This document shows, piece by piece, positions 1-64,000 of a DNA stretch of 64,000 nucleotides. This DNA comes from an uncultured Candidatus Saccharibacteria bacterium (lineage in GTDB: Bacteria > Patescibacteriota > Doudnabacteria > UBA920), in the NCBI GenBank assembly GCA_964490395.1, contig CAZBAS010000006.1:8081-72080 (forward strand). The letters are read 5' to 3'. A program made the translations under genes and the position numbers. The notes under the pieces were generated by a model. The model saw only the letters and a program-made list of their open reading frames with translations, was not told the origin of the DNA and did no database searches. Numbering within the stretch: position 1 is the stretch's first letter; every line of letters starts with the position of its first letter.

Positions 1-470
1 TGAGCCTGCATTGGGGTGGAAACTTTGAGCAAAAATATTTTCTTGAGCAGCCCGTACCGTCCAAAAGTGGCATAGAAACGTACAAGAGTCAGCGTTACCC
101 GTATCAATTTACGTATACGGCAAAAAATGGCTATGTCATTCACCGCACTAGTGCGGACGCAGACCATACCCCCACACTGGAAAGTATAGAAATGTATAAT
201 CCTACCTCGAACCCCATAGACGCGTTTGGTGTGCTCGTATACGCAAATCCAGATACACTTTCCGCTACAGAATTTTTAAAAAAGAATTATAGTTTTTGGG
301 CAGAAAGCTATGCAGGGCTGCACCCAAAGTCAGCTACATTCCTAAAGATGCCAGCAGTGCGGTTTGACCCCAGTGGCATAAGCCTTCGGACCATTATTAC
401 TCACGGCAGCTATGCGTATGTGCTCGTGGGGAATACCGCTGCTTTTAAAACGTTTAGTTTTAACGAATAG
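1..470 (+). CDS. hypothetical protein, C-terminal fragment (ORF open to the left window edge)
   Basis: Frame 3 is open with no stop from nt 3 to the stop at 468-470. A perfect hairpin terminator follows. No family recognised. Confidence 0.45.
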   Translation, partial: SLHWGGNFEQKYFLEQPVPSKSGIETYKSQRYPYQFTYTAKNGYVIHRTSADADHTPTLESIEMYNPTSNPIDAFGVLVYANPDTLSATEFLKKNYSFWAESYAGLHPKSATFLKMPAVRFDPSGISLRTIITHGSYAYVLVGNTAAFKTFSFNE

Positions 471-480
471 CACAAAAATA

Positions 481-520
481 AACAATCTCACATTCTGCGA
501 ATGTGAGATTGTTTATTTGA
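481..520. terminator. bidirectional intrinsic terminator (15 bp perfect stem AACAATCTCACATTC / GAATGTGAGATTGTT, then TATTTG)
   Basis: Perfect inverted repeat lying between convergent genes, with an A-run on one side and a T-rich tract on the other. Confidence 0.7.
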
Positions 521-534
521 TATGGGCGGGTTGT

Positions 535-1092
535 TTATTTGTTGGTAACTGGTTTTGGTTGCAGAAAGGGAATGCGTGTAAGTACAAAATGGTCTAAGCC
601 AAGCCAGCCAGCGGTGCGCCAGGAAAGCAGGAGCAGAAATTCTAACATTAGAAATATAGGGTTTACACTGACTGCACCAGCAAGAAGGTAGTTCATGTTC
701 ATAAACGCGCCAAAGAATGCAGCAAGGGCAGTGAATAGTCCTAGTATGAGCGCAATACCTACCAGAAGTTCGCCATACGCAACAAGGTAAGAAAACAGAA
801 CTGTGTGGTGGTCCACAAAACTTCTCAGAAAAGCGGCATACCAGTTTTGCACATCGGGATGTGCGCCGCTTGTTTTCTGAAGCGCGCCAGTGACAAAAGT
901 GTGGAGGGCGCTCCCTGCCTTGTCGCCAGTCCAAGCCGCGCCTGTAATTTTTCCCCAGCCATCAACTACCCATTGCCAGCCCACGTACACCCGGATAATT
1001 AACCAAAGCGGAGAAAGTTTTGTATTCGTAAATAAAAACGTAGTCCATGGAATGCGCAATGTGTGGGGAGAGGCTGCGGGCGGGGTAGTCAT
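535..1092 (-). CDS. small integral membrane protein, possibly DoxX-family
   Basis: 185 aa with several hydrophobic helices. There is loose similarity to DoxX-like proteins. The start codon is uncertain. Confidence 0.4.
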   Translation of the reverse strand: MTTPPAASPHTLRIPWTTFLFTNTKLSPLWLIIRVYVGWQWVVDGWGKITGAAWTGDKAGSALHTFVTGALQKTSGAHPDVQNWYAAFLRSFVDHHTVLFSYLVAYGELLVGIALILGLFTALAAFFGAFMNMNYLLAGAVSVNPIFLMLEFLLLLSWRTAGWLGLDHFVLTRIPFLQPKPVTNK

Positions 1093-1225
1093 ATGTGTAG
1101 TATTAATAACTTAAATGCTCCTAGTCTTATTGTACCAAACCTCCACCCGCCGAGTCATGTGGGTGGCGCCTTGTGAGTGCGTTGTATATTCAGTACAATA
1201 CAGTATTGGTTAACCTTTACTCCGT

Positions 1226-2062
1226 ATGTGGGCAACAAAAACAAAAAGATTTTTCATCCAGGCGGGAAAAAAGTGGAAAAGCGACAACGCAAGTACCCTC
1301 GCAGCCGCGTTAGCATATTACACCTTATTTTCACTTGCACCCTTGCTCCTCATTGTTATAGCCATGGCAGGTATTTTGTTCGGACGAGAAGCAGCAGAGG
1401 GCAGAATTATTGGCCAAGTACAAGGCGTGCTCGGGTATGATGGTGCGGTATTTATTCAGGACTTGGTACGGAATGTCCGGCACTCTTCAAATAACATTGT
1501 TGCTTCGGTTATTGGTGTGGGTGTGTTGGTGGTAGGTGCGACAGGGATTTTTTCACAGCTTCAAACTTCACTAGACACCATATGGAACGCTCCGGAGCGG
1601 AAAACGCACGCCCTCCTAAAATTACTGAAGCAAAAGACCTTATCATTTGGTATGGTGCTGGTAGTGGGTTTGCTGCTTACCATTTCACTCATCGCCAGTA
1701 CTATTTTGGCGGCGTTTAGTCCGTACCTCAATGAACTAGTGCCAGGAAGTGTGTGGGTGTTTCGCTTGGGCGAAGCACTGCTTTCTTTTTCTATAATTAC
1801 GTTTTTGTTTTCGTGCATGTTTGCTTTTTTGCCCAATGTGCACATTCGCATGCGCCATGCATTTGTGGGTGGGTTTATTACTGCTTGTTTATTCATGCTC
1901 GGCAAATACGCTCTCAGCTGGTACTTGGCATCTCGCGCCATAACATCTTCTTACGGCGCAGCGGGCTCTGTGGTGCTTATACTGTTGTGGGTATACTATT
2001 CGTCTATTATTTTTTACTTCGGTGCGGCATGTACCTATGTATACGTAGGTACCAAAAAATAG
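1226..2062 (+). CDS. YihY/BrkB family membrane protein
   Basis: Has the N-terminal motif AAALAYYTLFSLAPLLL and a multi-TM architecture typical of the YihY/virulence factor BrkB family. Confidence 0.8.
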   Translation: MWATKTKRFFIQAGKKWKSDNASTLAAALAYYTLFSLAPLLLIVIAMAGILFGREAAEGRIIGQVQGVLGYDGAVFIQDLVRNVRHSSNNIVASVIGVGVLVVGATGIFSQLQTSLDTIWNAPERKTHALLKLLKQKTLSFGMVLVVGLLLTISLIASTILAAFSPYLNELVPGSVWVFRLGEALLSFSIITFLFSCMFAFLPNVHIRMRHAFVGGFITACLFMLGKYALSWYLASRAITSSYGAAGSVVLILLWVYYSSIIFYFGAACTYVYVGTKK

Positions 2063-2077
2063 CCATTTATTTGTATA

Positions 2078-2121
2078 TAAAAAACAACTCCACATATTTC
2101 AATTGTGGAGTTGTTTTTTTG
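2078..2121. terminator. bidirectional intrinsic terminator (AACAACTCCACA...TGTGGAGTTGTT followed by T7)
   Basis: Perfect 12 bp stem followed by TTTTTTT, between convergent genes. Confidence 0.7.
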
Positions 2122-2131
2122 ATCGCAGGGT

Positions 2132-2827
2132 CTAGGCAAAAAACTTAGCAATGAGAAATGCAGCTGCTGCGGCAACTCCGCCAATAAGCGCTGTTTGCAC
2201 CATTCCTTTAAAAGGGTTTGCGCCAATGAATTTTGCTTTTACATACCCAAAGACAAGCAGCGCTGCTATGGTTACAACTACGGATGTGCCCAACGCAGCT
2301 GTGGGAGAGTGCATAAAGAAGTAAGGAGAGAGCGGTACAGCGCCACCTACCAAATACGCTGCTGCAATGGTCAAGGCGCTCGTACGAGCACGGTACGGAT
2401 CTGGTTTCTCTAGCTGCAATTCATGCTTCATCATGAATTCTACCCAGTGGTCCGGGTCTTGTTTGAACTGTGCTATAACTTGCCCGAGGTGCTGCTCCGA
2501 TAGCCCATAGGGTTTGAATATTTCTACTGTTTCTTCAATTTCTTTTTCTGGCACAGTGGCTATTTCTTCGTATTCTCGTTTCTCCTCGCTTGCATAGTGT
2601 TCGGCTTCGTTTTTTGCAGCAAGAAAACCACCCAGGCCCATGGAAATGGACCCTGCGGCTATTTCGGCAAGCCCTGCTACCATAATAAGCTCCATGTGGC
2701 TTCCTGCGCTGGAAAGGCCGGCAGCAAGAGCAAACGGTACAGTAAGACCGTCGGACATGCCTAGAATTATATCTCGTATAACTTCTTTGGAAGTAAAATG
2801 TTTTTCAGTATGCAATGGGTGTGACAT
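2132..2827 (-). CDS. VIT1/CCC1 family iron/manganese transporter
   Basis: Has the GMSDGLTVPFALAAGLS motif. An acidic central loop is flanked by TM segments. Confidence 0.8.
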   Translation of the reverse strand: MSHPLHTEKHFTSKEVIRDIILGMSDGLTVPFALAAGLSSAGSHMELIMVAGLAEIAAGSISMGLGGFLAAKNEAEHYASEEKREYEEIATVPEKEIEETVEIFKPYGLSEQHLGQVIAQFKQDPDHWVEFMMKHELQLEKPDPYRARTSALTIAAAYLVGGAVPLSPYFFMHSPTAALGTSVVVTIAALLVFGYVKAKFIGANPFKGMVQTALIGGVAAAAAFLIAKFFA

Positions 2828-2832
2828 ATGGG

Positions 2833-3420
2833 TTATTGAGTGTGTGACCAGTTCCTAAATAGTAGGTAATCGTAAAAGCCAACTATATCTCGCGCGGTGG
2901 AGTACGTGTCTCGTATCTCGTAAAAAGTGGCGTGCGCGTGGTACATGCGGGGGACGCCTGCTCGATGAAAAGCATATATACTCCGAAGAATGTGGTAGGG
3001 TTGAGTAACTACAATAACAGAATGCCAGTTTCTTTGTTTTGCCATGGCTGCGGTATGCTCTGCAGTGGCTTGGGTGTTAACGCCCGTGTCGTCTACTACT
3101 ATGTCGGTTGCTGGCACAGCATGCTCACGTAAATAGTTTTGCATAACTTGCGCCTCGTTGTATCCTTCTTTGCCCATGCCCCCGCTCACTACAAGTAAGG
3201 GGGCGTAGTGGGCCTGGTATAGTTCCAAGCCCTTGTCTATCCTGCTTTTGAGCCGGTCGGACATGCTACCATCGGGGTTGACCGTGTTGGCTAGTATTAC
3301 TATAGCGTCTGCAGCATGGGTTGTGTCGTGGAGGCCCACATACCAGAATACTACAACGTGTGCAACAGCGATGGCTACCAGGCTTGCACAAGCCAGAACA
3401 ATTTTCTTTTTTAAAGTCAT
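2833..3420 (-). CDS. YdcF/ElyC (DUF218) family protein
   Basis: Has an N-terminal TM segment and the VVSGGMGKEGYNEAQVM motif typical of DUF218. I chose the internal start MTLKKK (CAT at 3418-3420) to avoid overlap with the upstream gene. Confidence 0.6.
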   Translation of the reverse strand: MTLKKKIVLACASLVAIAVAHVVVFWYVGLHDTTHAADAIVILANTVNPDGSMSDRLKSRIDKGLELYQAHYAPLLVVSGGMGKEGYNEAQVMQNYLREHAVPATDIVVDDTGVNTQATAEHTAAMAKQRNWHSVIVVTQPYHILRSIYAFHRAGVPRMYHAHATFYEIRDTYSTARDIVGFYDYLLFRNWSHTQ

Positions 3421-3431
3421 GGTACGTATAG

Positions 3432-4670
3432 TTAGTGTGCGCTGTTTTCTCCAGCAAGGTAACCCGTGGTCCAACATATTTGCAAACTAAAGCCACCAGA
3501 TGGTCGGTCAAAGTCGAGTACGTCACCAGCAAGGTACAGGTTTGCATATAACTTTGACTGCATGGTTTTGAAATCTATTTCTTTCAAAGAAACTCCGCCC
3601 GAGGTAACCACTGCTTTTTCTACACCTAAAAATCCGGTTACGGTAAGAGAAAAACTTTTTAGTTGTTTTACCAGCAAGGTTCGTTCCGCTTGGGTTATGG
3701 CGTTGCAGGTTTTTTCTGGGTCAATGTGTACTAGATTTAAAAGCGTGGGAATCATTTTAGGTGGGACTACGTCGCCGAGATTGTTGCGCACTTTTTTATT
3801 GAAACCAGCAGACAGTACTTCCAGGATTTTTTTATCGAGTGCTACTACATCGAGCTCGGGAAATAAATCTAGGTCCAGTGTGACTGGCGCATAGAGGTGC
3901 AGCTCGCGTATGTTTTTGCTCATGTTTAGTACCAGCGGGCCACTTATGCCAAAGTGAGTAAACAGGAGTTTACCGGTTTTGCTTTCTACTTTCTTTCCGT
4001 CTTGAACAATGGTAAGTTTGGCATGGGTAAAGCTCAGGCCCGAGAGGTCTTTGAGCCATTGTTCTTGTATGGTAACTGGTACTAGCGCCGGATCGGATTC
4101 GCTTACGCTATGACCAAGGGTTTTCATCCATGCAAAGCCTTCGCCCGTTGACCCGGTTTCTGGCCTGGATTTTCCACCAGTAGCCAGTATGTATTTTTTG
4201 CCAACTACCACTCCCTGCTTGGTTTTTACGCCTGTTATAAGATTTCCACTATGGAGCAGTGCGTGTGCAGGGCAGTTATATACTATGTGTACACCGCCCT
4301 CACGCATATAATCTACGAGAACCTGCCACACATCTTGAGCTTTGTTGCTTTTGGGAAAGGCGCGTTTTTCTGCTTCTACTTTTGTTTCAAGATTCCTTGC
4401 GTGAAAAAACTCCAGACTCTCGGCTACGCCAAACCGGCTAAAAGAGCCAAAGAGTGCTTTGCCTTTTGGTCCGTATTTTGCCACCATTTTTCGCACTTCG
4501 AGTTCAGCATTGGTAATGTTACATCGGCCTCCTCCTGTGATGAGAAGTTTTTTACCGAGTTTGGCATTTTTTTCGAGCAGCACCACGTTTGCTCCGAGCT
4601 CAGCAGCTCTGCCCGCGGCTATCATTCCTGCAGGACCGCCGCCAATAACTACAACATCGTACATATACAA
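3432..4670 (-). CDS. FAD-dependent oxidoreductase, HI0933/aminoacetone-oxidase family
   Basis: Has an N-terminal VVVIGGGPAGMIAAGRAAELG Rossmann motif, GGGRCNITN, and the domain order of the HI0933-like flavoprotein family. Confidence 0.8.
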   Translation of the reverse strand: MYMYDVVVIGGGPAGMIAAGRAAELGANVVLLEKNAKLGKKLLITGGGRCNITNAELEVRKMVAKYGPKGKALFGSFSRFGVAESLEFFHARNLETKVEAEKRAFPKSNKAQDVWQVLVDYMREGGVHIVYNCPAHALLHSGNLITGVKTKQGVVVGKKYILATGGKSRPETGSTGEGFAWMKTLGHSVSESDPALVPVTIQEQWLKDLSGLSFTHAKLTIVQDGKKVESKTGKLLFTHFGISGPLVLNMSKNIRELHLYAPVTLDLDLFPELDVVALDKKILEVLSAGFNKKVRNNLGDVVPPKMIPTLLNLVHIDPEKTCNAITQAERTLLVKQLKSFSLTVTGFLGVEKAVVTSGGVSLKEIDFKTMQSKLYANLYLAGDVLDFDRPSGGFSLQICWTTGYLAGENSAH

Positions 4671-4672
4671 GC

Positions 4673-4722
4673 AGAATCTAGAATTAAGAATTATGAATCA
4701 AGAATATAGTAGTAAGAATATG
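4673..4722. repeat. heptanucleotide tandem repeat (AGAATYA)x7 in a 5' leader
   Basis: agaatct agaattA agaattA tgaatca agaatat agtagta agaatat lies immediately 5' of the start of the oxidoreductase gene. Confidence 0.5.
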
Positions 4723-4769
4723 GGTGTCGGGTGATGGCATATCGTAACTAGGTACAGACAACTGACTAC

Positions 4770-5351
4770 TTATCTTCCTGGTTTTTTTAAAATTTCATCG
4801 GTGAGCAAGCCTACATTTATTTTCTTTTCTGCAGAGTAGGGAATGAGTTTGTGCTCTCCAATTTCATCTTGTATGGCTGCAATTTGTTTTTTTGCTTCGC
4901 TTGGTTTTAGTTTGTCTATTTTATTGGCAACTATAACCACACGTCGGTCTGCTGCTTCGAGTAGCTCCACCATGGCAATGTCGTTATCGGTTAGGCCAAC
5001 TTTTGCGTCTATGATGAGTACGACTTTTTGTGGGTCAATGTCTGGGTTTTGAAGATACCAGTGGATGAGTTTGGTAATTATGTCACGGCTTTCCCAAGAG
5101 CCTTCTGCGTATCCATACCCAGGTAAGTCCACTAAGTAAAACGATTTATTTATAAGAAATAAATTTATTTCACGAGTCTTGCCAGGTCGCGGACTTGACC
5201 GTGCCAAGTCCTTCCGGCCCACGAGAGAATTTATAACGCTCGACTTGCCTACATTACTCCGGCCAATAAAAGCCACCTGGGGGGTGCCATCGTGTAGTAT
5301 TTCGTCATCGCCAGTAAGGCCTTTTTTAAAATCTGCGGATCGAATTATCAT
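4770..5351 (-). CDS. engB: ribosome biogenesis GTP-binding protein YihA/YsxC (EngB)
   Basis: Has the GRSNVGKSSVINSL P-loop and DLPGYGYA, matching the EngB family. The start is set at MIIRSADF to give the typical length of about 194 aa. Confidence 0.8.
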   Translation of the reverse strand: MIIRSADFKKGLTGDDEILHDGTPQVAFIGRSNVGKSSVINSLVGRKDLARSSPRPGKTREINLFLINKSFYLVDLPGYGYAEGSWESRDIITKLIHWYLQNPDIDPQKVVLIIDAKVGLTDNDIAMVELLEAADRRVVIVANKIDKLKPSEAKKQIAAIQDEIGEHKLIPYSAEKKINVGLLTDEILKKPGR

Positions 5352-5596
5352 GATGCGTATGTATGTTAATACCCAGTGCGCCCTAAGCCTTACACCCTTG
5401 AATTGCTTAAGTATACCAGAAAAGGCTCCCCTCATGTTAAATTTATTTTTTGCTCTATGCTTCAAGCTCCTTAACCTGTGCGCAATATGATGTACCATAT
5501 AGGTACTTCTGGTTGGTAATATAGCGACTGGAAACAATTTCACCTTCCTGAGCTGAAGTCGGCGCCTAGCATTACTGCAAGAAAATGTCTAAAGAA

Positions 5597-5623
5597 ATTA
5601 GTCCGCCATTGGCGGACTAATTT
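5597..5623. terminator. perfect palindrome AATTAGTCCGCCA-TT-GGCGGACTAATT, probable terminator of the minus-strand ABC exporter gene
   Basis: 13 bp perfect stem about 55 nt 3' of the ABC exporter gene stop, followed by a T-rich tract on the minus strand. Confidence 0.5.
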
Positions 5624-5678
5624 GGTTCTACATTGGTAATTGGAAATTCGGAATTGAATATTTGTGCTACTCGACTTA

Positions 5679-7454
5679 TCATAGCTTTTGTTTTTCCCAC
5701 AGTTCAAAGAAGCGCCCTTTCTTTTTATACAGCTCGTCAAAGCTTCCTTGCTCTATAAGTTTACCTTCTTCAATCACCAAAATTTTGTCCATCTCTTTTA
5801 TGGTGGTAAGACGATGGGCTATGACTATAGCAGTAACATTTTCAAAAAATAGGTGCAGCGAGTCTTTTATTTTTGCTTCTGACTCTATGTCTAGGTGCGA
5901 GGTAGCTTCGTCGAGCAAGAGAATTTGTGGCTCCTTAAATACTGCCCTGGCTATGCCAAGTCGCTGTTTCTCGCCCCCAGAAAGTTTTACACCTTTTTCG
6001 CCAATGAGGCTTTCTACGCCTTCAGGGAGTTTAGACAAGAAATCAGTTACGTGGGCTATGTCTAAAGATTTGGTAAGTAGATTGTTATTATCTTTCTGTT
6101 CGTCATTTGCTAAGACTATATTGTCTTTAAGGGAAAAATTAAACACCTCTGTGTCTTGCAACACTACTGCCACATATTTAAAGTAGTCAGATTTTTTAAT
6201 GTTTTGAAGGGTAGTGCCGTCGAAACTAATACTTCCATCAAAATTCTCATATTCTTTTAAGAGCAGTTTGAATAAGGTAGATTTGCCCGCCCCGGAAAGT
6301 CCGACAACACCAATCTTTTCGCCCCGGCGTATGGTAAACGAGATGTCCTGCAATACCACATTGTCTCCGTAGCTAAAAGTAACATGTGCCACATCCAACT
6401 GTTGCCAGTTTTGGGGAAATGCTATCTTGCCACTCATATCCTCTATAGTGGTTGGTGTCTTGAGCAGGGCTTGTAGTCTGCTTATGGAGAATTTCGCGAT
6501 GGTTATATCTTGGCCCAGGTCGGAGAGGTTGTTCGCTAGGTCGCGGATTGTGGTAAAGTAACCATTAAATAATATCAAAAACCCAATTTCGTACCGGCCG
6601 TGAATTACCCCAAAAATAATATAGATAAGTGTGGCAATGCGAATGGAATGCCCCCACAAGCCAAGCGCAGTCCCGCGTATCTGAAACAGTAATATTCTCT
6701 TTTTGACCTTCTGGTAGAAATTATCTATTTCATCGGATACTCTCCGGTGTAAGGGTCCTGCAAGTTCCATTACTTTTACTGTGCGAATATTACTTATGGT
6801 TTGCACTTCAAGCCCGTTCACGGTTTCCGATTGCACGCTGGCTGCGTGTGCACTTCGCGCTGCTGGTTTTGTAAGAAAATACGAGAGCGTATAGTGCACC
6901 GCAATAAATACTATAATAATTGCAGCGGTAAATGCGTTTACCTTCGCGACTATATAAATGGTTCCGCCGAACGTTACGAGTATGGTAATAATGGAATTTA
7001 GCCACAATCTTATAATTTGCTGAACGCCGTTTGTTCCATTGCTTATGCGCCGCAACTTATTGCCCGTGTTTTCTTTTTCATGCCAGGCCATGTCAATCCT
7101 GAACAGCTGCTGGAGGCTTTTTAGTTCCACATCAAAACCCATCCGTTCTATGGCATAACCACTATATATTCTGGAAAAATATACCGCGACAAATTCCCAT
7201 GCTACGGCAGCGATGAGTAACAGTAAAACGCGAATAATTTCTGATTCGTGTGCGGGTGCGTCTTTGCTGAGCAGCGTGACTACTTCCGCAAACGCATATA
7301 CGGGATAGAGTCTGCTCAGGTCGCGCGAAGCTATGAGCATGCTGAGGAAAAACAGTTTTATCTTAAATGGACGGGCAAAGACCCACACATCTCGTATGAG
7401 TTGAAGCAGGGGGTAGTCAGGGGCTTTTTCATCTGGGTTGGCGTATCGGGGCAT
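5679..7454 (-). CDS. ABC exporter, fused permease/ATPase (MsbA/MdlB-like)
   Basis: Six-TM N-terminal domain. The C-terminal domain has Walker A GLSGAGKST, the signature LSGGEKQRLGIARA, and Walker B ILLLDEATS. Confidence 0.85.
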   Translation of the reverse strand: MPRYANPDEKAPDYPLLQLIRDVWVFARPFKIKLFFLSMLIASRDLSRLYPVYAFAEVVTLLSKDAPAHESEIIRVLLLLIAAVAWEFVAVYFSRIYSGYAIERMGFDVELKSLQQLFRIDMAWHEKENTGNKLRRISNGTNGVQQIIRLWLNSIITILVTFGGTIYIVAKVNAFTAAIIIVFIAVHYTLSYFLTKPAARSAHAASVQSETVNGLEVQTISNIRTVKVMELAGPLHRRVSDEIDNFYQKVKKRILLFQIRGTALGLWGHSIRIATLIYIIFGVIHGRYEIGFLILFNGYFTTIRDLANNLSDLGQDITIAKFSISRLQALLKTPTTIEDMSGKIAFPQNWQQLDVAHVTFSYGDNVVLQDISFTIRRGEKIGVVGLSGAGKSTLFKLLLKEYENFDGSISFDGTTLQNIKKSDYFKYVAVVLQDTEVFNFSLKDNIVLANDEQKDNNNLLTKSLDIAHVTDFLSKLPEGVESLIGEKGVKLSGGEKQRLGIARAVFKEPQILLLDEATSHLDIESEAKIKDSLHLFFENVTAIVIAHRLTTIKEMDKILVIEEGKLIEQGSFDELYKKKGRFFELWEKQKL

Positions 7455-7535
7455 ATATAAAAGCGGAATTTAGAATGGCGAATGTAGAATAAAGAGTGTA
7501 GCAGATTAGAAGAGGGTAGCCCCTTTTGATTATCT

Positions 7536-8399
7536 CTAATGTACCTGCGACGTAGTGATGAGCCGTCTCCAGGGTCCAGTAGGCACTTCTGATTCTTCCA
7601 CGAATTGCCAGCTTACTGTATTTTCGTCGTTATTTAGTCCTTGGAATTTAAGGCAGTCACGTAGTGCAGGAGAGACGTCCATGCCCGCACTGTTTGCTTC
7701 CGTGTTTTTGGGTCGTTCGTCTTTACTCCCAAATACATATTGGGCGTCGCTATATTCATAAGGTCCTGCGTCTTCTATCTGTCCGTAGCAGGCAACGGTG
7801 CCATGAGTAATTTTTACCCATTGGTTTTTCATGAGCGATTCTTCCTTGCTCCAGCTCTTGTCTTTGGCCCATGGTACTACTTGCAGCGCTGTTGGTTTGC
7901 GGTCGCCCTCATCTGTAAAGTCATTATAGGGCAAGTCTAAGTAAAACGGATTTTCTTTGGGTATGCAACCAGCAGGGAAGTAGCCGTTTCGTTTTTCGGG
8001 ATTATCAAAACACCCAAAGTGGTCTTGCCATGCGTCGTCCCATGCGCTTACTGCGTTGTTTTCCGAAGATCCATTTCCCACTGGCTCGCCAATCCAAAAT
8101 ACGGTAGCGGTTATGTTGGTGTGGGCGGGATAGGTGGTAGGTTGCCCGCCCGAGGCGGGTCCGCCTTGGGCGGATAAGTTGTCAGTTGTAAGTTGTTCGG
8201 AAACAGGAGAAGGGGGTGGTACTTTTGATGGGGGAAGGGTAGTGGGGGCAATATCCTGCATGCCTGTACTTACTGCAGAGCTGCTATTTGTGGTCCCTGA
8301 GTTAGTGATAGTATTTACATGCCTCGAGTGTTTCCAAAAAGCAATACCCACAAGTACGGCTAGAAGTATTATGCAAATGAGCATCCATTTATTCCGCAT
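7536..8399 (-). CDS. hypothetical membrane-anchored extracytoplasmic protein
   Basis: Has an N-terminal TM helix, a Pro/Ser/Thr-rich linker and a Trp-rich globular domain. No family recognised. Confidence 0.5.
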   Translation of the reverse strand: MRNKWMLICIILLAVLVGIAFWKHSRHVNTITNSGTTNSSSAVSTGMQDIAPTTLPPSKVPPPSPVSEQLTTDNLSAQGGPASGGQPTTYPAHTNITATVFWIGEPVGNGSSENNAVSAWDDAWQDHFGCFDNPEKRNGYFPAGCIPKENPFYLDLPYNDFTDEGDRKPTALQVVPWAKDKSWSKEESLMKNQWVKITHGTVACYGQIEDAGPYEYSDAQYVFGSKDERPKNTEANSAGMDVSPALRDCLKFQGLNNDENTVSWQFVEESEVPTGPWRRLITTSQVH

Positions 8400-8453
8400 A
8401 TGATAATTGTAACTCTAGGTGCAGATGGGCACCATCCGTAGATTGTTTTGGTA

Positions 8454-9443
8454 CTAAACTAACTTATGTTTGATTAAAATGCTTTTTACCTCGTCGCTCG
8501 TTTTTGCAGTGTAGAGTTCTTCTCGAACCTCTGCTGCACCGTCGAAACCAGATAGGTAAATTTTGTAAAAACGTTTGAGCGGCTCAAAAGGTTTTATGCC
8601 GGTGAAGTGTTTTTCGTATTGCTCCGCGTGGAGGAGGAGTAGCTGCGCTCGTTCTGCTACTGTGTGCTCTTGGGAGCTTTTTTCAAATACCCAAGGATTC
8701 TGAAAAATACCCCGCCCTATCATAACCCCATCACAGCCTGTTGTTTTGGTTTTTTCGTTTCCCTCTGCTCTGGTGAGTACGTCTCCGTTGCCAACAATGG
8801 TTGGTCTTGTTTCGGGAGTTGTTTGGGCGTGTATAAATTTTACAATTTCTGGCATGAGCTCCCAGTGAGCTGGCACTTTAGACATTTCTTTGCGAGTTCG
8901 AAGGTGGACGGAAATGTTTGCTGGCTGCGCTTTTAGCAATGTTGCTATCCAGTTTTCCCAGTCTATTTTGGTGTCGCCAATGCGAATTTTAACCGATACG
9001 GGTATGGTGCTTAGGTTTCCATGGGCTTCTGTAGCGCCTTTCCATGTGGCCTCTACTATTTCCTTGGCAAGTTCTGGGTTTTTATAGAGTGCTGCGCAGG
9101 CTCCGCCTTTCATCTCCGCAGGCTTGGGGCAGCCCATGTTTATGTCTATGCCGTCAAAGCCTAGTTCACGTACGAACTTTGCGGTTTCGTAAAACTTTTC
9201 TGGTTTTGCTCCAAATATCTGTGCCACGAGGGGAGTGGGGCCAGCTTCCTTTTTTAGGTGGTACATAAGGCGCTCTCTGCCGGTAGTATTCATGAGACCA
9301 TCTGTGGAAACGAATTCCGTAAAATAGACGTCTGGTGCAGCTGCCTTGGAAACCACATGCCTAAAAGCGACGTCCGTGACGTCGTACATGGGCGCAAGTA
9401 TAAAAAATGGCCTGGGCAACTTCTCCCAAAAACCTCGGTTCAT
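8454..9443 (-). CDS. dus: tRNA-dihydrouridine synthase
   Basis: Has FFILAPMYDVTDVAFR and GFDGIDINMGCP, the TIM-barrel motifs of the Dus family. Confidence 0.85.
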   Translation of the reverse strand: MNRGFWEKLPRPFFILAPMYDVTDVAFRHVVSKAAAPDVYFTEFVSTDGLMNTTGRERLMYHLKKEAGPTPLVAQIFGAKPEKFYETAKFVRELGFDGIDINMGCPKPAEMKGGACAALYKNPELAKEIVEATWKGATEAHGNLSTIPVSVKIRIGDTKIDWENWIATLLKAQPANISVHLRTRKEMSKVPAHWELMPEIVKFIHAQTTPETRPTIVGNGDVLTRAEGNEKTKTTGCDGVMIGRGIFQNPWVFEKSSQEHTVAERAQLLLLHAEQYEKHFTGIKPFEPLKRFYKIYLSGFDGAAEVREELYTAKTSDEVKSILIKHKLV

Positions 9444-9488
9444 TAAGGTAGTATAATGTAAAGTCCGCTATCTTGTCACCGCGCATCC

Positions 9489-10175
9489 CTATTTTACAGG
9501 TTTAAGTTTTAGTTTAAATTTTCTACGATTTTCTGGCCCCAACTTTATTTCTTCGGCCAGGCCCTCTGCAATAAGATTGTCCCATGCGCCAACAGCAAGG
9601 CGGTTTGCCCCGACAGAGTGTAATTCTTTATTAAAAAATGCCAGGCTATATGCGCCCATCTCAAGTATTCTTTTTGTTCCATACTTTTGGCGAGTGAAGC
9701 TTTTTTCCTCATCGTCAGTTTCTGATATGTTGCCTATGGTTCTATTAAAAATAATGACCGGTAGGTGACTATATGGGTAGTCTTTTAGATATTCATCCTC
9801 AAGACTAATAGTGCCGTACCCAAGTTGGTCTTCTCCGAGCATCTCATAAAAGTAAACTTGTGTGCGTAAACTGCTACCAGGCTCAATACGGTGTTGGGAC
9901 GCCGTGTAGGTTGTTACCCCGTCATTGCGATCAATCTTATAATGAGAATCAAAATTGCCAGGAACATACGGTTCGTTTTCGGTCACAAAGTATCCGCTTT
10001 GCCATTCGAAAAAACTAATTGCCTGCTCAGGTATGCTGGTGCTGTCTATTTCAGTAATTTCGCCAGGAAAGTATGTCTCGAAGGTTGACTTCGAAGAATC
10101 CTTGTAGACCTCCCTAGGCTCGTATGGCTTTTCGCTTGTCTCTCTAGTTTGGTATTGATGTGGTTTTTCGGTCAT
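9489..10175 (-). CDS. hypothetical protein
   Basis: Intact 228 aa ORF. No recognisable motifs. Confidence 0.45.
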   Translation of the reverse strand: MTEKPHQYQTRETSEKPYEPREVYKDSSKSTFETYFPGEITEIDSTSIPEQAISFFEWQSGYFVTENEPYVPGNFDSHYKIDRNDGVTTYTASQHRIEPGSSLRTQVYFYEMLGEDQLGYGTISLEDEYLKDYPYSHLPVIIFNRTIGNISETDDEEKSFTRQKYGTKRILEMGAYSLAFFNKELHSVGANRLAVGAWDNLIAEGLAEEIKLGPENRRKFKLKLKPVK

Positions 10176-10370
10176 GGTGTAGTTGAAGCTTATTGCTGAC
10201 TTATATTATAACTATAATTGATCAGTTTGCCACCGACCTGTCTATTTTCCAGATTTGACTAATGCCATATTGAAAGGCACAATGGTAAGCAAACCACTGC
10301 ACGCGCAGGTAGGTTTTTAGTGGCCTTCTTGCCACTCGTTATCTTTGCCGAAAACTCATAGGGGGTTGAA

Positions 10371-11192
10371 ATGATAAAGGACGATGTCATATTCGCCTCA
10401 GATGAGAGGCGGAATGCGGTTGGTCGCGTTTTTCACGTTTTCTCTTGGTACCTTTTTGGGGGAGACATGCTCCCACATAATAGTAATGTTGCTGACTTGG
10501 TTGGCGCTAATGGTTTTCTTATTGATAGCAAATCCCGAAATGACTCGTGTGGCTTTCTTCATCCAGAAAGACAACTAATGGCACACGAGGCAAGCTTCCC
10601 GCAAGCTGTGTTGTATGCAGATTGGGGGTGGGTGGGGAGGTATCAGTCCCGCCGTCGAAAGGCGAACGGGCAGAGAAAGCGCCTCAGTGCATTAAAGAAT
10701 ATGCGTAACACGAGACAGCTGGTCCAGTATCTGAGCCAGCATACTACCCAACTGTATATCATAGATGGGAGTATATTGGCGCAGATGTGCCGACGTGCTA
10801 AACGGGGTAGGGTAAAAGGGGTAGGAAAAAAGAAATTGAAACCCCACCTTACTGATGCCTATTATGGCGAGAGGTCGCTAACGGTTTGCCGCTCATTATT
10901 ACAGGCGATTTGCGCTGATCCCAAGCTCCTCAAAATCTATGGACTAAGTCCAGATAATTTTGTTGCGTATCAGGAAAAGCAAAAACTTGACTGGGTAATG
11001 GCGTATGTCGACGATGGTGATCGGATTTTATACGAAGACCTTCTTTGTTTAGAATTAGACGTTTACTACATTGTGCGACCTACTTGGCTGCCCGAAATAC
11101 AAGCGATGATAGCTGGAGAGAGGGAATACCACAACCAGCTAGTGCAATTATTTAGGCAGAACCAGGATACGCGGACTACTGTGCCTTTTTAG
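10371..11192 (+). CDS. hypothetical protein (first gene of a GC-richer block)
   Basis: ATG preceded by GGGGG at -7. 273 aa with a basic region RRAKRGRVKGVGKKKLK. No family recognised. Confidence 0.45.
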   Translation: MIKDDVIFASDERRNAVGRVFHVFSWYLFGGDMLPHNSNVADLVGANGFLIDSKSRNDSCGFLHPERQLMAHEASFPQAVLYADWGWVGRYQSRRRKANGQRKRLSALKNMRNTRQLVQYLSQHTTQLYIIDGSILAQMCRRAKRGRVKGVGKKKLKPHLTDAYYGERSLTVCRSLLQAICADPKLLKIYGLSPDNFVAYQEKQKLDWVMAYVDDGDRILYEDLLCLELDVYYIVRPTWLPEIQAMIAGEREYHNQLVQLFRQNQDTRTTVPF

Positions 11193-11479
11193 CCTTCAAC
11201 GTACTCCTTGTGCGCTGTAGGCTGTTTTTATTTTCTAAACTTTTACTTTCTGCGGTGAAATTGTTACAGTAGTGGGTCTGCATGGTGCAGGCCAACCTAC
11301 TGCTGAAATGAGGCAGAATGAACACACCAGAGTCGAACTGGCTTAAGCGACTCAGTGGCAATGTTGGACTTGGTCTGACTGCTTCTTTGCTCGGAGACGG
11401 TATAGTTCGCGGGAATCAAACCAATGGGATGGACCTCTTCAGGGCTGTCCCTGGCGGCCAGTGAGGGATAGAATGCAAG

Positions 11480-12028
11480 ATGGCTCATACCGGGCGTTTA
11501 GAGTTAAGCGTTCCTCAATTCAGCCGGCACACAAAGAGTAGCTCTAGTTTTTGCATGTATGCAATGTATGAATATGATAGGAACACTAGGGGTCTAAGTA
11601 GGGTCGCTGGTTCGTATGAGAGTGCGGAGAGATTTGTTTTGCGGCGTATTCACTCAGGGTATTTTATTGCTGCTGATGTGATAAGCGCTGCGCGTACAAT
11701 TCATGGTACCCAAAAAATTTGGGGAAAATCATCTCCCGAATATATCTGCCTTAAGGCGGATATATTAAGATCCTTGTTTAATGATTTTCCAAGGTACTGT
11801 GTAGCTGGTTTGCTTAACCAGGGTGATTACGAGCTCTGTACTATCGAAGTACCTCGGATCAGTTTTCGTGGCGAGAGCCTTTCGGGTCTGCGTAAGATAC
11901 GCACCATCTTGCCGGCTTCCATTTCAGAACAGCTTGTTACCGAAGTTGAAGCGCGATTAGCGGTGGTGGCTGGTAAAGACCTGAGTGATGTGCTGTATCC
12001 ACTCTTTTGCCAACTCGATAAATCTTGA
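11480..12028 (+). CDS. hypothetical protein
   Basis: ATG preceded by GAGGGA. 182 aa, no family recognised. Confidence 0.45.
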   Translation: MAHTGRLELSVPQFSRHTKSSSSFCMYAMYEYDRNTRGLSRVAGSYESAERFVLRRIHSGYFIAADVISAARTIHGTQKIWGKSSPEYICLKADILRSLFNDFPRYCVAGLLNQGDYELCTIEVPRISFRGESLSGLRKIRTILPASISEQLVTEVEARLAVVAGKDLSDVLYPLFCQLDKS

Positions 12029-12156
12029 CTGCTTACATGCGAATGTGGGCAGTCTTTACTTTTTGTTATCAGTGTGAGTTGTTTACTTTATTGACTAATA
12101 TGCTACAGTACTAAGCTTTGCAATGGGGCAGAGTAAATACCAAAAAGGGAGGAGTT

Positions 12157-12822
12157 ATGGACGGAGCAAGTATGACCAAGCTGCGTTTTCTTGGCGGCAA
12201 GTATGGCCAGTCTTTGACCGCCTCCCTTTTAGGTGGTAAGTCAAAGTTTGGTAATGACAGCAATGGTGCTGACCTGTTTTGGTTTCCCACGACAGGCGAA
12301 AAAGTTGATGTTGAAATCAAGGTGTCACAATCCTATGGTTTCAAAATAGATGAAATCCAATTACTGCGATATGAGCGTAGACAGGTGTGTGGGGCTTGTG
12401 ATCATGTTCTGTACATGCTAGTAGAATATCATCCAGACCCTGTTATCCTACGAGAGCTGGAATTAACACAGCAGAATGTTTCGGCTTTTCTTTCACAGCG
12501 GGTCCATACTATATATTTATTAGACCTGGGTGCGGTGTTGGCCATGCGTGCCCTTGAGGGCAGTAAGAATGGCTATCATCCAGAGAAAAGAATGGTACGT
12601 ACAACGGCAACGTTTTTACGTTCCATCTTTGATTATTCTTCGGGTTTTTGCCAAAGAGGTGGTCTGAACCGTGATGAGTTTGTATCTCATAGCCTGGAGT
12701 TGGGCTCGCCTGGTTTGTGCGGGGAAAAATTGCCCCAGCTGAAGTCGCTGAGGTTTTTTCTGCCCGCTGCAGTGTCTAATGAGATTACAACCAACACATA
12801 TCACTATCTCATAAGCGAGTAG
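12157..12822 (+). CDS. hypothetical protein with a possible PD-(D/E)xK nuclease-like motif
   Basis: The ORF track begins at a TTG (12118). An ATG at 12157 lies 3 nt after GGGAGGAG. The segment GADLFWFPTTGEKVDVEIKV fits the D-x(n)-E-x-K restriction-endonuclease-fold pattern. This match is weak. Confidence 0.4.
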   Translation: MDGASMTKLRFLGGKYGQSLTASLLGGKSKFGNDSNGADLFWFPTTGEKVDVEIKVSQSYGFKIDEIQLLRYERRQVCGACDHVLYMLVEYHPDPVILRELELTQQNVSAFLSQRVHTIYLLDLGAVLAMRALEGSKNGYHPEKRMVRTTATFLRSIFDYSSGFCQRGGLNRDEFVSHSLELGSPGLCGEKLPQLKSLRFFLPAAVSNEITTNTYHYLISE

Positions 12823-12886
12823 TTTCTGTTTTTGGTTGTGCATGTATCTTGCCTGGCACATTTTGAGGCTGTCGACCGTAATTGGT

Positions 12887-12915
12887 TTGACAGTCTCTAC
12901 TTTTTATGGTACTAT
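12887..12915 (+). promoter_or_regulatory. sigma70-like promoter TTGACA-17 nt-TACTAT upstream of the DUF1003 gene
   Basis: Exact TTGACA, then a 17 nt spacer, then TACTAT. This predicts a 5' leader of about 135 nt. Confidence 0.5.
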
Positions 12916-13057
12916 GTTAAACAAGTTGGGTGCATTCGAATGATGCCATCCCTGGCGTTAGTCGATTACTCCTGACTTGAACTTAGTAATAGCACATACA
13001 TGATTGGCCTGTTTGCGCAGCCAGTCCTGTCTTTGCGTATGGAAAGGAATTACCAGC

Positions 13058-13618
13058 ATGGTAAAGAAACCAGAACCACAGTCCAAGTTCGAATTGGCTG
13101 CAGTAAAGTTTACTAATTGGGTTGGGTCTACGTCTTCGCTTGTCGTCCATACCTTAGCTTTTATAGCCAGTTTTATATTGGTTATATTTGGCGTGGCGTT
13201 AGATAAAGTACTCCTTGTACTTACGACCGCAGTGTCGCTGGAGGCAATTTATCTTGCTATATTCATTCAAATGACAGTGAACCGCAACACTGCAAGTTTG
13301 GAAGAAGTGGAAGAAGACATAGATGAAATCCAAAAAGACATTGATGAAGTCCAGGAAGACGTGGGCGAAATTGCCGAAGATGTAGGAGAAATTGAAAAAG
13401 ACGTTGATGAAATTCAGGCGGACATTGATGAAGTGCAAAAAGATATAGACGAAGTGCAAAAAGACGTTGACGAAATTCAAGAAGACGTAGAAGACATTAC
13501 AGAAGGCGAAACTGCAGAAGAGCTAGCCGACCGCAAAACTCGCGAGTCCTTAGATAACATAGAAGGCACCCTCGCAAGGCTCATAGAAGAAATAGAAAAA
13601 ATAAAAGCGCAGAAATAA
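13058..13618 (+). CDS. DUF1003 family membrane protein with C-terminal heptad-repeat coiled coil
   Basis: Has two TM helices and the SLEAIYLAIFIQMTVNRN motif characteristic of DUF1003/COG4420. The ATG at 13058 follows AAAGGA. The C-terminus is an acidic 7-residue repeat array. Confidence 0.7.
   Translation: MVKKPEPQSKFELAAVKFTNWVGSTSSLVVHTLAFIASFILVIFGVALDKVLLVLTTAVSLEAIYLAIFIQMTVNRNTASLEEVEEDIDEIQKDIDEVQEDVGEIAEDVGEIEKDVDEIQADIDEVQKDIDEVQKDVDEIQEDVEDITEGETAEELADRKTRESLDNIEGTLARLIEEIEKIKAQK
13301..13512 (+). repeat. about ten imperfect 21 bp tandem repeats inside the DUF1003 gene, encoding the heptads (D/G)E(I/V)(Q/E)(K/E)D(I/V)
   Basis: gatgaa(a/g)t(c/g)ca(a/g)aaagac(a/g)t(t/a) recurs head-to-tail. 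The protein repeat reads DIDEVQK / DVDEIQE. Confidence 0.7.
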
Positions 13619-13648
13619 GTAGTCAGTAGTAAGTTGTCTGTTGTAAGT

Positions 13649-13685
13649 AAAGCACTCTTTGCGTAGGCAAAGAGTGCTTTTATAT
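13649..13685. terminator. bidirectional intrinsic terminator (AAAGCACTCTTTGC-gtag-GCAAAGAGTGCTTT + TAT)
   Basis: Perfect 14 bp stem between convergent genes. Confidence 0.65.
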
Positions 13686-13724
13686 ACTGACTACTGATAA
13701 CTTACTACTGACAGCCTGTTCGGA

Positions 13725-15470
13725 TTATTCTCTCGCTGCTATTTGCTGCCTCCATAGCGCGGCGTAGAGGCCGTGTTGGTCAAGGAGTTGTTGGTGGCTA
13801 CCTGACTCGGCTACTTTGCCTTTTTCAAGTACAAATATAGTATCGCTGTGCACAATGGTAGAAAGACGGTGTGCAACGAGAACGGTAATAAGGTTTGGTC
13901 GCTCGTTCTTTATTTCTTTTATGGTATGGGTTATCTCTTCTTCTGTAAGAGAGTCGAGCGCGCTGGTTGCTTCGTCAAATATTATTAAGTCAGGGTTGCG
14001 AAGTAGGGCACGGGCAATGGATAGACGCTGTTTTTCACCACCAGAAAGCTTAAGGCCACCTTCACCGATAATTGTTTCAAGGCCCTTGCCCCCGCGTTCA
14101 ATAATTGGCAGTGCTGCTGCAGACTTAAGCGCGGCTATACATTCATCGTCAGTCGCGTTTGGTTTTACGAACTGGAGGTTGTCGCGAATAGTTCCGGCAA
14201 AGAGCTGGGTGTCCTGCGAAACAAACCCAATGCGGTTACGGTAGTATTCTGCATCCAGCTGCAACATGTTGGTTTCATTAACCGTAATGTTACCTTCGGT
14301 TGCAGGGTACAGGCCTACTATGAGTTTTATAATGGTTGTCTTACCGGACCCAGATGGCCCAGCAAACGCAACGGTCTGGCCAGCAGCTATGTTGAACGAC
14401 ACTTTTTCCAGGGCAGGCTCGTTTGCCGATTGGTACTTAAAGCTTACGCCATCAAATACAATATTTTTTACTTTATCTACAGATACCGCGCCTTTAGGTT
14501 TTTCTTCTTTTGGAGTTTTCAGAATTACATCCAGGCGTTCCATGCTGGCTTTTGTTTCCTGATATGCTGCGGCTACATTGCCCAGCTCGCCAAGAGGAGC
14601 AAAGATGGCAAACGAGTAGAATAGAAGGGTGAAGAATTCACCAAGGCTAATGCCGCCAATTAATATAAGCCACAGCATAAGGAGCATTAGTGCCGAACGA
14701 AGCGCATTCGTAAGTGTACCCTGAAGGAACGAAAGCTTGCGCACGAGACGTACTTTTTCAAGCTCAAGCTGGAGAATTTGCTCGTTAACGGTATTTAGTC
14801 GTTTTATTTCTTGCTGTTCAAGTCCGAGCGATTTAACTAACTCTACATTTCTTAAAGTTTCTGTAGTGCTTCCGGCAAGCGCGGAAGTTTGTTTAATAAT
14901 GCGCTGCTGTATAAGTTTTATCTTTCTAGAAATCCAGTAGGTAACAGCACCCAGCGTTGGTAGTATGAGGAAGTATACGAGTCCTACTAACCAGTGCACG
15001 TAAAATGCGTACCCAATAACTATGAGTATGCTTATGAGCGAAAGGAAGAGGGAGTTAATGCTTGTTTGAATAAGCTTTTGAGCATCGTCGCGAGCTTTTT
15101 GGAGTTTATTTAAAAACTCACCACTGCGTTGGTCCTCGAATACTGCGTAGGGGAGAGAGAAGGAATGATCTACGGAGTGGTTGTACATTTTTGCACCAAG
15201 GCGCTGCACTATAACGTTTACGTAGTAGTCCTGAAAGTTTTTTGCAACGCGGGAAACAAATGCCGTGCCCATGGAAGCAAGGAGGAGCAAGCCAACACCA
15301 CGCAAAAACTGGTTGTGCGGTATTTGCCCAACTTTAGACGCGTACTTGTCTACTATGAGTCTAAAAATTTGCGGATCAATTAAACTAAAAACTTGGTTTA
15401 CAGTCGCGAGGAGTAGCGCACCAATAAGAAGGTTGCGGTAGTTTTTGAGGTATTGCCAAAGTAATTTCAT
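13725..15470 (-). CDS. ABC exporter, fused permease/ATPase (MsbA/MdlB-like), second copy
   Basis: TM domain followed by Walker A GPSGSGKTT, LSGGEKQRLSIARAL, and Walker B IIFDEATSALD. Confidence 0.85.
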   Translation of the reverse strand: MKLLWQYLKNYRNLLIGALLLATVNQVFSLIDPQIFRLIVDKYASKVGQIPHNQFLRGVGLLLLASMGTAFVSRVAKNFQDYYVNVIVQRLGAKMYNHSVDHSFSLPYAVFEDQRSGEFLNKLQKARDDAQKLIQTSINSLFLSLISILIVIGYAFYVHWLVGLVYFLILPTLGAVTYWISRKIKLIQQRIIKQTSALAGSTTETLRNVELVKSLGLEQQEIKRLNTVNEQILQLELEKVRLVRKLSFLQGTLTNALRSALMLLMLWLILIGGISLGEFFTLLFYSFAIFAPLGELGNVAAAYQETKASMERLDVILKTPKEEKPKGAVSVDKVKNIVFDGVSFKYQSANEPALEKVSFNIAAGQTVAFAGPSGSGKTTIIKLIVGLYPATEGNITVNETNMLQLDAEYYRNRIGFVSQDTQLFAGTIRDNLQFVKPNATDDECIAALKSAAALPIIERGGKGLETIIGEGGLKLSGGEKQRLSIARALLRNPDLIIFDEATSALDSLTEEEITHTIKEIKNERPNLITVLVAHRLSTIVHSDTIFVLEKGKVAESGSHQQLLDQHGLYAALWRQQIAARE

Positions 15471-15586
15471 AGAGTATCGATGCTAATATACAAATAAATA
15501 CTAATTATACGAATAAAGAGTTATGCATAAGTATGCATAACTAAAATGAGTATATCAAAGGAGTTTAAAATAGTCGAGTCGTACTG

Positions 15587-15925
15587 CTACCGTGGAATTA
15601 TTTGCCAGCCTTTGGGTACGTCGCACGGGGTGGGGAAGTCGCGAATTTCTTGAGTGTCCGGGTTTTTAGCCGGAGTTATTACTTCGGCGCAGGTAGTCTG
15701 TTTAGGAAGGGTAGGACGAACGTATCCTTGCGGAGGTTTATTTATGTCCACACCGCCATCGTCTGAAGCCTGGGTGCCTGCGTCTATGGTTATGGGCGCA
15801 TCCTCTATAATTTGTGTTTTTAGTAGGTGGGGAGCAAAGATGTATGCCAGCAGTACTGCCACCACGAGGCATACTCCTATGCTACCAAGAAGATATGGGG
15901 TTTTTATTTCTTTTTCAAATTTCAT
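15587..15925 (-). CDS. hypothetical small membrane-anchored protein
   Basis: The start MKFEKEIK was chosen (CAT at 15923-15925). It has one TM helix and a Pro-rich tail. Confidence 0.45.
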   Translation of the reverse strand: MKFEKEIKTPYLLGSIGVCLVVAVLLAYIFAPHLLKTQIIEDAPITIDAGTQASDDGGVDINKPPQGYVRPTLPKQTTCAEVITPAKNPDTQEIRDFPTPCDVPKGWQIIPR

Positions 15926-15934
15926 ATTTGCGAC

Positions 15935-16024
15935 ACTAATATACGAATGCCACGCGAATGTCACGAATAATACCGGAAGAATTTACTTAATTCGTAATTC
16001 TTGATTCTTAATTCTATTCTTACA
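15935..16024. repeat. heptanucleotide repeat tract (CGAATG/GAATTAA/GAATCAA units) in a 5' leader
   Basis: acgaatg-cacgcgaatg-tcacgaata ... cttaattcgtaattcttgattcttaattctattcttac. This is the same unit family seen at 4673, 52245, 61143 and inside metG. Confidence 0.45.
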
Positions 16025-16706
16025 ATATATCCGACTTTTGTATATGCACGAACTGGCCCGGAGGAATGTCGGGAAGTTTTAGTTTATTAATGCGAATGCG
16101 TTTCAGGTTTTTCACTTTAAGGCCAACTGCTTCTATCATGCGGCGGACCTGGCGCTTTTTTCCTTCGTGGATGGTTATGAGTATGGTGGTGCCCTTATTT
16201 TTCACTTTAGCCGGGTACGTGGTGCCAGTGGCTATATCTACTCCTTCGCGAAGCAGCTGGAGTTGTTGATCGTTCGGCGCAAGGTTTACGAGGACCTCGT
16301 ACTCTTTTTGGTGCTCGAAACTTGGGTGGGCGAGCTGCTGCGTAAGCTCACCATCATTCGTCAAAATAAGTAATCCTTCGGTGTGGTAGTCGAGCCTACC
16401 CACATTCCAGACTTTGGTCTGCAATTCTTTTGGCAACAGTTTAAATATAGTACGGCGGTGCTGCGGATCGCTTTTGCTGACCACATACTCTTTTGGTTTA
16501 TTTAGCGCAATGTATATCTTCTCTTCTGTAGGGCGAATAACTTTTCCGTATACACTTACTACGTCTTTCTCCGGGTCTACTTTATCTCCCAGCTTTGCTC
16601 GTTTACCATTTATGCTGACCTGACCGCTTTGAATAAACTCCTCAGCTTTGCGCCGGGAAGCTATGCCGTGTTCACTAATGTATTTTTGTACGCGTATGGG
16701 TTCCAT
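16020..16706 (-). CDS. rRNA pseudouridine synthase, RsuA/RluB family (S4 domain plus catalytic domain)
   Basis: Has an S4 RNA-binding N-terminus (YISEHGIASRRKAEEFIQSGQVSINGK) and the catalytic motif GRLDYHTEGLLILTNDG. Start at MEPIRV. Confidence 0.8.
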   Translation of the reverse strand: MEPIRVQKYISEHGIASRRKAEEFIQSGQVSINGKRAKLGDKVDPEKDVVSVYGKVIRPTEEKIYIALNKPKEYVVSKSDPQHRRTIFKLLPKELQTKVWNVGRLDYHTEGLLILTNDGELTQQLAHPSFEHQKEYEVLVNLAPNDQQLQLLREGVDIATGTTYPAKVKNKGTTILITIHEGKKRQVRRMIEAVGLKVKNLKRIRINKLKLPDIPPGQFVHIQKSDIL

Positions 16707-16794
16707 ATGAATGTATTTTACCTTGTTTGGCATTTTATAGCTAGGTTTTGTGTGATAAACTTAAAACAACATAACTGCCAACTAAGACACATAT

Positions 16795-18489
16795 ATGGAC
16801 CAAGAAAACCAAACGCCTCCTTCTGCAGAGCCTGTGCAGGAAATAAAGCCAGTACGCAGCTGGCATGGTGCTGCCCTTTATATACTCATTCCGATAGTGG
16901 TAGTATTGCTCGGCGCTGCTGCATACATGGCCATGCAACTGAAAAATAATTCTACACATGTGCCAAGTGTTGGTACTGTTCAGCCTCCGGCGCCAACCCC
17001 TCCTACCGAAGTGCCGCCTACCCCAGCTCCAGAGCCCGATCACTCTGCTGGTACATGGGTTGGCGTAACGTGGGTTAGCCCATGGAAGCCAGTTGCGAAG
17101 GTGGATTGTGGGCCCGCTGATGCAATTACATGCGAAGCCGAAGCGACAAAACAATATAACGCAGGAACAATTATTGACGGGAAATATAAAGGGCAGACTA
17201 TCTACATACAGGAAGAGAGTATGCTCGGTAGTTCTTACCGATATTTTATAAAGGTGGATAGCAAAAATAAATATTTTGACGAGGCGAATATAAAAATAAC
17301 GGGCATAGACGACCTGCCGGAATATATCCAGCTTCCTGGTAGCGACCAGAAACTAAGACGGTTTACTACCCAGCAGTCGCTCTACAAAGACTTAAAACTG
17401 GCGAAGAAAATATTTACCGACCCGACTGTGGGCGATATCTACTTGTCCGATACTGGGGATTGTTTTATTGCTGCTTTGCCAAATGGTCTGGCAGTGTCGT
17501 ACAGTCTTGTTGTTCCGTTTGTAAACAAAGATACTGGTATCCCTCAAATATCTTTTGACACTGGCAAGGCAAATGCAGATACCTATAATTACATAGTTCC
17601 TTCGTGTGGCTGGCTGTGTGACCGTTTGGCATTGGTAGAAGAAAAAGATCTGAAGCCAGACACAAGGTTGGTTGTGGTGGGGGCAGCAGGCGGCCAAAAG
17701 ATATACGGAATAAAGGACCCGAACGATAAGGTGCTTAAGGATATTTATAACGACAAGAATACGGTGCCGTACTCGAGTAGTACTCAAAATCCTGACGGTA
17801 CCTATCAAAACTCAAAGAGTAAGTATACCTACGAACAATTTATAGCACTGCGCCCGCTTTTGTACTGGCAAGACGCACTTGGTCGCTGGATAGAATTTAG
17901 AAACGCACGCGTGGCAGTTGCCGCGGAAATGTGTAAGCCAGTTATTTATCTATACCCAACCAAAGATACAAACTTAAAAATAGAAGTGGCGCCAAATGGA
18001 GGCCTTACCAAAACTATTCCAGAGTACGGCAATGGCTGGGAAGTAACTGCGCATCCAACTGGTAAAATTACTGACAGAAAAACCGGTGAGGTGTATGACT
18101 ACTTGTTCTGGGAAGGTATAGGCATGCAGTATCCAAGCCCAACAGAAGGTTTTGTTGTGGCAACAAAAGATCTTTCTAAATTCTTTGATACTACATTGCC
18201 AAAGCTTGGTCTGGCAGGCAGAGAAATAACCGACTTTAAAGAATACTGGGTAGCTCGTTTGCAAAATACTGGTAAGGCATATGCGCTCATAAGCTTTATG
18301 AAACCTCTGGACTTTGCAGCGTTAGCGCCTGTTGCCATAACTGGTCAGCAGCCAAATTCAACCATTCGCGTTATGATGACTGCAAAAGCTCTTGATGCAA
18401 AAATTTCTATTCCCGAACAAAAACTTGCTCCAACACCAGTACGTAAAGGGTTTGTGTACGCAGAGTGGGGTGGAGCGCTGCTTCAGTAG
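16795..18489 (+). CDS. hypothetical membrane-anchored extracytoplasmic protein (564 aa)
   Basis: Has an N-terminal TM helix and a Pro/Thr-rich linker (PPAPTPPTEVPPTPAPEP), followed by a large domain with no recognised family. Confidence 0.55.
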   Translation: MDQENQTPPSAEPVQEIKPVRSWHGAALYILIPIVVVLLGAAAYMAMQLKNNSTHVPSVGTVQPPAPTPPTEVPPTPAPEPDHSAGTWVGVTWVSPWKPVAKVDCGPADAITCEAEATKQYNAGTIIDGKYKGQTIYIQEESMLGSSYRYFIKVDSKNKYFDEANIKITGIDDLPEYIQLPGSDQKLRRFTTQQSLYKDLKLAKKIFTDPTVGDIYLSDTGDCFIAALPNGLAVSYSLVVPFVNKDTGIPQISFDTGKANADTYNYIVPSCGWLCDRLALVEEKDLKPDTRLVVVGAAGGQKIYGIKDPNDKVLKDIYNDKNTVPYSSSTQNPDGTYQNSKSKYTYEQFIALRPLLYWQDALGRWIEFRNARVAVAAEMCKPVIYLYPTKDTNLKIEVAPNGGLTKTIPEYGNGWEVTAHPTGKITDRKTGEVYDYLFWEGIGMQYPSPTEGFVVATKDLSKFFDTTLPKLGLAGREITDFKEYWVARLQNTGKAYALISFMKPLDFAALAPVAITGQQPNSTIRVMMTAKALDAKISIPEQKLAPTPVRKGFVYAEWGGALLQ

Positions 18490-18501
18490 AATCATGTAAA
18501 C

Positions 18502-20289
18502 ATGAAAACATTTAAACATATAAACAAAAAATACTTAGTGGTAAGCGCGCTTGTAATTGCAGGCGCGCTTTTGGTGTGGAGTTTTTATTGGGTTGGGGTG
18601 TTTTCCGGTTCCCCTCCTAAGGTAGGAGGGGCTAGGGGTGGTATGAAAGAAAATGCTACCGTAATCCATCCTGCCACGGTCATGCAACCGGATCTGTACC
18701 CAACTTTGAATAAAGTGGATGAGATCCCTGCTGCTACTGAGAAAGTCTACGGCGGTATAGTATCCCACCATTTCTACATGGAAGAGGATATAGGGAAGCT
18801 GTTTTTACAGTTACGCCAGCAGAATCCATCTGTGGTGGTAATAGTGGGTCCGAACCATTTTAATGCAGGCAATGCAGACATACAAACTTCTACTGCTTCG
18901 TATACTACTCCCTTTGGTCAGCTCGATGGCGATCTGCCGCTCGTTAGTCGCTTGGTCGCAGACGGCGCTGCAACTCATGAGGAGCTCGCTTTTGAGCGCG
19001 AACATTCCATAGGGGCACTTGTTGGTTTTACAAAGAAAGTATTTCCAAATGCTAAATTACTTCCCATTATCATGCGTCGCAACGCAAGTCCTGGCCGTAC
19101 GGAACAACTTGCAGCTGAGCTTGAAAAAATACTTCCCCAAGATGCGCTCGTCCTGGCGAGTGTAGATTTTTCGCATCACTTGGATAGGTTTGCAGCTGGC
19201 TTCCACGATAGCCAGTCAGTGGCTGCGTTGCTTTCTGCGGACTTCAACCGCATTCGCAGTCTAGAAGTAGATAGTCCGCAGAGTTTAGAAGTGCTTATGC
19301 GCTACCTGGAGAGCCGGGGAGCACTGCATATGGAATATAAAAATACGAACCAGGCAGTGTATGGCGGTAACTTGATGTCCGATGACGTAACCAGCTATGT
19401 GTTCGCGAAATTTACGTCTTCTTCCAGCCCTCCCCCTCAAGAGGGGTCTCCCTCCTCTTCCTCCCCTAATATAGGGCCCGCTACGCCGGAGCGTAAGCGA
19501 GGCGAGGAGGCTAGGAGGGGTATAATTTCGAACATCGTACCACCCCTAACCCCTCCTATCCTAGGAGGGGGAAAAGACACAGCCACCCTCCTACATCTTG
19601 GGATATTCAATGCAGGCATGCTTGAATCTAACGAAGGCAAGGCCCTCTACGCACTTGGTGGCCCAGAAAATAATTTCCTCCGCGGCGGAGATTTAAAAGT
19701 TATTGGTACGAATAATAAAACAAGTTGTAACTCAGCGCGCATTCCAGCACTTGAGCGCTATAAGATCAATGTATTCAACTCACAGTCATGCGCAAATACC
19801 TTTGTGTTTGGCTCAGAAAATAGAAATTATAATGTAGGTTTTATTTCTATAGCTCAAGGTGAAAACGTAAGCAAAGCAGTAGCTATCCAAAAAAAGAATT
19901 ACGCTTACGTGGCTGTTCAGGTTCCCGCTAGTGCCGAAGCCCAAAGTGCCATCGATTACGGCGCAGATGCAGTCTTTATTCAAGACGGTGCAGCAAAAGT
20001 TGAACTATACAAAAACAAACCCATCATTCATCACCCGGCATCAAATACATCAGGTTTCAGTACTGGCGTAGTATTTAATCCAGCAGGTGCATCAAATATC
20101 GCAGAAGCTTCCTCTGATTCCTCCCCTAAAATAGGGGAGGCTAGGTGGGGTATAAAACTGTACACCTTCCCATACCAACTAAAAAACAATCAACTCACCC
20201 GCCTCGATATTTCTGCAAGACTAAAATCCTGTAAACAAATTTTAACCGGACTAAAAAATGTAGATGGTTGCTCTGCAAGTATCCAGTAA
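18502..20289 (+). CDS. membrane-anchored MEMO1-family (AmmeMemoRadiSam protein B-like) domain fused to a C-terminal domain of uncertain (possibly CapA/metallophosphatase-like) affinity
   Basis: Shows the N-terminal TM helix and the Memo-like motifs VIVGPNHF, TPFG, EHSIGA and SVDFSHH. The C-terminal segment AIDYGADAVFIQDG...LYKNKPIIH is CapA-like. The ORF is interrupted in-frame by three GC-rich palindromic elements. Confidence 0.6.
   Translation: MKTFKHINKKYLVVSALVIAGALLVWSFYWVGVFSGSPPKVGGARGGMKENATVIHPATVMQPDLYPTLNKVDEIPAATEKVYGGIVSHHFYMEEDIGKLFLQLRQQNPSVVVIVGPNHFNAGNADIQTSTASYTTPFGQLDGDLPLVSRLVADGAATHEELAFEREHSIGALVGFTKKVFPNAKLLPIIMRRNASPGRTEQLAAELEKILPQDALVLASVDFSHHLDRFAAGFHDSQSVAALLSADFNRIRSLEVDSPQSLEVLMRYLESRGALHMEYKNTNQAVYGGNLMSDDVTSYVFAKFTSSSSPPPQEGSPSSSSPNIGPATPERKRGEEARRGIISNIVPPLTPPILGGGKDTATLLHLGIFNAGMLESNEGKALYALGGPENNFLRGGDLKVIGTNNKTSCNSARIPALERYKINVFNSQSCANTFVFGSENRNYNVGFISIAQGENVSKAVAIQKKNYAYVAVQVPASAEAQSAIDYGADAVFIQDGAAKVELYKNKPIIHHPASNTSGFSTGVVFNPAGASNIAEASSDSSPKIGEARWGIKLYTFPYQLKNNQLTRLDISARLKSCKQILTGLKNVDGCSASIQ
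18607..18645. repeat. GC-rich palindromic element, short version, in-frame in CDS (encodes SGSPPKVGGARGGM)
   Basis: ggttCCCCTCCtaaggtaGGAGGGGctaggggtggtatg. Confidence 0.7.
19425..19572. repeat. composite GC-rich palindromic element cluster in-frame in CDS (CCCCCTCAAGAGGGG hairpin, then the long-version element, then a CCCCTCCTA-tcc-TAGGAGGGG hairpin)
   Basis: ccctccccctcaagaggggtctccc ... cctcccctaatatagggcccgctacgccggagcgtaagcgaggcgaggaggctaggaggggtat ... cccctcctatcctaggagggg. It encodes SSSPPPQEGSPSSSSPNIGPATPERKRGEEARRGI...PPILGGG. Confidence 0.7.
20119..20155. repeat. GC-rich palindromic element, short version, in-frame in CDS (encodes SDSSPKIGEARWGI)
   Basis: tCCTCCCCTAaaaTAGGGGAGGctaggtggggtataaa. 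Confidence 0.7.
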
Positions 20290-20401
20290 TGTAAACATTG
20301 TTTTATTAATCTATATGGTAGCCCTGGGTAATGGGGGTAGGAAGATAGGATAAATCATGGTTAGGGGGCGCTTTTAGAAACAAAAACTGTCGCCATACAA
20401 T

Positions 20402-20438
20402 CAAAGAGACTCTTTGCGTGGTGCAAAGAGTCTCTTTG
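20402..20438. terminator. perfect hairpin CAAAGAGACTCTTTGC-gtggt-GCAAAGAGTCTCTTTG next to the 3' end of tRNA-Arg(TCT)
   Basis: 16 bp perfect stem. The core CTCTTTGCGT.G..GCAAAGAG is shared with the terminator at 13649. The flanking T-run is weak. Confidence 0.4.
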
Positions 20439-20440
20439 AT

Positions 20441-20515
20441 TGGTGCCCTCGGAGGGAATCGAACCCCCATCAAGACCTTAGAAGAGTCCTGCTTTATCCA
20501 TTAAGCTACAAGGGC
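20441..20515 (-). tRNA. tRNA-Arg (anticodon TCT)
   Basis: The reverse complement is GCCCTTGTAGCTTAATGGATAAAGCAGGACTCTTCTAAGGTCTTGATGGGGGTTCGATTCCCTCCGAGGGCACCA. The cloverleaf folds with the anticodon loop CUUCUAA, and CCA is encoded. Confidence 0.85.
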
Positions 20516-20817
20516 TTACTTCTTCCCCAATTATTAAATTGCGCATAGGTCTTTCGCCGGTGGCAATTGGCGCATCGTATCTCACATTTTATCATTTCCT
20601 GTTCAATCGATTGCCAAGAATAATGACCGGAAAGCATGCGAGCAATATTTTTGAACTTAGCGCTGGGGTTGCTGTGATCAAATTCTAATACAACTGGATC
20701 TTTTTCGCCACAGTCTATGCAAGACTTACATGAGAGATACTCAAACAACTTGGCCCGTATTTTTACACGATGCCTCTTTTGTGCCAAGTATAGGTCCGCT
20801 CTATTTTTGTAAGGCAT
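20506..20817 (-). CDS. HNH endonuclease (small Cys4 zinc-finger HNH protein)
   Basis: Has CKSCIDCGE...EFDHSNP...CANCHRRK, that is CxxC...DH...N..CxxC. This matches the HNH nuclease motif with a zinc ribbon. The ORF sits between tRNA genes, and its 3' end overlaps the first ~10 nt of tRNA-Arg(TCT). Confidence 0.6.
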   Translation of the reverse strand: MPYKNRADLYLAQKRHRVKIRAKLFEYLSCKSCIDCGEKDPVVLEFDHSNPSAKFKNIARMLSGHYSWQSIEQEMIKCEIRCANCHRRKTYAQFNNWGRSKPL

Positions 20818-20904
20818 GTAAGGATTATAACAAATCGTTCTAACCCCTGTCCATCTTCTTTTTACAAAGTAAAACTCCCTATGACAGGGAGCTGACCGAA
20901 GCTA

Positions 20905-21021
20905 CTTACATTTTATACTCATGGTGATCTCGGCAGGAGTTGAACCTGCGACCTTCAGCTCCGCAAGCTGACGCTCTATCCAGCTGAGCTACGAGACCAT
21001 GCCATGAGTATAAAATGTAAT
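20905..21021. repeat. 19 bp perfect inverted repeats (TTACATTTTATACTCATGG / CCATGAGTATAAAATGTAA) bracketing tRNA-Arg(GCG)
   Basis: The left arm abuts the tRNA 3' CCA and the right arm lies 2 nt beyond the tRNA 5' end. In the precursor transcript they would form a 19 bp stem enclosing the tRNA. Confidence 0.6.
20922..20998 (-). tRNA. tRNA-Arg (anticodon GCG as read; D-arm identical to bacterial tRNA-Arg(ACG))
   Basis: The reverse complement is GGTCTCGTAGCTCAGCTGGATAGAGCGTCAGCTTGCGGAGCTGAAGGTCGCAGGTTCAACTCCTGCCGAGATCACCA. The anticodon stem is TCAGC/GCTGA with loop UUGCGGA, and CCA is encoded. Confidence 0.8.
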
Positions 21022-21031
21022 TTTGCAAATA

Positions 21032-21129
21032 GCAGGAGTTGAACCTGCGACCTGTCCGGTGCCGCATCGGACCGCTCTATCCAGCTGCCTCTCCGCCACA
21101 GCGTTAGCGACGACAGAAGCTACGAGACC
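21032..21129 (-). pseudogene. tRNA-Arg-like remnant (degenerate partial duplication of the adjacent tRNA-Arg)
   Basis: It shares the 5' leader and the GGTCTCGTAGCT start plus the T-arm GGTCGCAGGTTCAACTCCTGC with tRNA-Arg(GCG). It carries an insertion of about 30 nt in the D-loop, has a 9 nt anticodon loop, and lacks the 3' acceptor strand and CCA. Confidence 0.4.
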
Positions 21130-21377
21130 ATGCCATAGGTATGGAATATATGCGGGAAAAACACTAAAGCTAAACTAGTCTACCATGTTTACCAGGTTTT
21201 ATCAAGGTCGCGTGTGTGGTATTATAGTAGTACATATATTCTTTATAGACGGTTGTGTCGCCCCGACAGTGTATGGGGTCTAGAGTTGCCGCGTTGTTTG
21301 AACTCTGGTTTCTCGAGCTTTGAGAAAAGATCACATGACTTGCCTTCTACCAAGGCAATTTTTAGTGAGACACACCT

Positions 21378-22430
21378 ATGCAAGAACTATCTCTATACAA
21401 AAAACAATTTGACCGTAAACTGGCGGCCTTTTTTAATGCCCGCTTAAAAACCTATAACAAACTCGGAAAAGGTACCTTGGTGCCAAAGTTTATAGAGCAG
21501 ACTAGTGTCATTGCATTGGCGGGCGGTAAAAGGTTTAGACCATATTTAGCCGCCTTATCTCACGAGACGTTTGGGGGCACATCACCGATAATAGATGACT
21601 TGGGTATGGCCCTCGAGTTGTTCCATTTGTTTGGATTGACTCATGACGATATTGTGGATAAGGGTGCGAAACGACATGGTGTGGAGACAGTCCATATTTA
21701 TACTAAAAACAAATTGCAGGCGCATCGTCGCCTCGGCGAGATTGAACATATTGGAAAAGGACAAGCGATATTCGCGGGTGATTTGCTCTTTATGTGGTCA
21801 CAAGAGTTATTTATTGGATCTGGGAATATGGACACAGGGCGAAAGCTGGCACTGGATGCATTTCGGACTATGATGGACGAGGTATTTGTAGGGGAAATGG
21901 TGGACATAGATTTGACTACTCAGGCCAAGGCGAGTCGTGCAGATATTGAACGAAAAAATATCTTGAAAACTGCTCGATATACTTTTGTGTGTCCAATACG
22001 GGTAGGGGCTAGGTTGGCTACCAAAAATACTTCCGTAGACGTATTTTCAAAAAAATTTGGCGAGGCTTTAGGCTCCGCATATCAGATACAAGACGATGTG
22101 CTGGATATATTGAATGAGTCTAGCGATAAAACTAATTTGGTGGACATTTCAGGCCGCCAGCATACATATCTAACATATTATATGCAGGAAGAAGCAGCAC
22201 CTAAGTACCGCAAGCGCTTTAACCAATTGTTCGGAGCTCCTATTGAAACGCTGGATGCAAAGGTAGTTAAGTCGCTGTATGTTGAGTCAGGGGCTGTGAG
22301 TTATGCAAATCGAATAGCAAGCGTCCAGTTTAAAAAAGCCCACGCCGCATTGAAGGCCTATCCTATTCCCAAAAAATTCATTTCGGCATGGGAAACAGTA
22401 ATTGATATAATAGAAAATCGTAAGTCATAA
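21378..22430 (+). CDS. crtE: polyprenyl diphosphate synthase (probable geranylgeranyl diphosphate synthase)
   Basis: Has the two Asp-rich motifs LTHDDIVD and IQDDVLD of the trans-isoprenyl diphosphate synthases. It lies directly upstream of crtB and crtI. Confidence 0.75.
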   Translation: MQELSLYKKQFDRKLAAFFNARLKTYNKLGKGTLVPKFIEQTSVIALAGGKRFRPYLAALSHETFGGTSPIIDDLGMALELFHLFGLTHDDIVDKGAKRHGVETVHIYTKNKLQAHRRLGEIEHIGKGQAIFAGDLLFMWSQELFIGSGNMDTGRKLALDAFRTMMDEVFVGEMVDIDLTTQAKASRADIERKNILKTARYTFVCPIRVGARLATKNTSVDVFSKKFGEALGSAYQIQDDVLDILNESSDKTNLVDISGRQHTYLTYYMQEEAAPKYRKRFNQLFGAPIETLDAKVVKSLYVESGAVSYANRIASVQFKKAHAALKAYPIPKKFISAWETVIDIIENRKS

Positions 22431-23294
22431 ATGGATTTGAATTTGCAAGAAGGCTATGAAGCCTGTAGAAAAATAATGAAAGCGAGTGGTAAAAGTTATT
22501 ACTTTGCCACGAGTCTTTTTGGTGACGTGTGGATGAAGCGGTCTACGTGGGCGCTCTATGCATTTTTTAGGATTCCGGATGATATAGTAGACGAACAGTT
22601 AGACAAAGCGCCCGAAGCGTTAGATGCAGAGCTGGCTGACTTTGCCCAGGGTTGGCGAGCTGCACTGGCAGCAGGAACGAGTAAAGACCCCAAGATGGCG
22701 GCAATAGTAGACACATATAAAAGGTGTGCCATTCCTGTAGAGTATGGCGAGTCGTTTCTGCACTCTATGGCTTTGGATATTCATAAAAAACAGTATGCAA
22801 CGTACCAAGACCTAGAAGAATACATGTACGGCTCAGCAGGAACTGTGGGCATAATGATGGCAATGGTCATAGGCTTTGTAGACGCACAAGCCCCTGAATA
22901 CGCCAAAACCCTTGGCTATGCCATGCAACTTACAAACTTTTTGCGCGACATAGATAAGGACTATCAAGAACTAGGGCGTATATACATGCCACAGGATGAA
23001 CTTGCTAGGTTTAACCTGTCCAACGCAGATATAGCGAACCGGGTGTGGTCAGAAGAATTTAAAGCGTTTATGCAGTTTCAAGTGAACCGTGCTTGGACTT
23101 TATACGAAGAAGGTAACAAGTGCTTGCCGCTGCTAAACCCCAAGGGTCGCTTTGCATACAAAATGGCTAGTGTGTTGTATTCGCGCATACTTACAAAGCT
23201 CGCGCAGCAGGACTTTAATCCTTTTGTTGGGAGAGCCTCTACGTCTCTGGCTGAAAAAATGTGGCTATTGGCTAAAACTAAAGTACTGGGTTAG
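22431..23294 (+). CDS. crtB: phytoene synthase (squalene/phytoene synthase family)
   Basis: Has YYFATSLFGDVWMKRSTWALYAFFRIPDDIVDE and the second Asp-rich motif region. It overlaps the crtE stop. Confidence 0.85.
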   Translation: MDLNLQEGYEACRKIMKASGKSYYFATSLFGDVWMKRSTWALYAFFRIPDDIVDEQLDKAPEALDAELADFAQGWRAALAAGTSKDPKMAAIVDTYKRCAIPVEYGESFLHSMALDIHKKQYATYQDLEEYMYGSAGTVGIMMAMVIGFVDAQAPEYAKTLGYAMQLTNFLRDIDKDYQELGRIYMPQDELARFNLSNADIANRVWSEEFKAFMQFQVNRAWTLYEEGNKCLPLLNPKGRFAYKMASVLYSRILTKLAQQDFNPFVGRASTSLAEKMWLLAKTKVLG

Positions 23295-23415
23295 AGTACA
23301 ATTTTCAATTTTTAATTTTACAATTTTTAATGAATTAGCAAATATCTAAACATTGAAGTTTTAAAATGGTAAATTGGAGATTTTAAATTGATTGAAAATT
23401 GTAAAATTGAAAATT

Positions 23416-25035
23416 ATGGCTTCATCTAAACGCGTAATTATCATCGGTTCTGGTATTGGTGGGCTCGGGTCAGCGAACTTGCTGGCTAAGCTTGGCTATG
23501 AAGTAACGGTGCTGGAGAAAAATGACTATCTGGGTGGCCGCGCCGGCCTTATAGAGGAAGCAGGGTACAGGTTTGATAAGGGTCCTTCTTGGTACTTAAT
23601 GCCGGACGTGTGGGAACATTATTTTGGACTGCTTGGGAAAAAGGTAGAAGATTATCTTACTCTCAAGCAACTCAGTCCAAGCTATAGAATATTTTTTGAA
23701 AGCGATCGTCATTCCCGATCCAGTCGGGAATCCAGTGTCGCCATGTCAGCGACACAGCTTAACGGCCCCGATGTGAAATCGGGGCTGGATCCCCGCGGGC
23801 GCGAGGATGACAATGCTCACTTTGTAGACATGTATGCAGATGTAGAAAAGACTGCTGCGTATTTTGAAAGTCTAGAAGCAGGCGCAGGGGAAAAGTTTAA
23901 GGCGTACTTGAAAATGACAGCGCATGCCTATGAAACCGCAAAAGAGCTGTTCATGTACAAGAACTATGACTCCGTGTTTGACCTCTATGACAAGCGGGCA
24001 TCCAAAGCAAAGCTATCACCGCACCTTCTCGGTTCCATGCATCGCTACGTGAGCAAGGAATTTAAAAACGAACGCATACAAAAAATACTCCAGTACCAAC
24101 TAGTATTTCTTGGCGGCTCGCCCTATAACACTCCTGCGCTCTATTCCATTATGAACCACATAGACTTTAACATGGGCGTGTTTTATCCTATGGGTGGCAT
24201 TTATGAAATTATTAACGCCCTAGTCAACATTGGTCGTGAGTTTGGAGTTACGTACAAAACGAATGCAGCAGTTAAACGGATTGTGGTAACGGGAGGAAAA
24301 GCGAGTGGAGTAGAGCTTGAAGATGGGACCGTTATTGAATCCGACTTGGTTGTATCAAATGCAGACATCTACCACACAGAAACAGCGTTGCTTGCACCGG
24401 AGTATCGAGAACACACAGAAAAATACTGGCAGAAGCGCACGCTTGCTCCTTCGGCGTTCATTATGTACTTAGGCATTAAAGATAGGGTGCCTGAACTTAC
24501 GCACCACAATTTATTATTTGCCAAAGACTGGGCGCAAAATTTTGCAGATATATTTGACCATCCTAAATTTCCCGAAAAGCCTTCAGTATATGTGTGCGCG
24601 CCAAGCGTAACCGATGACACTGTAGCACCGGCAGGAAAAGAAAACCTCTTCGTGCTCGCGCCCATTGCCCCGGGCCTCGAATATACTTCTGAGTTTTTAG
24701 AGCAGTATGGAAATAATCTCCTTGACTGGCTTGGCCGCGAAATGGGCGTGGAAAATCTGCGAAGCCGAGTTGAGTATAGAAAAGAATATTGTGTAAAAGA
24801 TTTTGCTGCAGACTACAACAGTTTTAAAGGTACAGCCTTGGGTCTGGCTCATACGTTACGTCAGAGTGTATTTCTTCGGCCAAATAATATAAGCAAAAAG
24901 GTACAAGGGTTGTACTACGTTGGTGCTGGCACTAACCCTGGCATTGGTATGCCCATATGTTTAATTTCTGCGGAGTTGCTTGTTAAGCGACTCCTTGGTA
25001 ATGCAACTGCGGAGCCGCTCTTAAAACTTGAATAG
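23416..25035 (+). CDS. crtI: phytoene desaturase (CrtI-family FAD-dependent oxidoreductase)
   Basis: Has the N-terminal VIIIGSGIGGLGSANLLAKLGYEVTVLEKNDYLGGRAG dinucleotide-binding motif. The CrtI-family C-terminus is present (GLYYVGAGTNPGIGMP). The ATG at 23416 was chosen. It contains an in-frame GC-hairpin cluster. Confidence 0.85.
   Translation: MASSKRVIIIGSGIGGLGSANLLAKLGYEVTVLEKNDYLGGRAGLIEEAGYRFDKGPSWYLMPDVWEHYFGLLGKKVEDYLTLKQLSPSYRIFFESDRHSRSSRESSVAMSATQLNGPDVKSGLDPRGREDDNAHFVDMYADVEKTAAYFESLEAGAGEKFKAYLKMTAHAYETAKELFMYKNYDSVFDLYDKRASKAKLSPHLLGSMHRYVSKEFKNERIQKILQYQLVFLGGSPYNTPALYSIMNHIDFNMGVFYPMGGIYEIINALVNIGREFGVTYKTNAAVKRIVVTGGKASGVELEDGTVIESDLVVSNADIYHTETALLAPEYREHTEKYWQKRTLAPSAFIMYLGIKDRVPELTHHNLLFAKDWAQNFADIFDHPKFPEKPSVYVCAPSVTDDTVAPAGKENLFVLAPIAPGLEYTSEFLEQYGNNLLDWLGREMGVENLRSRVEYRKEYCVKDFAADYNSFKGTALGLAHTLRQSVFLRPNNISKKVQGLYYVGAGTNPGIGMPICLISAELLVKRLLGNATAEPLLKLE
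23706..23825. repeat. cluster of three to four GC-rich perfect hairpins inserted in-frame in crtI (a sequence family distinct from the CCCCTCC elements)
   Basis: ATTCCCGA-tccag-TCGGGAAT; GTGTCGC-catgtca-GCGACAC; GCCCCGAT-gtgaa-ATCGGGGC; CCGCGGGCGCG. Together they encode about 40 extra residues (SDRHSRSSRESSVAMSATQLNGPDVKSGLDPRGRED). Confidence 0.5.
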
Positions 25036-25866
25036 CGGATACACTATGTAGCAAAAGATGCTAAATCCGAGTATGGCATTGAGTAGTGGAAACCACGTAT
25101 ACACCCGAAATATTCGGGTGTTATTTTTCCCTTGAGCTGCAAGCGCAATCATAATTATATACAAGGCTCCCAGTATGACGCTAAGGATGTGTAGATAGGG
25201 AAAGGAGAGTATGGCGGCGCCTGCGTAACACAGGGCGCAAAAGAGAAGCGTGCCCATCCTTCCGAGTTTCGTGGCAATGGTGTGGAGCCCTACTTTTGCA
25301 TCGGATGCTATGTCGGGTATGGCAGAGAATGCATGCATGGCCATAACCCAGAGCGTTCCGGCTAAAAATATACTCCAGGTAAATTTTGTGCCGCCCCCAA
25401 GATAGTACGCAAACCATCCAGGGAATAAATAAAGTATGTTAAACATGCTGTCCAGTAGTGGTTTTGTTTTGGCGCGGATGGGCGGCGCGGAATAAAACAA
25501 ACTAAAGAGCAAAAAGCCAATCATGGCCAAAATGTTTCGGAGAGGCAGGCCAAACGCAATGATCCAAAAAGGTAGGTTGGTGTATACAATCCACTTCATG
25601 AGTGAGTCGTGCATGCTTGGCGAGACCAGTAGTTCGTAGTGTTGTTTCTTTGGATTCTGTTTGTCAGTTTCGTAGTCGTATGTATCGTTTACGCCGTATA
25701 TAAACAAATTGGCTGGAAACAAAAAATAAACGAGAAACAGTAGCACCCAACCACTGTGCAGGTCGTTCACCGCTCCTGCTGCTGCGGCAGTGCCAATTAA
25801 AAAAGGACCGGCTGTATAGAGCCAGAAACGGGGGCGACTTATTTTAAATACACTCGAGATTTGCAT
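25021..25866 (-). CDS. UbiA-family prenyltransferase (possibly a carotenoid-modifying prenyltransferase, judged from its context)
   Basis: Has the Asp-rich motif NDTYDYETD and 7-8 TM helices. It overlaps the crtI 3' end on the opposite strand. Confidence 0.7.
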   Translation of the reverse strand: MQISSVFKISRPRFWLYTAGPFLIGTAAAAGAVNDLHSGWVLLFLVYFLFPANLFIYGVNDTYDYETDKQNPKKQHYELLVSPSMHDSLMKWIVYTNLPFWIIAFGLPLRNILAMIGFLLFSLFYSAPPIRAKTKPLLDSMFNILYLFPGWFAYYLGGGTKFTWSIFLAGTLWVMAMHAFSAIPDIASDAKVGLHTIATKLGRMGTLLFCALCYAGAAILSFPYLHILSVILGALYIIMIALAAQGKNNTRIFRVYTWFPLLNAILGFSIFCYIVYPLFKF

Positions 25867-25880
25867 GCCTATAGTGTACC

Positions 25881-26633
25881 ATGCAAGGCTGCTATACTAC
25901 ATATATGACGCACTCAGTGACTATAGTTATTCCAACTTTGAACGAAGTCCATACTGTCCCGTCTTTGCTCGCAGACTTACGTGAGCAGACGCAACTGCCT
26001 GAGGAAATAATTCTCATAGACAGCGGGTCAAAAGATGGCACCGCAGAAATGGTAAAGAAGCAGTTTCCAGAAGTGCGCGTATTCCTGCACGACAAAGAGC
26101 CAGCATACAAGCGCAACATGGGCGGCTACTTGGCAAAAAGTGAAATCACCATTTTTTTAGACGCAGATACTAGACTAAAGCCAAAGTTCATAGAAAAAGT
26201 TGTCCGTGAGATGAGCCGCCGCAAGCTTGATATTGCATGCCCGTGGTATGTTCCGCACAAATCTACCGTGGTAATTCATGGTATTTACGGTCTCTTTAAT
26301 AGTATGTTTTACCTACTGCAAAAAATTCTGGCGAGCGGTGCGGGGAGTTGTGTTGTGGTACGGAGTTCGGTATTCCAAAAGAGTCGTGGTTACGACACAT
26401 CACTTAAATTTGATGATATAGAATTTATTCGCCGCATGTCATGGCGGCATTCATTTGGCATACTCCATACCACGGTGGGGGTGTCGGACCGCCGATTTAA
26501 AAAGCACGGCGCGCTACGGATGGGCCTTATGTATATGGTGCTCAGTGTGTTTTTTACCCTTGGTGCATTTCGGGCGGCAAATGTCATTAGTTACGAATTT
26601 GGTAGGTATGGCCACAACAGAAGAACAACTTAA
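25881..26633 (+). CDS. GT2-family glycosyltransferase (possibly a carotenoid glycosyltransferase, judged from its context)
   Basis: Has VIPTLNE...IILIDSGSKDGT...FLDADT, the GT-A fold with the DxD motif. Confidence 0.7.
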   Translation: MQGCYTTYMTHSVTIVIPTLNEVHTVPSLLADLREQTQLPEEIILIDSGSKDGTAEMVKKQFPEVRVFLHDKEPAYKRNMGGYLAKSEITIFLDADTRLKPKFIEKVVREMSRRKLDIACPWYVPHKSTVVIHGIYGLFNSMFYLLQKILASGAGSCVVVRSSVFQKSRGYDTSLKFDDIEFIRRMSWRHSFGILHTTVGVSDRRFKKHGALRMGLMYMVLSVFFTLGAFRAANVISYEFGRYGHNRRTT

Positions 26634-27210
26634 ACAAATACGTGACGAGGTCTGGGATTTGAAACAGTCTCCACTCTATACCTACCGCACAGAGAACAAA
26701 TATTACCCTGTGCTCGGAGAGGGTGGCCATACTGCGCGCGTAGTGTTTGTGGGCGAGGCTCCTGGAGAAAATGAAGCAAAAACCGGAAGACCATTTGCGG
26801 GCGCTGCGGGGAAAGTGTTGGATCAGCTACTGGCATCCATTAACTTAAAACGAGAAGATGTATACATTGCCAACTTGGTTAAGGATAGGCCTCCGGGGAA
26901 TCGAGACCCACAGCCTGAAGAGATAGAGCTGTATGGTCCGTTTCTTATAAGGCAACTTGAAGCAATACAACCAAAGGTAGTTGCTACGCTTGGACGGCAT
27001 TCGCTCCAGTATTTGTTGCAGTACTTTGGCGCACCCGAGTTTGGGCAAACCATAACAAAGCTTCATGGTAGGGTAATACCGGTAAAAGCATCCTACGGGC
27101 CTCTGACTCTTGTCCCGCTGTATCACCCTGCGGCTGCGCTTTACAACCCCAACCTTCGCGCAGTACAACTCGAAGATATAAAAGTTTTGTCTGGTATACT
27201 AAAGGGGTAA
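26608..27210 (+). CDS. uracil-DNA glycosylase, family 4
   Basis: Has the GEAPGENE motif, GRPFAGAAGKVL, and the HPAA(A)LYNP C-terminal motif typical of family 4 UDG. The start is set at MATTEEQ. Confidence 0.75.
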   Translation: MATTEEQLKQIRDEVWDLKQSPLYTYRTENKYYPVLGEGGHTARVVFVGEAPGENEAKTGRPFAGAAGKVLDQLLASINLKREDVYIANLVKDRPPGNRDPQPEEIELYGPFLIRQLEAIQPKVVATLGRHSLQYLLQYFGAPEFGQTITKLHGRVIPVKASYGPLTLVPLYHPAAALYNPNLRAVQLEDIKVLSGILKG

Positions 27211-27312
27211 TGACAAAAATGAACAAAAGTAAATAAAAATGACAGAAATATAAAACACAACTCTGAACAATTTTTGTCACTTTTGTCATTTTTTTAAATT
27301 TTGTCACTAAAC
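27211..27312. repeat. about 100 bp intergenic repeat element, copy 1 (termini AATGACAAAAATGA ... TCATTTTTGTCA; three TTTTGTCA direct repeats)
   Basis: The 5' end (22 nt) and the 3' end (37 nt, tttttgtcacttttgtcatttttttaaattttgtca) are near-identical to the copy at 59122..59228. It lies between UDG and dedA. Confidence 0.6.
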
Positions 27313-27314
27313 TT

Positions 27315-27938
27315 ATGCTTATAGACGTTCCACACTTAGTTAAGACTGCTGGGTACATTGGAGTTTTTGCTATTATTTTTGCTGAGACCGGCTTGTTTAT
27401 TGGTTTCTTCCTACCAGGAGACAGTCTTTTATTTACTGCCGGTATTTTAGCCTCTCAAGGGTATCTGAATGTAACCTGGCTCTGCATTGGATTGTTTATT
27501 GCAGTGTTCTGTGGCGACAATGTTGGTTACCTTATTGGCAAACATGCTGGCCCAAAGTTTTTCACAAGGCCAAAGTCTTTACTGTTTAATCCTGAACACT
27601 TAAAACGCAGTCATGATTTTTTTGAAAAGCACGGCGGCAAAGCAGTTATTATTGCTCGGTTCGTGCCAGTTGTGCGCACATTTAGTCCAGTAGTATCGGG
27701 TCTCGCTCGCATGCGATACGTAAAGTTTATGGTGTACAGCACCATAGGATCGCTCCTTTGGGCAGTGGGATTGACGCTTCTTGGCTACTGGCTGGGTCAA
27801 ACCGTGCCCAACGTAGAAAAATATATTATTCCTGGTGTTGTTATAATTATTTTGCTATCTATAAGTCCTGGTATATATCATGTACTTAAGACCAAAGAAA
27901 GCAGGGCGTCTTTCTTTTCTATATTCAAAAAAAAGTAA
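27315..27938 (+). CDS. DedA-family (SNARE-associated/TVP38) membrane protein
   Basis: Has GYIGVFAIIFAETGLFIGFFLPGDSLLFTAG, the DedA signature. Confidence 0.8.
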   Translation: MLIDVPHLVKTAGYIGVFAIIFAETGLFIGFFLPGDSLLFTAGILASQGYLNVTWLCIGLFIAVFCGDNVGYLIGKHAGPKFFTRPKSLLFNPEHLKRSHDFFEKHGGKAVIIARFVPVVRTFSPVVSGLARMRYVKFMVYSTIGSLLWAVGLTLLGYWLGQTVPNVEKYIIPGVVIIILLSISPGIYHVLKTKESRASFFSIFKKK

Positions 27939-27961
27939 CGCATTGACCAACCTTTTGTAGT

Positions 27962-29470
27962 ATGGTTCATCCTTCACGCGTAAGAAAATTGAACACAGCT
28001 GAAAGTGGTACGGAAGGTCCGGTTGTATATTGGATGAGCCGAGACCAGCGCGTGGCTCACAATGCAGCGCTGGCTTACGCAGCACAACTCGCCCGCGAAT
28101 ATAATCAGCCACTCATGGTGGTTTTTTGCCTACGCAAAAAATTTGCCCACGGAACAGAGCGCCTTATAGATTTCATGCTCACAGGCCTAGAGGAAGTGGA
28201 AGCAGACCTCGTAAAGAAAGATATCCCATTTTACTTTTTGCTCGGAAGGCCGGAAATAGAAATTCCAAAATTTATACACGAGCATAGTGTTTCTGCTTTG
28301 GTTTCAGATTTTTCTCCGCTGAAGACTAATCGTCAGTGGAAAGAGCATGTATCCGAAAGAATCAAAATTCCATTGTATGAAGTGGACGCCCACAATATAG
28401 TGCCGTGCTGGGCTGCAAGTCCTAAGCAAGAATTTGGCGCATATACCATTCGCCCAAAAATACATAGGCTCCTTTCTGAATATCTGCAAGATTTTCCAAG
28501 ATGGAATTATACCCCACCTAACCTCCCCTATATTAGGGGAGGAAAGAATGCCGATAGTGGATCCATTGATGCAGACGCCTCCTCCGGTACCCCTCCTAAG
28601 ATAGGACCCGCTACGCTGGAGCATAAGCGAGGCGAGGGAGCTAGGGGTGGTATGGATTGGAGCCACATTCGATCCCAAATAGAAGTAGATACTTCTGTGC
28701 CAAAAGTGGACTGGATTGTGCCAGGGGAAAAAGCAGCACATAAAATGGTAAAACATTTTATTGCCCATAAATTAAAAACCTATAACGAAAATAGAAACGA
28801 CCCCACTAAGGATGTTCAGTCCAATCTTTCTCCCTATCTTCATTTCGGCCACATATCGAGCGAGCAAGTAGTCTTAGAGGTTCTCAATGCCACAGGCCTC
28901 AGTCTTGCCGAAGTGCTAGAAAAACATACTGCAAGCACAGAGCCACTTAAGCTATCGGCCACATCGTTTATTGAAGAGCTTGTAGTGCGCAAAGAACTTT
29001 CCGATAATTTTTGTTTCTACAATAAATTTTACGATTCAACAAAGGGGTTTCCTGCGTGGGCGCTAAAAACTCTGAATGAACATCGCGGTGATGTGAGAGA
29101 ATACACATATACGCTCAAGCAGTTAGAAGAGGCGAGCACGCACGATGACCTATGGAATGCTGCGCAATTGGAAATGGTTAAGCGGGGTAAAATGCACGGC
29201 TACATGCGCATGTACTGGGCCAAGAAAATATTTGAATGGAGCAAAACACCAGAGAAGGCCGTAGAGCATGCTATATACTTGAACGACAAATATTTTTTGG
29301 ACGGACGTGATCCAAACGGTTATACAGGCATAGCCTGGTCCGTTGGTGGCGTGCACGACCGCGCGTGGTTTGAGCGGTCTATATTTGGTAAAATTCGCTA
29401 CATGTCTTACGGCGGCGCGAAAAGTAAATTTAAAATTGCTGAATATATACAAAAGATCAATGCACTATAG
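27962..29470 (+). CDS. phr: deoxyribodipyrimidine photolyase, class II CPD photolyase
   Basis: The N-terminus VVYWMSRDQRVAHNAAL and the C-terminus GYTGIAWSVGGVHDRAWFERSIFGKIRYMSYGG are class II photolyase signatures. It contains an in-frame insertion of GC-rich palindromic elements. Confidence 0.85.
   Translation: MVHPSRVRKLNTAESGTEGPVVYWMSRDQRVAHNAALAYAAQLAREYNQPLMVVFCLRKKFAHGTERLIDFMLTGLEEVEADLVKKDIPFYFLLGRPEIEIPKFIHEHSVSALVSDFSPLKTNRQWKEHVSERIKIPLYEVDAHNIVPCWAASPKQEFGAYTIRPKIHRLLSEYLQDFPRWNYTPPNLPYIRGGKNADSGSIDADASSGTPPKIGPATLEHKRGEGARGGMDWSHIRSQIEVDTSVPKVDWIVPGEKAAHKMVKHFIAHKLKTYNENRNDPTKDVQSNLSPYLHFGHISSEQVVLEVLNATGLSLAEVLEKHTASTEPLKLSATSFIEELVVRKELSDNFCFYNKFYDSTKGFPAWALKTLNEHRGDVREYTYTLKQLEEASTHDDLWNAAQLEMVKRGKMHGYMRMYWAKKIFEWSKTPEKAVEHAIYLNDKYFLDGRDPNGYTGIAWSVGGVHDRAWFERSIFGKIRYMSYGGAKSKFKIAEYIQKINAL
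28521..28655. repeat. GC-rich palindromic elements in-frame in the photolyase gene (CCTCCCCTA-tat-TAGGGGAGG hairpin plus the long-version element)
   Basis: acCTCCCCTAtatTAGGGGAGGaaag ... ccCCTCCtaagataGGAcccgctacgctggagcataagcgaggcgagggagctaggggtggtatg. It encodes ...SGTPPKIGPATLEHKRGEGARGGM. Confidence 0.7.
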
Positions 29471-29560
29471 GACTGGTCATTCTCTGGCAACGAAACAGAA
29501 AGACGCTTTTGCTACAACTATTGATAAGGTATACACTAAAAAAGAATTAATACATGAAGT

Positions 29561-30790
29561 ATGAAAAAGTATATAGCGTTGCTAATAACAGTGTTCAGTG
29601 TAGTTAGCGTGACGCCTTTTATAGCGATCCCGGCTCATGCTGCCCCTGGAGTGCGCGTGCCGCTCATTCGTTTATACAATGCGCGTACAAACGACCATTT
29701 GTATACAAGTAGTCGCGTTGAAGCTGTGCAGGCTGGTGCAGTCGGGTACCGCATCGAGGGCGAGATGGGTTATTTGTACGAACAAGGACAGTTTAACGGT
29801 CAGTATGAGGCAATGCTGTATCGTTTGCTCAATCCTAGAAATGGTAAGCATTTTTATACAACCAGTGGACAAGAAAACGCAGCGGCAACTGCATCCGGAT
29901 ATATTTTAGAGGGCATAGTCGGAGTACTACCAGGGTCTACAACCGAATATTCCTTAGATATATTCAGATTATATAATCGTAAACAAGACAACCATTTCTA
30001 CACCACAAATGTGTCTGAACGAGATACATTACTCAGTGCTGGGTTTATCTCCGAGGGAACGTTGGCGGGTGTATTATTTACTAGTTCAGCTGGAAGCTCT
30101 AGCAACGTCCCCATGCCCACCGTTCAAACCGATTTCATAATGACCTCATCGTCATTCGCTGTGTTTACCCCAGGTGTGTACCGGACAGTTAATTTCTCGT
30201 TTCAGTATAAAGGCCCAGATGGTGCACAGCCAGTCGCTACGTTCTCTGGTGTGCCCAGTGGCCTTGCGGGAGGTGTTGTCACACCTCGTGTTGTGAATAA
30301 CAATGACAGTTTTAGTATTTCTATTTCTGGTGCCCTAACGAGCAGCAACCCCGCAACCATACAGGTTACGCTCTATGCCGGTAATGGATACAATGAGACA
30401 TTTGGTATCGAAATAAATCCAGTTGCACAGGGTACTGTTACAACTGTTTTGTCGGCAAACGATACTAAGCGCGTTAGGGATGCAATCACAATACAAGATG
30501 CTATTAGTAGCTATTACTATAATCAACCGTATCAGGGTGGTGGCTATAACCCTTCCGTAGTGCCAGTACTACCCGCATCATTAGATGTCCTTGTGCCGTT
30601 GTATCTTTCTACCATTCCTGTCCCCCCAGCCCCAGAAGGTTCATGTACTGCTCAGCAAAATAATTACGTCTACAGGAAACTAACGTCGAATAGCTATTCC
30701 GTGTCGCTCTGTACGAGTGCTGCAGGCACGTACGATGGCGAATATATAACTGCTGGCTATCATGAGTTCGTGCTTACCATACACAATTAG
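29561..30790 (+). CDS. secreted protein with three tandem ~50 aa repeats (DUF5648-like RLYN..DHFYTT repeat)
   Basis: Has a signal peptide MKKYIALLITVFSVVSVTPFIAIPAHA. Three repeats follow the pattern LYRLxNpxxxxHxYTT...E......GY..EG. Confidence 0.55.
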   Translation: MKKYIALLITVFSVVSVTPFIAIPAHAAPGVRVPLIRLYNARTNDHLYTSSRVEAVQAGAVGYRIEGEMGYLYEQGQFNGQYEAMLYRLLNPRNGKHFYTTSGQENAAATASGYILEGIVGVLPGSTTEYSLDIFRLYNRKQDNHFYTTNVSERDTLLSAGFISEGTLAGVLFTSSAGSSSNVPMPTVQTDFIMTSSSFAVFTPGVYRTVNFSFQYKGPDGAQPVATFSGVPSGLAGGVVTPRVVNNNDSFSISISGALTSSNPATIQVTLYAGNGYNETFGIEINPVAQGTVTTVLSANDTKRVRDAITIQDAISSYYYNQPYQGGGYNPSVVPVLPASLDVLVPLYLSTIPVPPAPEGSCTAQQNNYVYRKLTSNSYSVSLCTSAAGTYDGEYITAGYHEFVLTIHN

Positions 30791-30836
30791 CTTTCAGCAA
30801 AACTCGCTCACTATAAAGACTGCGTTAAAGCAGCCT

Positions 30837-31823
30837 TTATTTTTTATCGTGGAATTTTTTGTGCACTTCACGGAGCTGCTCGTTGGTAACGTGAGTGTAT
30901 ATTTGCGTGGTGGTGATGCTCGCATGACCAAGCATAGTCTGTACACTGCGAATGTCTGCGCCGTTGCGCAGTAGATCTGTGGCGAACGAGTGCCGAAACA
31001 CGTGCGGGGTTACTTTAGTGGTGACCCCGGCAAGCATAGCGTACTTATGAACCATACGTTGTACAGACCGCGCCGAAAGGCCGGCAGCTTCGTGCTGGCT
31101 TGCAGTTTGTATTTTTCCTTGAGCATCCATTTGCGCCGTTACGCTTTGGCCAATACTGGTGTGTGCGATAAACAATGCTGGGTGGTTGTCGGTTCGTTTG
31201 TCTAGATACGCCTTCAGCGCTTTAACTGCATCGGGAGATAAAAACACCAGGCGAAGTTTGTCGCCCTTACCGCGAACGGTAAATTCACCTCGGTCCAGGT
31301 TTATCATGCGCTCGGTAAGTTGTACTAGTTCGGAAACACGAACGCCCGAAGCAAATAGGGTATGAAGAATGGCAGTGTCGCGCAGCCGAATAAGCTCGTC
31401 GCTTTCTTGCTCTACGGCTTTTAAAATTCGCGAGAGTGCATCGTCGTCTAGTGCGTGGACTTCGCGACTCGGGTTTTTAGCAAGCTCTATTTTTTCTGGA
31501 GACAGAGTGTCTATGTCGTGCTTCATTAAGTATTTTAAGAATGCCCGGAGCGCAATAACATGGTAGCTCTGTGTTATTTGTTTTAAGTGTCTACCCTTGT
31601 CATCTACAAACCGATTTAAGTATAGGCGGTATTTTCTAACCACGTCGAGAGTTATGTCGCTTGGTTTGCCAAGGCCTTCACTGCGCGCGAACCCAGCAAA
31701 ACGACCCAAGTAGTGGTCGTAGTTTTTAATAGTTTTAAGACTCTTGTTTTTTTCTATTTCGCAGTACTCCAGGAAGTCCTGGATATGGTTTTGGAGCGGG
31801 CTGCGTTTGGGTAGTTCTGACAT
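30837..31823 (-). CDS. site-specific tyrosine recombinase, XerC/XerD family
   Basis: The C-terminal catalytic region contains HVFRHSFATDLLRNGADIRSVQTMLGHASITTTQIYTHV, with the R...HxxR...Y residues. The N-terminus is a SAM-like domain. Confidence 0.85.
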   Translation of the reverse strand: MSELPKRSPLQNHIQDFLEYCEIEKNKSLKTIKNYDHYLGRFAGFARSEGLGKPSDITLDVVRKYRLYLNRFVDDKGRHLKQITQSYHVIALRAFLKYLMKHDIDTLSPEKIELAKNPSREVHALDDDALSRILKAVEQESDELIRLRDTAILHTLFASGVRVSELVQLTERMINLDRGEFTVRGKGDKLRLVFLSPDAVKALKAYLDKRTDNHPALFIAHTSIGQSVTAQMDAQGKIQTASQHEAAGLSARSVQRMVHKYAMLAGVTTKVTPHVFRHSFATDLLRNGADIRSVQTMLGHASITTTQIYTHVTNEQLREVHKKFHDKK

Positions 31824-31973
31824 ATATCTATAGTATACCGTATCTACAAATGAATTTGCTTATTTTAAAGCTTTTTTGTATAATGTAAGCACTATTATTT
31901 ACCCACGAGCACGCTTAAGCCGCGCGCTACGTGTAGACCCCGCCTTGCACCGCAGGGCAGAAAGTATAGACAT

Positions 31974-32306
31974 ATGCTTAGCAAACAAGAGAAAGACGCC
32001 CTCATAAAGAAGTTTCGTACTCACAAAGACGATACTGGTAGTCCAGAAGTGCAAATTGCTATTCTGACCAAAGAAATTGAGCAGGTAAGTGAGCACTTAA
32101 AAGTACACAAGAAAGACAATCACTCCCGCCGTGGTCTTTTGAAGATGGTAGGTAACCGCCGTCGCTTGCTCCGCTATCTTCGCCAAGAAGATGCAAAGCG
32201 TTTTGAAAAGCTAGTAGACCGCTTAAAGATTAAAGTTGCTATGACTGCTGCTCCAACAAAGCAGGTCGCAGTTAAGGCAGAACCACAAGAAGAAATAGAA
32301 GCATAG
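31974..32306 (+). CDS. rpsO: 30S ribosomal protein S15 with a C-terminal extension of about 20 aa
   Basis: Has [20 protein letters not shown], the S15 signature. A tail ([23 protein letters not shown]) is not found in the canonical 89 aa protein. Confidence 0.85.
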
Positions 32307-32311
32307 ACTGT

Positions 32312-32695
32312 ATGCCTGAAAGCACAGATCCAAAAGTACAAGATTTTGAATCCGAATGGTTCGAGTTCGCCACAAAGGTGGTGGACCGTATTGCCAAAGA
32401 CCCGGAAATTGTTGCCATGTGGGATCTTTATAAGGCAGGGAATAAATTGAGCTTGGAACAACGCAGCCAGTTTATCGCTGTAGCGAATCGGGTAAAAATG
32501 GAAGTGATGCACGAAACCTATGGAGTAGATGCGTCTGAAAGTTTTGAAACGTTTAAAGAACGCTGGAAACATTGGTACAACCACAAAGGTGTTGTATCGA
32601 CGAGTCAAATTGGCAGAAGGCTGACCAATGAAGAACATATTGTGTACAGTAGTACGCCTGAGGCTGAAGAGTTCTTTATAAATATGGAAAAATAG
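32312..32695 (+). CDS. hypothetical protein
   Basis: 127 aa ORF between rpsO and pnp, in the same orientation. No family recognised. Confidence 0.45.
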   Translation: MPESTDPKVQDFESEWFEFATKVVDRIAKDPEIVAMWDLYKAGNKLSLEQRSQFIAVANRVKMEVMHETYGVDASESFETFKERWKHWYNHKGVVSTSQIGRRLTNEEHIVYSSTPEAEEFFINMEK

Positions 32696-32931
32696 TGCAA
32701 CCCTAATCTGCGAATGTCCACGCGAATGACAAGAATAAAAGCCCCTAAGGCGTGAGTTCAGTCATTCCGTGTGATTCGGAGGTTAGGGTTCATTCGTAAT
32801 AAGTAATTGTTTTATTCTGGTATGCAGATACCACGACAGGCTTCTGAAAGTCTTCGTACATTTGCGTATCAGGAGAAAACACATTCGCCGCTGCCACGTA
32901 AGTGACTATGGCGTGACAAGGAAAGAAAGCA

Positions 32932-35184
32932 ATGTTAGAAAAAAAAGAAATATCATGTGATGTTGGTGGTCAAGCCATAAGTTTTGAAACAGGTCGCATG
33001 GCAAGACAGGCCGATGCTGCGGTGTTGGCAAGGCAAGGCGATACTGTAGTACTCGCAACTGCAGTTATGAGTGCAAAAGCGCGCGAAGGTATGAACTACT
33101 TTCCGCTCTTAGTTGACTACGAGGAAAGACTATACGCCGCGGGTAAGATAAAAGGCAGTCGTTGGGTAAAGCGCGAGGGGCGCGCAACTGACGATGCTAT
33201 TTTGACTGGTCGCGTTATAGACCGAACCCTCAGGCCACTGTTTAAAGACGGTATGCGCAACGACGTACAAGTGGTTGTCACTGTCTTGAGCGTAGACGGG
33301 CAAAACGATCCAGACATGCTAGCGGTAACCGCTGCCAGCATGGCTCTTATGCTCAGCGGTATTCCGTTCGATGGTCCTGTTGCTGCAGTGCGCGTAGGAA
33401 AAGTAGATGGTCAGTACGTCATAAACCCAACTCATGACCAGCGCGAGAAGAGTACCATGGAGCTGGTGGTTTCTGGGACTGGCGAGTACATTATGATGAT
33501 AGAAGCTGGTGCTCAGCTGGTAACAGAAGAAGAAATAATTGGCGGTGTAGAATTCGCACAGGGCTTTTTGAAAACATTGACTCAAGTACAGCACGACTTT
33601 AAGGCTCAGGCAGGCAAGCCGCTCCGTGAAGGTATTTATATGCTCCCGAACGAGCAAGTCATGGCCAAGGTGAAAGAGCTTGCTACTCCAGAGCTTATTG
33701 AACAGGCAGTATACGTAAAAAGCAAAGATGAACGCGAAGAGCGAATAAACGCACTTATTGCTACCATGCTGGAGCAAGTGAATGCTGCTTTCCCTGAAGG
33801 CATAGAAGGTGTAAAAATTGAGAAAGAAGTTAACGACTGCATAGACAAAGTTCTAAAGAAGTACCAGCAAAAGCAAATTCTTGAACACGATCGCCGCGTT
33901 GACGGTCGCCGCCTGGACGAGACACGCGAAATTACCTGCGAAGTCGGTATACTGCCACGCACGCACGGTTCTGCTTTATTTACTCGCGGTGAAACTCAGG
34001 TGCTTTCTGTGGTAACCCTTGGTAGCAAGAGCGACGAACAAATACTCGATGGTATAGAAGACCCAGTGGATGGTACGCCAAAGCGGTACATACACCACTA
34101 TAATATGCCAGGCTATAGCGTAGGCGAGGTGTCTCCGCTTCGTGGCCCTGGTCGCCGCGAAATTGGTCATGGCGCGCTCGCTGAAAAAGCAATTGAAGCT
34201 TCTGGCGTGTTGCCAAAGCAAGAAGATTTTCCGTACACCATGCGCCTGGTAAGTGAGGCCATTGCTAGTAACGGTTCTACTTCCATGGCTTCCACCTGTG
34301 GGAGCAGTCTAGCGCTCATGGATGCTGGTGTTCCTATATCCGATGTCATTGGCGGCGTTGCTATGGGTCTCGTTATGGACGAAGCGAATCCATCACACTT
34401 TAAGGTGCTCACTGACATTGCTGGTATAGAAGACTTTAACGGTCACATGGACTTTAAAGTAACAGGGAATGAAAAGGGCGTTAGTGCCATGCAAATGGAC
34501 ATTAAAGTCAAAGGTCTTACTCCAGAAATTCTTGCTAAGGCAATTATGCAGGCAAAACCTGGCCGCATGTTCATCATCGGTAAAATGAAAGAGGCGCTTT
34601 CTGCTCCACGTGCAGAGCTTTCCAAATATGCTCCACGCATAACCAGCTTCTTTATAAAGCCAGACAAAATTCGCGAGGTTATTGGTACTGGTGGTAAGGT
34701 GATTAACGCTATTATTGCTGCGACTGGTGTAAAGATAGATATAGAAGATAGCGGACAAGTTATGGTTGTGTCCACGGATGCTGCTGCAGCAGAAAAAGCA
34801 GTGCAGTGGATTCAGAATATAGTGAAAGAAGTAGAAGTTGGCGAAGTCTACGACGGAACTGTAACTCGTATAATGGACTTCGGTGCATTTGTAGAAGTAC
34901 TGCCAGGCAAAGAAGGTCTGGTACACATTTCGCAGCTCGCAAACTACCGGGTAAACAATGTAGAAGACGTAGTCAAAGTAGGGGACAAGCTTAAAGTGCA
35001 GGTGAGCGAAATAGACGATCAAGGCCGCACGAACTTGACCCACAAGCCATTTGCTCCAGCGCCAACCCCAGAACAACTTGCTGCAGGCGCTAGTGGTGGT
35101 GATCGTGGCCCACGCCCTTCTGGCCCACGCCGTCTGTTTAATGGCGGTGGCCGCGGCGGTGATAGATCGCACGGACACAGGTAA
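32932..35184 (+). CDS. pnp: polynucleotide phosphorylase
   Basis: Has two RNase PH domains plus KH and S1 domains. The C-terminus is an extra Gly/Arg-rich tail. Confidence 0.9.
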   Translation: MLEKKEISCDVGGQAISFETGRMARQADAAVLARQGDTVVLATAVMSAKAREGMNYFPLLVDYEERLYAAGKIKGSRWVKREGRATDDAILTGRVIDRTLRPLFKDGMRNDVQVVVTVLSVDGQNDPDMLAVTAASMALMLSGIPFDGPVAAVRVGKVDGQYVINPTHDQREKSTMELVVSGTGEYIMMIEAGAQLVTEEEIIGGVEFAQGFLKTLTQVQHDFKAQAGKPLREGIYMLPNEQVMAKVKELATPELIEQAVYVKSKDEREERINALIATMLEQVNAAFPEGIEGVKIEKEVNDCIDKVLKKYQQKQILEHDRRVDGRRLDETREITCEVGILPRTHGSALFTRGETQVLSVVTLGSKSDEQILDGIEDPVDGTPKRYIHHYNMPGYSVGEVSPLRGPGRREIGHGALAEKAIEASGVLPKQEDFPYTMRLVSEAIASNGSTSMASTCGSSLALMDAGVPISDVIGGVAMGLVMDEANPSHFKVLTDIAGIEDFNGHMDFKVTGNEKGVSAMQMDIKVKGLTPEILAKAIMQAKPGRMFIIGKMKEALSAPRAELSKYAPRITSFFIKPDKIREVIGTGGKVINAIIAATGVKIDIEDSGQVMVVSTDAAAAEKAVQWIQNIVKEVEVGEVYDGTVTRIMDFGAFVEVLPGKEGLVHISQLANYRVNNVEDVVKVGDKLKVQVSEIDDQGRTNLTHKPFAPAPTPEQLAAGASGGDRGPRPSGPRRLFNGGGRGGDRSHGHR

Positions 35185-35295
35185 GGGTTGTTAAAGAGTG
35201 TTAAAAGTCGAAAGTCATCATGTCTATAAAGCCAGCATGTACTATGTCTGGCTTTCGACATTATGGCTTTGGACGTGACGACTTGAGATACGTCT

Positions 35296-36462
35296 ATGGA
35301 TTATTTTGAAATTCTAAAAAAAGATGAGAAGTCATTTGCGCGGACTGGAGTTATTCATACCGCACACGGAGACGTACAAACGCCTCAGTTTTTGCCTATT
35401 GGCACGCGTGGCACCGTAAAAACCGTAACCAGTGAAGAACTTAAATTTTGGGGCGCTACCATGGTACTGGCAAATACCTATCACTTGTGGCAACGGCCAG
35501 GCGACGGGCTTATTTATAAAGCTGGTGGGCTGCATAAATTCATGAACTGGAAAGGGCCCATCTTTACCGACTCGGGTGGATTCCAGGTGTACAGCCTGGC
35601 AAAGATGCGCAAAGTCATGGAAGTGGGTGTGTATTTTCAGTTCGACCTAGATGGCAAACACGAAATACTTTCTCCGGAAAAATCTGTAGACATACAAGCA
35701 AACCTGGGGAGTGATATTTGTTTGATACTCGATGATTTTCCTGGTTACCCGTTTGAACATGCTCGCTCAAGCGAATCCATAGCGCTGACCAACCGCTGGG
35801 CAGAGCGCGCCATGCAGGAATATAAAAAAATAATTCTAGACGGCGACCCCGTAAACCCAGGACAAAAACTGTGGGGTATAGTTCAGGGCGCAAACTTTGA
35901 AGACCTTCGAAAACAGTCTGCCGAGGACATGGCTAAGCTTGGTTTTGAAGGATTTGCCATTGGCGGTGTGGCTGTAGGAGAACCGCATGTGGAAATGATG
36001 AAAGCCATAGACTATGCTGTGCCATATTTGCCGGAAAATACCCCAAAGCATTTACTCGGTGTGGGTACGCCATTCGACATAATTCAAGGTGTGGCCCGTG
36101 GCTGCGATACGTTTGATTGCGTTATTCCAACTCGCGAGGCGCGGCATGGTCGCTTGTATGTTGCCAAGCGAAATGAAGCAGGGGAAGAAGGCTACGAAAC
36201 CATCGACATACGCTTAGAAAAACACAAAGAAGATTTTGTGCCAATTGACGCTACCTGTAATTGTTATGCCTGTCTTCACCATACCCGGGCCTATGTACGG
36301 CACCTCTTCCAGACCGGTGAACCTTTGGGCGAGCGTCTTGCAACCATGCACAATTTACGGTTCTACTTGAACTTTATGGAAAAAATTCGCACTGCTATTC
36401 AGTTCGATTACTTCGACAAAATACTCACAGAATTTAGAGATTATACTGACGTAAAAGAATAG
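35296..36462 (+). CDS. tgt: queuine tRNA-ribosyltransferase
   Basis: Has the TPQFLPIGTRGTVK N-terminus, the zinc-site motif CNCYACLHHTRAY near the C-terminus, and the Tgt TIM-barrel motifs. Confidence 0.9.
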   Translation: MDYFEILKKDEKSFARTGVIHTAHGDVQTPQFLPIGTRGTVKTVTSEELKFWGATMVLANTYHLWQRPGDGLIYKAGGLHKFMNWKGPIFTDSGGFQVYSLAKMRKVMEVGVYFQFDLDGKHEILSPEKSVDIQANLGSDICLILDDFPGYPFEHARSSESIALTNRWAERAMQEYKKIILDGDPVNPGQKLWGIVQGANFEDLRKQSAEDMAKLGFEGFAIGGVAVGEPHVEMMKAIDYAVPYLPENTPKHLLGVGTPFDIIQGVARGCDTFDCVIPTREARHGRLYVAKRNEAGEEGYETIDIRLEKHKEDFVPIDATCNCYACLHHTRAYVRHLFQTGEPLGERLATMHNLRFYLNFMEKIRTAIQFDYFDKILTEFRDYTDVKE

Positions 36463-36774
36463 CCAATTTTTTCATTTTGACTACTCAGGCAACTAGGGTG
36501 TATCTTTAATTTACTACTATCCCCCATATATGCTGCAAGATATAAACTTTACTCCAATATTTGAATATATTGATGCAAAGAATGATGAACTGCTTGAAAA
36601 AATGCAGGGTATTTTTGCCACCAAAGAAGATGTAAGGTGTATTAATGATAGGCTTGCACAGATCAGTTTTTTTATATAATCTATAAGTAGCTATGAAGGC
36701 GGTGGCGCGCTGGAGCTGAATTGAATAAAGATGGTCCCGCTAAGCGGGACAAATAGGGTGGAACCGCGGGTGAA

Positions 36775-36822
36775 GACTCGTCCCTAGATATAAGTAATTA
36801 TATTTAGAGACGAGTTTTTTGT
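36775..36822 (+). terminator. intrinsic terminator (ACTCGTC ... GACGAGT stem with a 26 nt loop, followed by T6)
   Basis: gACTCGTCcctagatataagtaattatatttagaGACGAGTtttttgtatttt. It would terminate a short upstream transcript (a 49 aa ORF or an ncRNA). Confidence 0.5.
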
Positions 36823-36831
36823 ATTTTCTTG

Positions 36832-36923
36832 TCCCCCTCCTAAGATAGGAGGGGCTAGGGGTGGTATGAGTCATTCGTAATAAATTTCGTACCCCATCTG
36901 ACTTCCCCTATCTTAGGGGAAGG
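36832..36923. repeat. intergenic copies of the GC-rich palindromic element (a complete short version plus an inverted partial copy)
   Basis: tCCCCCTCCtaagataGGAGGGGctaggggtggtatg (near-identical to the in-gene copy at 18607) and cTTCCCCTAtctTAGGGGAAgg. Neither lies in a coding region. Confidence 0.7.
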
Positions 36924-36963
36924 ACAGGACAAACATATGTGCTATTAATAATCGTATATATCT

Positions 36964-38349
36964 ATGGCAAACAATACCGAAATGATGGATAAGATAATTA
37001 GCTTGTGCAAGCGTCGCGGTTTTGTATTTCCGAGCTCGGAAATATATGGCGGCTTCGCTGCAACGTATGATTACGGACCTCTGGGGTTCTTGCTTAAGAA
37101 AAATCTTGAGCAGGCTTGGCGCTATTGGAATACACAAAAGCGTGACGATGTAGTAGAAATAGAGGGCGCCATTTTTATGCATCCACGCGTATGGGAGGCG
37201 AGTGGCCATGTGGGTGGTTTTGCAGATCTTTTAGTGGAAGATCTTGTTACTCATAAGCGGTACCGGGCCGATCACTTAATAGAAGAGGCTGGGCTTATGG
37301 AGAACGCAGGCGGGCTTACCACCGACCAGGCAACCGATCTGATAAAAGCGAAGGGTCTTAAGAGTCCCGATGGCAATGCACTGTCCGATGTGAAAAAATT
37401 CAACCAGTTAGTGAAAACTCACCTCGGTGCTACCGAAGATGATACAACATTGGTGTACTTGAAGGGGGAGAGTTGTCAGAACATTTATCTAGACTGGAAA
37501 GCCGTGCAGGAGACAACTCGGAGAAAGCTGCCGTTTGGTATAGCACAAATAGGTAAGGCTTTTCGCAATGAAATTACCGTAAAGAATTTCTTGTTCCGCA
37601 CGCGCGAGTTCGAACAGATGGATGTGCAGTATTTCTGCAGGCCAGAGGATGCAGACAAGTATTATGAAGAGTGGAAAACGTATCGGATGGATTTTTATGC
37701 TGAGCACATAGGTTTCTCAAAAGAGAACTTGCGCTGGCGCCAGCACGATGACGACGAGCGCGCGTTTTACGCAAGGGATGCCTGGGATATTGAATATAAC
37801 TTTGCCGGTATGGGCTTTAAGGAAATGGAGGGCTTGCATAACCGTGGCAGCTACGATTTAGATCAACATTCTAAATTCTCTGGGCAAGACCTGACTTACT
37901 TTGATGACGCCACGAACGAAAAGTTCAATCCATACATTGTGGAAAGTTCGGCTGGTTTTAACCGATTATTCCTCTCAACATTGTTTGAGTTTTATCGCGA
38001 GGAAGAACGCAATGGTGAAACAAGAACATATTTGGCACTGCCTCCAAAACTTGCCCCGTATAAGGTTGCTGTATTCCCTTTGCTTAAAAACAAGCCAGAG
38101 CTAGTAGAGAAGGCACGAGGTATATACCAAATTCTACGCGAGGCCGGTATAAACGCTGCCTGGGATGACCGAGGAAACGTGGGGAAGCGATACTATAGCC
38201 AAGATGAAATAGGAACCCCATTTTGCATTACAGTAGATTTTGACACCTTGGAAAATGAGAGCGTAACAGTACGCGACCGCGATACCGCAGAGCAGGAGCG
38301 CATTGCTATTGCGGACCTTCCTGCTTACATTGCCAGTAAAATAAAGTAG
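36964..38349 (+). CDS. glyQS: glycine--tRNA ligase (dimeric class II GlyRS)
   Basis: Has the N-terminus FVFPSSEIYGGFAATYDYGPLG and the class II motifs characteristic of the alpha2-type GlyRS. Confidence 0.9.
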   Translation: MANNTEMMDKIISLCKRRGFVFPSSEIYGGFAATYDYGPLGFLLKKNLEQAWRYWNTQKRDDVVEIEGAIFMHPRVWEASGHVGGFADLLVEDLVTHKRYRADHLIEEAGLMENAGGLTTDQATDLIKAKGLKSPDGNALSDVKKFNQLVKTHLGATEDDTTLVYLKGESCQNIYLDWKAVQETTRRKLPFGIAQIGKAFRNEITVKNFLFRTREFEQMDVQYFCRPEDADKYYEEWKTYRMDFYAEHIGFSKENLRWRQHDDDERAFYARDAWDIEYNFAGMGFKEMEGLHNRGSYDLDQHSKFSGQDLTYFDDATNEKFNPYIVESSAGFNRLFLSTLFEFYREEERNGETRTYLALPPKLAPYKVAVFPLLKNKPELVEKARGIYQILREAGINAAWDDRGNVGKRYYSQDEIGTPFCITVDFDTLENESVTVRDRDTAEQERIAIADLPAYIASKIK

Positions 38350-38366
38350 TACTTTTGTTTTTTTGG

Positions 38367-38453
38367 TAAGCAAAATACAACGTTTTCCGCGTTCACGCTA
38401 ATCGTGACCCAAGCAACGCTTAGCGTTGCGGCCACGGAAAACGTTGTATTATA
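38367..38453. repeat. structured palindromic element (16 bp outer stem AATACAACGTTTTCCG / CGGAAAACGTTGTATT enclosing two small hairpins)
   Basis: aatacaacgttttccgcgttCACGctaatCGTGacccaagcAACGCttaGCGTTgcggccacggaaaacgttgtatt. It lies between glyQS and the downstream CYTH gene. Confidence 0.5.
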
Positions 38454-38492
38454 TAAGTTCCCCCTGTGGATATATCTAGCAGATTAAAACAT

Positions 38493-39074
38493 ATGGCTGT
38501 TCACGTAGAAGCAGAAGTTAAATACCACATATCAGAGTCTAGCTATGCACTCTTTCCTAAACTCATAGTGCAGCTGGGGTTTGTAGACGCAGGAGTATTT
38601 GCGCAGGAAGACCGGTATGTAACCTACGAACCCTCTCCTTTAGGGGGGTTCGATTTTGAGCGTATACGTAAGACTGTCGCAGATAATGGAGAGGCGCAGT
38701 ATTCCTGGGACAGAAAATATAGCGCCAAAGATGGTATGGGAAAAAAAGTTCGCTTAGAAGACACCCGTACCACAACAGAACTTGAATATGTTCAGGCCCT
38801 AGGACTTGCCTCAGAAGAGTGTCCTGTAGTACACAAGCGTAGGCATAATTTTACGGGGACTATTGCTCAGTGGCCCGCCACTGTGTCACTGGACATAGTA
38901 AACTTTGGTAGCAAACAGGAGCATTTTATTGAGGCGGAAATTATAACAGATGCTGAACATGGTAGGGAGGCGCGCCAGGTTTGTAAAGATTGGCTCGAGC
39001 ATAATTTAGGCGTAGACACCATACAGGAAGCGCCCGGGTACTTAAAACAGTATTTTGCGAGCATCCAGGAATAA
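38493..39074 (+). CDS. CYTH-domain protein (triphosphate tunnel metalloenzyme / class IV adenylate cyclase-like)
   Basis: Has the N-terminal ExExK motif (VEAEVKY) characteristic of CYTH. The ATG at 38493 is preferred over the GTG at 38466 given in the ORF track. Confidence 0.6.
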   Translation: MAVHVEAEVKYHISESSYALFPKLIVQLGFVDAGVFAQEDRYVTYEPSPLGGFDFERIRKTVADNGEAQYSWDRKYSAKDGMGKKVRLEDTRTTTELEYVQALGLASEECPVVHKRRHNFTGTIAQWPATVSLDIVNFGSKQEHFIEAEIITDAEHGREARQVCKDWLEHNLGVDTIQEAPGYLKQYFASIQE

Positions 39075-39173
39075 TGCGGGGGTTTGCGAAGTCCTATTTG
39101 AATTAGTATTATACATAAGCCAGTCAAAAGCATTGATGGGTCAATGCTCTTTTATTTTTATAGGTGTGCATGT

Positions 39174-40451
39174 ATGAAATTTACCAAACAAGTATTGCCC
39201 AATGGCCTCACTATTATCACTGTACCCAGCCACGACGCCGAGAGCGTAGTTGTGGATGTGTTTATTAAAACTGGTTCTCGAAGTGAGTCAGAAAAAGAGG
39301 CGGGCATTTCTCATTTCCTTGAGCACTTTTTGTTTAAAGGTACAAAGAAATATCCCACAGCACTCGCTATAAACGAAATTGTTGACGGTATTGGCGGGGA
39401 TATGAATGCATTTACCAGCAAGGAGTCTACGCAGTACTATATAAAAGCAAGAAGTAAATACCTGCCGTTAATTTTTGATATTTTAACCGACATGGTCCAG
39501 CAGCCTTTATTTGACCCCGCAGAGCTGGAAAAAGAGAAGGGTGTGATAGTCGAAGAGATGAACATGACCAAGGACAGCCCGCAGTGGGTTGTCGAAGAAG
39601 CATTGGACGTTTTAATGTGGCCGAAAGACGTACTGGGTCAGCCCATTATCGGCCGCAAAGAAACAGTTACTAGTTTTACCCCAGATGTATTTCGAAATTA
39701 CATGCATCGCCACTATCAACCAGGAAACATGATGATTGGCGTGTCCGGAAAGTTTAGCGCAAAAGAGCTACAAAAATTAGTGAAGCAGTCTTGGGGTCCG
39801 CTTAAAAAGCAAAAAGCGGGTGGCTGGCCGAAAGTCGGGGATGTACAAAAGAGTCCTCGTTTTAAATTAATTTTCAAAGAGACTGAACAAGCGCAAGTGG
39901 CTTTTGGTTTTAAAGGTTTTGCTAATAACGATAAACGCAATCCTATTGTGACGGTGCTTTCAACCATTCTTGGAGGCGGTATGAGTAGTAGGCTGTGGGA
40001 TGAGATTCGGGAAAAACGCGGACTGGCTTATTACGTGCGGTGCAGTGGGGGGTCGTATCAAGACACCGGCCAGTTTGTTGTCAGCGCTGGCGTGCAAATC
40101 CCAAAAGTGCAAGAAGCAATTGAGGTTATACTTTCCGAACTTAAACGCACTGTAGATGTTCTGGTGGATGAGAAGGAATTACTTAAGGCAAAAGAATATT
40201 TGAAAGGTAAAACAGCTCTGGCCCTGGAAGATAATCAAGTTCGCCTGGATTGGTACTTGGACCAAGTGGCGTTTAAGAAAAAAATTCTGACACCTCAAGA
40301 GGCATATGACCGCATAGATAAAGTAACCCGCCACGATGTGCAAGCGGTGGCGCGAGAGTTGTTTAAATCCAGCCAGGCTTCTTTGGCGGTATTGGGTCCG
40401 TACAAAGACGGCGGATTGGAAAAGTCTTTACAGAAAGTTTTAAGGTTTTAG
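39174..40451 (+). CDS. M16-family zinc peptidase (insulinase/pitrilysin-like)
   Basis: Has the inverted zinc motif HFLEHFLFKGT (HxxEH) and the GISH..EH region. Start at MKFTKQ. Confidence 0.8.
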   Translation: MKFTKQVLPNGLTIITVPSHDAESVVVDVFIKTGSRSESEKEAGISHFLEHFLFKGTKKYPTALAINEIVDGIGGDMNAFTSKESTQYYIKARSKYLPLIFDILTDMVQQPLFDPAELEKEKGVIVEEMNMTKDSPQWVVEEALDVLMWPKDVLGQPIIGRKETVTSFTPDVFRNYMHRHYQPGNMMIGVSGKFSAKELQKLVKQSWGPLKKQKAGGWPKVGDVQKSPRFKLIFKETEQAQVAFGFKGFANNDKRNPIVTVLSTILGGGMSSRLWDEIREKRGLAYYVRCSGGSYQDTGQFVVSAGVQIPKVQEAIEVILSELKRTVDVLVDEKELLKAKEYLKGKTALALEDNQVRLDWYLDQVAFKKKILTPQEAYDRIDKVTRHDVQAVARELFKSSQASLAVLGPYKDGGLEKSLQKVLRF

Positions 40452-40452
40452 T

Positions 40453-41382
40453 ATGTTCGACTATTCAAAAAGTATCGCATTATTTAGGGATGAATTTGTG
40501 CCGTTCAGTGAAGCCAACGTAAGTATTGCTTCCTCACCAGTTTTATATGGTTTGGCTGTATATACGGTTTTTAACGTAATCTGGAATGATACAGAAAAAC
40601 AGCTGCGTATATTCAGGTTGCGTGACCACTGGAAGCGCCTGTGTAACTCCGCGCGGATAATGGGCTTTGACGATTTTGCGGAGAGCCATCCGTATGAGGC
40701 ATTTGAGTCACGCATGAAGGAGCTGCTGCAGCGGAATAACATACAGGAGAACGTGCTCGTGCGTACCAGTATATTTATAGACGAGCTTATTGCCGGTACA
40801 CGCATTGCCGGCCTGGCTAATAGTTTTTCCGCGTATGTGTACCCCATGGGCCAGTTCTACAAAAAAGAGGGGGTTCATGTCTGTGTTAGCACCTGGCGAC
40901 ATGTAGAGGATGATGCTATTCCAGCTCGCGCCAAAGTAAATGGACTTTACGTGAGTAACAGCCTCATGAAGAACGAAGCATTACTCAATGGTTTTGATGA
41001 AGCTATTTGTTTAGACCGCGATGGACACGTGACCGAAGGTACAGTGGCAAACATTTTCATGGTCCGAGATGGAGTGCTTATAACCCCGGCCGTGACCTCA
41101 GACATTCTTGAAGGGGTAACCCGAGATACTGTTATTAAGCTTGCCGATCATCTAAGCATACCTGTTGCCATCCGCGCTATAGACCGCAGTGAGTTATACA
41201 TGGCTGACGAACTCTTCTTCTGTGGTTCTAGCGCACGCATAACTCCTATACTATCTGTAGACAAGCGTAAGGTGGGCCAGGGCGCCACTGGGCAAATTGC
41301 TCAAAAACTTTTAACCCAGTATGAGCTTTTGCAGTACGGGAAAATTGATATGTTCAATCAATGGCTTACTATTTTAGAATAA
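40453..41382 (+). CDS. class IV PLP-dependent aminotransferase (branched-chain/D-amino-acid aminotransferase or aminodeoxychorismate lyase family)
   Basis: Has a fold-type IV architecture and conserved segments (EGTVANIFMV, ITP....ILEGVTR). Confidence 0.7.
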   Translation: MFDYSKSIALFRDEFVPFSEANVSIASSPVLYGLAVYTVFNVIWNDTEKQLRIFRLRDHWKRLCNSARIMGFDDFAESHPYEAFESRMKELLQRNNIQENVLVRTSIFIDELIAGTRIAGLANSFSAYVYPMGQFYKKEGVHVCVSTWRHVEDDAIPARAKVNGLYVSNSLMKNEALLNGFDEAICLDRDGHVTEGTVANIFMVRDGVLITPAVTSDILEGVTRDTVIKLADHLSIPVAIRAIDRSELYMADELFFCGSSARITPILSVDKRKVGQGATGQIAQKLLTQYELLQYGKIDMFNQWLTILE

Positions 41383-41386
41383 CTAT

Positions 41387-42250
41387 ATGGATATAAAAAT
41401 TGGTTGTCATGTTTCTATTGCGGGAGGAATATTTAATGCACCAAAGAATGCGGCGGATTTGGGGTGTGAGACATTTCAAATTTTTAGCCGGAGTCCACAT
41501 GGGGGACCAGTAGCAGCGCTGACCCCAGAAATTGTAGAGCAGTTTAAGTCAGAAATGGCCAAGTACAAACTGAAAGAGTTTGTTATTCATGCTCCGTATA
41601 TACTGAACTTTGGCTCGGCTAAACCCAGTACTTTTCATGGGTCAATAGCCATTGTTCGCGGCGAGCTGGACCGAGGGAGTCTCCTTGGCGCGAGCTACGT
41701 TATGTTCCATCCTGGGAGCTTTAAAGACCTGGGTGAAGAAGCAGGCATGAAGCAGGCCCAGGAAGGCCTCTTGAAGGTCCTAGACGGCTATACAGGCTCT
41801 ACAAAGCTGCTCATAGAAATATCTGCCGGGGCAGGACAGGTAATAGGCGATACGTTTGAAGAATTGGAAGAGCTTATGAAGCCGCTCAAAAAACATAAGG
41901 GTTTTGGTGGTATTTGCTACGACACCCAGCACGCTTTTGCTTCGGGCTATGACATTCGCACAAAAAAAGACGCGGCCGCAACCTTTAAAAAGTTTGATGC
42001 AGTCATTGGCCTAAAAAACCTACACATGAGCCATGTAAATGACAGCAAACCAGAATTTGCTTCACACAAAGACAGACACGAGCATATAGGCGAGGGGAAT
42101 ATTGGTTTAGAAGGTTTTAAAGCTTTTTTGGGTGAACTCAAAAAGCACTACGCAAAAACCAAAGGAGTATTCCCACTTATTTTAGAAACCGAACACGACA
42201 AGGTGCAAGAAGACATTAATACTATGAAAAAACTGAGGGATGCAGCATAG
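41387..42250 (+). CDS. nfo: endonuclease IV (AP endonuclease family 2)
   Basis: Matches the Nfo TIM-barrel family along its whole length. Histidine clusters in HAPYILN and MFHPGS fit Nfo zinc-site residues. Confidence 0.85.
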   Translation: MDIKIGCHVSIAGGIFNAPKNAADLGCETFQIFSRSPHGGPVAALTPEIVEQFKSEMAKYKLKEFVIHAPYILNFGSAKPSTFHGSIAIVRGELDRGSLLGASYVMFHPGSFKDLGEEAGMKQAQEGLLKVLDGYTGSTKLLIEISAGAGQVIGDTFEELEELMKPLKKHKGFGGICYDTQHAFASGYDIRTKKDAAATFKKFDAVIGLKNLHMSHVNDSKPEFASHKDRHEHIGEGNIGLEGFKAFLGELKKHYAKTKGVFPLILETEHDKVQEDINTMKKLRDAA

Positions 42251-42398
42251 GTGTTATGTTGCTTATGGGCCATATGCTAATTCTAAAAAGTCAAACAGAT
42301 TGTAGGGCTGCGTTAGGCACTCTGATTGACAAAATAATTTTGTCTTAACCTAAACGTCTAAAATTAACTTTGATTATAAATAAAACAAAAAATACATC

Positions 42399-42427
42399 TT
42401 GACCTCTTGTCGTAGCAATGGTAAATT
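42399..42427 (+). promoter_or_regulatory. sigma70-like promoter TTGACC-17 nt-TAAATT upstream of two small ORFs
   Basis: A good -35 with a 17 nt spacer. A 55 aa ORF starts at about 42471, so it falls below the ORF-track cutoff. Confidence 0.45.
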
Positions 42428-42674
42428 CTATACACAGAGTTAAAATTCAGAACTAAGAAACAAACGAATTATGGAGAAAGGTATAGGCTCTAGAGAAAAT
42501 TTTCAAGCAGAATTTTCTGCCCCACACTCAGTCGAAGTGAGTGAGATGAAAACGTCAGAACTTATTGAATTGGTCAATGGAGTTAGGGCAATCCACGAGC
42601 TCAAAGAGCGGATGGGTAATAGAGAAAGCGCCGTTTAGGCGTCGAACGGAAGCGATAGTGTATAATAAATACAT

Positions 42675-42914
42675 ATGAACGAACAGGAACTACAGAGCGT
42701 GATAGATCTTATTTTGGCTTCCGCATTAGACCAAACCATAAAAGATATATTGATACGCGATCTAAAAACAGAAGGACTTACGGATTTTCTCCGTGAGCAG
42801 ATTATTGCTTATTGCGATGATGCATTACAAAAATTGGATGCTAAAGCAGAGGCAGCTAAAAAAGTGCTTGAAGAGCGGGGTGTTGATTATAATTCAGCGA
42901 CTACTGCTGCTTAG
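42675..42914 (+). CDS. small hypothetical protein (79 aa, helical)
   Basis: The ORF is followed immediately by a perfect intrinsic terminator. No family recognised. Confidence 0.4.
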   Translation: MNEQELQSVIDLILASALDQTIKDILIRDLKTEGLTDFLREQIIAYCDDALQKLDAKAEAAKKVLEERGVDYNSATTAA

Positions 42915-42945
42915 AAAACCGGCTTAGTAGCCGGTTTTTTCTTTT
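42915..42945 (+). terminator. intrinsic terminator AAAACCGGCT-tagt-AGCCGGTTTTTT
   Basis: Perfect GC-rich stem with a T6 tail. Confidence 0.75.
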
Positions 42946-42962
42946 GAGCGTATACTACAACT

Positions 42963-43988
42963 ATGAAATTTTCTGAACTCGAATACTCTACAAAAGTCAT
43001 ATTAAAGGTTGTGTTTGTTGTTTTGGCCTTGGCATTTATATGGGCTATCCGCGAAGTTATAGCCGTTTTTTTGCTAGCGGTTGTTTTGGCCTCCGCTTTG
43101 GACCCTTTGGCAGACTATCTAAGCAAACGAAAAATTCCTCGCGCTGTGAGTGTACTTGCGGTGTACGTGATTGTTTTTGGTATTGTGGGTCTGGTGCTGG
43201 CGACCATTGCCCCGTCGCTTGCTACTCAGTTCCATTTACTTAGCAGTAATTTTCCGGAGTATCTCAGCGAACTCCATGCGCGCTATCCAAGCTTCGCAAG
43301 CATTCTACCTGGGTCCAGCCTTGGTGAAATAGTAAGCGGTGTGCTTACGGGTAATGGCGGCGGTTCTGTGTTTACCCGCACGTTGGGCGTATTTAATGGG
43401 CTCCTAGGTTTTGTTACTGTGCTCGTTGTTTCTTTTTACTTAGTTGCTTCTCAGCAAAAGGGTATGAAAGAGCTTATTCGTTCCGTAGTCCCTGCTGGCC
43501 AACGAGAAATGACTATGGGCTTGGTGGAGAAAATCCAACGCAAAATGGGTTTGTGGGTGCTTGGACAAATTATTTTAAGCATTGCTATTTTCATACTTAC
43601 CTTTGTGGGGCTAACCGTGCTGAATGTTAAATATGCGTTGGTGCTCGCGCTCATGGCTGGCCTCTTAGAAGTGGTGCCGTATATTGGTCCCATTGTTTCA
43701 GCAGTTCCTGCACTGTTTTTTGCGCTCATACAAAGTCCTGCGCTTGGTGTGGGGGTGATAGTGTTGTATATAATTATTCAAAAAACCGAAGGCTATGTAC
43801 TTGTCCCGAAGATAATGCACAAGACTGTAGGCGTTTCGCCTTTGGTTGTTATACTCGCCCTCCTTACCGGGTTTAAACTCGCAGGCATAGTGGGTTTACT
43901 CCTTGCAGTGCCTATTGCCGCTGCCGCTACAGTGCTTATAGACGAGTTTTCTGGCGGGCCTTCCGAGCCGAAGTCCGCTCCGTTGTAG
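42963..43988 (+). CDS. AI-2E family transporter (PerM/UPF0118)
   Basis: Has an 8-TM profile and conserved segments typical of AI-2E/UPF0118 permeases. Confidence 0.75.
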   Translation: MKFSELEYSTKVILKVVFVVLALAFIWAIREVIAVFLLAVVLASALDPLADYLSKRKIPRAVSVLAVYVIVFGIVGLVLATIAPSLATQFHLLSSNFPEYLSELHARYPSFASILPGSSLGEIVSGVLTGNGGGSVFTRTLGVFNGLLGFVTVLVVSFYLVASQQKGMKELIRSVVPAGQREMTMGLVEKIQRKMGLWVLGQIILSIAIFILTFVGLTVLNVKYALVLALMAGLLEVVPYIGPIVSAVPALFFALIQSPALGVGVIVLYIIIQKTEGYVLVPKIMHKTVGVSPLVVILALLTGFKLAGIVGLLLAVPIAAAATVLIDEFSGGPSEPKSAPL

Positions 43989-44045
43989 TAAAAATTCAAA
44001 AAAGCTATACTAAAAGGGCTCAAACGAGCTCTTTTTCTTACATCT

Positions 44046-45524
44046 ATGTCTAAACCATTTTACATTACGACTACACTTCCATATGTAAACGCGAAACCCC
44101 ACATGGGTCACGCGCTGGAGTTTGTGTATGCCGATATTTTAGCTCGGTATCATAAGCTGTTGGGCGATGAAATATACTTCAACACTGGTACTGACGAACA
44201 TGGTTTGAAGATATATCAGAAGGCTATTGAAGAAGGTAAGGGGCCCCAAGCTTACGTAGATGAGTACGCAGCAAAGTTTAAGTCTCTACTGCCTCGTTTG
44301 GGAGTATCCGACGATATACATTTTATACGAACAACAGATGCCAATCATAAATCTGCTGCGCAAGAGTTTTGGAAGCGGTGCTTGGCGAATGATGATATAT
44401 ATAAAAAGATATATAAAGTTAAATACTGCGTTGGGTGTGAGCTAGAAAAAACAGATTCAGACCTTGTTGATGGATTCTGCCCATTGCACCCCGGAAAAGA
44501 GTTAGAGCTCATAGAAGAAGAAAACTATTTCTTTAAATTTTCGAAGTATCAGCAACCCTTGCTCGATTTGTACGATACAGCGAACCATGACTTTGTGGTG
44601 CCAAAAACACGTCTGCATGAGATACGCGAATTCGTATCAGCAGGTCTTAAAGACTTTAGCATATCGAGGCTCGCAACTAAGATGCCTTGGGGAATACCGG
44701 TGCCTGGCGACGAATCACAAGTCATGTATGTGTGGTTTGATGCACTCATTAATTACATTTCTACATTGGGCTGGCCAAGTACTTCCGAGCAGTTTGAAAA
44801 ATTTTGGGGAACAATTGATGCGCCAAACGGAATACAAATTGCAGGTAAAGACAACCTCCGCCAGCAGTCCGCAATGTGGCAGGCAATGCTTATGAGCGCG
44901 GGTCTTCCAAACTCTAAACAAATCTTAATCCACGGGTTCATCACGAGCGGCGGCCAGAAGATGTCTAAGAGTATTGGAAACGTCGTAGATCCATTTGATG
45001 TAATAGATAAGTTAATAGAAAAAGGTGTGGCAGAAGCTCAGGCAATTGACGCGCTTAGGTATTGGTTTGCGCGTGAGATGCCGACCTTTGAAGACGGTGA
45101 TTTTACTTGGGAACGTTTCGTAGAAAACTATACTGCTAATCTTGCAAATGGTTTGGGGAATTTGACGAGCCGTATTTTAAAAATGGCGGTGAATGCAGGA
45201 ATTACGAATTACGAATTACGAATTACGAATTTCAATTCTGAGTATGGAACCTGTCTAAACCAGTATGAAATACAGAAAGTAACAGACTGGGTGTGGGAAA
45301 AAATTAAAGCCGCAGATGAGTTCATAGCTAAAGAAGAACCATTCAAGAAAGTTAAAGTTGACCTTGAGGCAGGCAAGAAAGATATACAGTATTTACTTGG
45401 CCAGCTGGAGCTTGTTGCATATCACACGCAGCCATTGTTACCAGACTCATCACAAAAAATATTGGCAGCGTTACAAAACATAACTCTTGAAACTATTCCA
45501 CGGCTGTTTCCAAGGATTGCATAA
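44046..45524 (+). CDS. metG: methionine--tRNA ligase (short form)
   Basis: Has the HIGH-type motif PHMGHAL, the KMSKS motif, and a Cys knuckle CVGCELEKTDSDLVDGFCPLH. An in-frame heptamer-repeat insertion lies in the anticodon-binding region. Confidence 0.8.
   Translation: MSKPFYITTTLPYVNAKPHMGHALEFVYADILARYHKLLGDEIYFNTGTDEHGLKIYQKAIEEGKGPQAYVDEYAAKFKSLLPRLGVSDDIHFIRTTDANHKSAAQEFWKRCLANDDIYKKIYKVKYCVGCELEKTDSDLVDGFCPLHPGKELELIEEENYFFKFSKYQQPLLDLYDTANHDFVVPKTRLHEIREFVSAGLKDFSISRLATKMPWGIPVPGDESQVMYVWFDALINYISTLGWPSTSEQFEKFWGTIDAPNGIQIAGKDNLRQQSAMWQAMLMSAGLPNSKQILIHGFITSGGQKMSKSIGNVVDPFDVIDKLIEKGVAEAQAIDALRYWFAREMPTFEDGDFTWERFVENYTANLANGLGNLTSRILKMAVNAGITNYELRITNFNSEYGTCLNQYEIQKVTDWVWEKIKAADEFIAKEEPFKKVKVDLEAGKKDIQYLLGQLELVAYHTQPLLPDSSQKILAALQNITLETIPRLFPRIA
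45198..45239 (+). repeat. six tandem heptanucleotide units (CGAATTA)x6 = 42 nt, in-frame inside metG
   Basis: ggaatta cgaatta cgaatta cgaatta cgaattt caattct. It encodes GITNYELRITNFNS. This is the same unit family as the intergenic tracts. Confidence 0.7.
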
Positions 45525-45571
45525 TGGCCATATCTATACAAAGGTTTAAGTATTAATTATACGATTTTAAA

Positions 45572-46267
45572 ATGTTAGGCGAGCGTGGTGCGCATGAAAA
45601 TTTGAACTCGACCATCACTGGCGAGGGTACCGACCATAAGCGCGCTATGGCCTATACGAATGCGTTCAAAACTTTCGTACATGAACATCCGCATGTTTTA
45701 CGGCAAGTTGAAACGCAGATAGATGAGTTATATGCTCAAAACCCAAAACCTGGGGATGAATTATCAACTCCTGAATGCAAGGTTGTATTTTTAGATAGAG
45801 AACCTTTGCATGATTCCGATTATTTCTCGGTTCACGTGGCAGGTAGGGATTTCTTTGTGAAAGCTCCTGGGGTAAATGAAGATACTACGCCTGCGTATGC
45901 TGAGGTGGTCGCTGGTCATGCTCTACAGAAGAAGCTGGAAGGCCTGCATATTCCAAAACTGAAGGTTGTGAAATACCACTTTGGCTACACAGATTCAAAA
46001 GGCAGAAATATATTAGTAGCAGATTTAGCAGCAAAGCATTGGAGAATAGCGCAGGAGTACATGAACGAAATATCGAAAACAGATCTAGCTAAAGCCGACA
46101 GCCTCCAGCGTCGCACCGATTACGTAATGCAGGTGTTGGACCTTACGGAAGGAGAGGGGGAATTTCTAGATATCCAGCCGTATAATATGTTCTACGATCC
46201 AGATACAGACGAATTAATTCTATTTGATATAAGCTATCCAGATTCACTAGGCGATTATGCTCATTGA
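45572..46267 (+). CDS. hypothetical protein
   Basis: 231 aa ORF. No family recognised. Confidence 0.45.
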   Translation: MLGERGAHENLNSTITGEGTDHKRAMAYTNAFKTFVHEHPHVLRQVETQIDELYAQNPKPGDELSTPECKVVFLDREPLHDSDYFSVHVAGRDFFVKAPGVNEDTTPAYAEVVAGHALQKKLEGLHIPKLKVVKYHFGYTDSKGRNILVADLAAKHWRIAQEYMNEISKTDLAKADSLQRRTDYVMQVLDLTEGEGEFLDIQPYNMFYDPDTDELILFDISYPDSLGDYAH

Positions 46268-47282
46268 TACTCACGCACATATAAACTTACACGCATTTAA
46301 AGATGATGCAGATGAAGTGTTGCAGCGGTGTTTTGCCGCGGGTGTGACTGTTATAAATGTGGGCACAGAATACAATACGAGCAAACAGGCGGTGGATATG
46401 CTCAAGGAATATCCGCTGCGTGTATATGCAGCCATAGGTCTCCACCCTAGTCATACGTACGATAATCCGTATTTAGATGAGAATGAAAGCGCGTCGCGAA
46501 GTGGGCAGGAACAGTTCAATTACGACGCTTATAAAAAACTGGGAGCGCATGAAAAGGTTATTGGAATAGGTGAGTGTGGGTTGGATTATTATAGATTGCC
46601 AGATGATGCGTCTACTCATGAATCTATTAAGGCGTTGCAAAAAGAAGCTTTTCTGAAGCAGATTAAGCTAGCGCTGGAACTAGACAAGACTCTTATTATC
46701 CATTGTCGCCCAAGCAAAGGTACCAACGACGCTTATGAGGATGTCCTTGCTATAATTTCCAATTTCCCCGTTCGGCAGGCTCAGGGCCCTGAACTTCTTG
46801 AAGGGCAATTTCCAGTTTCCAATGAAGGAAGTTTTCTTTCCGGCACCCCTCCTCTGGAGGAGGGGCAGGGGGAGGTCATAGTGAAGAATGACGATGCATC
46901 AAAAGTTTCTATGACCCCCACTAACTCCCCCTCAAGAGGGGGAGGACAAGAACTTCGTTTCGAAGTTCATTCGTTTACGGGACCACTCGAAATAGCACAG
47001 AAGTTTCTTGCTCTCGGCGCTTACATTGGTTTAAACGGGATAATCACTTTCGATAAAACCGGGAACATGGAGCAAGTAGTAAAAGGTGTGCCGCTGGAAC
47101 GAATAGTGCTTGAGACAGATTCGCCGTACCTAGCGCCTATCCCATATCGTGGTAAGCGCAACGAGCCTGCATATATAGAGCAAGTGGCAAAGAAAATTGC
47201 TGAGTGGAAAAGCGTGGCTTGTGAAGACGTGGCCGCTACTACAACAGAAAACGCAAAACAATTATTTAAACTACCTTTATGA
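46257..47282 (+). CDS. tatD: TatD-family metal-dependent deoxyribonuclease/hydrolase with an in-frame insertion of about 45 aa
   Basis: Has LIDTHAHI, GECGLDY and the HCR motif of the TatD family. It is 341 aa against about 255 aa typical. The excess corresponds to a GC-rich palindromic element cluster. Confidence 0.85.
   Translation: MLIDTHAHINLHAFKDDADEVLQRCFAAGVTVINVGTEYNTSKQAVDMLKEYPLRVYAAIGLHPSHTYDNPYLDENESASRSGQEQFNYDAYKKLGAHEKVIGIGECGLDYYRLPDDASTHESIKALQKEAFLKQIKLALELDKTLIIHCRPSKGTNDAYEDVLAIISNFPVRQAQGPELLEGQFPVSNEGSFLSGTPPLEEGQGEVIVKNDDASKVSMTPTNSPSRGGGQELRFEVHSFTGPLEIAQKFLALGAYIGLNGIITFDKTGNMEQVVKGVPLERIVLETDSPYLAPIPYRGKRNEPAYIEQVAKKIAEWKSVACEDVAATTTENAKQLFKLPL
46840..46950. repeat. 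composite GC-rich palindromic insertion in tatD (CCCCTCCTC-tg-GAGGAGGGG; GGTCATAG...CTATGACC; CTCCCCCTC-aa-GAGGGGGAG)
   Basis: Three perfect hairpins lie within 110 nt. They encode GTPPLEEGQGEVIVKNDDASKVSMTPTNSPSRGGGQE. Confidence 0.7.
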
Positions 47283-47860
47283 GTGAACCCGAGGATTTAG
47301 TATATATAGACGAGCACGGTCTTATTGGCAGTAACTTCTACTGGCATAAGTACGAGTCAAAAGGTTTAACCAAAGAAGATATATTGGAGGCAGGTCTAAC
47401 GAGTGACCGTGTACAAGTCGCTCGTGAGATTGTTGAACCACTGCAGCGAGCAGAAGAAGCGCTACGCCCCTTCGGGTACCGCTTATACATTAAAGAAGGG
47501 TACCGTGCAAAGAGTTTGTATGAAATTGTATACAAACGTCGTGTAGAAAAATTTGGAAAAACAGAAACCGATTCATTGCTCAATATGGAAGGTATGCCGC
47601 ATGCGCAGGGCCTTTCTGTAGATGTTGCGCTTTGGAGCATTGCCGAAAATAAAGAAGTGTATTTACGAAACGGTGAAGATGGTACAGCGGCACTATTTAC
47701 GCATTTCTACCGAGATAAAGAAGGCGACACATCAAAACATTACCAAGAGTTACAAGACCTGCTCATAAATACCATGATGACTCAAGGTTTCCGCCTTGGC
47801 ACTAAAAATGAATATTTCCACTTTGATTATAGACCCGACATGTTGCCCAATTACGTATGA
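47279..47860 (+). CDS. putative M15-family zinc peptidase (VanX/D-Ala-D-Ala dipeptidase-like)
   Basis: Has the motifs GMPHAQGLSVDV (H-x6-D) and EYFHFDY (ExxH), as in VanX-like peptidases. Similarity is moderate. Confidence 0.5.
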   Translation: MSEPEDLVYIDEHGLIGSNFYWHKYESKGLTKEDILEAGLTSDRVQVAREIVEPLQRAEEALRPFGYRLYIKEGYRAKSLYEIVYKRRVEKFGKTETDSLLNMEGMPHAQGLSVDVALWSIAENKEVYLRNGEDGTAALFTHFYRDKEGDTSKHYQELQDLLINTMMTQGFRLGTKNEYFHFDYRPDMLPNYV

Positions 47861-48510
47861 GCTTAATAATATTTAACAAGCGGCAAGAGGTTACGTTTCA
47901 ACGGTTTGCCATATCCGTTCTTTCTGGGTCTGCATTTATGCTCATCTTAGGGGTGGTACATGGTTGGCTCCACCAAATGCATTACTTTATAGACATAGGT
48001 ACGCCGCTCGATGTGCGGCTGTTACTCATTGCATCTGTAGTAGGCATTATTCTTACTATAATTTATTTTTATCAAGGTGGTAGTGGTGCGTGGAGCGAGG
48101 AAATACGCAAGAGTGCTAAAAGAAGTAGCGGAGTCCCGGTGGGTTGGTACGCACATGCGAGCGACATTCGAAAACTATTTATCTATATGACGGTGGGGAA
48201 CGCCTTACTGCTCGCGGTGGGGTTGTACGCTTTTGTATGGCAAGGTATTGTGCTGCATCTGGATTTCATCCGTGCCTTGGCTAACATCGCTTTTGCTGGC
48301 GTGGCAGTTTTGTTGCCGCTTAACTATGCAGCGCTCCTACAGCTCGACAGCTATACGGAAACGGCTGAAGAGCCCCTTTGTGCATTTGCCCAAGAGCGCT
48401 TTTACAGGATATTATACTGGGTATTGGTGGCATATTGGGCTTGCCTTTTTGCCGCATATATCCTTTTATTGGTATTTAGTCAGGCATATTGCCGCTTTTT
48501 AGTTTGTTAA
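47857..48510 (+). CDS. hypothetical integral membrane protein
   Basis: Has five to six predicted TM helices. No family recognised. Confidence 0.5.
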   Translation: MSLIIFNKRQEVTFQRFAISVLSGSAFMLILGVVHGWLHQMHYFIDIGTPLDVRLLLIASVVGIILTIIYFYQGGSGAWSEEIRKSAKRSSGVPVGWYAHASDIRKLFIYMTVGNALLLAVGLYAFVWQGIVLHLDFIRALANIAFAGVAVLLPLNYAALLQLDSYTETAEEPLCAFAQERFYRILYWVLVAYWACLFAAYILLLVFSQAYCRFLVC

Positions 48511-48514
48511 TAGT

Positions 48515-49105
48515 ATGGCAGAAGCACAAGAAATAGAAATTCGGTACAAAGTGCAAGACCGGTCACAACTTGAAGCGGTGCTTATGGAGGTTGGGGCCGT
48601 GCTTGAAAGTACGAGCCGGCTCGTAGATCACTGGTTTATACCGGTTGAAGTTACCTCCGCCCAGGCTCAGGCTGAATGGTTCGACTCCGGGAGAGGTTGC
48701 AGCATACGTGTGCGCGAGAAGTACGAGGGAGAATCTGTGGTAGAGACAAGTCTTGGCACCAAACGCGTTACCGATCCATTAGGACATAAGGCGCTTAGTG
48801 AAGCAGAGGTACAGGTTGAAAGTTATGCAATAGCAAGACCGCTGCTAGCCATGATGGACCGGAAAGAATTTTTGACTATAGATAAAACTCGCACTACGTA
48901 CAGCAAAGACCAATTTGAAATTACCATAGACGACATACAAGGATACGGGACGGGAGCGGAGATTGAACTTAAAGAGAAGGTTACTGCTGAAGAAGGCGTT
49001 GAGGCTATACGTGCATTTGCTAAAACCCTAGGGCTTACTGAGGCAGACGAACACGAAAAAAGTATTACTGTTTCCGCCATGAAGGCCTTGGCGCACTATG
49101 AATAA
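48515..49105 (+). CDS. CYTH-domain protein, second paralog
   Basis: Has the N-terminal ExExK motif (EIEIRYKV) and a length and layout similar to the protein at 38493..39074. Confidence 0.55.
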   Translation: MAEAQEIEIRYKVQDRSQLEAVLMEVGAVLESTSRLVDHWFIPVEVTSAQAQAEWFDSGRGCSIRVREKYEGESVVETSLGTKRVTDPLGHKALSEAEVQVESYAIARPLLAMMDRKEFLTIDKTRTTYSKDQFEITIDDIQGYGTGAEIELKEKVTAEEGVEAIRAFAKTLGLTEADEHEKSITVSAMKALAHYE

Positions 49106-49121
49106 CTAATGAATTTGTTGT

Positions 49122-51581
49122 ATGAAAAAATATAACCCTAAGACAGTAGAAAAAAAGTGGCAGAAGATTTGGCAGGAGCAGGAGGTGTATAAGGCGGACC
49201 TGAATAGCGCCAAGCCAAAATATATTTCCATGAGCATGTTTAACTACCCCAGTGGGGCAGGTATACACATAGGGCATGCCATGAACTACACCATAAGCGA
49301 TGTACTGGCTCGGTTTAAACGCCAGCAAGGATATGAGAGCTATCATCCAGTTGGTTGGGATAGTTTTGGTTTGCCTGCAGAAAACTATGCCATTAAGGCC
49401 GGGGTGTCGCCACAGGAATCCATGGCAAAAATTATTCCGAACTACCACAAGCAGTACCAAGCTATGGGCTGGAGTAATGATTGGAGTAAGGAAATAGCTA
49501 CGCACACTCCGCAGTACTACAAGTGGACGCAGTGGATTTTTTCCGAAATGTACCGCGCAGGTTTAGCCTACCAAGATACCCGTCTCCAGTGGTGGTGCGA
49601 CAAGTGCCAAACCGTACTTGCAAACGAACAAGTTATAGACGGCAAGTGCTGGCGCCACGATGCTGCTACAGACCCTGAGGTGGTGCAGCGCGAAGTAAAA
49701 CAGTGGTTCTTTAAAATTACCGATTACGCAGATGAATTGTTAGAGGCAACCGATGCGCTCGACTGGACTGAAACCGTTAAGACTGCGCAGAAGAATTGGA
49801 TAGGCAAGTCTGTTGGGGCAGAGCTCGATTTTCCATTGGAAGGTCGAGAAGGAAAAATCACCGTCTTTACCACACGAGCGGATACTATTTTTAGTGGTGC
49901 ATTTATAGTGTTGGCCCCAGAGCATGCATTGGTAGAAAGTCTTACCATTCCATCTCAAAAAGAATTGGTGGAAGAATACGTAAATCGCAGTATCCGTAAA
50001 ACAGATGTAGAGCGTCAAGCGGATAAAGAAAAGAGCGGGGTATTCACTGGTTCATACGCTATTAACCCAGCGAATGGAGAAAAGATGCCAGTGTGGGTCG
50101 GCGATTTTGTGTTAGTAGCCTACGGTACCGGAGCGGTCTTTGGTGATATCCATGATGAGCGTGATTTTGAATTCATAAAAAAATTCAACATACCCGCAGA
50201 GCCAACAGTGTTGCCTGAGGACGAAGTTGAGGCACAAAAAGTTTTACATAAAGAATACCCGTATACGGGAGAAGGGGTATTGATAAATTCTGGTGAGTTC
50301 ACTGGTATGAGGAGTGAAATTGCTAGGGATAAGATAATTGCCTGGCTTGCTGGTAAGGGGTTGGCCAAAGAAAAAGTTAACTACAAAATGCGCGATTGGA
50401 GCGTGAGCCGTCAGCGGTACTGGGGTGCGCCCATTCCCATTATTTACTGTACTGAGTGTGGTCCACAGCTTGTGCCGGATAGTGATTTACCAGTTGTATT
50501 ACCAGAACTTAAAGACTTCAGCCCAAGCGGAGATGGCCGCAGCGCATTGGCAAGAGCAGAGGAGTGGGTAAAAGTGAAGTGTCCAAAATGCGGCGGCGAT
50601 GGCGAGCGGGAGACCGATACGCTTGATACCTACATTTGCAGTAGCTGGTACATGCATCGGTATTTTGACCCGACGAACAGTGAAAAGATTTTTGATAGCG
50701 CCACTATAAACAAGTGGATGCCCATAGACTTTTACAATGGCGCGGACCACGCAACTGCTCACATGCTGTACGCGCGCTTTGTAACTCGGTTCTTCTTTAA
50801 AAAAGGTTTGACCGAACACCCTGAACCGTTTAAGAAGTTTTTGTTTAACGGTAAGGTTACCGCAAGTGATGGTCAGATGTTCAGCAAGAGCAAGGGGAAT
50901 GGGGTAGACCCGCTCGAGATTATCGAGCAGGGGTACGGCGCAGATGCGCTTCGTACGTATTTGATGTTTGCCGCGCCTTTGGAATTGTGGATTAAATGGG
51001 ACCCGCAAGGTGTGCCAAGCGCGCTTCGGTTCCTGAACCGTATCTGGACTCTGGTGCAGGAGTTTATTGCTGCAGAAAATTCTGCTGAACAAAATGAACT
51101 AGTGCTGCGCGCTACACATAAGACTATCAAAAAAGTGACTGCAGACTTGGAAAGCCAAAAGTACAACACTGCTATTGCGAGTATGATGGAGCTAGTAAAT
51201 ACACTCTCTGCAGAAAAGAATGAACACGGGTTTGTAAGTACAAACGCATGGAAATTTGTCATGGACAGTTTAGTGCAGCTCGTTGCTCCGTTTGCGCCGC
51301 ACATGGCAGATGAACTGTGGGAAACGCTGGGGCATACCGATAGTGCACAAAAAGACCATTGGCCAAAGTTTGACGCAGCATTTGTGCAAGAAAGTACTGC
51401 TACAGTGGTGGTACAGATAAATGGAAAAATGCGTGGCAGGCTTGAACTGCCGGTCGGTACTTCAGAAGAAGAAGTCAAAGCTGCAGCTTTAGCAGATGAC
51501 AAAATAAAAACCGCTCTAGGCGGAAGTGAAATAAAGCGTGCGATCTTCGTACTGAATAAACTGTTGAATTTGGTTATATAG
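49122..51581 (+). CDS. leuS: leucine--tRNA ligase
   Basis: Has the HIGH motif (HIGHAMNY), the CP1 editing domain, and a KMSKS-like MFSKSKGN. Confidence 0.9.
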   Translation: MKKYNPKTVEKKWQKIWQEQEVYKADLNSAKPKYISMSMFNYPSGAGIHIGHAMNYTISDVLARFKRQQGYESYHPVGWDSFGLPAENYAIKAGVSPQESMAKIIPNYHKQYQAMGWSNDWSKEIATHTPQYYKWTQWIFSEMYRAGLAYQDTRLQWWCDKCQTVLANEQVIDGKCWRHDAATDPEVVQREVKQWFFKITDYADELLEATDALDWTETVKTAQKNWIGKSVGAELDFPLEGREGKITVFTTRADTIFSGAFIVLAPEHALVESLTIPSQKELVEEYVNRSIRKTDVERQADKEKSGVFTGSYAINPANGEKMPVWVGDFVLVAYGTGAVFGDIHDERDFEFIKKFNIPAEPTVLPEDEVEAQKVLHKEYPYTGEGVLINSGEFTGMRSEIARDKIIAWLAGKGLAKEKVNYKMRDWSVSRQRYWGAPIPIIYCTECGPQLVPDSDLPVVLPELKDFSPSGDGRSALARAEEWVKVKCPKCGGDGERETDTLDTYICSSWYMHRYFDPTNSEKIFDSATINKWMPIDFYNGADHATAHMLYARFVTRFFFKKGLTEHPEPFKKFLFNGKVTASDGQMFSKSKGNGVDPLEIIEQGYGADALRTYLMFAAPLELWIKWDPQGVPSALRFLNRIWTLVQEFIAAENSAEQNELVLRATHKTIKKVTADLESQKYNTAIASMMELVNTLSAEKNEHGFVSTNAWKFVMDSLVQLVAPFAPHMADELWETLGHTDSAQKDHWPKFDAAFVQESTATVVVQINGKMRGRLELPVGTSEEEVKAAALADDKIKTALGGSEIKRAIFVLNKLLNLVI

Positions 51582-51586
51582 AGGGT

Positions 51587-51630
51587 GGGGCGGTAGAGTA
51601 AGGTGTTACTCTACCGCCTATTTTATTTCG
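51587..51630. terminator. bidirectional intrinsic terminator GGCGGTAGAGTA-aggtgt-TACTCTACCGCC + TATTTTATTT
   Basis: 12 bp perfect stem between leuS and a convergent gene. Confidence 0.7.
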
Positions 51631-52009
51631 CTGCGAACTCGACATAGGTGCACCCTTTCATCCACGGGAAGCGTTCGTTGGGCTTGCCCGCAAGTAGGGA
51701 GAGAACTTCTTCTCTTCCTAATGCGATTCGCGCCCCCGAACTGTCGTTAAAGCCTAGCTTTAACGTTTGCATAAGTGTCCGGGCGTGATTCTCTGTTTCG
51801 TTAGAAACGCCACAGATTGCATGCGCGTACAGAATGCAAGCGAGCTGTGTGAGTGTCCATTGTAACTTCTCTCGTACTGTGAGTGTTGCAAGGTTATTGC
51901 GCACCTGTTGTACGAGAATGGTACTCACCCCTCTTTCTTCACCTAATATCTCGTCGAGCAGCTCTCCTAGTTTTACTGTTTCGTAACTTTTTGTGTCTTT
52001 GGCAACCAT
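51623..52009 (-). CDS. hypothetical protein
   Basis: 128 aa ORF. No family recognised. Confidence 0.45.
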   Translation of the reverse strand: MVAKDTKSYETVKLGELLDEILGEERGVSTILVQQVRNNLATLTVREKLQWTLTQLACILYAHAICGVSNETENHARTLMQTLKLGFNDSSGARIALGREEVLSLLAGKPNERFPWMKGCTYVEFAAK

Positions 52010-52244
52010 AGATTTACCTCCTATGGTGTTTTATGGATCATTGATGTGGCAACATAAATGATCGGTCCTAAGGCGTGGGTGGCTCATTGCTGTAGGAAGG
52101 TATATATAAATCCTGTTCATGCAGGCCTGGTGTTGCTATTAAAATGACGTACTTAGCCTATGATGTCAAATGAATAAGAAACAGGGAAACCTGTTATACT
52201 TAAATAACAGATGTTTTCTTGCAAGTCGATTGCGCTGAGTTGCA

Positions 52245-52275
52245 TGATTCGTAATTCTTCATTCTTGATTCTGTC
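52245..52275. repeat. heptanucleotide repeat tract (TGATTCG TAATTCT TCATTCT TGATTCT) in a 5' leader
   Basis: Lies immediately upstream of the ATG at 52281. Unit family GAATYAM (shown here as its reverse complement). Confidence 0.45.
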
Positions 52276-52280
52276 TTTTC

Positions 52281-53429
52281 ATGACTTTAAAACTCCGACT
52301 CCCACACTATTTTCTGTTTCACCTCAATGCTGAGGTAAAAGAACTCTATGTCGCTGCTGGTATTGCCGATGTTGCTTTGTCGGCGATGCTCGTGTTCGAA
52401 CCTATATATTTGTATCAGGCTATTGGGCTGACAGTGCCGATGGTGCTCATTTTTTTTGCTGCTGTGTATGCGTGGTATGCACTGCTTATTCCTTTTGGTG
52501 GAAAATTTACCGCTGCATTTGGCTATAAACGGGCCATGGCACTGAGCATATTTTTTCAGCTTGGGTATTGGGCGTGTTTGTTTTTTGCGGCAGGACACCC
52601 TGCGCTCTTGTGGCTTGCCCCGCTACTCTATGCCATAGAAAAATCTTTATATTGGCCCGCATTTCATGGTATAGTGGCACGGTTTGCAAATCAGGGGCAG
52701 GTAGGGAGAGAGTTCAGTATGCTTACCGCCATTATTCAAGCCGCGCAAATAATTGGCCCACTTCTCGGTGGCATCTTGGCACAGGTGAGCGGTAGTCAGA
52801 ATTTACTTGTGGCAGCGGGGGCAATATATGTAGTGGCTCTTATTCCTTTGCTTATTCATAAAGAGCGTTATCAAGAGAAACCATATTCATTCCGGGACAC
52901 CTGGAATTTGTATGGCACACAAATGAAAAAAAGCATTGGGTATTGGGGATTTGGCGAAGAACTGTTGGCGCTCACTGTTTGGCCTATTTTCATTTTCATT
53001 GTTCTTACTGGCTACCAGGAAGCGGGTATAGTTATAACCATTGCCTCCGCACTTTCCGCCGGTATTTCGTTGTACCTTGGAAAGCTTACCGATGGAGCAG
53101 CTAAAATGCCCATGCTTAAGCTTGGAGCGGTAGCAACTGCTCTTGGCTGGTTTGTGCGTCCACTGTTGCCAGGCGCCGGCGGAAGCCTCGCCGCAGATAC
53201 CACTGCCAGGGTAGGGAAAAATGTCTATTTTATTCCGCTTTCTACCGTAACGTATGAACGGGCAGAAGCAACGGATATAATTCCTTACATAGTATTTTTT
53301 GAGCAAAGCTTGGCCTTTGGCAAGCTCCTCACGGCTCTTGCGGCCGCGCTCTTATTTGCCGTAACAGGCAGTTTTCCGCTATTGTTTGTATTAGCAGGGC
53401 TCATGAGCCTTTTATACATTCTTCTATAA
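52281..53429 (+). CDS. MFS-type transporter (putative)
   Basis: Has about 10-12 TM helices, and GxLaD-like and MFS-like loops. The N-terminal boundary is uncertain. Confidence 0.5.
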   Translation: MTLKLRLPHYFLFHLNAEVKELYVAAGIADVALSAMLVFEPIYLYQAIGLTVPMVLIFFAAVYAWYALLIPFGGKFTAAFGYKRAMALSIFFQLGYWACLFFAAGHPALLWLAPLLYAIEKSLYWPAFHGIVARFANQGQVGREFSMLTAIIQAAQIIGPLLGGILAQVSGSQNLLVAAGAIYVVALIPLLIHKERYQEKPYSFRDTWNLYGTQMKKSIGYWGFGEELLALTVWPIFIFIVLTGYQEAGIVITIASALSAGISLYLGKLTDGAAKMPMLKLGAVATALGWFVRPLLPGAGGSLAADTTARVGKNVYFIPLSTVTYERAEATDIIPYIVFFEQSLAFGKLLTALAAALLFAVTGSFPLLFVLAGLMSLLYILL

Positions 53430-53529
53430 TAATTCCATGCGAATTTCTTCACTTTTTCTAAAACTAAGGGGGTTCGTAAGCTAAGCAACTCCGCTTAGTT
53501 TGATTTTGTTGTTATTAAAACCCTCATTT

Positions 53530-54861
53530 ATGAATATATCATTTATAAAAAAAGAAGATTCAGAGTTGGCGAATCTAATAGAGCTGGAGAATCAACGCCA
53601 AAAAGAAGGGCTTGAGCTGATACCGTCCGAAAACTATACTTCGGCGGCGGTAATGGAGGCCATGGGGAGTGTTCTCACAAATAAATATTCCGAGGGCTAT
53701 GCTGGTAAGCGTTATTATGGAGGCAATGAATTTATTGATGGGGTAGAGCGGCTGGCTATTAATCGGGCAAAAGAATTATTTCACGTACCTCACGCAAATG
53801 TCCAAGCGTACTCTGGTAGTCCGGCCAATCTTGCTGTGTATCTAGCGGCCTGCAATCCTGGCGATGTAATTATGGGTCTCAATCTTCCTGATGGAGGACA
53901 TCTTACGCATGGATGGAAAGTATCTGCAACGGCTATCTATTATAAGAGTGTCCCGTACCATGTTACCGAAGATGGTCGGATTGACTTTGATGAAGTACGA
54001 CGTTTAGCTGAAGAGTACAGGCCCAAGCTGATATGGGCTGGTGCCACCGCATATGTATATGCGTATGATTATGAAAAGTTCGCAAGCATTGCTGAAAGTG
54101 TGGGCGCGTATTTTGCGGCAGACATTGCACATGTGGCCGGGCTTATAGCAGCAGGTGTGCACCCAGATCCTGTTCCTCACGCTCATATAGTTACATCAAC
54201 TACACACAAAACTCTTCGTGGTCCGCGTGGGGGAATTATCATGGTGACTGAAAAGGGTTTGGCTAAAGATGCAGAGCTTGGAGATAAAATAGATAAGGCT
54301 ATATTTCCAGGTTTGCAAGGTGGGCCACACGACCACCAAACAGCGGCAATTGCAGTTGCGCTTAAAGAAGCTGCTACTTCTGATTTTAAAGAGTATGGTA
54401 ACCAAGTTGTAAAAAACGCAAAGGCCCTCGCTGCAGGCTTATTGTCCCGAGGTATAAAGTTGGTTGGTAATGGTACAGAGAACCATTTATTGCTTATGGA
54501 TTGTATTCCACAACTGGGTTCGGGCGGAGGGGTGTTTGCTCAAGAGGCTCTGGAAGCCGCAGGTATGACTGCAAATAAAAACACAATCCCTAAAGACCCA
54601 TCCTCCCCATTCTATCCAAGTGGGCTTCGTTTGGGCACGCCCGCAATAACTACGCGAGGCATGAAAGAGCACGAGATGGAAAAAATAGCGGAATGGATTG
54701 CGGAGGTGGTGGAAATAATAAAAGATGATCATCTGCCTGAAGTAAAAGAACAGCGTCAGCAGTATATTTCCGAATTTAAAAAACGAATGCAAGAAGATGC
54801 ACGCATAAAAATAATTCGCAATTTGGTCAAGGACTTGTGCGCGCAGTTTTCTTTAAAATAA
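53530..54861 (+). CDS. glyA: serine hydroxymethyltransferase
   Basis: Has GLELIPSENYTS and the PLP-lysine motif region VTSTTHKTLRGPRGG. Start at MNISFIKK. Confidence 0.9.
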   Translation: MNISFIKKEDSELANLIELENQRQKEGLELIPSENYTSAAVMEAMGSVLTNKYSEGYAGKRYYGGNEFIDGVERLAINRAKELFHVPHANVQAYSGSPANLAVYLAACNPGDVIMGLNLPDGGHLTHGWKVSATAIYYKSVPYHVTEDGRIDFDEVRRLAEEYRPKLIWAGATAYVYAYDYEKFASIAESVGAYFAADIAHVAGLIAAGVHPDPVPHAHIVTSTTHKTLRGPRGGIIMVTEKGLAKDAELGDKIDKAIFPGLQGGPHDHQTAAIAVALKEAATSDFKEYGNQVVKNAKALAAGLLSRGIKLVGNGTENHLLLMDCIPQLGSGGGVFAQEALEAAGMTANKNTIPKDPSSPFYPSGLRLGTPAITTRGMKEHEMEKIAEWIAEVVEIIKDDHLPEVKEQRQQYISEFKKRMQEDARIKIIRNLVKDLCAQFSLK

Positions 54862-54877
54862 CAAACCAAATAAACAC

Positions 54878-55186
54878 ATGACTGAATTTATAAAATTAAT
54901 TAAAATATACAACTGGTTCGGTGTTGTTGTCAGTGCAGGAATTATTTTACTTTTCCTAGTTGTTGAGGGTAATCCTTTTTTGTGCGTTAAGCACGATTGT
55001 TCGGGTAGCTTGACTTATTTTTTTCTCAGCTTTATGGCAGTGCCGTATGGTATATTTGGTGCTATAGTGTCTGGTATAGCAGTGTGGAAAAAACAATTAT
55101 CTTGGATTTGGGTGCTGCTGAATTTAATCGTAGGTGGTATTTTCCCTTTACTAATTTGGCTCGGTGCGCTTATTTACCTGGACTAG
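54878..55186 (+). CDS. small hypothetical membrane protein
   Basis: 102 aa with three hydrophobic helices. Confidence 0.4.
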   Translation: MTEFIKLIKIYNWFGVVVSAGIILLFLVVEGNPFLCVKHDCSGSLTYFFLSFMAVPYGIFGAIVSGIAVWKKQLSWIWVLLNLIVGGIFPLLIWLGALIYLD

Positions 55187-55222
55187 TATTCTTAATTCAA
55201 TTTTATTGGTTAGTAGAATAAT

Positions 55223-56026
55223 ATGTTTGAAGCTTTCATTTTAGGGTTGGTACAAGGGTTGGGGGAATTTCTACCAATATCATCGTCTGCGCATTTAATT
55301 ATTACTCCGTGGCTGTTTAATTGGCGGGACCCAGGGCTGGGGTTTGATGTAGCACTGCATTGGGGGACACTCCTTGCTGTGGTGGTGTATTTTAGAAATG
55401 ATATATGGCTCCTCGCAAAAGGGTTTGTACACTCGTTGTTCAAGTCTACACGCAACTTTCAGGGGAATGTATACCAGAAACTTTCGTGGCTCATTATTCT
55501 TGCTAGTATACCCGCGGCCCTCATAGGCAAGCTTTTAGAGAAACAGGCAGATGAAGCATTGAGAAGTCCACTGCTCATAGCATTTACTATGCTTGGGTTT
55601 GGTATTGTGTTGGCGCTTGCAGATAGATTTGGAAAAAAGCTGAAGAATTTAGACCATATAAAACCAGGGCATGCCTTACTCATTGGCTGTAGTCAGGCTT
55701 TGGCACTTATTCCTGGTGTCTCTCGCAGTGGCAGTACCATGACCACAGGGCTCATCCTTGGGCTAAAACGAGCAGATGCAGCACGTTTCAGTTTCCTCAT
55801 GGCCATACCGATAACATTTGGTGCGGGCCTCCTTAAAATAAAAGATTTTCACAACGGAGTTACTACACCCGAGCTAATCGTAGGTTTTATTACTTCGGCC
55901 ATTGTAGGTTTTCTTTCCATACGTTTTTTGCTTCGTCTGCTGGCAAAGAAAGACTTTACTCTGTTTGTGGGGTATAGAATTGCATTTGCAGTATTAATTC
56001 TTGCCGTGTATTTTTTAAGAAAATAA
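55223..56026 (+). CDS. uppP: undecaprenyl-diphosphatase
   Basis: Has the GLVQGLGEFLPISSSAHL and SRSGSTMTTGL motifs of the UppP/BacA family. Confidence 0.9.
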   Translation: MFEAFILGLVQGLGEFLPISSSAHLIITPWLFNWRDPGLGFDVALHWGTLLAVVVYFRNDIWLLAKGFVHSLFKSTRNFQGNVYQKLSWLIILASIPAALIGKLLEKQADEALRSPLLIAFTMLGFGIVLALADRFGKKLKNLDHIKPGHALLIGCSQALALIPGVSRSGSTMTTGLILGLKRADAARFSFLMAIPITFGAGLLKIKDFHNGVTTPELIVGFITSAIVGFLSIRFLLRLLAKKDFTLFVGYRIAFAVLILAVYFLRK

Positions 56027-56060
56027 TCTGACTCTACCAGAAGGGCATCTTCTGCGGCGG

Positions 56061-56633
56061 TTGCAAAAGATGCCTTTCTGTGACGTCCGTTCCATGTCTA
56101 AAGACCAATACAAAGATATACATACATACCTTTCTTCAAGACGTGCGCTGGTAAGGTTGCTCGACTTTTTTGCGACTAAAGTTGTGTATGCGTATGTTGC
56201 CTTGCCTTTTTGCGTTGCCTGGTTTAAAGAGGGAAGACAGTTCATTGCCATGGCGGGGGTGGCGCTCGTGCTTGGGTGGGGCGTGCTGGTGCAGCTCATA
56301 GCGTATCTTTTTCCGCATAAACGGCCTTACCAGCAGTTCGCATTTAAGCCTCTCGCAGGGAAAGGATTGTTCTCACGCATAGATACCCGCTACGACTCTT
56401 TTCCATCTGGGCACACAACGGCTCTGACCATTCTTACTCTTATTATGGCTTTGTACAGCATTCCTCTGGCAATAGTAAGTGTGGCGGTGGTATTGCTCAC
56501 CATGGCTTCCCGGGTCTTGCTTGGGTATCACTACCCCACAGACACTGTAGGAGGGTTTTTTATTGCAGCATTTGTAGTGCTCTCTTTGCAATATAGTGGT
56601 TTTTTTGGGCTAATAATGACCCTTGTTAAATAG
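56061..56633 (+). CDS. PAP2-family phosphatase
   Basis: Has KxxxxxxRP (HKRPYQQ), SFPSGHTT and SRVLLGYHY(P)TD, the three PAP2 motifs. Confidence 0.75.
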   Translation: MQKMPFCDVRSMSKDQYKDIHTYLSSRRALVRLLDFFATKVVYAYVALPFCVAWFKEGRQFIAMAGVALVLGWGVLVQLIAYLFPHKRPYQQFAFKPLAGKGLFSRIDTRYDSFPSGHTTALTILTLIMALYSIPLAIVSVAVVLLTMASRVLLGYHYPTDTVGGFFIAAFVVLSLQYSGFFGLIMTLVK

Positions 56634-56710
56634 CTGGGCTATTTGCGCTTGGGGTGTTTAGTCTGCTAAAATATGAGGGCTTTAGTTGCCTCTTCTGTGT
56701 GATTTAAGAG

Positions 56711-56795
56711 GCCGGTGTGGCGGAACTGGCAGACGCGCACGACTCAAAATCGTGTATCGAAAGATGTGTGGGTTCGACTCCCACCACCGGCACCA
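56711..56795 (+). tRNA. tRNA-Leu (anticodon CAA)
   Basis: GCCGGTGTGGCGGAACTGGCAGACGCGCACGACTCAAAATCGTGTATCGAAAGATGTGTGGGTTCGACTCCCACCACCGGCACCA. It has a long variable arm and the Leu-type D-arm, and CCA is encoded. Confidence 0.9.
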
Positions 56796-56939
56796 GCCTT
56801 CCCAAAGCTACGGCTGGCTTACGCCAGTATGTAGTTATGCGATTACGGCGTTCTAAATATATTTTCCTTACTGCGCACTCTTGCAAGCGAGTGTTTTGAT
56901 ATAAAACAATGCTGGACTCATATCCAGCACTTTTCAAAT

Positions 56940-57995
56940 ATGTTAGACGGTATTATCGGCCAACCAACACAAAATAACACAGACTATAACTCAGCTCAAC
57001 CAGTTTTGGATGACGATGTTTTTGCGTCTATCTTGGGTTACATGGCGCCTATTCCTGTAGCGCCTGCACCAGAAGTTCTGACCCCTGAGAAAGAAGAAGT
57101 CTTAGCACACAGTTTTGATGCTGAACCTGTTGTTGCAGCTGAACCAACAGAGCGAGTTTCTTATGCAGATGCGCAAATAGAAGAAATAGAAGTTACAAAA
57201 ATTGTTCCCAATCCATTTCAGCCGCGTAAAATTTTTGACCCAGAAGGGCTAAAAGAACTTTCCAAGTCTATTCGCGAGCATGGTGTTATACAACCGCTTG
57301 TGGTCACAAAAACCGCTGCAGGGTATGAACTAGTTGTGGGAGAGAGACGTTTCCGCGCATCTATTTTGGCAGGACTTGCCAAAGTGCCCGCCATTGTAAA
57401 GCAAACGTTAGAAGACCAAACCAAGCTCGAAGTAGCGCTTATTGAGAACATACAGCGCCGAGAGCTCAATGCCATTGAAGAAGCACGGGCCTACGACAGG
57501 CTTATAAAGACGTTCAACCTTACGCAAGAGCAGGTGGCGCAAAAAGTCGGGAAGTCTCGTCCCTCTGTTACTAACACACTTCGTTTACTAAACTTGCCGG
57601 TAGAAGTACAACGCGCGGTTATTGAGAATAAAATTACGGAAGGTCATGCGCGAGCACTGCTTTCGGTTCCAGAAACAGAAAAGCAGCTAGTACTGTTTAA
57701 GGCGATAATAGATCAAAACCTTAACGTGCGCCAAGTGGAAGCAAAAGCACGCGAGCTCTCTTTAAAGAGGCAACTCGATGCAGCTGCGCCAGACCCGAAG
57801 CTTATGGCCATAGAAACCGAGCTTCGTTCTCGCTTGGGTACTCAGGTAAAGGTACAACGCCAGGGCCGCGGCGGCCGCATTACCATAGAGTTCTTTAGTG
57901 ACGAAGACCTGCAAGACATAGTAAGCAAGCTTGAGCATTCAGAAGATTTACCCACCAAACAAACTGGCCCAGCCGACTCTTACTTTACGGTATAA
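56940..57995 (+). CDS. parB: ParB/Spo0J family partition protein (N-terminally extended; no adjacent parA)
   Basis: Has IVPNPFQPRK, GVIQPLVV, LVVGERRFRA and the HTH region. An extra N-terminal stretch of about 80 aa is present. Confidence 0.8.
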   Translation: MLDGIIGQPTQNNTDYNSAQPVLDDDVFASILGYMAPIPVAPAPEVLTPEKEEVLAHSFDAEPVVAAEPTERVSYADAQIEEIEVTKIVPNPFQPRKIFDPEGLKELSKSIREHGVIQPLVVTKTAAGYELVVGERRFRASILAGLAKVPAIVKQTLEDQTKLEVALIENIQRRELNAIEEARAYDRLIKTFNLTQEQVAQKVGKSRPSVTNTLRLLNLPVEVQRAVIENKITEGHARALLSVPETEKQLVLFKAIIDQNLNVRQVEAKARELSLKRQLDAAAPDPKLMAIETELRSRLGTQVKVQRQGRGGRITIEFFSDEDLQDIVSKLEHSEDLPTKQTGPADSYFTV

Positions 57996-58007
57996 GCCAA
58001 AGTCGTG

Positions 58008-58043
58008 TGTTCGCAATGTAAGCGGCCGCTTACATTGCGAACA
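58008..58043. terminator. 36 bp perfect palindrome TGTTCGCAATGTAAGCGGCCGCTTACATTGCGAACA after parB
   Basis: Perfect 16 bp arms around a GCGGCCGC centre. No clear T-run follows. Confidence 0.5.
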
Positions 58044-58111
58044 TGTGCATGGTGATGGAAGACCTGTGTTTGATAACGCTATGGTCGGGTCAGTGAGTAG
58101 TAATGGTTTTT

Positions 58112-58219
58112 CTCACACTAACTTTTGGTCTATCGGGATATCGTATACCGGTAGTACGCGCCCATGGGGTGGGCGTAGACTGGGTTCAATTCCCAGTATC
58201 CCGACCAAAAGTTAGTGTG
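58112..58219. repeat. 17 bp perfect inverted repeats (CACACTAACTTTTGGTC / GACCAAAAGTTAGTGTG) bracketing tRNA-Pro
   Basis: The left arm ends 5 nt before the tRNA 5' end. The right arm overlaps the tRNA 3' GACCA. Together they would form an extended precursor stem. Confidence 0.6.
58134..58207 (+). tRNA. tRNA-Pro (anticodon GGG)
   Basis: CGGGATATCGTATACCGGTAGTACGCGCCCATGGGGTGGGCGTAGACTGGGTTCAATTCCCAGTATCCCGACCA. The anticodon stem is CGCCC/GGGCG with loop AUGGGGU, and CCA is encoded. Confidence 0.85.
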
Positions 58220-58387
58220 GGATACGTAAGCTAATACTGTATCGTTGTAAATGAGCTATAAAATTTTCAATTTCCGATTTACACTTTTTAGCTTTAGAAG
58301 GCCGGGTCTTTTGTGATACTTGTATTGGGAGTATTAACAGACCTGGCCTGTGCGGGTCTTTTATATTTAATCTATTGATGTAATTAT

Positions 58388-59125
58388 ATGGAACCAACCA
58401 AATTAGTATATTTAGAAGACATGCATACGCTGACTGGCGATGCAGGTGTGGTAGAAGTAGGGGAGATGGAAGGCAGGCAGTACATAGTGCTTGACCAAAC
58501 TATTTTGTATGCGCAAGGGGGTGGCCAGCCTGCAGACCATGGGGTTATAAAAAATGATGCTTCAGTTTTCATGGTAACGGATGTACGTTTCAAGGATGGT
58601 ATTGTCTATCACTATGGCGAACGGGAGGGTGCTCCATTATCCGTTGGTGATAAAGTAGTTATAGAAGTGGATGGCGAGCGAAGGCAGTTGCACAGGCGGT
58701 TGCATTCTGCTGCGCACGTGCTAGACATGGTAGTGGCAGAAATGAATCTACCCTGGGTACCTGGTAAAGGGTATCATTTTCCCGATGGTCCCTATGTAGA
58801 ATACGCCGGGTCGCTGGACGGCTTGAACATAGAAGAGCTAAAAGAAAAAATGGAGAAAAGAATACATGAGATAATTGCTTCGGATCTTCCGACGCGTACT
58901 GTGTTTGTGAGTAAAGATGAAATGGCACAGCTCTGCAGATTTGTACCAGAACACTTGCCCGAGGGGAAACCAACACGCGTAGTTCTGTATGGCCAGTTTG
59001 GTGTGCCGTGCGGGGGTACGCATGTGGCGCATTTAAGCGAAATAGGCTCTGAAGCTATACGTAAGATAAAAGTGGAAAAAGGCAACGTTAGAGTAAGCTA
59101 TACTATAGATACCAATGCTCAATGA
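58388..59125 (+). CDS. AlaX-type alanyl-tRNA editing protein (tRNA synthetase second additional domain)
   Basis: Has the HxxxH motif (HSAAHVL) and CGGTHV zinc-binding motifs of AlaX/ThrRS editing domains. Confidence 0.7.
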   Translation: MEPTKLVYLEDMHTLTGDAGVVEVGEMEGRQYIVLDQTILYAQGGGQPADHGVIKNDASVFMVTDVRFKDGIVYHYGEREGAPLSVGDKVVIEVDGERRQLHRRLHSAAHVLDMVVAEMNLPWVPGKGYHFPDGPYVEYAGSLDGLNIEELKEKMEKRIHEIIASDLPTRTVFVSKDEMAQLCRFVPEHLPEGKPTRVVLYGQFGVPCGGTHVAHLSEIGSEAIRKIKVEKGNVRVSYTIDTNAQ

Positions 59126-59228
59126 CAAAAATGAGCAAAATTGAACAAAGGTGAAAAAATTAAAATATATTCGGTTTTCATTTTTGTCACTTTTGTCATT
59201 TTTTTAAATTTTGTCAATCTAAAATAAA
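59122..59228. repeat. about 100 bp intergenic repeat element, copy 2 (the same termini and TTTTGTCA triple repeat as 27211..27312)
   Basis: aatgacaaaaatgagcaaaa ... tcatttttgtcacttttgtcatttttttaaattttgtca. It sits between the AlaX-like gene and the next gene. Confidence 0.6.
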
Positions 59229-60050
59229 ATGAAATACGTTAAAGCACTGATAGTTTTTATTGGCATTGTATGGCTGGCTACTGCGCCTATTGCTATGCAT
59301 GCACGACCTGGTAGTATTTTGCATAGGGTAAATAGTATTGTAAACGAGCCTGTATGGGCCTGGATTCACATTACCCAAGATGGCCGGGCCGATACCGTGG
59401 AAAAACAGCTCGAGCAGCGGTATACAGACATAGAACATGCCTGGAATAGCAAAGAGGCGTGGCAAGAGCCGTGGGCGTATAAAGCTGAAGATGCCACTGC
59501 GGGAAGAGTAATTGCGCAAATACATAGCGCCATAGCGGCTCAGGACTTTAAGGTAGCGGACACGCTGACTGCACATGCCCTTGCCCTGTCCCGCGGACAT
59601 AAACAAGTTATGCTTGGCTTAATTACTAAGCCTGGCATAGGGAAAACTGCGGCAGATGTTACCTTTATGGATACGCGCATAAACGCACTTACCGAGCTCC
59701 GCCAGAGTATTGCCCAGAAATTTGCTACGGCATACAGTAGAACGGAACTGGTAAAAGGTATAGATGATAAACTTATACAACTAGATACCTACGTCGCCAC
59801 TGCAGATACTGACTTCCAAGTTGCGGACGCGGTAGTAGGGGATACAGAACGGCTGGCCATACAGAACACTCTCAAATACGCTAAAACATTGCAGGCCGCG
59901 GCAAAAGACAAGCTCGCCAATGACCAGTATGTAGATGCCTACCGCTATGCAAACGATGCAGAGGGCTATGCGAAAGAGGTTTCTATAGTAGTAACAGCCG
60001 CACAAGAGTTTTCCATCCACACTCCCACCAGTTTCCTTCCTGTGCAATAG
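59229..60050 (+). CDS. hypothetical secreted protein
   Basis: Has an N-terminal signal/TM segment (ALIVFIGIVWLATAPIAMHA). No family recognised. Confidence 0.5.
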   Translation: MKYVKALIVFIGIVWLATAPIAMHARPGSILHRVNSIVNEPVWAWIHITQDGRADTVEKQLEQRYTDIEHAWNSKEAWQEPWAYKAEDATAGRVIAQIHSAIAAQDFKVADTLTAHALALSRGHKQVMLGLITKPGIGKTAADVTFMDTRINALTELRQSIAQKFATAYSRTELVKGIDDKLIQLDTYVATADTDFQVADAVVGDTERLAIQNTLKYAKTLQAAAKDKLANDQYVDAYRYANDAEGYAKEVSIVVTAAQEFSIHTPTSFLPVQ

Positions 60051-61147
60051 TGGTAGCGACAGGAGCCAAACGCATGCAGATACAACCAGAAGACTACAAT
60101 TTTGAGTTTCCCGACTCTCTTATTGCCCAAAGCCCTGCGCATCCTCGTGATAGTGCGCGGCTTTTGGTTTACGACAGAAAAACCAGCACAGTTGCATTGG
60201 ATATATTTAAAAATCTGGTACAGTACCTACCTCCCCGCGCAGTTATTGTATTTAATGAAACCAAAGTTATTCCGGCGCGTTTCTATGCGTATAAGCCCAC
60301 TGGCGGTAAGGTGGAGTTGCTATATACAGGTAAATCGGAAAAAACTTTTGACGCCCTTGCAAATAGATCGCTAGTAGTCGGTGATGTACTTTGTTTTCGA
60401 TCCGGTTCCTCCCCTAAGATAGGGGAGGCTAGGAGGGGCATGAACCAAGAGCACGATATTACCGTTACGAAAAAACTATCCAAAGGATACCGTTTTACAT
60501 CGTCATTCCCCATTTCTCAGTTATTCTCTATTCTCGACAGGCACGGTGTTACACCTATACCGCCGTACATAAAAAATAATACATTTGCGGAAAAGAAACT
60601 TCGCACAGAGTATCAGACTGTGTTTGCGAAGTCGCAAGGCTCAAGCGCAGCACCAACTGCGAGTCTACACTTTACGAAAAACCTTCTGGCGAAATTTGAG
60701 AAAGCGGGAATAGCTACCGAGTATGTAACATTGCATGTGGGGCTCGGCACCTTCGCACCGCTCACGGAGAAACATCTGAAAACCAAAAAACTTCATAGCG
60801 AGTACTATGAAATTACGCCATCTGTTGCAAAGCGGCTGGAGCGCTATAAAAAACAGGGCAGGCCAATAGTTGCTGTGGGGACGACCGTGGTCCGTACACT
60901 CGAGTCCGCTGCTTCGCGTGCGGGAAAGCTTGGTAAGCTTTCCGGAAAAACTGAAATATTTATTTACCCGCCGTATAATTTTAAATTTGTAGACAGCCTC
61001 ATTACCAACTTTCATGTACCCAAGTCCAGCCTTATGATGCTGGTAGCAAGTTTAATTGGTCGTGAAAAGCTGCTTGAGTTGTACGTCTTGGCGGTAAAAA
61101 AGAAGTTTAGGCTGTTTTCGTTTGGTGATGGCATGCTCATAAGATAG
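60050..61147 (+). CDS. queA: S-adenosylmethionine:tRNA ribosyltransferase-isomerase
   Basis: Has QSPAHPRDSARLLVYDRKT at the N-terminus and conserved QueA motifs throughout. One GC-rich palindromic element is inserted in-frame. Confidence 0.85.
   Translation: MVATGAKRMQIQPEDYNFEFPDSLIAQSPAHPRDSARLLVYDRKTSTVALDIFKNLVQYLPPRAVIVFNETKVIPARFYAYKPTGGKVELLYTGKSEKTFDALANRSLVVGDVLCFRSGSSPKIGEARRGMNQEHDITVTKKLSKGYRFTSSFPISQLFSILDRHGVTPIPPYIKNNTFAEKKLRTEYQTVFAKSQGSSAAPTASLHFTKNLLAKFEKAGIATEYVTLHVGLGTFAPLTEKHLKTKKLHSEYYEITPSVAKRLERYKKQGRPIVAVGTTVVRTLESAASRAGKLGKLSGKTEIFIYPPYNFKFVDSLITNFHVPKSSLMMLVASLIGREKLLELYVLAVKKKFRLFSFGDGMLIR
60407..60443. repeat. GC-rich palindromic element, short version, in-frame in queA (encodes SSPKIGEARRGM)
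   Basis: tCCTCCCCTAagaTAGGGGAGGctaggaggggcatg. Confidence 0.7.
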
Positions 61148-61178
61148 GATCAAGAATTAAGAATCACGAATTGGGTAC
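61143..61178. repeat. heptanucleotide repeat tract (GGATCAA GAATTAA GAATCAC GAATTGG) followed by a degenerate GC-rich palindrome
   Basis: Lies directly after the queA stop. It is followed by gggtacccccgggttCCCCTCCCCaggcGGGGGGAGagg (61178..61225). Confidence 0.45.
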
Positions 61179-61230
61179 CCCCGGGTTCCCCTCCCCAGGC
61201 GGGGGGAGAGGCCAGGAGAGAGGTTGAATC

Positions 61231-62292
61231 ATGCTTACACAATCCAAAGTTACAACTTTAACCAAAACTTTTTGGATATCTGGAACAGTAATTATTTTAA
61301 TTGCTATTGGGTTGGTAGCATGGCGTGTGTGGCCTACGAAAAAATCTGATTTTGCTAATGGCGCACAGGTTGCTGAACAAACAAAGCCAAAACTTGAGGC
61401 GACTATTAGCGGGCAGTTAGTAGCGCCGGAAATAGCTGCGCGAAGACCCATGGCAGTTATGGTAGAAAACCACCCGGATGCCAGGCCACAAAGCGGCCTT
61501 TCGCAAGCAGAGGTAGTGTATGAAATGATGGCTGAGGGTGGTATAACCCGGTATGTTGCAGTCTTCCAGAAAGATACAGGCGCCATAGGTCCGGTTCGTT
61601 CTGCGCGTGACTATTTTGCGGAACTTGCAGATTCATGGGGTGCGATATATGCCCATGTAGGCGGAAGCCCAGAAGCATTGGAACAAATAAAGAATGGCGT
61701 GTATAAAAACCTTACCGACATAAACGAATTTTACCAAGGTAACTATTTTACGCGCATCAAAACAAGAGTCGCCCCGCACAATACCTATATCTCCACAAAC
61801 AAACTACTCGAATACGAAGCAGTAATAGATAAGGCTCCAACAACTCCACCGCAGCCGTTCACTTTTGCAGACACGCCAGGAGTAGCACCTGAAGTCGCAC
61901 GTAGTATAGCCATAGATTTTTCCTTGCCTAGCTACAAAGTCCTATTTACCTACGACCCCGCAACGCAAAAGTATTTACGCTCTGTTGCCGGCAAAGCCGA
62001 CACCGATGCAGTAACCAAAACCCAACTTTCTCCAAAAACTGTAATAGTACAGGAAACAGATATAAATCCTATACCAGGCGATGATAAATTCCGCGTAAAC
62101 CTCCGCACCACTGGTACCGGCAAGGCCTACGTCTTCCAAAATGGCTACGTTGCCACTGCCACCTGGAAACGCGAACCCGGCAAACCAATCCAATACCTCG
62201 ACGCCCAAAATAACCCCATCTCATTCACCCCCGGTCAATTCTGGATCGCACTTGTTTCTAAAAATAATCCCTCAGCCGTAACTTGGCACTAA
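61231..62292 (+). CDS. DUF3048-like secreted protein (YerB-like)
   Basis: Has an N-terminal TM/signal and the segment MAVMVENHPDARPQSGLSQAEVVYEMMAEGGITRYVAVF, which resembles DUF3048. Confidence 0.5.
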   Translation: MLTQSKVTTLTKTFWISGTVIILIAIGLVAWRVWPTKKSDFANGAQVAEQTKPKLEATISGQLVAPEIAARRPMAVMVENHPDARPQSGLSQAEVVYEMMAEGGITRYVAVFQKDTGAIGPVRSARDYFAELADSWGAIYAHVGGSPEALEQIKNGVYKNLTDINEFYQGNYFTRIKTRVAPHNTYISTNKLLEYEAVIDKAPTTPPQPFTFADTPGVAPEVARSIAIDFSLPSYKVLFTYDPATQKYLRSVAGKADTDAVTKTQLSPKTVIVQETDINPIPGDDKFRVNLRTTGTGKAYVFQNGYVATATWKREPGKPIQYLDAQNNPISFTPGQFWIALVSKNNPSAVTWH

Positions 62293-62352
62293 TGTTGAAG
62301 TGCCACTTCAACATAGACGTATTAATATTGTTTTATAAATCTAGTCTTAGAA

Positions 62353-62482
62353 ACACTAATTACGGTTTTACTCACAATTGTGAGTAAAACCGTAATTTTA
62401 AATTCAAAACCCTAAGCTTATTAGTTAGGTCGTAATTATTTATAAAAATGTATGCGACAACTTTGGGACGGCCGTCACAAAG
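62353..62482. terminator. two large perfect palindromes (40 bp AATTACGGTTTTACTCACAATTGTGAGTAAAACCGTAATT and TGCGACAACTTTG-N13-CAAAGTTGTCGCA) between convergent genes
   Basis: Perfect arms of 18 and 13 bp. They lie at a compositional junction. Confidence 0.5.
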
Positions 62483-62615
62483 TTGTCGCAGGGTTTATAA
62501 AAAAAATAATGCAAAAATGAATATAAAAAAACAGAGCCGGGCGAGAACTGAAGTAAGGATGCTATCCTGTCTTCGTTCTCGCGCGGCCTGCGTTACCCCC
62601 CCCTGTTTCCTCGTG

Positions 62616-63242
62616 TTATTTTTCTTGCCTGCTCTTCCTCCATACAAGTTGAGACAGCATTTTTAGAGTTGTCGAGACCTCGATGTTGTGGCCCCAAGCC
62701 GCTTTAAATGAGGTATCGAAAACTTCATCATCGGTGTCGGTTATGGATTGTGCCCGTCCTCCGTGATAATCGAAGCCAGGTTCGCGCTTCCAAAGCAGGT
62801 AGTTAGCGCCAGGATCGTATTTCCCGTACCGCACTTCGAATTTGTAGTTTCGGTCGCCATCTCTAGTTGGGATACTGACGTCCTTTGCTAAGAAAGCGGC
62901 CCATCCTACAGTCTCGTCCTTCCATTGCACCACAACCCCCGAGTATGTTGGTTTGGGGTCATGCGCCCAGTCCGGTAATTCCGGGTGCTGAATCTGCAGT
63001 TGGTTGACGAGCGGCAGTAGTGCCCATGCCTTAGTGGGTAAATCGCGCGGGAAATTTTTAGGTTTACGCCCGGTGAGGCGCAACATTTCCTTCATGTATT
63101 TCACCGCCAGTTGTCGGTCTTCAATTTCGACCCAGCCTTCGCCGACTTTATTAGTAACGACGGGAAGATTTGGGATATCTTGTGCCTGAATTCCGATTGC
63201 GAGTAGGATCATCGCAAGGAAAGCTAAAATGATTCGTTTCAT
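62616..63242 (-). CDS. hypothetical secreted protein
   Basis: The start MKRIILAFLAMILLAIGIQAQD (a signal peptide) is preceded by CAGGAGA. The local GC content is higher than the rest of the window. Confidence 0.5.
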   Translation of the reverse strand: MKRIILAFLAMILLAIGIQAQDIPNLPVVTNKVGEGWVEIEDRQLAVKYMKEMLRLTGRKPKNFPRDLPTKAWALLPLVNQLQIQHPELPDWAHDPKPTYSGVVVQWKDETVGWAAFLAKDVSIPTRDGDRNYKFEVRYGKYDPGANYLLWKREPGFDYHGGRAQSITDTDDEVFDTSFKAAWGHNIEVSTTLKMLSQLVWRKSRQEK

Positions 63243-63309
63243 TCGTGATCTCCTGATTTTTGTTTGTGTACGTGTACGAGCTTCGTCGTACGGTGTAGAT
63301 AAAAACATG

Positions 63310-63340
63310 AGAGAATAGAGGGGGCCCCTATTCTCTCTGT
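63310..63340 (-). terminator. hairpin GAGAATAG-agggggcccc-CTATTCTC after the upstream minus-strand gene
   Basis: Perfect 8 bp stem with a GC-rich loop, downstream of the stop at 63365. Confidence 0.45.
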
Positions 63341-63364
63341 GGTTATAAATTTGTTGTGGTCGCG

Positions 63365-64000
63365 CTATTTCTTAAGCTTCACGTTATACCTTTGTTTCAA
63401 AACCTCTTCATATAAAGAAAGGAAGTCTTTAAAACGCGGGTCATTTGCGAAAACCTCATAGTAGCGTTCGCGGAATGGGTTGTAGGAAAGATATCTTTTC
63501 TCCACTGTGTTACCAGTGGGGGCTTCGGCCATTGAGGCGTCGGCCCAGTTTTCTTTCTTCCAATGTTTGAAAAATCCTTGCGGGGGCTTGTAGATGATCT
63601 GTAGTCCCCCGGTGAACGGCATGGGTAATTCCGAATGCTTGCTTTTGACCGCTTTTTCCCACAAAACATCTACGATACCCAACGTCCATGTCTTGGTGCC
63701 GTCTGGGGCCGTGTTTATGAGCAAGATCGCTGACGGTTCTGTATCGGACGTATCCCAGTCGTCTAGAATCATCGTTCCTTGCTTTTTGTACTTCAAAGGG
63801 ACGATTCCTGACAGATAAACCCAGTACGCTTCCTGGACTGGAGGAATAGGACGCTGGCCTTCGATTCGCTCGTTGACTAACTTGGCTGCGTCAGCGAATT
63901 TATCTTCTGGTATTGGTTCAAAAGCCGGTGCGGCTTTTGTCGATAACGGGGTTGCTACTGGTAAACTTGCAGCATTTTGCCCGTAAACTAGCATCGAAAG
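63365..64000 (-). CDS. hypothetical protein (the N-terminus may lie beyond the window edge)
   Basis: The ORF is open to within 6 nt of the window end. No family recognised. It lies in GC-richer sequence. Confidence 0.4.
   Translation of the reverse strand, partial: LSMLVYGQNAASLPVATPLSTKAAPAFEPIPEDKFADAAKLVNERIEGQRPIPPVQEAYWVYLSGIVPLKYKKQGTMILDDWDTSDTEPSAILLINTAPDGTKTWTLGIVDVLWEKAVKSKHSELPMPFTGGLQIIYKPPQGFFKHWKKENWADASMAEAPTGNTVEKRYLSYNPFRERYYEVFANDPRFKDFLSLYEEVLKQRYNVKLKK

Follow-up and report, generated by a model that had tools for sequence, protein, structure and literature searches.

In the 64,000-nt stretch of DNA analysed here (the window), the tatD gene contains a cluster of three hairpins (Table 1). 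Its product is a TatD-family hydrolase: it matches the Pfam TatD_DNase profile over positions 1-253 of 253 (E 1e-72, 245 bits against a cutoff of 27) and TatD/YcfH structures in the PDB (E 1e-41), and the core of its AF2 model has the TIM-barrel fold, with target-normalised TM scores of 0.85-0.89 to most of the bacterial and human TatD-family structures among its best matches. H6, H8, E106, H149, H238 and D288, which we take from knowledge of the family to be the metal ligands, are invariant among 30 homologues. The length of 341 aa reported in the initial annotation is correct, as is the translation of the peptide that it quoted (GTPPLEEGQGEV...SRGGGQE). The protein is also oversized as claimed, but the yardstick of 255-265 aa does not suit this clade, because clade-wide extras such as residues 68-85 bring the TatD of Saccharibacteria/CPR relatives to ~282 aa.

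Residues 160-231 face about 10 residues in solved TatD/YcfH structures, which indicates a loop insertion of ~62 aa (nt about 46760-46950). A surplus of ~45 aa had been placed at 46840-46950; the cluster does lie there and supplies 37-38 aa, but the total is larger and starts further upstream. It consists of three pieces, namely an AATTTCC heptamer repeat, a 39-nt imperfect palindrome and the three-hairpin element. The alignments with structures and homologues, together with the AF2 model, bear out the earlier statement that the cluster is inserted between conserved TatD blocks: the site is the loop that leads from helix 158-167 (alpha5) to strand 235-238 (beta6), on the N-terminal, non-catalytic side of the barrel. 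For residues 178-229 the model shows no secondary structure and pLDDT values under 50, against more than 90 in the core, and the insert is thus predicted to be a disordered segment at the protein surface, compatible with the fold and leaving the core unaffected.

Table 1. Coordinates of the tatD gene, its repeat pieces and related copies in the window.
Feature	Position	Strand	Context and remarks
tatD ORF	46257..47282	+	341 aa, TatD-family metal-dependent hydrolase/DNase
AATTTCC heptamer repeat, left part	46752..46767	+	direct repeat; encodes ..ISNF
39-nt imperfect palindrome PVRQAQGPELLEG	46768..46806	+	in frame, AATTTCC on either side
AATTTCC heptamer repeat, right part	46807..46828	+	encodes QFPVSNE
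Three-hairpin palindromic element	46834..46952 (boundaries approximate)	+	inverted dimer, two ~45-nt units with a 27-nt spacer between; ends TTCTTTCC.../...GGACAAGAA
Hairpin 1 of tatD	46846..46865	+	CCCCTCCTC/GAGGAGGGG (46846-46854/46857-46865), perfect 9-bp stem, 2-nt loop
Central hairpin of tatD	46874..46916	+	GGTCATAG (46874-46881)/CTATGACC (46909-46916), perfect 8-bp pair, 27-nt spacer
Hairpin 3 of tatD	46925..46944	+	CTCCCCCTC/GAGGGGGAG (46925-46933/46936-46944), perfect 9-bp stem, 2-nt loop
Canonical half unit SGSPPKVGGARGGMK	18604..18648	+	in frame, Memo-like ORF 18502-20289
Cluster in Memo-like ORF	19411..19577		TatD-type hairpin 19411-19446; half unit with nested 29-nt hairpin 19454-19526; inverted half unit 19534-19577
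Canonical half unit SDSSPKIGEARWGIK	20113..20157	+	in frame, Memo-like ORF
Two half units	28505..28654		in frame, interdomain linker of class II photolyase (ORF 27962-29470); minus-strand unit 28505-28545; plus-strand unit 28583-28654, containing a nested 29-nt hairpin
Canonical full (dimer) copy	36827..36929		intergenic, upstream of class II aminoacyl-tRNA synthetase gene; nhmmer; one long hairpin
Canonical half unit SGSSPKIGEARRGMN	60401..60445	+	in frame, QueA (ORF 60050-61147)
Degenerate family-like hairpin	61187..61252	+	intergenic; weak, E 1.4

Layout of the three-hairpin element

The three perfect hairpins announced for 46840-46950 are present, with arms of 9, 8 and 9 bp. Hairpin 1 is followed by the G-rich tail CAGGGGGAGGTC, and 46848-46942 as a whole forms an imperfect palindrome with 34-nt arms that are 74% complementary. 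The element encodes (F)LSGTPPLEEGQGEVIVKNDDASKVSMTPTNSPSRGGGQE and accounts for a net gain of 111 nt over L002, where the site is empty. The window has three occurrences of the pattern CCCCTC-N0-8-GAGGGG, where shuffles predict 0.01, and the element folds more stably than its shuffled counterparts both as RNA (z -3.0) and as DNA (z -3.7).

Related copies in the window and elsewhere

The element belongs to a dispersed family. The intergenic canonical dimer at 36824-36929 is matched from end to end by a TatD-type nhmmer profile (E 2.8e-6), which supports the proposed membership of the cluster in the CCCCTCC hairpin family; the variant cited at 19427 does stand there as CCCCCTCAAGAGGGG followed by T, but with 15 of the 16 quoted bases. 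Elsewhere in the window related copies stand at four places, of which one is intergenic and three are within genes (Memo-like, photolyase and QueA). The window contains seven strong canonical half units (nhmmer, E 7e-14 to 3.5e-12), with more copies in L001 and L007. Both dimers (36827-36929, 19454-19577, 46834-46952 and L001 706-812) and singlets (18604, 20113 and 60401) are found. The intergenic dimer has an RNA folding energy of -52.7 kcal/mol (z -5.7). In the alignment of 11 canonical units the stem is followed by C/T-T-A-G, a position at which the variant has CAGG. Canonical-unit stems have 99% of cells paired, with three pairs changed on both sides, and their score was reached by none of 500 shuffles.

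One frame in three is open on one strand of the canonical half unit and two in three on the other, and all intragenic copies, which are found in both orientations, use an open frame. Stops interrupt every one of the six frames of the canonical dimer, whereas the TatD variant has none in the frame in which it is read. Five full copies of this variant were recovered. Near-identical copies stand outside tatD in two further genes: one lies in frame in a UvrD/PD-(D/E)XK helicase (L013 1169-1286, in the same MAG as L001), and an ORF of L021, a third host with a weak, sub-threshold NAD-binding match, has a TatD-type spacer identical at 32 of 39 nt; both copies are read in the same frame as that of tatD. 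A canonical unit is likewise in frame in MetRS (L007), in a linker between domains. The host genes in this analysis, which are unrelated and retain their conserved cores, are those for TatD, the UvrD-type helicase, the L021 ORF, the Memo-like protein, photolyase, QueA and MetRS.

An exhaustive HMMER search with the insert peptide gave seven matches, among which P0127 alone is a true copy; two larger matches were read as repetitive proteins, alike by composition. A word-based homology search with the 43-aa insert gave no match, as no candidate had three 5-residue words in common with it. The exact 21-mer scan of genome contigs returned two true loci, both from one Saccharibacteria MAG, and four other matches, of which L010 and L014 are chance G-rich sequences and L012 is a GC-rich tandem repeat. 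The fourth, L011 (Oceanispirochaeta), has a similar short hairpin with a tail. Among three exact 21-mer matches in metagenome contigs none contained the full element; one of these contigs, L015, carries a similar hairpin and tail. The initial annotation had overlooked that the cluster forms one inverted-dimer unit belonging to a dispersed element, and that this element is also in frame in other genes.

Distribution and conservation among tatD orthologues

The three-hairpin element is present in four of 30 TatD homologues, which fall into three separate clades of a neighbour-joining tree (bootstraps of 90, 100/71 and, for one clade, weak support). The nearest TatD relatives of the carriers are either without the element or bear another one, and in the sister pair P0022/P0023 (bootstrap 100) another element is present in one and absent from the other. 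Between lineages the element DNA is 82-89% identical (81-92% at third positions), against 70-73% in the gene core (42-52% at third positions). The edges of this island are sharp, and the background is reached within about 10 codons on either side of the insert region, a drop that rules out gene conversion with long flanks between the lineages. In the comparison of the window with L001, 9.5% of codon positions 1+2 and 13.5% of position 3 of the element differ; the substitutions are thus spread nearly evenly across codon positions and leave no signature of selection at the protein level.

Other repeat pieces share the loop. The heptamer run is uninterrupted in relatives, where it encodes SNFQFPISNE, and its right part has an identity with L002 of 0.95 in nucleotides and 1.0 at third positions. 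The 39-nt palindrome is found in the window and in L006 (90% identical, against 69.5% in the tatD core) and is absent from L001, the gene cores of L001 and L006 being 93% identical; no second copy of it exists in the window. Equally long TatD proteins with non-palindromic DNA at this position had been named as the observation that would speak against a hairpin-driven enlargement; the relatives concerned (L018, L019 and L020) hold palindromes as well, of other repeat families, in the same loop. At least five different palindromic families are found in this one loop across relatives, and it can be regarded, from these and from the heptamer repeat and 39-nt palindrome of the window, as a permissive sink; it is possibly also a preferred target for palindromic elements. 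The two repeat pieces adjacent to the cluster (46752-46828) and a DNA conservation far above that of the host gene had escaped the earlier reading.

Discussion

We consider it likely that the cluster is a selfish, non-autonomous, dispersed palindromic element, which lies in frame in a permissive loop of TatD and is tolerated there rather than used. Each copy would be an inverted dimer of two ~45-nt units flanking a spacer, and each unit would consist of a 9-bp pyrimidine/purine hairpin and a G-rich tail. The tatD copy would be translated through as a ~38-residue loop rich in Pro, Gly, Ser and Glu, predicted to be disordered and presumably neutral to the enzyme. Removal of the insert from the mRNA, whether by splicing or by excision, is ruled out by the stop-free frames and frame-keeping lengths of the intragenic copies, since removed inserts would need neither. 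The element is probably mobile, and the most likely route would be the recognition of a single-strand hairpin by a trans-acting HUH/Y1-type transposase. No transposase or other mobilising gene linked to the family was identified in an examination that covered RAYT-type genes in the window and near tatD in relatives. RAYT was considered as a mobiliser because three relatives (L007, L018 and L020) have RAYT-like genes close to tatD; it was rejected, as the palindrome beside those genes is another one, TAGATGGGCATCATCTA, and the window contains neither a RAYT gene nor a palindrome of the TAGATGGGCATCATCTA type. At five junction pairs neither a target-site duplication nor a clear target motif was evident.

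It can tentatively be hypothesised, although we regard it as rather doubtful, that three Saccharibacteria lineages acquired the ~115-nt element, spacer included, independently at the same position of the tatD loop, or passed it to one another, after their genes had reached synonymous saturation. If true, a protein-free palindromic element would have to be targeted site-specifically, in a homing-like manner, perhaps to palindromes already in place, the alternative being strong nucleotide-level selection on a coding hairpin cluster. To our knowledge, no example of either is on record for bacteria of this phylum. Among all the features described here, the sharply bounded conservation island within an otherwise saturated gene is alone in hinting at a possible new mechanism, either targeted insertion or selection on DNA or RNA.

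Selection at the nucleic-acid level is the alternative that deserves most attention, although we hold it to be improbable. The cluster would be kept as a structured mRNA or DNA site, for instance an RNase III/stability site, a pause site in translation or transcription, a cruciform or the kind of protein-binding site suggested for REPs, and its conservation would reflect function and not recent arrival. The sharply bounded excess of third-position identity, the very high nucleotide conservation, spacer included, the folding energies below those of shuffles and the two-sided changes that keep the pairing of canonical units are all consistent with such a role, as are the two changes in the central stem of L007, which on direct reading of the sequence both yield G-U pairs on the sense strand. 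However, hairpin 3 has decayed in L001 and L006 (one mismatch and one wobble), the unpaired spacer equals the stems in conservation among the TatD copies yet is entirely different in the helicase copy, and intragenic units occur in both orientations. Most TatD orthologues are without the element, and the orthologue of the intergenic dimer 36827-36929, at L001 706-812, has drifted to just 60% identity; these observations argue against a maintained site. Far less credible is an adaptive, lineage-specific protein segment, such as a docking loop, selected for its amino-acid sequence. The frame is kept open and 24-34 of 37 residues of the peptide are conserved among the four TatD copies, but synonymous change is not in excess, disorder is predicted, the same peptide occurs in the helicase and in the third, weakly identified protein, and the carriers are polyphyletic on the TatD tree. 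Local slippage or duplication of low-complexity sequence, with no mobile element involved, is suggested by the slippage-type heptamer run alongside and by the direct AATTTCC copies that flank the 39-nt piece; while possible for the heptamer run alone, it is contradicted for the three-hairpin element by the same ~115-nt sequence, ends included, in unrelated genes and genomes and by the homology with the canonical family, and as an explanation of the insert it is most improbable. An assembly or chimera artefact, in whose favour nothing was found, can practically be dismissed, since the identical 341-aa protein is obtained from an independent Logan assembly of run DRR235452 (L008) and three further assemblies, made from different samples, also contain the element.

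Palindromic elements within reading frames were at first described as something peculiar to Rickettsia, and intragenic REPs were catalogued later in several phyla; the phenomenon, known from Rickettsia and some other bacteria, is found here in a Saccharibacteria-like genome. If the cluster is a selfish element as we propose, its closest counterparts in behaviour are the RPEs, short palindromic repeats, 100-150 nt long, that are often found in frame within housekeeping genes of unrelated kinds (Ogata et al. 2000, 2002, as summarised in PMC10969869 and PMC3733652). The element shares with them a size of ~100-150 nt, dispersal over a small genome, a frequent in-frame position in unrelated genes with conserved cores, translation as a fold-compatible extra surface peptide, and a presence that differs among related genomes. 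The likeness concerns architecture and behaviour, and no similarity in sequence would be expected. The host belongs to Saccharibacteria/CPR, unlike the Alphaproteobacteria of the RPEs, the units are pyrimidine/purine hairpins with G-rich tails, and next to the hairpin stands a CTAG/TTAG tag (CAGG in the variant), in contrast to the CGTC tag that is reported for RPE-4 and RPE-6 (PMC10969869, PMC3733652).

The REP/BIME/REPIN systems offer a second comparison, having in common with the present family a 20-45-nt hairpin unit with a short tail, inverted dimers that form a larger hairpin, and singlets. Intragenic REP dimers encoding 20-30 aa have been recorded in UvrD/REP helicases and tRNA synthetases (PMC3733652), the same kinds of host genes as the UvrD-type helicase and tRNA synthetase here, and RAYT-like genes are present in relatives. 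However, none of the 11 aligned canonical units has the GTAG or CGTC tetranucleotide that stands unpaired at one end of a REP hairpin, a large share of the copies is intragenic, unlike the extragenic REPs, and the lack of RAYT in the window and the other palindrome beside the relatives' RAYT-like genes set the family apart from RAYT-mobilised REPs. The length of ~100-120 nt, the inverted ends TTCTTGTC ... GACAAGAA, the dispersal and the non-coding nature of the element itself recall a MITE, from which it would differ in showing no target-site duplication at the five junction pairs, in having no known parent insertion sequence and in being palindromic throughout, not just at its ends.

At least five housekeeping genes in 64 kb bear such elements, which extends the phenomenon to another small genome, and the TatD loop constitutes a clean natural experiment on loops that tolerate insertions. 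Such inserts lengthen proteins and make unrelated proteins look alike through spurious low-complexity similarity, and they may lead annotation and the assignment of orthologues astray in genomes of candidate phyla. In the Rfam scan tRNAs alone reached the gathering threshold, microRNA-precursor matches merely reflected the long hairpin, and whalefall-1 (RF01762) was not found at threshold among the canonical copies of the window. Hairpin 1 with its tail (46843-46877) matches the whalefall-1 model at 25.7 bits, below the gathering score of 37; the model's 23-nt insert is absent here, and the two have in common a CUCUCC/GGAGAG-type hairpin followed by a G-rich AGGGUGAGGAC tail.

Results

The tatD ORF encodes a 341-aa protein that matches the whole Pfam TatD_DNase profile (E 1e-72) and solved TatD/YcfH structures (E about 1e-41). 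An identical protein is recorded independently in the Logan assembly of run DRR235452, and the insert is therefore not an assembly artefact. Aligned with PDB chains 2gzx, 6l25 and 1j6o, the protein has residues 160-231 where these structures have about 10, giving a loop insertion of ~62 aa; the initial annotation had recognised an insertion, but the 37 aa that it mapped fall short of this size. With 30 homologues as input, AlphaFold2 gives a model in which the TIM-barrel core is confident (target-normalised TM-score of 0.85-0.89 to the best-matching TatD-family structures), and residues 178-229, between helix 158-167 and strand 235-238, are predicted to be disordered (pLDDT <50, no secondary structure). 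In a TIM barrel, a segment leading from a helix into the following strand lies on the N-terminal side, opposite the catalytic face at the C-terminal strand ends. The conserved His/Glu/Asp positions H6, H8, E106, H149, H238 and D288 are invariant in the 30 homologues. TatD proteins of this clade have a baseline length of about 282 aa, with 289 to 400 aa in close relatives, and the differences in length are concentrated at two hot spots. The second, after DYYRLP (window residues ~115-120; alignment columns 135-198), is on the same side of the barrel as the catalytic face, and the homologues P0005, P0018 and P0030 carry inserts here that reach about 60 aa, with peptides (VIPD...LDSGS..AGMT) typical of other palindromic repeats; the window protein has no insertion there.

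The three hairpins reported in tatD are all present as described, and the window contains three matches to CCCCTC-N0-8-GAGGGG, where shuffles predict 0.01. Comparison with the syntenic tatD genes of the relatives L001, L002, L004, L006 and L007 splits the loop DNA into three separate parts: a heptamer run, a 39-nt palindrome and the three-hairpin element. Among these genes, the 39-nt palindrome is found in the window and L006 alone; L001 lacks it, and the gene cores of L001 and L006 are 93% identical. When folded, the three-hairpin element forms three hairpins enclosed by its paired inverted ends (z -3.0 as RNA, -3.7 as DNA).

Coordinates of the features discussed (window positions unless a contig is named)
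Feature	Position	Description
tatD ORF	46257-47282 (+)	
AATTTCC heptamer run	46752-46767, 46807-46828	encodes SNF...QFPVSNE; common to many relatives
39-nt imperfect palindrome	46768-46806	PVRQAQGPELLEG; splits the heptamer run, AATTTCC on either side
Three-hairpin element	about 46834-46952	net +111 nt relative to the empty L002 site
tatD hairpin 1	46846-46865	CCCCTCCTC/GAGGAGGGG
tatD hairpin 1 with G-rich tail	46843-46877	
tatD central hairpin	46874-46881, 46909-46916	GGTCATAG pairs with CTATGACC
tatD hairpin 3	46925-46944	CTCCCCCTC/GAGGGGGAG
Canonical hairpins	18611, 19550, 20120, 28522, 36834, 36902, 60408	CCCCTCCTA-NNN-TAGGAGGGG or CCTCCCCTA-NNN-TAGGGGAGG
Canonical copies in relatives	L001 710-805; L007 1730-1770	L007 copy inside MetRS
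Intergenic canonical dimer	36827-36929; L001 706-812	orthologous pair
Memo-like gene	18502-20289	at least four in-frame units, at three sites (18604, 19411-19577, 20113)
Class II photolyase		in-frame units in interdomain linker
QueA		in-frame unit
Helicase copy	L013 1169-1286	
Nested 29-nt hairpin	19476-19504, 28606-28634; L021 79-103	GCCCGCTACGCCGGAGCGTAAGCGAGGCG
RAYT-like Y1 transposase gene	L007 4595-5245; L018 3062-3706; L020 3983-4681	

A scan for perfect hairpins turned up stems of the same kind, 9 bp with a 3-nt loop, that make up a dispersed canonical family; its ~45-nt unit consists of TCYKNTY, the hairpin and YTAGGNGGGGTAT, and occurs singly or as inverted pairs flanking a spacer. 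The nhmmer profile built from the units detects seven strong window copies (E 7e-14 to 3.5e-12) and more copies in relatives. Across 11 copies, stem pairing is 99%, with changes on both sides at three pairs, and 0/500 shuffles reach its pairing score; the intergenic dimer folds into one long hairpin (RNA -52.7 kcal/mol, z -5.7). The tatD copy differs from the canonical form in its 2-nt loops and in CAGG replacing CTAGG. A profile made from the TatD-type copies has a full-length match to the canonical dimer at 36824-36929 (E 2.8e-6), which bears out the earlier assignment of the outer hairpins to the CCCCTCC family; the three-hairpin element is a diverged variant of the canonical family. The orthologous intergenic dimers of the window and L001 are located upstream of a class II aminoacyl-tRNA synthetase gene; their hairpins are kept, and the stems switch between CCCCTCC and CCTCCCC types. 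An adjacent terminator-like hairpin, upstream of the dimer, is well conserved between the two.

An exact 21-mer scan of species-representative genomes yielded two true loci, both in one MAG of an uncultured Candidatus Saccharibacteria (GCA_964556325.1): its own tatD and a second copy on contig L013. The latter is in frame within a 1088-aa UvrD/REP helicase bearing a PD-(D/E)XK nuclease domain; the frame is that of TatD (TPPLEEGQGEV...SPSSGGGQE) and the ends are shared (GCACCCCTCC ... GGACAAGAA), but the spacer differs. The 44-aa insert peptide, used as query in an exhaustive HMMER search, added one true copy, in P0127; this is the product of a third host ORF (contig L021), whose oxidoreductase NAD-binding match is weak, and the copy has a TatD-type spacer, 32/39 nt being identical to the window. 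Canonical units are also in frame within three window genes, of which the most heavily decorated encodes a 595-aa Memo-like protein whose Memo domain covers only residues 92-255. The canonical half unit has 1/3 open frames on one strand and 2/3 on the other, the canonical dimer has stops in 6/6 frames, and the TatD variant is free of stop codons in the frame read. Every intragenic copy occupies an open frame, the pattern expected from insertion followed by selection against broken genes; this confinement speaks for translation of the inserts over their removal from the message.

Between lineages, the three-hairpin element forms an island of conservation, with nucleotide identity of 82-89%, third-codon-position identity of 81-92% and 84-93% identical codons among identical residues, against 70-73%, 42-52% and 45-54%, respectively, in the tatD core. 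The edges are sharp, third-position identity in a sliding window reaching 0.2-0.4 within about ten codons on each side, and the 39-nt palindrome is likewise a conserved island (90% identity, window versus L006). Between the window and L001, substitutions in the element are near-even by codon position (9.5% at positions 1+2 versus 13.5% at position 3), and protein-level selection is therefore not the cause of its conservation. Between these two genomes, the orthologous copies of the intergenic dimer are only 60% identical. The L021 copy is 77-81% identical to the TatD copies and those of different clades are 79-88% identical, the former being about as near to TatD copies as TatD clades are to one another. 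Separately, third-position identity between lineages is unusually high in tatD codons 1-45 (46257-46390; 0.5-1.0, and 0.8-1.0 for L001 versus L007) relative to the rest of the core, which could reflect constraint from upstream-gene overlap and translation start, or recombination.

The three-hairpin element is present in 4/30 aligned TatD homologues, and its carriers fall in three places on a neighbour-joining tree of ungapped core columns. The window groups with P0004, P0006, P0007 and P0008 (bootstrap 90), all four without the element; the pair P0002/P0003 (bootstrap 100) joins P0013 and P0015 (bootstrap 71), two further proteins that lack it; P0005 is placed elsewhere with weak support. Core nucleotide identity agrees, L004 being closest to the window (78%) and without the element. 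Different palindromic elements occupy the same loop in other relatives, namely L018 (SSSRMRGS...DSRLHGND type), L019 (CCCTCCCCC hairpin with G-rich tail) and L020 (CHSESRSF...PQDDG type). Long relatives with non-palindromic DNA here, which the initial annotation had regarded as counter-evidence, are thus not what these loops present. One such other element is present in one member of the sister pair P0022/P0023 (bootstrap 100) and absent from the other.

Discussion

The best-supported interpretation makes the tatD insert a non-autonomous, selfish palindromic element that a permissive loop tolerates and whose translation yields a disordered peptide. The copies would be much younger than the host-gene splits, with which the patchy distribution and the conservation island are consistent, and would have been acquired repeatedly at the same tatD site. 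New insertions are perhaps drawn to existing palindromes; two forms of nesting occur, the 39-nt palindrome within the heptamer run and a 29-nt hairpin within canonical stems. The main rival explanation, one old insertion with many losses, would read the same patchiness as loss and the same island as nucleotide-level constraint. The island and the recurrence in three clades are the parts most deserving of further attention.

As regards mobility of a selfish element, a RAYT-like Y1 transposase gene lies at the same syntenic position, directly upstream of leuS, in three relatives (Pfam Y1_Tnp 29.5 bits, over cutoff; NCBIfam REP_Tyr_transpos 51.9 bits, under the cutoff of 80). With its own inverted palindrome on both sides (TAGATGGGCATCATCTA / GTCTAGATGGTGCCCATCTCGAC), it looks like a REPtron; neither the gene nor the TAGATGGGCATCATCTA motif was found in the window. 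Rickettsia palindromic elements and intragenic REP dimers are described as selfish palindromes tolerated in genes and translated; the latter are on record from UvrD/REP helicases and from tRNA synthetases, with possible recurrence at roughly the same gene site (PMC10969869, PMC3733652). The element described here works like a REP dimer or RPE, yet falls outside both named families, since the canonical units have CTAG/TTAG beside the stem in place of the catalogued REP tags GTAG or CGTC, the RAYT-like genes are bordered by a palindrome differing from the three-hairpin element, and the junctions examined show no sign of a target-site duplication. A literature search on Saccharibacteria, Patescibacteria and the candidate phyla radiation returned, within the literature covered, no report of palindromic, intragenic or MITE elements like these. 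Protein-coding palindromic repeats are already known; the phylum of occurrence is new. The overall observation of the initial annotation is confirmed and its interpretation supported, with size and scope corrected.

The nested 29-nt hairpin sits at the same position in the 3' arm of three separate canonical copies, and looks like a small element targeting the family's own stem. In Rfam, only tRNAs were returned at the gathering threshold; tatD hairpin 1 with its G-rich tail gives a sub-threshold match (25.7 bits versus a gathering score of 37) to whalefall-1, a metagenome-only motif with the same hairpin-plus-G-tail layout; both may fall within one broad class of G-tailed repeat hairpins. Similar hairpin-plus-tail sequences occur in an Oceanispirochaeta MAG (L011) and a metagenome contig (L015).
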